From Octopus vulgaris (lineage: Eukaryota), in contig OX597837.1 in the NCBI GenBank assembly GCA_951406725.2, positions 12,028,001 to 12,092,000 on the forward strand: a DNA stretch of 64,000 nucleotides, in the 5' to 3' direction. Of the stretch, positions 1-64,000 are shown piece after piece. The notes under the pieces are model-generated. The model did no database searches, was not told the origin of the DNA, and was given only the letters and a program-made list of their open reading frames with translations. The first letter of the stretch is position 1. Each line of letters starts with the position of its first letter. The translations under genes and the position numbers were made by a program.

Positions 1-561
1 TCCGTCCGTCCGTCCGTCCGTCGGTTCATCCAAATGTCAATCTCTTATTCCAAATATACATTATCCATATATACATTAACACATTATATTAGACATAAAC
101 AAACAAACACACACATATATTTTATACATCAATTCCTTATCAATCCATCAATCCACCATCCAAACATCCGCCATTCTATCCTTTGGGAATATACACTCAT
201 GATGTGAAAGAAACAATAGATATCTGTATGCAAGCGCATGTATATACATATATATACATCTGTAACATAGACAAATACTGGTATATCAAATACCGTATAA
301 AATAAATTCTTGGCATATTAAAATAACCCCCACTTCTAGAGGATGTGTCATAAGAATTCTCCAAAGCTGACATGCCACTGAGGAAAAGGATAAGCTTATT
401 GTTTGGAGATAAGGGGACAGTCATGGACATCTCTTTCTGCCTCAATAGGTGTTGTCAGCATGACGATTTTCCTACCTTATCTCCAGTAGCCAAGGGTCTG
501 AGATATATATATATGTATATATATATATGTATGCAAAAAGAGTAGAACTCAGACACATATG

Positions 562-616
<55 letters not shown>

Positions 617-683
617 ATCTGTGTGTTTGTATTTGAGTCTATTTTTGTGTGAGACTTTGTGTCTGTATGTAAACTTTTATGCA

Positions 684-714
<31 letters not shown>

Positions 715-1573
715 TTGGGGTTTGGAATAATTTGGAGATGAGAATCCATCATGTGTAGAGAATCTGTAGCAACGACCACTGATATCTTGCGATCCATCTT
801 TTTTTTTCCTTTTTATTACATGGGTGATGTTACTCATTATTTTAGTTCAAAAGGGTCATCATATATCTACGTTATTTGGAAAAAAATTTTCAAGAACAAA
901 AAGAGAAAAAATACGTAGTTTTATAAAGTGGGGATTCTACAGTGGAATTATGTAAGAAAAATTAAACAAATTTGACTGATTGTTCCAAGACAGGACAACA
1001 TGGTGTAGATCCGTAAAGGAATTCTACCATCGTATTGTCACAATACGAAAAGTAGGAATTAAAATGTAAAATATTTGATTGAAAATTGTTCTAGGGTGTT
1101 ATTATTGTCCAGATTATTCCGAAATGATTAAGATCTATTTATGTTAAGATTTAATTTATTGTTACGAAAAGTGGAATAACCATCGAAGACACCAGTCAAG
1201 TAAACATCTCCATTGGGATTTTTTGTTTGTTACAATAGGGGAAAAAAAAAGAGATTTCTGTGTGTGTCTGTGTGTGTTTGGTGAGGTGTTGTTTTTGTGT
1301 GATTTTGTCTGAGAATTATACATGGAAGATATATAGACATAATTTATATTATCTTTCGTTTAGTTTTTTCATGTGTTCATCTGCTGTTTTTTTTTCACGC
1401 AAAAAACAACAAAAAGAAAAGTAGGGATGTATTTTCCGAGCAAAAAAAAACAACCAACAACAACAACAACAACAACAAGAGAAAAAATGAAAGATTGTCT
1501 ATTTTCTAATGATTATGAGAAATGAAACGAGAAAGAGAAATGAACAAACAGCTGGAGAAACTATTACAATCAT

Positions 1574-1606
<33 letters not shown>

Positions 1607-1621
1607 CATACATATATATAA

Positions 1622-1658
<37 letters not shown>

Positions 1659-1849
1659 CACATATACATGTGTGTGTGTGAATGGCATAATATTTGGGGA
1701 AATCGGGAGTCGGGTGGATTGGGTTAGTGGTTGGTGATAAGGTAGGTGGGTAGGTGTTGAATTTTTGGAAGCGATATGAGTTTTTCAGATTCACCTCTGA
1801 CCCTTCTGGGCCTTACAAGAAATAAGCTGTATGCCAGTCATGGCAGTTA

Positions 1850-1882
<33 letters not shown>

Positions 1883-2401
1883 ATACATACACGTGCACAC
1901 GAGGAGATGCAAAGTTCTATTTGGGTTGGAGGGAATTATTTTTCAAGATTTTAACGTATTTAAAAAAAAAAAAAAAAATTCATCAATTTTAATGATATCA
2001 TCACCATCATCATCATCGTCCTGATCTACATTATTATGTTATACACACGTTTGTCTGTATGTATATGTGAGTGTTAATGGACAATGGAGATAGAAAGTGA
2101 GTCGATGGGGGTGACAGGTCGAGAAACTGACACAAAGTTTGATAGAGACAGAAGGATAACTAGAAAGGTAGACAGATATAGAGAAGAGGATTTTAATGTG
2201 ATTAACATTAGGGCTGAGACCTTAATGGTTTAATTATCGCTCATCAAATGCAGCCAATAGTGCATCTACGCACACATACATATATACACACATACACATT
2301 CACAAACAGTTCGTGTTGGTTGGCCTGAGGCTTTTGTAGAAGAAACTAAACTCAAAATCCACATGGTTGTAACGCAACCTTCTTAACTACGCAATATCAT
2401 A

Positions 2402-2612
2402 ATCATCATCGTTTAAAGTCCGCTTTCTATGCTGGCATGGGTTGGATGGTTTGGCTGAGGATTAGCAAGCCAGGAAGCTGCACCAGGCTCCAATCTGATC
2501 TGGCAAGGTTTCTACGGCTGGATGCCCTTCTTCCTAACGCTGACCACTCCAAGAGTGTAGTGGGTGCTTTTTATGTGCCACCGGCACGGGAGCCAGTCAT
2601 GTGGCACTGGCA
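2402..2612 (-). mobile_element. SINE family 5, 3' part (V-domain-like body, (ATG)n tail); tail fragment also at ~13070-13150 +
   Basis: Minus strand has gaagggcatccagccgtagaaacc and ends gcggactttaaacgatgatgat. Confidence 0.6.
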
Positions 2613-2679
2613 ACAACCCATATATATATATATATATATACTGACAGATAGATAAATATAGAGAGATAGATGTATACAC

Positions 2680-2722
<43 letters not shown>

Positions 2723-3985
2723 AACACACACAAAGTCTTTTGATATGTTCTAGAAAACCAAAACAGAAAAAAATAACCCCAAAATATGCGATGAACAATA
2801 AATAAATAAATAAATAAACGAATGACAGAATGACAGAATGACGGAATGACGGAATGAAATTCCTCACAGAATATTTTCGGATTGTCAAAGTGTTTGACGT
2901 GAGGAATGAAATAGCAACAATATCGGGTTTCTCTTTCTCTCCCTCTTCCTCCCTCCTTACTAGTTCCAATCCCCAGACCTCGTTTCCCCACCACGACCAC
3001 CACCGAAGAGCAAGCAAACAAACAAACAGAGGTAATACTTCCTGTTCAGCAAGTTATACAAATATCTGGCGTCAGTGGGATAAGGGGATAAGGGGTTCGT
3101 CCTAACCAGCTATGTCAAATATGCCTTAACCCTTTTTTTATCCGATTCGTCTTAGGGAATGACCGACCGACCGGCTTGTCTCCACCCCCTCCTCGCTCCT
3201 TGCGTGGTGGTGGTGGTGGTGGGAGCATGGTTATGGGGAAGCAGGCTGGGTTTGAAACGTGTACTGGTAACATATAAAGTGTGTGTGTGTGTGTGTGTAA
3301 ATAAAGGGTCGAAGTGATGGTAATAAAGGTGTGAAAAATGGGGCGATGGGGTGAGCGATGGTGGAAAATGAAGAAGTAAAGGGTTGGTTTGTTTTCTTTC
3401 TTTTTTGAAGATGGTGTCGGCGTAGGAGATGTTTGAGGTGGGTGCAATGAAAGAAAGAGAGGTGGGGGGGGGGGTTGAAGAAGAGGGGTAGTATGAGGGA
3501 TAGGGGAAAGAGAAATGTGCACATCTACCTCTGTATCTATCTATCTATTTACCTGCCTACCTGTCTATCTATTTACCTGTCTACCTACCTATCTATCTAT
3601 CTTTGTGTGTGTGTGTGTGATCAATAGAGAATCAACCAACCAGCAGTTGAGAAATCCCTATCTATATTGTCCTCCTCTTCCTTCTCCTCATCATCATCAA
3701 CATCATCATCGTTGGTGTTGACGTGGCAGGGATTTGAACTCAGAACCTACGAGAGCCAAAAGAAATACAGCAAGGCACTGTAACGATCCCGCCAATCCAC
3801 CGCCCCCAAAATAATATTAATAATAATAATAATAACAAAAACTTATTGTTTAAGTTCACAAATTTTCTTTTTTGGGTGTGGGGTACAGGATGAGGAGGGG
3901 GTTGATAATACAACGTCCCCACCCCAAGTATATGAATGGTACTTATGTTATCAACCTGAGAAAGATGTGAATCCACTGCCCTTTG

Positions 3986-4018
<33 letters not shown>

Positions 4019-4909
4019 TTGATGGGAATAATTCAAAAGTTCTTCCGAGTTATATAGTCAACAGCAGTTTGAAAGAAAGGAACATGCACACACACACACG
4101 GAATCCTCACCAACAACTTAAGATCAATTTCCTGACATTTTTCCAAGAATGCCGGTTCAATATCACAGAATTGCAGGATTATAATCCAGATAAAAAAGGG
4201 AATATTATTATTATTATTCATTTTTGTTTCTTGAGCAAATCTGATCCCGGATTTTCTAGATTTCCCAGCGTAGAAAGAAATTAGTGGGGGGGAAAAAAAG
4301 TTTTTTTTTAATGAATATATTGGTAAATTTGACATGGTATAAATTTGAGCATTTCCAAATGTAATTTTTTTTTAAGGGGAAAAAAAAATTTTTTTAAGGA
4401 AAAAAAATTTTTTTTAAGGAAAAAGAATTTTTTTAATTGTTTCCTAATATTGAAAAAACATATAATTTCAATTTATATATTTATATATGTATATATATAT
4501 ATATTGGTCAATTTTATATATATTATGAAATAATAATGAATATTGATAATGATTTATATAACAAAGCCATAATGAAACAAATTATTTGGTTTGTTTTACG
4601 GTTTTTTTTTTTCTGATTTCGGATGGAGGGTGGGTGGATATTTGATTAAATTGAACTTTGATATATATTCAACCGGTATTTTATTTTAATAAAGTCCCCA
4701 CCGTTCGGTCATTAAAAAAAAAAAAAAAATGCGTGGGGTTGGGAGGGGGCGCAAGTGCCCCACCCCCACCCTGCTGGTGGTGGTATTTGAACTCAGAACA
4801 TATAGAGTGAGGCGTAACTTAACACCAGCAAGTGATTTTTTGTGCAATGCTCGCTCGACTACTACTTCAGCTAATCCACGACTTTTTCTGATGTGGCGGA
4901 TATTACAGT

Positions 4910-4982
<73 letters not shown>

Positions 4983-6501
4983 GTTGTGAGATATTTTGTA
5001 GTGGGTATCAAGATATCCACTTAGTGGTGAGTAAATGTGTGATATAAACGATATAAAGATGTTTGATAAACACCAAATGCTCGTGGTTGCTGATGGCAGC
5101 CTTCAAACACACAGAGCCTGAAATCTGACTTGGGGCTCTCTCTCTCATCCAAAAGCTAAGCTGACCCAAGCAAAAGCTAGCCCAGATCAAGCAGACCAAT
5201 GATTAGAGGCTTTCCTGCCTTGACCATCCTGTCTTTTAAGCAGTATACATGTATACAGGACTACATCGTCTAATTCAAGGTATGATGAAAAGTCATGAAG
5301 GGTGTGATTTATTTCGACTGCATGGAGGCCCCCTCAAGGGCTCGGTTGAGCGAATGTAGGCAGACTTTGATGTCATGGAAGTGAATATTACAACTGTTTC
5401 TTCTGATGTCCGTCACCCTGTAATATAGACAGATGTTGTCCTAGCGACAGTATACAAATCTCACATGAGGATAACAAATTAACGACGAATGAGCCTTATA
5501 TAGCAGCACTGGGTGAGAAAAGAAACCTCGTAGCGGTTTCTCGTCATTGTTCATAAGTCATGATTAACGCTCATTGTATAATCGTAATAGCTTATATAGA
5601 CAGCAGCCAAATATATACATCCATCTACTACATATATATATATATATACATATCTAATCATGTCAAAGGGAAATGGAATTTAATTAAAATCAAAGCATTC
5701 AATCAAAATTTACATTTCCAGTGGCCTAACGTGCAAAAAAAAAATTGGTCAAGAAGACTATATATTAGTCATACGATATAGTGTATATTTAAACACATAA
5801 GGACTCCACTTACAGGGAATTCAGCACGCTAGAAAGAACAGCTAGGTTCTGTAAACCACAAAAATAACGGATAAAATTCGACAGGAATAAATTTGGAAGA
5901 TGGTAAATGTTTTTCATTTCCAAATATATATATACATATATATACATAATCACGAGTAGATGCGTGAAGCGGTGGATGCAAAGAATATGAACTTGAGACA
6001 AAACCAAGAATGTTTGAGAGACATTTGAAACTTTCTCCAAGACAAAATACTGTGAAACGCCTCTACAGATATAAATGTATCTCTAACATACTTGAATTGG
6101 TCTTAAGGTTATATATACATACATAAGGTGTGTATATATATATATATATATATATAAATATATCATATGGGTGACATGAATTCACAACCCAAGTACATAT
6201 ACAACATAAAGGTGTAGTGCTGATGTATATATATATGTGTGTGTGTGTGTGCATGCGTCGGTACATTGCACAAGTATCATAGCAATTATGGCCACGTTTC
6301 GGCAAAATAAATAACATGAAGTGATATCCTGATAACCCAGTGCTTCTATCATGTGGCAGGATACGGACATTGTAGCTTTGTTGTGTATATATACAAAGAG
6401 GTGTAGATAGTGCTTACGATGCCATAAGAATAATATCCGACATCACATACATGCAGTTGCATATATATACATATATTATAATTATCAAGTACTCACCCCG
6501 A

Positions 6502-6580
<79 letters not shown>

Positions 6581-8321
6581 TGTATTTATATTTATCTCAT
6601 AAAGGCAGTGTATAAGCAGCAGAGTTACCAGTTACTACACCATCTAGAAATATCAGTATATGTGTCTATATATATATATGTATATATATATTATGGACAT
6701 CCTTGCCACAAATATATAAAGAGATGTCAATAACTTATGCAATAAAGATTGTCATATCAAAACATTGAATTTTGGACCAACACAACGAAGCCATATGGAT
6801 ATCATTATTATCAATATGATTATTATTATTATTAAAATTGTGTTTGAAGACAGGTTCATGTGTCTAATATCTCAGGTGTCAATTCAAATATAATCCACAT
6901 AGAGATTTACAGTGAATACACCTGGTTATATATTATGCTTATATTATATCATATTGGTGCTTATAATGAATCTTGATCGATATGAAGATCGATATTATAG
7001 ACAAAGAGTCTATACCCCTAAAATGTTTATATACAATATATTCTTTACTATTCTTCTGCTGGTTTCAGCCCTTCGACTCTGGTTATACTGGGGGTACTTT
7101 CCCCTATGGTACCCCAGTTAGTTATATCTTTCTTCTTATTAAGCTTTTTTCATTTTATGGACCTCCCACAACTATTATTACTAAAGCTTTTAACCATTTC
7201 CATAAATCATGTTTCTAACGGTAAATATTTAAGTTCTAAGTTTTCGAATACTAATTTTGAAAACAATTATGAATTTCCAGAGATTTAATAAATTAAAATA
7301 AAGATACCTAACATTTTTCATCAATTTGGTTTAACGAATGCTTCTTTCATAAAAATTATGACAGAAGTTTTTTTAAGTTTCTTTCCCGTTTAGTATGAAA
7401 AACTTTCCAAACGGATGGTTTTGTTACCAAAGAATGCGAGATAGCTTCCGGCTATTTTCGTATCCAAATGGTTTTATGATTGTCAATATCGTTTCAAGAA
7501 CATTCCGACCATATATTGGACATTTTTTTTCTTTTGGAATTCAAGGGCTGGGCAGAAGGGCTTTGAGGGGAAAGAAAAGGGTGGAACAGTTTTTTACACT
7601 GGTTGTGTAGAGAGAACGTAAATTTTACTGAATCCGCAGAAATAATTTCATATTATATTTGATTGTGACTCGTTTGTAATGAACATTGGTAATTAGTTAA
7701 ATCTTCTCATGGTACCATCTAACATGTATAATGCATGCATCATCATTCCTTCATGTTTTTTGATTTGCATTATTGAATTCATTAACGAAGAATGGTATTT
7801 GGTATTCAGTACTATTGTGGGGCTATGAGAACATTCAACCAACACATAATTATTTCACTGGACCAATATACCAAGGAGATATTTATATATATATATACAC
7901 ACATATATATATACATTTATTTGATATCAAGCCTCATATCTGTACAGTTCTGATCCTAATGCTTACATGCACACACATGTGAGGGCTTACAAATTTCTGG
8001 TTTGGTACCCAGGTGTGTGCACATGGTAACTTTCTGACTGGCCATAACGAACTACTACATACAATACAGGTTTACAATTTTGGCAAAAAGCCAGCAATTT
8101 CGTTGGGGTTGGTGGGAAAGGGGGCTAAGTTAGTTACATCGACCCCACCCAGTGCTCAAATGGTACCTATTTCCAAAAAGTGTGGCTGGTCCTACATAAT
8201 CTTTCTCCACCGTTGAAGACAAATCATCCCTAAGGATATTCTAATGACTATAACACAGGCTATTGGGCCTTCATATATCAAAACCGATGGGTGAAGAATT
8301 TCTCTATCTATCTATTTATCT

Positions 8322-8620
8322 TAGTGGTTAGGGCATTTGGCTCATGATTTGTAAGGTTGTGAGTTCAATTCCTGGTGGCTCATTGTGTCCTTGAGCAAGA
8401 CACTTTATTTCATGTTGCTCCAGTCCATTCAGCTGGCAAAAATTAGTTGTACCTGTATTTCAAAGGGCTCTGTGTCACGCTGAATCTCCCTGAGAACTAT
8501 GTTAGGGGTAAGTATGTCTGTGGATTGCTCAGCCAGTTGCACGTTAATTTCACAAGCAGGCTGTTCTGTAGATCGTATCAGCTGGGACCCTCGTCGTCGT
8601 AACCGACGGAGTGCTCCCCT
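8322..8620 (+). mobile_element. tRNA-derived SINE family 3 (fragments at 23488-23645 + and a similar head at 27286-27359 -)
   Basis: agtggttagggc...gagttcaattcc head, tgtgtccttgagcaagacactt CORE-like block; body shared with 23488-23645. Confidence 0.72.
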
Positions 8621-8816
8621 TTTTTTTTTATATATATATTTATATGTACATTCACACATGCATACACACACGTAACGGGTAAGAAGAACTAATATTTGTT
8701 TTTTGGTAAACATATATTGAAACAAACATTAGCCAAATTTGTTGTGGTCCAACAGCCTCAAAAAAGCTTTCCTTAGTTCTTGGTTGCTCAGAATGTGTAT
8801 AATCTTTCCAAGAATG

Positions 8817-8847
<31 letters not shown>

Positions 8848-9219
8848 ATATGCATTAGTTAGCAGTGTTCTCGACATGTCATAGGGCCATTAAGAGACAG
8901 GTAAGGAAGCTGGAGGGAGGAAAATGTCCTTCTTTGGGAAAATTGGCCTAAATGCTTGCACCGAAGGAGCCCCGGTGCTGGTTTGGAATTAAACCAGTGG
9001 GGTGACTAGTTGAGGCTTCTGCCCGAGAAATATATATATACGGCCAGAATGGACATAATTTGTGACACAACACCACACAATTGTGAAACTCTAATGTGAA
9101 AGCGGTCAAGTGTATTCCTATATTTTAAAATATAATTAAATTCTAATTAATTGTAATATATTCTCTGTGTATTTTCAACTTCGTTACTTCTATTCCTCCA
9201 CCTGTTTGGATAAACAATT

Positions 9220-9277
<58 letters not shown>

Positions 9278-9405
9278 CATATATATATATACATATATAT
9301 ATATATACACACACACACATATAAATACATACACATTTTTCTAACATCCACCTCTCAATTAAAAAGCATACATATGTTTAATAAATATATGTATATTAAA
9401 TGATT

Positions 9406-9482
<77 letters not shown>

Positions 9483-9544
9483 TGGGGGTTAAGTTCGTCA
9501 ATTAACCTGCTGATAGATTTTACCTTGAATTCTTCATCAGGCAA

Positions 9545-9850
9545 ATGTGACTGGACAGAGTGGTGCCACACTAGACAGTGGGGTGCGATACTGGACAGTG
9601 AGGGTCGCTTGGACAGTGGAGCGTGATGACACTGGACACGTGTGAGTGAATAGTGGAATGTGATGCTGGACAGTGTGGAGTGCGTGTGTGGACAGTGCTG
9701 CGTGGACACAATGGACACGTGAGTGGACAGTGGTGTGTGATACGGGACGGTGAGTGCGGCTGCAGCGACAGTAAGTGGAGTGAGTGGACACGTGTGATGG
9801 TGTGGTTTGATTTGGACAGCAAATAGAACTGGACAATGCGTATCACTGGT
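9545..9850. repeat. Degenerate minisatellite built on (t)ggacagtg / ggacacgtg units
   Basis: About ten ggaca-centred units. Confidence 0.7.
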
Positions 9851-9908
9851 GTGAGAGAAAAAAAACATAAAAGTTATCATGTGTGAGAGAGAAAGAGAGA
9901 GGGAGAGA

Positions 9909-9965
<57 letters not shown>

Positions 9966-10165
9966 TCATTCAAAGTAGAATTATGGCGAAGATACAAGGA
10001 CTCTAATTTAATGATGATGATGATGATGATGGCAGGGTAACAGTAATGACAAGGGTAACAGTGGTATTAGTAGTAATAGTAGTAGTAGTACTAGAAGTTA
10101 ACAATTTAACTAACAATAATAATAATAATAATGATGATGATGATGATGATGATGATAATAATAAT

Positions 10166-10375
10166 CCTTTCAACCGGAGGCCTCAGATTTGTGGGGTGAG
10201 GACTAGTCAATTATATTGACCCCAGTGTTTCACTGGTACTTAATTTATCGACCCCCGAAAGGATGAAAGGCAAAGTTGACCTTGGTGGAATTTGAACTCA
10301 GAATGATGTAGCAATGGGTGAAATACCGCTAAGCATTTCGTCCAACATGCTAACGATTCTGCCAGCTCACCCACC
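10166..10375 (-). mobile_element. SINE family 2
   Basis: Colinear with 17474-17722. Confidence 0.8.
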
Positions 10376-11560
10376 TTAATAAAGCTGTTATCTCGTTTCA
10401 GTTTGTAAGCTGTAGCCATGCTGGAGCAACCACCATGATCATCAGTGTCACAGCGGCAAATGATGGATGAAGGTGACACTGCTATTATGATGATGATGAT
10501 GATGATAATGACGATGATGATGATGATGATGATGATGAAGATGATGATGATGATAACAACAGTGATAATGATGATGTTTTCTTTCGAATAAACGGAAAGA
10601 TTAATTATCTTTCATTCTTTCTTTTTCTTTTTCTAGGGTGTGGTCGCCAAAGAAGGAAGGTTCTGATGAATATATTAGATTGATCCCGAATATAATAATG
10701 CTGGCGAATTAGAAATTACTTTATCAATTTCGTTTTGCCTAGTTCCAAAGTATTACGTTTTTTTAACGTAATATGTCTATAAAGGGATTTTGGCTTTCCA
10801 GATTTATACATACATTATATTATATAGATAAACATTTAACTTTAAAGCCTGCATCTATAACTTGAATTATATATATATATATATACGCAGATAATATTTG
10901 AAGTCACTTTGACATGACTGTCTGTTCAAGTGGAATGTACTGTGATTTTTTAACCCCGAGAGGACATCTCCTCTAGCTGGTTGACAATTCACAGCTGCCT
11001 CCGATAAAATTGCGATTTAGGAAGCAAAACCCTAGACCGTCTTCTAACGATGGTACCAGTAGACCAGTCCTGGTTTCAGACTGTTTCTGTCACTCCTCAG
11101 TACTGGACACTTCGTCCGCTAGAAATGATAGCAGCTCACTTCTGCACGCAATATATTTCAAGTGAACACAGTCACTGATTTTGCAACAAGCAAAAATGCT
11201 ACTTCTAAAATCTCTCATATATATACATATATATATATATAAAATGATAATGATATATCTATACGTAAATATGTGTGTATGTATGTATAACGCTTTGTGT
11301 TTTAAGAAAGTAACAGAAAAGAAGACAAGTGTGATGTTTATAATGAAAAATTTTTCTATCATCATCATCATCATCATCATCATCACTATCCTCGTTGTCA
11401 TCATCATCATCATCATCATGTTGGTCATTCCTTCATGCGCTCGTCTTTTGTTGTTGTTGTTGTTGTTGTTTTAGACGTGTCTTACAAAAGTAAGGTACTC
11501 TTTCTCATGAACGAACACCCACCGAGTGCATTTCTTGCTCTCCCAGGATAGATTGGCGCC

Positions 11561-11598
<38 letters not shown>

Positions 11599-12199
11599 CT
11601 CCCTTGGACGTGCACTCGCACAGTTAAGAGATCGACATTTATGCCAACGCACCGATTGACACGCACACATTTCGTGAGATCACAAGCCCCAACACACACA
11701 CACGTATAATATATACATATATACACCCACATCTCATTGTCGTTTTTTTTCTTAACGCACCCACATCCACATTTTACGCAGCTAACATGCGCAATGCACG
11801 TACGTGCATACCACACACACACACAAAATTATTTGTATGTACACGTATACCAAACGCATGGTATATCTATAATAATATCTGTATGTAGGCAGCGGGTGCA
11901 CCTGATTTGATATGCACGTGCAACAAGCACCGGCATACACACACACACACACACAGGTGTGCACACACATATATACATACATTAATCAACGTGAGTCTGT
12001 TTTCCTTCTCCTCGAGGCCATACTGTAGCAGTAACGGCAGCAGCAACAGCAGCAGTAGTTGTAGTAGTAGTAGTAGTAGTTATGGTACTAAAATTGGTAG
12101 TTGTAGTAGTAGTGGTGGTAGTAGTAGAAGACATAGCTGTAGCAGAACACAGTAGTAATAGTAGTAGTAGTAGTAGTAGTAGTAGTTGTAGTAATTCCT

Positions 12200-12355
12200 C
12201 TAGTGATGTGTGCTGTGTGTATTGTCCGTCCTCGTGGAGAGAATGTGACCGGCGTTTAAGATTGAATTGATGTGCATCACGAGCACATGGTGGGCAGCAT
12301 GAGGGTCCTTTAGGGTGTTACCAAACATGGACATCGTCTGTAGCGCTATGTTGGC
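12200..12355 (-). CDS. PLAAT: Predicted terminal coding exon of the PLAAT-like gene (51 aa + stop)
   Basis: Strong acceptor ttttcattctttattttccAG followed in phase 0 by ANIALQTMSMFGNTLKDPHAAHH...STHH*. Splicing gives WSDQ|ANIAL, paralleling the SEQANRAI stretch of vertebrate PLAAT1 (recalled, not aligned). Non-repetitive sequence. Confidence 0.7.
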   Translation of the reverse strand, partial: ANIALQTMSMFGNTLKDPHAAHHVLVMHINSILNAGHILSTRTDNTHSTHH

Positions 12356-12403
12356 CTGGAAAATAAAGAATGAAAAGATTAATATATATATGTATATATA
12401 TAT

Positions 12404-12621
12404 AAAGTTAATCCAAACATGAAAACACAAAGAGAAAACACAACAACGCGAGGACGTGGAACAAATATAGTATTATTGGATGCCCAGGAAGGAAGGGGAA
12501 AAGGAGGGTTTAACGTTTCGAGCGGAGCTCTTCATCGGAAACATAGGAGAAGGAAAGATCCAGAGAAGGGAAGACAGAGGAAAAAAAATCGCCAACGGTA
12601 CACACGAGGTCACATTTTGAA
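12404..12621 (-). mobile_element. ~215 bp hammerhead-bearing non-autonomous element (family A) in (TA)n
   Basis: Reverse complement of 58299-58502 with matching termini, related to 59936-60133, flanked on both sides by (TA)n. Confidence 0.75.
12508..12542 (-). ncRNA. Minimal hammerhead motif, U4C variant (family A)
   Basis: GUUU-CCGAUGA-A-GAGC(ucc)GCUC-GAAA-CG-UU-AAAC; stems I and II are perfect, stem III is the palindrome AACGUU. Confidence 0.68.
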
Positions 12622-13492
12622 TATATATATATATATATGTGTGTGTGTGTATATGTATAGATATATGTATATATATATATGTATATTTTAAATTTTTGTA
12701 ATTATGAGTATAATAAAAATTGGGGTTCAGCAAAAAATTTGCTTCACCACATACTGAAATTTAGAAATAGCAGCCAAGACTAGCTATTTCTCAACCATAA
12801 GAAAATGTCCCAGACAACAATACTCAACAACTCATGTAAGCAAAAAGAAAAAATAATGAATTCACTCGGCTTAGATTAACTGTGGGCGCGTTTCAGAGTT
12901 AGACAGATATGAAAAATGCAAAAACCATATGTGTGTATATATGTATATATATATAGTGAGAAAGAGAAACAGAGAGAGAGAGCAAGAGAGAGAAAAAGAT
13001 AGGGGGTGAAATCAATACAGACATTTTGCATGTTATACATCAACATTTTAAGGTCCACTCAAAACAGACTATGGAACCTGGTGTGGGCCCCTGGACCTTG
13101 CCAGTTCCTGCCAAATTGTCCAACTCAGGTCAGCATGGAAAATGGATGCTAACCCTTTCGTTACCAACCCACTCGAAAAGGGTTCTGTCTCTAGTACAAT
13201 TTTTTGCAATTTACTTAATCATTGACATTTTATTGTTATATTAATTTTAATATTTCTATTTTATGTAAATTTCTAGATGGTGTAATTTATTTGTTCCTTT
13301 TGAATTGATAAAAGGTGGGTTTTTTTCTAAGTTATATATACATATATACATATTTATAATATTGTGTGAAATTTGATTTAGTTTTTCTAAATTGAATTTT
13401 TTTCCTTGTAAGTTTGGATTAATATTCCCTCAAATAATAATAATTATATATATATATATGTGTGTGTGTGTATACACACATACATACACAAT

Positions 13493-13782
13493 GGGCTTCT
13501 TTCAGTATCCATTTATCAAAACCACTCAGAAGGCTTTTCTTGGCCCAGGGCTATACTAGAAGACATTTGCCCAAGGTGTCCTGCAGTGGGACTGAGGCTG
13601 AAACCACATAATTGCAAAGCAAGCTTCTTAACCACGGAGCCAAGCTTGCAGGCTTCTTTTCAGTTTTCTTCTCCGAAAATGCACTCACAAGGCTTTGATT
13701 GGCCCCAAGGTGTCCTGCAATGAGAGTGAACCCAGAACCATGTGGCTGGTAAGGAAGCTACTTACCACACAGCCACTCCTAT
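13493..13782 (-). mobile_element. Two tandem SINE family 1 head fragments
   Basis: gggcttctttcag...cccaaggtg...ccacacagccactcct pattern, twice. Confidence 0.7.
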
Positions 13783-13864
13783 ATGTGTGTGTGTGTGTGT
13801 ATGTATGTTTAATTGATTATCATAAGTCAAAAGACCCATCTTATCCTAAACGCACTATCAGACG

Positions 13865-13895
<31 letters not shown>

Positions 13896-14810
13896 ATGCA
13901 TGTGTATGTGTGTGTCCGTATGTCTGTAGTATGGAGAAGGAGATGAACAGTAGAATAGTGAACGTAAACAAGTATAACGATAATAATGATAGGTACTTGT
14001 AAATCTTGTAAACACCCACAAAACCAATTTTCACACACGCATACACACACACACGTACACACACGCACACACAAACACTGCATTGCATATACTCAGACAC
14101 GATCTAATGGTCTCTTTAAATTACCAGAATAATGAGTGTGTGGTGGTGGTGATGGTGGTGATAGCGATGGTGGTAGTGGTGGTGTCGGTGATGGTGGTGG
14201 TGGTGGTGGTGTTGGTGGTGGTGGTGGTGGTGGTGATAATGATGGTGGTAGTGGTGGTGTTGGTGGTGGTGGTTGCGGTGCTGGTTGCGGTAGTAATAAT
14301 GCTCATTATAGCCACGGTGTTGATGATGACGCAGGTGGTGGTGGTGGGGATGGTAATTAAAGGTACGGGTAATTGGTGGTGGTGGTGGCAGTGACGACTG
14401 GGGGGTGGGGTTACTTGGCAGCTTTAACAGCAGTGGTGGCCACAGAGTAAAAAGAGAGAGAAAGAGAGAGAGAGAGAAGGGAAAAAAGAGTGAGTTTTGT
14501 CTACTACAATTATCCAAGGCCATGAATGAGAGCCGCTACCTCGGCCCCAACCATTCATCCCACCCCACATGAAGCTTTCCTCTCGCCCAGCCACCACCCC
14601 TGCCCTCTACGCTGCGTAATATCTCTGACTCAATCAGTGTCAGTCCTACCTGGTCAGTACAGGTGAGTCAACAGGTGAATGATGCTGGTGGTAACAGTGG
14701 TAGTGGTGGTGGTGGTGGTAGAAGTGGTATTGCTGTATTGGTGGTGGTAATGGTGTTGGTGTTGATGGTGGTGTTGGTGGTGGTGGTAGTGGTGTTGTTG
14801 TTATTGTTGT

Positions 14811-14841
<31 letters not shown>

Positions 14842-44961: not shown

Positions 44962-45371
44962 ATACACATACGCAAACCCGGAAAAGCTTTTTGCAACAGG
45001 CAAAAAAATAAAAATAAATAAATTAGTGGAATTTGAGCCGGTAAAGTGTATTGAATATGTTAAGGCAATTTGACTTCTCCCCAGACACAGCAAAATTTAT
45101 TTCTACACACGGATTCAAATAAGGAATCTTGCAAACCAGATAAAAACACAAAGTATATACACACACCCTTACATATACACACACGCCAAGTACATAGAAA
45201 AAAAAATGATGGGCCGGCCGGCTACCTGGGGAAAACAGTGCTGTGTAAATATGTGCAGCAAGTATTTGTGTGTTGGAATAAAACAATGGACATATTACTG
45301 AGACGAAGCGAAAGACGAGCGGAAGAGAAATGGAAAAATACATATTTATATATTAAATACACAACAGACAC

Positions 45372-45424
<53 letters not shown>

Positions 45425-45588
45425 GCCTGTCTGTCTGTCTGCCTGTCCGCGCCCGGCCACGTATATATAAATACGTGTTTGTGTATATAAATAAATATAT
45501 ATAGAAACATAAATACATAAAATGTTTTGTATCGGTATGTATGAAAGAAATACACCACACATACACATACACGGACATCAATATGTAT

Positions 45589-45660
<72 letters not shown>

Positions 45661-45664
<4 letters not shown>

Positions 45665-46006
45665 AAACAAGTAAAAAATAGAAAATGCTAAAATAATTTT
45701 ATAGTGAACATTTCAGTACCGGTTTCGGTCATTTTGAGACCTTTTCAACTGTAACGATTAAATAATTAAATTTAGAAAAATTAGAAGAAAAGTTTTTTAA
45801 AAGAATATTTCTATAGTAGTGTTCAGATTTAAGTGGCATTCTGCCTTTCTCTGACTCCCTTGTTTGCACTTGTGTGTTCGAGGTAGTTGTGAGTTCTTGG
45901 TAGGGTAGTAGAGGGAAGGCTGGTGAGGAAAGGGGGTGGGAGAATCTGGGAGTGCCCTGATGGTCGTATTTTGAATGGTCAGTGGCGGCTGGCAGTCTCA
46001 GTTCAA
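45661..46006 (-). mobile_element. Family E hammerhead-bearing element, longer copy, in (TA)n
   Basis: Same 3' end as 30263-30490, extends about 120 nt further 5'; (TA)n on both sides. Confidence 0.8.
45714..45751 (-). ncRNA. Minimal hammerhead motif, U3-A8 core variant (family E copy 2)
   Basis: 38-nt motif identical to 30317-30354. Confidence 0.7.
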
Positions 46007-46245
46007 TATATATATATATAAACACGCAATATTAAAAAGGTATTTGTAGGTGTATGTGTGTGTATGCGTGTGTGTGTGTGTGTGTGTGAGTGAGTGAGAG
46101 AGAGAGAGAGAGAATCAGAACTAGTAGAACGGTGACCAAAATATTTATGCCCTGAGTTCAAATCCTGCCGAGGTCAACTTGCTTTTTTTAATACTTTTAT
46201 GTGTTTTAATATCATCGACTGAACTCAAAGATTTGTACCCCTGAG

Positions 46246-46327
<82 letters not shown>

Positions 46328-46571
46328 GTAGATAGAGATAAGTAGATACGTGTATGTATGTATAGATTTTTATTATTTGTTATCGGCAGAAGTTACAAAG
46401 TGCTTTGAATACCGAGACTTTCGTATATAAAGAACGGCATTCCAATGATCAAACCTAAGAGTTTACACGCACACACACACACACGTAATGTATATTATTG
46501 ATTTGTATATATTTGATCATTAGCAATAATTATTTGATCATTTAATTAATGAATAATAATTAATAGCTTCA

Positions 46572-46772
46572 AATCTTGGCACAAGTCCAGGGGAGGAGGA
46601 ACAAAGTCAATCAGATTGATCGCCCAGTGTACAACTGGTACTTATTTTATCGACACCGAAAGGATGAGAAGGCTAAGTCGACCTCAGTGGAATTTGGACT
46701 CTGAACGTAAAGACGGACGAAATGCCGGTAAGCATTTTGTCCGGCGTGCTAACGATTCGGTCAAGCTCGCCG
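46572..46772 (-). mobile_element. SINE family 2
   Basis: Colinear with family 2. Confidence 0.78.
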
Positions 46773-47025
46773 CTTTAGCTTAATACATAAATAATATCGA
46801 TTTCTGAAATGAAAGGAGAAATCAAACTTAGGACCCAGGCGAGGTTTCGAACCCACAACACCAAGGGAGATAACTAAAAGACCACAAGGCTCATTGCATT
46901 CTCCGGACGCTCTACCGTTTCTGAAGGCCAGACCTACCCCCATCCACTCTCTTATATAATAACAATATAGTGTATATATATATATATTTATACTTTATTT
47001 AAAAGCAGCAGAAATATAACAAAAG

Positions 47026-47063
47026 CTGTTACTAGGAGTTTCGCGTTCCCGTTCGTCGGACAG
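47026..47063 (-). ncRNA. Hammerhead motif (family F, inverted copy)
   Basis: CUGU-CCGACGA-ACG(ggaa)CGC-GAAA-CUCCUAG-UA-ACAG; stem I CUGU/ACAG. Confidence 0.55.
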
Positions 47064-47107
47064 TTTTGTTAAAAAAAGAAAATTTATGTTTCTTTTTTTT
47101 AACAAAA

Positions 47108-47145
47108 CTGTCCGTCGAACGGGAACGTGAAACTCCGAGTAACAG
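47108..47145 (+). ncRNA. Hammerhead motif (family F, direct copy)
   Basis: CUGU-CCGUCGA-ACG(ggaa)CGU-GAAA-CUC(c)GAG-UA-ACAG; all three stems pair, but the core has A6U. Confidence 0.55.
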
Positions 47146-47247
47146 CTTTTGTTATATTTCTGCTGCTTTTAAATAAAGCATATTACTCTACCTCTGGTAT
47201 TTGAATACTCTTTTTTCCACCTTGTTACACATTTACGTGCTTATACC

Positions 47248-47283
<36 letters not shown>

Positions 47284-47315
47284 GGTGCACCTGAGCACTG
47301 TATACAATAATTTCA

Positions 47316-47361
<46 letters not shown>

Positions 47362-48101
47362 GGGTATATAAGCCGGGCATGGACAACCTTTTTCGAGAAG
47401 CGGGCCGCAAGCACCACAAAAACGATCAAGAAAATGAAAGAAAAAAAAAGGAAAAAAAAGGAGAAAAGAAAAGAAAACTAAAAAAAAAAAGTTGAAGGTT
47501 CATCATTATTGATTTTGTTGGTGTGCTGTCATTCAGAAAAGTCCCGCGGGCCGCACCGCAGTTTTTTTGGTCCGTGATGGGGTTAATAACTAAATGACAA
47601 CCTCGATGGAGATCATATGACGACGACGACGACGATGATGGTGATGATGGTGATGATGATGGTGGTTCTGGTGGTCATGTGACTGTGTCAAGGCCGTTGG
47701 ATGCTGACAGAACCAACCACAATAATTTTGAATGACGTTTATCGCTTTTGCACAAAGAGCAATTTTCCCTCGTTTTCATTTTTTAATATCTTTTTTTGTA
47801 ATTTGTAATTAAAACGAAAACGATAGCCAGTCGTTAATTACTGGTACTAAACAAATGACTGGTTTTTTTTTTAATTAAGCGTTAATTCTAGATAAAAAAA
47901 AGACCAAACAAAACAACAAAAAATCCACGTTTAATTTAATTGAATTTTAAATCTAACTTATTTAATTACATAATTCATTTCATTTATTTTTAACCGTAGA
48001 AAGAAAGACAAGATCAAAAAGTATTTTTAAAATGACTTGGTCACTTGGTTACTAGAAATGACAGTCAAATCCTTCCCTCAAATCACACCCTGCTATCTTT
48101 T

Positions 48102-48166
<65 letters not shown>

Positions 48167-48914
48167 TACATATATACACCATGGAAACTAAGAAATTAGA
48201 TCGTGGAAGAGTCGAAGTTGTCACTTAGAACCACAAGAAATAACAGCCAAATCTCCCTCAAATCACAGCTAAGAACTAGATAACAGTATAGTTGACTCGG
48301 TCGTTTAGAGACACTAGAAATAACAGAAGAGGAAAGGAAGGCAGGATGGTCACGGTCGGACTACGTCTAATCATAAGTCTGCTGGATTTGGGCTTACCCA
48401 GAGTTAGACATGTGAGAATGGTCAAGTGTTTTCGAAGAATGCTTTCCGAAAATAAGTTCACACACACACACACACCTATTTTTTTTTAAAGTTATGAGGG
48501 CTACGGTTAGGGTGCGGTGGAGGGTGAGTATGTACCATTGCGTACACCCTCACATACACACACACTGAGAAATGTATTTTTGAATCTTAGAGGCTTTCGA
48601 TCCCTATCTTCAGGGTCTCTCAGACACGGGGTGAGGGGGATAGATAAATTGATGAATGGATGGAAGACGTCCTCTGACCCTCCCCCTGAGAACCCTGTCC
48701 AAAATGTGACCAACATGGTGAAGAAATTTATACTGGAAAAAAAAAATAATAATAATTAAGATAATGATGCGTCGTCTTTCTCTCGTTAAATTATTTCCGC
48801 CTTCTCTGAATCGAAAATACAAAAATGGAACCTTTCCTAATTTTTTTTATTTCCTTTTTAACCCCCAAACCAAAATAAAAGTAATTTCTTAAGACAACAA
48901 TTACCCCCGTCACA

Positions 48915-48985
<71 letters not shown>

Positions 48986-49351
48986 ATATATATATATTAT
49001 ATATATATATGTGTATATATATGCATGTGTATGTATAAATATATATATTTAATACAAATAGGAAAATAAAAATGAAAACGTGATTAAATAATACTCACAT
49101 TTATAAATATTTATATACGTATATATATTTACATTTATTTTTGTATCTCTCTCTATATATATACATACACATATATATACATACACCTATATATATATAT
49201 ATTTTTATTTATTTATTTATTTATTTGTGCCCCAGCATGGCCACAGCCTAATGACTGAAACCAGCGTAAAGGTAAAAGATGTATGTATATAATTTATATT
49301 TGTATACACTCACACATACCTACGCACAATTTTATAGAAAAAGAATGGAAA

Positions 49352-49409
<58 letters not shown>

Positions 49410-49846
49410 GCCATAGATACAGTTTAGCAGCAGCAGTAATAGTAGAAGTAGTAGTAGTAGTAGTATCAGCAGCATTAGTATGTGCCAAGGTGTGCAGCAT
49501 CAATAAAGCAACTAATATTTACCAACATTGCAGCACAATTCTTGTGTTTGTGCGCGTGTGGGTGTGAGGGGCGGCAGCGGTGGCGGTGGTGATGTGGTGA
49601 TGGTGGTGGTGGGGGTGTTTGGCTGGTGGTCGTCGGTGTACGGACTAATGGTTGTTATATAAAAAGAACGAGAGAGTGAGGTGGGGTGGGTGGGTTTGTG
49701 GGTGGGTGGTTGGATGGTTGGGTGTGTGGGGTGTGTGGGGTGTGTGTGGGGGTTGGGGGAAGAGAGATTCTGAGAGAGAAAAAAAGGCTCAGCAAGAATT
49801 AGTTCAGTGGTGATGGAAAAATATAAATACACCTAGATTGATTACA

Positions 49847-50002
<156 letters not shown>

Positions 50003-50064
50003 ATAATATATATTATATATATATATATATATATTATAATTTATAAATAAATACCATTCCTATA

Positions 50065-50138
<74 letters not shown>

Positions 50139-50970
50139 TGTACGTATATAGGTAGGCAGGTAGGTTAAGTTGATATGCAAGTAGACATATAGGTGTAGAT
50201 AAGGAAAATGAGATATATATATATATAGAGAGAGAGAGAAGAGAGAGAGAAATATAGATAAACAGGTAAAAAAAGGAAGAGAGAAAATGTGTGTGTGTAT
50301 ATGTGTGTGTGTGTGTGAGAGAAGAGAGAGAGAGTGAGAGTGGGTGAACAAGTGTGTGAAAAAAGAGAGAGAGAGAGAAAGGAATGAAGATAGAATGTAA
50401 GAGATAGAAAGGAAAGGAAAGAGAGAGAGAGAGAGAGGGAGGGAGAAGAGATAGGAATTTTCCTTCAGAATATATTATATATTTTTTTGAACACAGGTAC
50501 AGAAGAACTGGATAAAAATCTCAGTGATCGATCGATCGATCGATTGACTGACTGATTGATTCATTCATTTATAATTAATTAAATGTTTTCCTAACAACAC
50601 CAACACAACAACAATCAATTCATTTTAATATTAATTAATACCACGGTGGAAGTTATTAACTAATAATCTCAGGAGGAACAGATTTTAACACAGGGTGTGT
50701 GTCGGGTGTGTCGGTACCCATACCCACGATTTTGTTTTGAAGGGGGGAAATGGAGATTAAAGACAAAAAAAAGGGGTTTTTTAAACCGTAAATCCCGTTG
50801 TTTGAAAGACAGGAAGAGGATACTTAAAAGAATGAAATAAGGGGGAAATAGGGGATAAGCAACAGAGGATATATTTTCATTAATATAATGAGTGTGTGCG
50901 TGTGCGTATACGAAAGTGTGTGTGTGTACAAACGTGTGTCATGTGCAGGTGTGTGTGTGTATATATATAC

Positions 50971-51042
<72 letters not shown>

Positions 51043-51129
51043 CATAATATACACATATATATAATATACATATATATATTATATATGTATATATATTAAA
51101 TATATAGATACATACACATACATACATAT

Positions 51130-51178
<49 letters not shown>

Positions 51179-51261
51179 GCACACATATATATATATACAC
51201 ACACATATATATATACACACACACACAGACATATATATATATATACATACATATATATGTA

Positions 51262-51303
<42 letters not shown>

Positions 51304-51338
51304 TTATATAACCTTGTGTGTGTGTGTATATATATATA

Positions 51339-51383
<45 letters not shown>

Positions 51384-51662
51384 GTAATGCGCAGTGCCAC
51401 TACGAAATTCTTCGCCGCCTGCGTTTGTTTTGCTTAAAAGGTTTCGTGTGAGAAACTTAATTTCTATCAAAGAACGACGGTGTAGTCCGTATAAAAGAGA
51501 TAAGAAGTAACTACTAATAATAAAAACAACAAAATGAAATAATTAAAAGTGGTTTTGGGGAACACGGGTAAAAAAAACAAAACAAACAATATATGTAATT
51601 TAGGGATCAGGAAAGTTTTATGGCAAAGGTCAAGTTTAGGGGGTTCAAAGATCAAGACTCAC

Positions 51663-52283
51663 CTGGTCACTCCAGCCAACTCCGTATCGCCATTCTGTTA
51701 CATAGTGTTCGACATTTCTGGTTAAGAAATTATAGGGTACAGACTGTCCGACAGAGATCAAACTCTTGGAGAGGATTTCTTCTAAAGGTAACGGTTCCAG
51801 GCCGCGCTCTTTGGCCGGCACCTCTTTGTTGTTAATCCGAACCAGGCAATCACCGGCCACCTCCTGCAGGTAACTGCGCCGGACGAACGATTCCGAGGAA
51901 GAGATTTCCGATTTCGGTCCCGACACGTGCACAATCTCGCCGTCCCCTACGTACAGGCCCCAGTGCGTGTAGATCGTGCGATCGATCTCGATTAGATCCC
52001 CCAGCTCCACGTCCTCCAGGTCGGACGGCCGACAGAAGCTCCGCAACCCGGTCAACATCCCGCTGGGGCTGCTCGGCGACGGGCACCCGCTCGGCACTCG
52101 AACCCGGTTCCGCGGTACTTCTTCCTTCATTATTATATGTTTGTTGTTGATATTGTGATTATTATTGTTCTTCTTGTTGTTGTTATTGTGATTGTTTGTT
52201 TTCGTTATTGTTGCGGGTGTTGTTGTTGTTGTGAGTTTGTTATTTTTTTCTTCAATTTTCTCCAAGAATGTTATGGGCTTCAT
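51663..52283 (-). CDS. PLAAT: PLAAT/HRASLS-family (LRAT domain) protein, coding exon 1 (aa 1-207)
   Basis: The ORF contains GDLIEIDRTIYTHWGLYVGDGEIVHV, VRINNK, PLPLEEI and PYNFLTRNVEHYVTEWRYGVGWSDQ, colinear with PLAAT/HRASLS motifs. It ends at a consensus donor CAG|GTGAGT (intron starts 51662, phase 0). The N-terminus is Asn/Thr low-complexity; the start could also be Met52. The symbol is family-level only. Confidence 0.92.
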
Positions 52284-53008
52284 TGAAAATCCGTTTGTTT
52301 TACAAAATCACAAAAATTAAGAAATAACAAAACGATATCAAATGGTCAGCTTGATATCATGCAATATAAATAATTTCAATTATTGTATAATATAAATACA
52401 CATACAACTATGTATATATATATATGTGTGTATGATTTGATGGCTGTTGATGATGTATGTGTATATTATATATTATTATATATACAATTTATGTCAAAGA
52501 GGATTTTTTTGACTGAATGGTGAATATATATGTGTGTGTTTGGAAAATATCAATTATCACAACACGGGTATAAATGAGATATCAGATATCTGTATATGTC
52601 TAATTAATGAGATGCAAGGTTGTAATTAATGAGTGTCCTGGGCAAAATGTTATAGGCGAATGGCAAAATGTATTTGTCTTTGGACGAAACATTGAAAACG
52701 AAGAGATCCAATAATTATGATCCAACAGGGAATTGGAAAAAAATTACAAAATAATTAATCCAATTAGTTTATCCTTTGGCGGGTTTAAAAGAATTACTGA
52801 GAAACGGAAAAATTTATGACCATCATAAGAAATAATGATGGCATCGGCGTTAAATGTAAGCAAATCTTGTTTTTAGAAGAAGGCTGCATGAGTTTTTGTA
52901 ATAATAACAATAATTATTATTATTTATGATAACAATAAGCGCAAGGTGGAAGTGCAGAGCGAATAAAATGCAAGCGTTATGGTACACACAGCATAGCTTC
53001 CAATCAGC

Positions 53009-53140
53009 AACTGAAGTGGTACGGCCAAAGCGAGGCTGATATATATAGGCGGACGATTCCATTCGGCGGCGAGGGGAAGTACAGATAGGAAGCGACAGGG
53101 AAAAGCTGAAAACATTCCTGGAAAGCGCAGCATGGATTGG
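53009..53140 (-). promoter_or_regulatory. Candidate Pol II core promoter of the PLAAT-like gene (CCAAT, TATA, Inr)
   Basis: Minus strand: CCAAT 53140-53136, TATATATAT 53047-53039, TCAGTT initiator 53014-53009 (A at 53012). The TATA spans about -35 to -27. It lies in a CpG-containing unique segment about 730 nt upstream of the ATG. Confidence 0.5.
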
Positions 53141-53528
53141 TCGAAAGCGTGTTTATGATGTGTGCGTGTGAGTGTATATATATATATAATATGTATGTAT
53201 GTATGTGTGGATATGGTTGTGTTTGTATCTATTAATGTATATGTTACGGCACGTTTCGGTGTCTGTCTGTCTGTATGTGTGTGTGTGTGTGTGTGTGTAT
53301 GTGTGTGTGTGTGTGTGTGTATGTGTGTGTGTGTGTGTGGATGTGTTTGTGTTTATATACGTGTGTTTATATGTATTTCCGTGTAAGTTACGGTGCATAT
53401 CGGTGTATATACGTACGTACGTACGTATGTATGTATGTATGTATGTATGTATGTATGTATGTATGTATGTATGTATGTATGTTTGTATGTATGTATGTAT
53501 GTCCGTGTTGTGAATGTGTGTATGTATG

Positions 53529-53561
<33 letters not shown>

Positions 53562-53671
53562 TTATGCTATGGCGCGTGTCACTGTTATGTTGTCTGGTGA
53601 TGTGTGTGCTTATATGGCATGTGTGTACGTATCAATGTGTATATATGTGCATATGTGTGTATGTATGTATG

Positions 53672-53705
<34 letters not shown>

Positions 53706-53888
53706 TGTATGTACGTATATGTGTGTGTGTTTATGCTACGGAGCGTGTCGGTAACATCCGCTATCAACTGTACCTTATATCTATTTAACCCAAGGTCGGT
53801 TGCGTTCGAGCCAGCCCCTACTATCGAAGACGGGCGTTCCAGTTATGACATTCATCTCTTGATATATATAGCCTATTTCTAATTAGGC

Positions 53889-54120
53889 CAGTGGCTCTTT
53901 TTGGTGTGGCCATAAAAGATTTTGCCGATAAAATTTGTGCAATAAGCTGGTTATTCAGCAATGCAAAATATTTTAACAGTTTTCTAAACACAGTTTTTAA
54001 TATTATTTAATTACAAAAAAATAGGATACTTTCAGCAGGGAATGGGTATATGAGGGTCCCCCCGCCGGGTAAAACAGGACTCACAGAGGTCCCTTGGGGA
54101 AAATGGTAGGTGAGACCACT
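53889..54120. mobile_element. Degenerate hAT-like MITE (related partial copy at ~60856-61010)
   Basis: cagtgg...gagaccact termini; internal similarity to 60856-61010 (taaaattt.tgc, caaaatattttaa). Confidence 0.5.
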
Positions 54121-54232
54121 AACAGAAGGCCATAGATAAATAAATAGAGATTTGTCTGTTATTTGTAGGTGAATGACCACTTAAAGGATCCGTTTGTTTT
54201 GTGTGTGCCTCTGTGTGTGTGTGTGTGTGTTA

Positions 54233-54272
<40 letters not shown>

Positions 54273-54299
54273 AATTCTATAGCTGTTTGTTTGTTTATC

Positions 54300-54490
54300 C
54301 CTTGGTCATCTTTGAGCAAATCTATAAACAAGGGCGTGCCGACAACGACCATCCATCCTCTCCTTTTAAAGTTGTAGTATATCTAGGATCACATTAACCA
54401 ATTTGTCCTTCCTTTCTAAGACAGTAAACATGCAGATTTGAGGAAGATTTGGTTGCTATTTCTAGCAGAGTCATGCGACCATTTGGAGTC
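54300..54490. repeat. Unclassified interspersed repeat family (also ~5060-5310, 48035-48330, 55570-55635, 55950-56140, 56900-57000)
   Basis: Recurrent gatttgagg.agatttgg.tg.tatttctag block, in either orientation. Confidence 0.55.
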
Positions 54491-54540
54491 TCGATAATTT
54501 ACTAGTGTGTGTGTGTATGTGTGTAGTATATTATGCCGTA

Positions 54541-54577
<37 letters not shown>

Positions 54578-54584
54578 GTGGTGG

Positions 54585-54741
54585 GGCGTGTTAAAAAATT
54601 TGCTTCTCAATCACATGGTTCCGGGTTCAGTCCCACTGCGCGGTATCTTGGGGCAAGTATTTTCAGCTATAGCTCCGGGCCGACCAAAGCCTTGTGAGTG
54701 GATTTGGTAGACGGAAACTGAAAGAAGCCCGTCTTGTGTGC

Positions 54742-54837
<96 letters not shown>

Positions 54838-55020
54838 GTTTATGTTTTTGTGTCTATCTGTCCCCTCCATCACAGCTTGACAACCGGTGTAGGTGTGTTT
54901 GCGTCCCCGTAACTTAGCAGTTCGGCAAAAGGGACTGATACAATAAGTACAAGGCTTTAAAAAAAGGAGTCCTGGGGTCGATTTGTTCGACTAAAACCCT
55001 TCTAGTCGGTGCACCAGCAT
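54585..55020 (+). mobile_element. SINE family 1 (further 3' fragment at ~55170-55290)
   Basis: Colinear with 61245-61679. Confidence 0.82.
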
Positions 55021-55028
55021 ATATAAAA

Positions 55029-55096
<68 letters not shown>

Positions 55097-55406
55097 TCAC
55101 ACACATACATACAGATACACACACACGCATATATAATACACATACATGTGTGTGTGTGTGTGTGTTTGACTATGTCCGCTACCACCGCTTGACAACCGGT
55201 GCTGGTTTGTTTATGACCCCGTAACTAAGGGGTTCAGCAAAAGAGACTAGGGCTAAAAATTTAAAAAATGTACTGGGGTCGATTCGACCACTAAAGATTT
55301 GGGTTCACTCACTTACTACAACGGCCCTTCGGTTTTTCTAAGCCCTGTAAAAGAACTCGAAAGGTTGGGCCTAGCCAGGCCTTCGCGACACCTTTCCACC
55401 ACTCCC

Positions 55407-55460
<54 letters not shown>

Positions 55461-56199
55461 TTGTGTGTGTGTATGCATGTGTGTGTGTGCATGTATTAGT
55501 GCATATTACAGAGTGTGGTACACGCAATCGTTGTTGTGCAACGGTGTTTGTGTGAGAGTGTCACCAGCACAGTCTCTACGTGGTTCTACAATCTGCTAGA
55601 AATAGCAGGCAACTATCAAATCGCACCTTAACACTTTAATCTGAGTGTGTGTCTGCATGCGTGTGTGTGTGTGTATGTGTGTTTGTTTTAGAAGGACACG
55701 TTAAATATTGTGTTCCAGGATTTCCCTTGCATATAGGAAAAATTTCTTGATGGTCTCGATTGGCTGTCTTTGTCTTAAGTAACGACATCAACAATAACAA
55801 CAACGATAATAACACAGACGGCGGTGTTTGTGTGTGTGTATGCAATTACGTGTTATGGTGTATACTGCATGTGTGTTTGTGTGCGTGCGTGTATGCCTGT
55901 ATGTCTCTGTGAGTGTGTGTATGCGTATATATGTGTATGCATGTGAGGTCTTGTCGTTTAGGCCCGGATCAAACCAGATTGAGCCGGCCCTGATATCAAA
56001 ACACATTCCAGCCTTTACCATCCAATCTTTTCAAGGCTATCTAGGATTAGATAATCTAATGTGGTGTCCTTTCCTACTTTATTTTTAAAAGACTAGGGGT
56101 GAATTAAAGAAATCCGGTTGTTATTTCTAGCAACCGGTCCTAATGACCACACAGACGAGCCCTCCCGTTAGCTGTATGTGTCTGTGTATTGATGTCTGT

Positions 56200-56800
56200 A
56201 TATGTATACTTGTGTATGTGTATGTGTGTATGTACGTATGTATGCATGCATTCATGCATGTATGCATGTATGCATGTATGTATGCATGTATGTATGTATG
56301 TATGTATGTGTATGTATGGATGTATGTATGTATGTACGTATGTATGCATGCATTCATGCATGTATGCATGTATGCATGTATGTATGCATGTATGTGTATG
56401 TATGTATGTATGTATGTATGTATGTATGTATGTATGCATGTATGCATGTATGTATGTATGTATGTATGTATGTATGTATGTATGTATGTATGTATGTATG
56501 TATGTATGTATGTATGTATGCATGCATGTATGTATGTATGTATGTATGTATGGATGTATGTATGTATGTATGTATGTATGTATGTATGTATGTATGTATG
56601 TATGTATGTATGTATGTATGTATGTATGTATGCATGTATGTATGTATGCATGTATGCATGTATGTATTGTATGCATGTATGTATGTATGCATGTATGTAT
56701 GTATGCATGTATGTATGTATGCATGTATGCATGTACGTATGTATGTACGTATGTATGTACGTATGTATGTATGTATGTATGTATGTATGTATGTATGTGT
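56200..56800. repeat. Long compound (TATG)n/(CATG) microsatellite, representative of very many (TA)n, (CA)n, (GA)n, (TATC)n, (TATG)n, (GGT)n and (ATC)n tracts across the window
   Basis: Directly visible; these tracts generate nearly all ORFs in the track. Confidence 0.97.
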
Positions 56801-57171
56801 CTGTTTTTCTTTGTTCTCGTTAATTTCAGGTCAACCTTGATTGAAAAGACCTATCACCAAAGACGTTCCAACCATACCCACCTCCTCGTCTCTTTAAATG
56901 TAGCTAAGACTACATTTCCTAACGCGTCCTTCCTCTTATTTCTAAGATGACAGGATGAGATCGCAGTTAATTTGGTTGTTGTTTCTAGTACGTCGACCGA
57001 GACCACGTAGTGATACACCCGTCCGTCTGCGCTTGCGCACGCGTGTGTCTGTGTATGTGTGTGTTTGTGTGTACGTATATGTGTGATGTTATTTCTGTTC
57101 GTATGTGAAAAGTGCACTTTTGGCATTGTCTCGCTATTTCTTCTCCCTCCTCTTCTATTTCGCGATCTTTG

Positions 57172-57206
<35 letters not shown>

Positions 57207-57262
57207 TACACATTAAAACCTTATATATATATATGTCAATATCTATCTATCCATCCATATTA

Positions 57263-57337
<75 letters not shown>

Positions 57338-57429
57338 CAGCCCTCAATCCATCTATCCCTCTCTCTCTCTCTCTTTCTTTCTCTCTCTCTCTCTATCTAT
57401 CCATCCATCCATCCATCCATCCATCCATC

Positions 57430-57476
<47 letters not shown>

Positions 57477-57486
57477 CATCCATCCA

Positions 57487-57595
<109 letters not shown>

Positions 57596-58298
57596 GTCTA
57601 TCTGTCTGTCTATCTATATGTCTGTCTGTCTTTGTCTATCTCAACAGCATATGCACATGTGTACGCGTGACATTGTATGACAACGTAAGTGGTACAAATG
57701 ATTATATATATGTGTATATGTGTATATGTGTGTGTTGTGTGTGTGTGTTCTGTCTGAAGTAATAAGGTTAGCCTAACTCACAGCACACATTTCAAGAAAA
57801 GGAAGCCTTACGAGTCGTTGTCGTCGAGCCATCATCTGGGCAACCTGTTACAGCTTTTATAATGAAAGCACGGAACTGACAGATGACGTCCAGAGCGCCG
57901 AGGACAACTAATAATCGCGCGCTTGCACCGCCATCTTTTCTTTCCCTCACTTTTACCCGACAAAAGCAACAATTAGTTACACACACACACACACACACAC
58001 ACACTGTCTCTTTTATTTTTTTTACTTGTTTCAGTCATTTGACTACGGCCATGCTGGAGCACCGCCTTTTTAGTCATGCAAATCGACCCCGGGGCTTATT
58101 CTTTGTAAGCCTAGCACTTATTCTGTCCGTGTGTTTATTCTATCTCCGTAACTTAGCGGTTCGGCTAAAGAGACCGATAGAATAAGTACTAGGCTCACAA
58201 AGAATAAGTCCCGGGGTCGATTTGTTCGACTAAAAAGGCGGTGCTCCAGCATGGCCTCAGTCAAATGACTGAAACAAGTAAAAGAACAATATATATAT

Positions 58299-58498
58299 TT
58301 CAAAATGTGACCGCGTGTGTACCGTAGGCGATTTTTTTCCCTCCGTCTTCCCTTCTCTGGATCTTTCCTTCTCCTATGTCTCCGACGAAGATCTCCGCTC
58401 GAAACGTTAAACCCTCCTTCTTTCCTGAGCGTCCAATAATACTATATTTGTTCCACGTCCTCGCATTGTTGTGTTTTTTTGTGCTTTCTTGTTTGGAT

Positions 58499-58502
<4 letters not shown>
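58299..58502 (+). mobile_element. Family A hammerhead-bearing element, second copy
   Basis: End-to-end similarity to 12404-12621; (TA)n on both flanks. Confidence 0.75.
58378..58412 (+). ncRNA. Degenerate hammerhead motif (family A)
   Basis: GUCU-CCGACGA-A-GAUC(ucc)GCUC-GAAA-CG-UU-AAAC; one mismatch each in stems I and II. Confidence 0.55.
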
Positions 58503-58562
<60 letters not shown>

Positions 58563-58568
<6 letters not shown>

Positions 58569-58718
58569 AAGGAGCTTCTACAGGACTAGAACTGTTTCAT
58601 TCAAAAGAAATCATCAGTTCTAGTCCTGTAGAAGCTCCTTCTATAAAATAAATTAATTTACTCTGCTATGTATTGAGTACCTTATTTACTGTGGTTAACC
58701 CCGACTCAACCCGGGACC

Positions 58719-58721
<3 letters not shown>
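58563..58721. mobile_element. Fold-back insertion (family G): perfect 32 bp inverted repeat around a hammerhead core
   Basis: 58563-58594 and 58615-58646 are exact reverse complements. The minus strand across the loop reads CUGAUGA-UUUC(uuuu)GAAU-GAAA-CAG-UU-CUAG. (TA)n flanks. Confidence 0.7.
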
Positions 58722-58754
<33 letters not shown>

Positions 58755-58860
58755 CATACATACATACATACATACATACATAGATAGATAGATAGATAGA
58801 TTGATAGATAGATAGATAGATACATACATACATACATACATACATACATACATACATACA

Positions 58861-58922
<62 letters not shown>

Positions 58923-59001
58923 GATAGATAGATACATACATACACATACATACATACATACATACATACATACATACATACATACATACACACACATACA
59001 T

Positions 59002-59059
<58 letters not shown>

Positions 59060-59460
59060 GTTAATTAGTTTGAAAGTTCAATAGGTCGTGGGCATATGAA
59101 CGCGCAAGACGCTAGAAATGGTTCACAAAGAGGTAAGCAACACTGAAATCATCAAGTGTTGTTAGAATACTGTAGATATGTAAGTACCAAATCCAATTGA
59201 AATCGTAGATGATCTGACACCGGGGTGGGTTCCGAGGGGTGGCGGGAGTACAAAAATAGAAGACATGTGGGGGTTCATGAATTGATGGCAGCTGTTTCCG
59301 TTAGAATACATGAATACGTTAATAAGGTTCCCCCGAAACAGCTGTCATAAATTATGAATCCCGCACGTGCTCCCTTTGCACATATACACACGCACTCCGC
59401 TCCCCATTCAGATACCTACGATTCTGTGTGTGTATATATATATATATATATATACACACA

Positions 59461-59555
59461 CTCTTTTACTTGTTTCAGTCATTTGACTGCGGCCATGCTG
59501 GAGCACCGCCTTTAGTCGAGCAATGCTAGGGGGACAAACACAGACACACAAACAT

Positions 59556-59597
<42 letters not shown>

Positions 59598-59753
59598 GTC
59601 GGGCTTCTTTCAGTTTCCGTCTACCAAATCCACTCACAAGGCATTGGTCGGCCCGGGGCTATAGCAGAAGACACTTGCCCAAGGTGCCACGCACTGGGAC
59701 TGAACCCGGAACCATGTGGTTGGTTAGCAAGCTACTTACCACACAGCTACTCC
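59461..59753 (-). mobile_element. SINE family 1 with internal deletion
   Basis: Head and tail are present; the middle of the 3' half is missing. Confidence 0.8.
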
Positions 59754-59864
59754 TATATATATCTGTAAAATAATATGTGACAATTATTCAATAGCCAATA
59801 TAAAACTCTGAGTTTCGGATGCCGAGGTGGAAATCCACAACACCATCTCTTCGGTTATCTGGCC

Positions 59865-59935
<71 letters not shown>

Positions 59936-59938
<3 letters not shown>

Positions 59939-60133
59939 AATCCAAACATGAACAAGCAAGAAAAAAACAACAACGCGAGGACGTGGAATAAGTACTGTGT
60001 TATTGGGCGCTCAGGAAAGGTAAGAAAAGAAAGAGGACTTCATGTTTCGAGCGGAACACTTCATCAGAAATATAGAATAAGTCCAAAGAAGGGAAGACGG
60101 AGAAAGAAAATCACCAACGATACACACGCAGTC
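59936..60133 (-). mobile_element. Family A-related element, diverged subfamily
   Basis: Shares aatccaaacatgaa, aacaacgcgaggacgtggaa, gtttcgagcgga..cttcatc and gaagggaagac blocks with 12404-12621; (TA)n flank. Confidence 0.7.
60037..60071 (-). ncRNA. Degenerate hammerhead motif (family A relative), probably inactive
   Basis: AUUU-CUGAUGA-A-GUGU(ucc)GCUC-GAAA-CA-UG-AAGU; canonical CUGAUGA, but G at the cleavage position. Confidence 0.5.
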
Positions 60134-61017
60134 ATGTATATGTACACTGTATATATATATGCAGGAAAAATACTTCATATATAGGAAATATATAGTTTAA
60201 GTGAGATCTGAGTAAAAACCTTGTAGAATACTGTACAAATCGTTTGGCTACTTGATGTCATTATACAGTAGAAATTCTACTGGATATACTTCAGGAATTC
60301 TATAGAATGCGTAGAATTTACGTAAATAGATAAACGACAGAAAATAGAATTAAGGAGACTCTTCAAAATATCTACAATTGTTTCGACGTTTTCTCGCACC
60401 TGTTGTCCATAGGTGAGATATTGTGCAGTTGTTAGCTTACATCCCAGGTGTAGAATATGCCTCCTCAGGTGAGTGTTTCAACAAGTTCCTCGCCGTATTC
60501 TCACGCCATTTCAATCAGTTTAATAATGTATACCATGACTGATGTAGTATTCTAGCAGTTTGCAGACAAAACTGTTAGAGCGGTCACCCGTGGAGACGCA
60601 TTCTGACCTATGAACCTCCATGTATTTGTAATTCAAAATATAAACAATAATAAACCATAATTTTTTTTAATATTTTTCAAAATGAAACAAAACCGACAGT
60701 AAAATGGAAAACGATGTTTATTTTTCAGTACTTCCACTTAATTCATTGATCAGATCTTCAATATGACACCATGAACACTTCGAAATAAGTCGAAAGGTAA
60801 GCAACTATAATCGGCACGAACTTTCCGGACAACCCAATATTTTATATATATTGTCCAGTGGTTTTCGACCGGGTTCCAAACGACCCATGAGAGTAGGGTC
60901 CAAATAAGATTTTGTTCATAAAATTTATGCGCCTAAATTGAATATACTTCTACAATACACAAAATATTTTAATCTTTTTTCATACAGTTCCTTATATTTA
61001 CTAATAAAAAACGAGGC

Positions 61018-61215
61018 TACAAGCTAGTAGAATCGTTAGCGCGTCGAACAAAATGCTTAGTGGCATTTCATCTGTCTTTACGTACTGGGTTCAAATTCCG
61101 CCGGGGTCTCGACTTTGCCTTTTATCCTTCTGGGGACGAAAGTACCACTTAAACATTAGGGATCGATATAATCCGCTTATCCCCAAAATCTGGCCTTATG
61201 CCAAAGTTTAGAATC
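61018..61215 (+). mobile_element. SINE family 2
   Basis: Colinear with family 2. Confidence 0.75.
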
Positions 61216-61244
61216 AATATTTAATTATAAAAATACAACAGTAA

Positions 61245-61417
61245 GGCGCAGGAGTGGCTTTGTGGTAAGTAGCTTGCTTACCAACCACATGGTTTCGGGT
61301 TCATTACCACTGCCTAGCACCTTGGGCAAGATTCTCCTACCATAGCCTCGGGCCGACCAAAGCCTTGTGAGTGGATTCGGTAGACGGAAACTGAAAAAAA
61401 AGCCCGTTGTATATATG

Positions 61418-61458
<41 letters not shown>

Positions 61459-61679
61459 ATGTTTGTGTGTCTGTGTTTGTCCCCCCCAACATCGCTTGAC
61501 GACCGATGCTGGTGTGTTTACATCCCAGTAACTTAGCAGTTCGGCAAAAGAGACCGATAGAATAAGTACTTGGCTTCCAAAGAATAAGTCCTGGGGTCGA
61601 TTTGCTCGACTAAAGGCGGTGCTCCAGCATGGCCAGAGTCAAATGACTGAAACAAATAAAAGAATAAAAGAGAGTAAAG
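61245..61679 (+). mobile_element. tRNA-derived SINE family 1, full length
   Basis: ggcgcaggagtggct.tgtggtaag A box, gggttca B box, CORE-like ccttgggcaag segment, internal (TA)n(GT)n, tail tgactgaaacaa.taaaaga; more than 15 related copies in the window. Confidence 0.88.
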
Positions 61680-62016
61680 AACATTCATTTAAACATGGCG
61701 AATGGCTATGCAGTCCAGTAGAGTAAATTTAAGAATCTAAGGTGGTCCATAGACCAGAAAAATGGATGAGATTCACTGGTCTGGTCTGTGACCAAAGCTG
61801 AACATGTAGGATTGGGAATGTGGTGTTAATGGAAATCCGCAACTGAAGGATTAGTGGAGATAATCGCGACGGGATTTTGAAGGCCAACCAAATGCAAAAG
61901 TGCAACGTTTGTGTTGCTTGCATAAATTATTAATGTATGAAAGGAATGCATGTGATTGCGGATACAGGTGTTTGTGTGTCCTTTGGCAGGTATTTGTGTG
62001 TGTGTGTGCGTGTGTG

Positions 62017-62063
<47 letters not shown>

Positions 62064-62068
<5 letters not shown>

Positions 62069-62300
62069 TGTGCCCATGTGATTTTGTTTACATAACATCT
62101 CTGCGCGCGCATGTTTGTGTGTGTGTATGCGTGTGTGTGTGTGTGTAACAGTGTGTGTGAGTGTGTGTGTATGTAACAGTGCGTGTGCGTGTGTGTATGT
62201 ATGCGTGTGTGTGTGTGTGGGTGTGTGTGTATGCGTGTGTATGAGTGTGTGTGTGTGTGAAAGTGTGCCCATGTGATTTTGTTTACATAACATCTCTGCG
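62064..62300. repeat. 195 bp-period duplication in a (GT)n field
   Basis: gaaagtgtgcccatgtgattttgtttacataacatctctgcg at 62064 and 62259. Confidence 0.8.
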
Positions 62301-62747
62301 TGCGCGCGCATGGTTGTGTGCAGGTGTGTGTGTGTGTGTATGCGTGTGCGCGTGTGTGTAACAGTGTGTGTCACTGTGTGTGTCACTGTGTGTGTGTGTG
62401 TGTGTTTATTTTATGTTTATATATTCGTCACGAACCGACCACCGAGGATGCCGTAGCTGTGTGTTAGTGTGTGTGTGTGTGTGTGTGCGTCATGTGCACG
62501 CGCATGCGTACAGGCATGTGCACGTGTTGCTAATATTATTGTTACAATTTGCAACAGTTGCAGGTGTTGGCACAAAGTCACACACACACAAACACATACA
62601 TACACACACACGCACACACACACATACACACACACTCTCACACACACACCAGCATTTATGTATGCGTATAAATGTAACAGATCTGATAGGTACATGGAAC
62701 GTGTATATGTATAAAGCTTTCTTCGTATACATTCTTTCAAACAGAGC

Positions 62748-62833
<86 letters not shown>

Positions 62834-63310
62834 TTGTGTGTCCGTGTTTGTCTCCCTAACATCACTTGACAATCGATGCTATTGTGTTTACGTCCCCGTA
62901 ACTTAGCGGTTCGGCAAAAGCGACCGATAGAATAAGTACTGGGCTTACAAAGAATAAGTCCTGGGGTTGATTTGCTCGACTAAAAAGCAGTGCTCCAGCA
63001 TGGCCGCAGTCAAATGACTGAAACAAATAAAAGAATATAAGAATATATATATAACAAGACAATGCGTATATGAGTGATCTATTTAGCAAAATATATTTAT
63101 TATATATCTTGTTTTTAACATAATGGTCACGTATGAAAATACGTGTGTGTATGCATCGGATCGTACAAGAATACACACACACACGTGTGTGTGAGTGTGT
63201 GTGTCGTGTGTGTGTGTGTCTGTGTGTGTGTGTATGTGCATTCTCTTGTAAATATTTATCTCTGTAGCCTTGTATTCGCTTCTGAGTGTGTGTATATGTA
63301 TATATAGGAA

Positions 63311-63381
<71 letters not shown>

Positions 63382-64000
63382 GTATCACGTTCTTGTCAAT
63401 GAGTATGTGTGTACGTGTGTGAGTATTTATTTATGTGTGTGTGTGTGTCTGTGTTTGAATTTGTGTTTGTGTGTGTGCGTGTGTGTGTGTTATTGAATAT
63501 TTATGTTTACCGTTTCAATGCTTAGAGGTGTATGTTTGTGTGCAATGTTTTATAATAGTGAATATTCATGACCGTACGTGTGGTGGTGGTGGTGGTGGTG
63601 GTAGTGGTGGTGGTTGTGGTGGTGATGGTAGTGGTGGTGGTGGTTATAGTGGTTGTGGTGGTGATGGTGGTAAAGACTGCGCAGGAGTAGTAGTAGTGGT
63701 AGGAGGTGAGAGAGAGAGAGAGAGAGAGAGGCTCTCTGATGGTCTGTAAAAATACTAATAGTGGTGCCGATGGCGATGATCGTGGAGAGGAAGGTGGGAC
63801 CAATGGTAGTGGTGGTGGTGGTGGTGGCAATGATATTTGTTGCTATTGGTGTCGGTGATTCTACTTGCAAGGTTTTCTTTATTGGGGGGAAGGTCATCGT
63901 TGGAGGCCGTTGACGATTGAAGTTCGTAGCTGTGCTATGGTAGGTTTTTTTTTCCATAAACAGTAGAAACAGCAGCGGAGAGAGATGTGATCCTTGCAGT

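Follow-up and report, generated by a model that had tools for sequence, protein, structure and literature searches.

A PLAAT-fold protein of Octopus vulgaris with valine at the nucleophile site: a probable pseudo-enzyme from a protostome group that may have lost its catalytic cysteine repeatedly

The stretch of Octopus vulgaris DNA analysed here (64,000 nucleotides, hereafter the window, with no N anywhere in it) carries on its minus strand a two-exon gene with a product of 258 amino acids. The parts of the gene, with residues counted from the ATG at 52283, are as follows.

51663..52283, minus strand: coding exon 1 (from the sequence and spliced contigs), a low-complexity N-terminal extension, a Pro/Ser linker and the whole LRAT/PLAAT domain, residues 1–207
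12356..51662, minus strand: phase-0 GT-AG intron of 39,307 bases; loose ends of the X3, X7 and X11 contigs match exon 2
12200..12355, minus strand: coding exon 2, 51 residues and the stop, a predicted helical hairpin (206–221, 225–246) without a transmembrane segment
52128..52130, minus strand: second in-frame ATG, Met52 (MKEEV), the start in most database homologs
51963..51965, minus strand: His107, equivalent of PLAAT3 His23 (general base)
51927..51929, minus strand: His119, equivalent of PLAAT3 His35
51846..51848, minus strand: Cys146, in the loop before strand 147–150, not a conserved Cys
51804..51833, minus strand: group signature NNKEVPAKER, residues 151–160, with a predicted short helix at 154–159
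51711..51713, minus strand: GTC, Val191, at the nucleophile position and the first residue of predicted helix 191–200

The minus-strand frame 52307–51645 contains the motif RNVEHYV and matches Pfam LRAT (PF04970) at 87 bits (cut-off 24.3, profile positions 2–118 of 120); the gene is intact, as the earlier note on this DNA had said of its reading frame. We rejected a single-exon, 212-residue protein ending in VSLDL: the stop after DQVSLDL is intron read-through past the GT donor at 51663. RNA contigs X3, X7 and X11, each from a different study, break at 51662 and then continue into the letters of exon 2, and so represent spliced transcripts. Compared by eye, the joined exons equal the database record P0245 (CAI9739904.1, Octopus vulgaris), and a 255-residue O. 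bimaculoides record is nearly identical to them. The choice of translation start between the ATGs at 52283 and 52130 is uncertain: 15 of 17 cephalopod-type database homologs begin with MKEE at the latter, which makes the nucleophile-site residue Val140, and the 51-residue Asn/Thr-rich extension that follows the former is part of the two Octopus records that are named. This upstream stretch (52131–52283, minus strand), an in-frame ATG plus 51 Asn/Thr-rich codons, lies inside the transcript and is either coding or 5′ UTR; three RNA contigs differ there by K37N and X18 by a 3-base deletion that preserves the frame. Elsewhere in the group of homologs described below, 39 of 95 aligned rows have Val as the residue following WSDQ and differ beyond it, a pattern that reading through a GT donor would give, suggesting that the phase-0 intron position is common to the group. 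The intron itself contains a long open frame (43523–44300, plus strand) without a Pfam match at E 0.01, which we take to resemble the end of a LINE reverse transcriptase.

The GTC codon recurs in both DNA and RNA contigs. Nineteen of the 24 sequencing runs listed contain half or more of the query words; of eight that were aligned to the window, X19 and X21 gave no contig here, which says nothing either way. GTC stands at codon 51713–51711 in the window, in all three spliced contigs (X3, X7 and X11, with no alternative letter at the codon), in the unspliced contig X18 and in DNA run X2, although X2 may be the source of the assembly DNA itself. The valine reported in the earlier note is therefore present in transcripts, not TGC, and the note was also right that His107 and His119 are kept, as both align with the two histidines of PLAAT3. 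RNA editing was rejected too. Rare variants are lost from contigs, and editing at a low level could thus escape, but no Cys codon can arise from GTC by A-to-I changes. The valine is fixed among cephalopod homologs as well, with NVEHY in all 17 database homologs of this type, including that of Acanthosepion pharaonis.

The domain is under strong purifying selection. We estimated this from a diverged relative in run X20, represented by one contig of depth 4.95 that spans 51757–52140, a span without the Val codon. The contig differs from the window gene at 39 positions, of which 33 were listed and 32 counted in whole codons; 29 of these are synonymous and 3 non-synonymous (dS 0.51, dN 0.013, dN/dS 0.025), and within the core alone the counts are 21 and 0. 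The Octopus record and the diverged homolog P0247 agree at 120 of 130 core positions and at 38 of 39 positions of the tail helices, against 14 of 23 in the linker. An assembly error or decaying pseudogene has nothing in its favour beyond the absent cysteine, and its probability is negligible, given that DNA contigs and the RNA contigs of three studies agree on the codon, that every cephalopod-type homolog has valine, that splicing is correct and that dN/dS is this low.

The predicted structure places the protein within the PLAAT (HRASLS) family. A model of residues 52–207 (pLDDT 88.6) aligns with PLAAT3 at Z 16.4 and rmsd 1.9 over 103 residues. The nine matches among solved structures are all human PLAAT2, PLAAT3 or PLAAT4 constructs, with the NCEHF cysteine aligned to Val191, and identity to human PLAAT3 and PLAAT4 is 42–43% over the structurally aligned part. 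The protein shares with PLAAT1–5 the LRAT domain and with the PLAAT enzymes the predicted circularly permuted NlpC/P60 fold, both histidines, the NxEH helix motif and the SDQ end. It differs from them in having NVEHY in place of NCEHF, in a helix that is four residues longer after NN, and in its tail. In the full-length model (mean pLDDT 77.6, with low confidence for the first 70 residues), Val191 opens helix 191–200, the signature lies in helix 154–159 and the tail forms helices 206–221 and 225–246 at pLDDT near 80. According to passages of PMC4624172, PLAAT1–4 have a C-terminal transmembrane segment that PLAAT5 lacks. The octopus tail reaches a hydropathy maximum of 0.94, and the 47 spliced group tails all stay at or below 1.31, whereas 9 of 12 vertebrate tails reach 1.79 or more; the tail is thus predicted to be a soluble helical hairpin rather than the membrane anchor of PLAAT1–4.

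The same passages describe the PLAAT cysteine as the nucleophile that forms an acyl thioester, and a thioester-forming cysteine in LRAT, the vertebrate retinol acyltransferase, at the position where the octopus protein has valine (PMC4624172). The octopus protein is not a PLAAT enzyme in the functional sense.

To place this substitution among relatives, we combined two homolog searches into 123 proteins including the query and dropped 11 (nine without a triad site and two multi-domain), leaving 112 rows; trees were built on 121 columns with the three triad columns excluded. Eighty-nine of the 112 rows carry an NNKxVxAKxR-type segment and score highest. Named members of this group are molluscs, a nemertean, tardigrades and chelicerates. 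Their nucleophile column contains S in 32 rows, C in 24, A in 18, V in 7, G in 4 and N, Y, F and T in one each; the full H-H/N/D-C triad is intact in 21 of the 89 rows, and 14 have H-H-S. By comparison, single-domain PLAAT matches outside the group have cysteine in 61 of 62 cases, a control gathered by profile score that may favour Cys-bearing matches. Named members have the following states, given as first His, second His and nucleophile where all three are listed.

Intact triad: Tubulanus, Paramacrobiotus, Ramazzottius, Hypsibius, Nymphon, Limulus, Tachypleus, Dinothrombium, Leptotrombidium
Cys retained, both His lost (D-T-C): Centruroides
Cys lost, V: cephalopods
Cys lost: Patella D-H-Y; Lottia D-H-F; Mytilus E-L-S
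Cys lost, S: Haliotis, Batillaria, Babylonia, Gigantopelta
Cys lost, G: Littorina
Cys lost: spiders mostly D-H-S; ticks S or G
Cys lost, A: Varroa, Tropilaelaps, Galendromus
Cys lost: Medioppia H-D-V; Tyrophagus T; Dermatophagoides Q-V-T

When the 120 core columns of the 95-row alignment are ordered by conservation, the nucleophile column comes 86th, and D96, W108, R149, N151, E192, T196, W204 and S205 are invariant (E192 and T196 in 95 of 95 rows). D96, W108, N151, N152, E192 and S205–Q207 are also kept in active PLAATs and may therefore be purely structural. Among 100 rows, near-duplicates included, 25 of the 76 without Cys have also lost the first His, compared with 2 of the 24 with Cys, as would be expected of a triad that decays when catalysis no longer matters; this His is replaced by Asp, Glu, Gln or Lys in 27 of the 100. 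A search of the ESM Atlas returned LRAT-family clusters only. Tandem-repeat PLAAT proteins with 2–11 domains (P0124–P0198) have cysteine in only 83 of 133 full domains, the other 50 having mostly Ser, which indicates that loss of the cysteine is not rare in the PLAAT fold as such.

How often the cysteine was lost within the group depends on the rows considered. The outgroup and several named members have cysteine, pointing to an active ancestor. The distinction between Cys and not-Cys requires 10 changes on the careful tree, where shuffling gives a mean of 21.2 and a minimum of 17; it requires 9 on 93 rows under a mixture model and 3 on the 39 named rows under a mixture model. In the careful tree the 89 group rows form one side in 52% of bootstrap trees, and seven outside invertebrate rows share an open fork with them, such that the group boundary is loose. 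Three losses are to be taken as a floor, with perhaps up to ten. We lean towards an ancient PLAAT orthogroup of protostomes that already had a non-catalytic job before molluscs and chelicerates split. Catalysis would then have been shed independently on at least three and perhaps as many as ten occasions, with the fold, signature helix and helical tail under strong selection throughout.

The alternative history, in which the cysteine was lost once in an ancient duplicate and the patchiness reflects hidden paralogy or Ser-to-Cys reversion, seems rather improbable. In its favour, a single base separates Cys from Ser codons, 121 columns leave many deep forks open, and the 39-row named subset does not reject one clade of all Cys-less rows (p-AU 0.127). 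The same constraint is rejected on 112 rows under LG+G4 (p-AU 0.00014) and on 93 rows under the mixture model (p-AU 2.6e-05). Chelicerate rows also cluster regardless of site state (SH-aLRT 93), well-supported sister pairs differ at the site (P0016 HHC with P0056 HHA; P0028 HTC with P0024 HDV), and His-to-Asp replacement recurs in limpets, spiders, scorpions and unnamed rows. Hidden paralogy is thus a live but weaker rival to repeated loss.

As to function, the octopus protein is probably a conserved pseudo-enzyme that serves as a non-catalytic binding (adaptor) protein and not as a phospholipase or acyltransferase. Its predicted fold is that of a normal PLAAT, with valine at the helix start where the thiol would sit. 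By established chemistry, no acyl thioester could form without that thiol, so phospholipase A activity and O-acyl and N-acyl transfer would be lost; the absence of this canonical lipid chemistry is very likely. The pattern of conservation suggests that an active-enzyme ancestor gained a second role, carried by the fold and by a group-specific surface comprising the N-terminal LxxF strand, D101–R102, the NNKxVxAKxR helix, W204-SDQ and the tail hairpin. With selection maintaining the second role, nothing would have held the cysteine in place, and it would have drifted in molluscs and, independently, in several chelicerate lines, often with loss of the first His afterwards. The fold appears to offer catalysis-independent interactions on which to build: passages of PMC4575093 report that C113S and H23L abolish the phospholipase A activity of H-rev107 and that these inactive mutants still bind partners. 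The adaptor reading is favoured by the many rows in which the substitute is bulky or cannot act as a nucleophile (V, A, G, F, Y, N), and the binding role would more probably be carried by the conserved surface than by the pocket, with a protein as the most likely partner. Against it, cephalopods keep both histidines and the whole pocket under constraint, which lipid binding would also fit.

That last observation leads to a somewhat unlikely but credible alternative, in which the catalytically dead protein still uses the old substrate pocket to bind or shield a phospholipid or acylated ligand; it could be a sensor, a carrier or a trap for substrate, and might damp an active paralog. This alternative accords with the retention in cephalopods of N190, E192 and H193 beside the two histidines, with the lack of non-synonymous changes among the 21 in the core, and with the predominance of small substitutes (S, A and G) that would leave the pocket open; competition of FAM84B with HRASLS enzymes has moreover been suggested in passages of PMC7140883. 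Yet the pocket chemistry is not constant across the group, with Tyr or Phe in limpets, Val in cephalopods and the first His replaced in more than a quarter of rows, and the membrane anchor is absent. It is far less likely that the group remains enzymatic by another route, with the Ser members acting as serine hydrolases and the Val protein through Cys146, Ser137 or a His-activated water. The H-H-S rows would fit such a route, as would the Ser or Cys found among 71 Cys-less rows at column 146 (57 rows) and at column 137 (51 rows). Against this, exchange of Cys for Ser kills H-rev107 activity (PMC4575093, passages), many Ser rows are without one or both histidines, and column 146 is Ser or Cys equally often where the true cysteine is present (21 of 24 rows). 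Cys146, which the earlier note had named as a possible alternative nucleophile, is unconvincing in that role: no more than 15 of 95 group rows have Cys at this position, and active human PLAAT4 has a cysteine there alongside its NCEHF cysteine. That note's broader proposal of a non-catalytic PLAAT lineage holds up as the best reading, since the codon is real, spliced into transcripts, fixed in cephalopods and set in a gene under purifying selection; its scope was understated, valine being one of at least eight substitutes in a protostome-wide pattern.

Other members of the wider fold family offer precedents for loss of catalysis. The vertebrate LRATD1 and LRATD2 proteins (FAM84A and FAM84B) have the LRAT domain and both histidines, lack the cysteine and are thought to be non-catalytic, as in the octopus protein (passages of PMC6535720 and PMC7140883); FAM84B in particular is described in part of PMC6535720 as keeping both histidines without the cysteine and as thought inactive. 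The homolog searches brought up no protein under the name FAM84 or LRATD, and the trees contain none; by description, the octopus group differs from LRATD/FAM84 in its eight different substitutes and frequent His loss. Cys-bearing members lie inside the octopus gene's group, so the loss probably took place within it and separately from that in LRATD/FAM84; the octopus protein probably works like these vertebrate proteins but arose separately. The picornavirus 2A H-box/NC proteins of parechovirus and Aichivirus are PLAAT-derived and described as unable to catalyse in passages of bioRxiv 10.1101/2024.04.06.588386, and Aichivirus 2A aligns to the octopus model at Z 9.7. By that account 2A keeps the cysteine and is inactive by topological rearrangement, whereas the octopus protein keeps the topology, according to its model, and loses the residue.

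A wide fold search, which covered mostly residues 79–203 and barely included the tail hairpin, gave as its second-best match the Euglena complex I accessory subunit NDUEG7 (PDB 8iuf chain E7; Z 14.4, rmsd 2.7, 129 residues; Z 14.3–14.4 across two fold searches). NDUEG7 is described in part of PMC10884005 as a structural wedge in the supercomplex, and would be a precedent for the PLAAT fold as a scaffold, but it is 19% identical, membrane-anchored and from an unrelated lineage. The words 'LRAT' and 'acyltransferase' are absent from the main text of that paper, and NDUEG7 is possibly an unrecognised PLAAT-fold scaffold.

Pseudo-enzymes are common and Cys-less PLAAT relatives are already known; the noteworthy part may be the repeated loss of the cysteine across protostomes, of which a prior mention is possible. 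Passages of a review note numerous uncharacterised invertebrate HRASLS-like genes (PMC5133064), the octopus gene's group is not mentioned in passages of a classification of papain-like proteins (PMC10318531), and a literature search by title and start of abstract, with most subscription journals and supplements outside its scope, found no description of this protostome group. Lipid signalling, the breakdown of organelles and the entry of viruses all involve PLAAT enzymes; no mechanism is known for FAM84A/B. The pairing of intact and dead active sites across about 25 named genera makes a non-catalytic function of the fold testable. If repeated loss is correct, living species span the whole course, from an intact triad through loss of His first or of Cys first to loss of both. 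They would then form a natural series from enzyme to pseudo-enzyme and a route to what the PLAAT fold does without catalysis. The octopus, cuttlefish, abalone, mussel, spider, tick, Varroa and dust-mite proteins of this group are probably misnamed by database labels of the kind 'phospholipase A and acyltransferase-like'.

Finally, the genome contains at least three LRAT-domain matches: the window gene and two intronless-looking H-H-C copies on contig C26, which are 28% identical to the window gene's domain. The C26 copies (L002:1438–1893 and L003:1447–1902) lie about 24 kb apart in opposite orientation and are 97.6% identical over 3.3 kb, either a recent inverted duplication or an assembly haplotype. 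Their H-H-C sites suggest that a putatively active family member remains in the genome.
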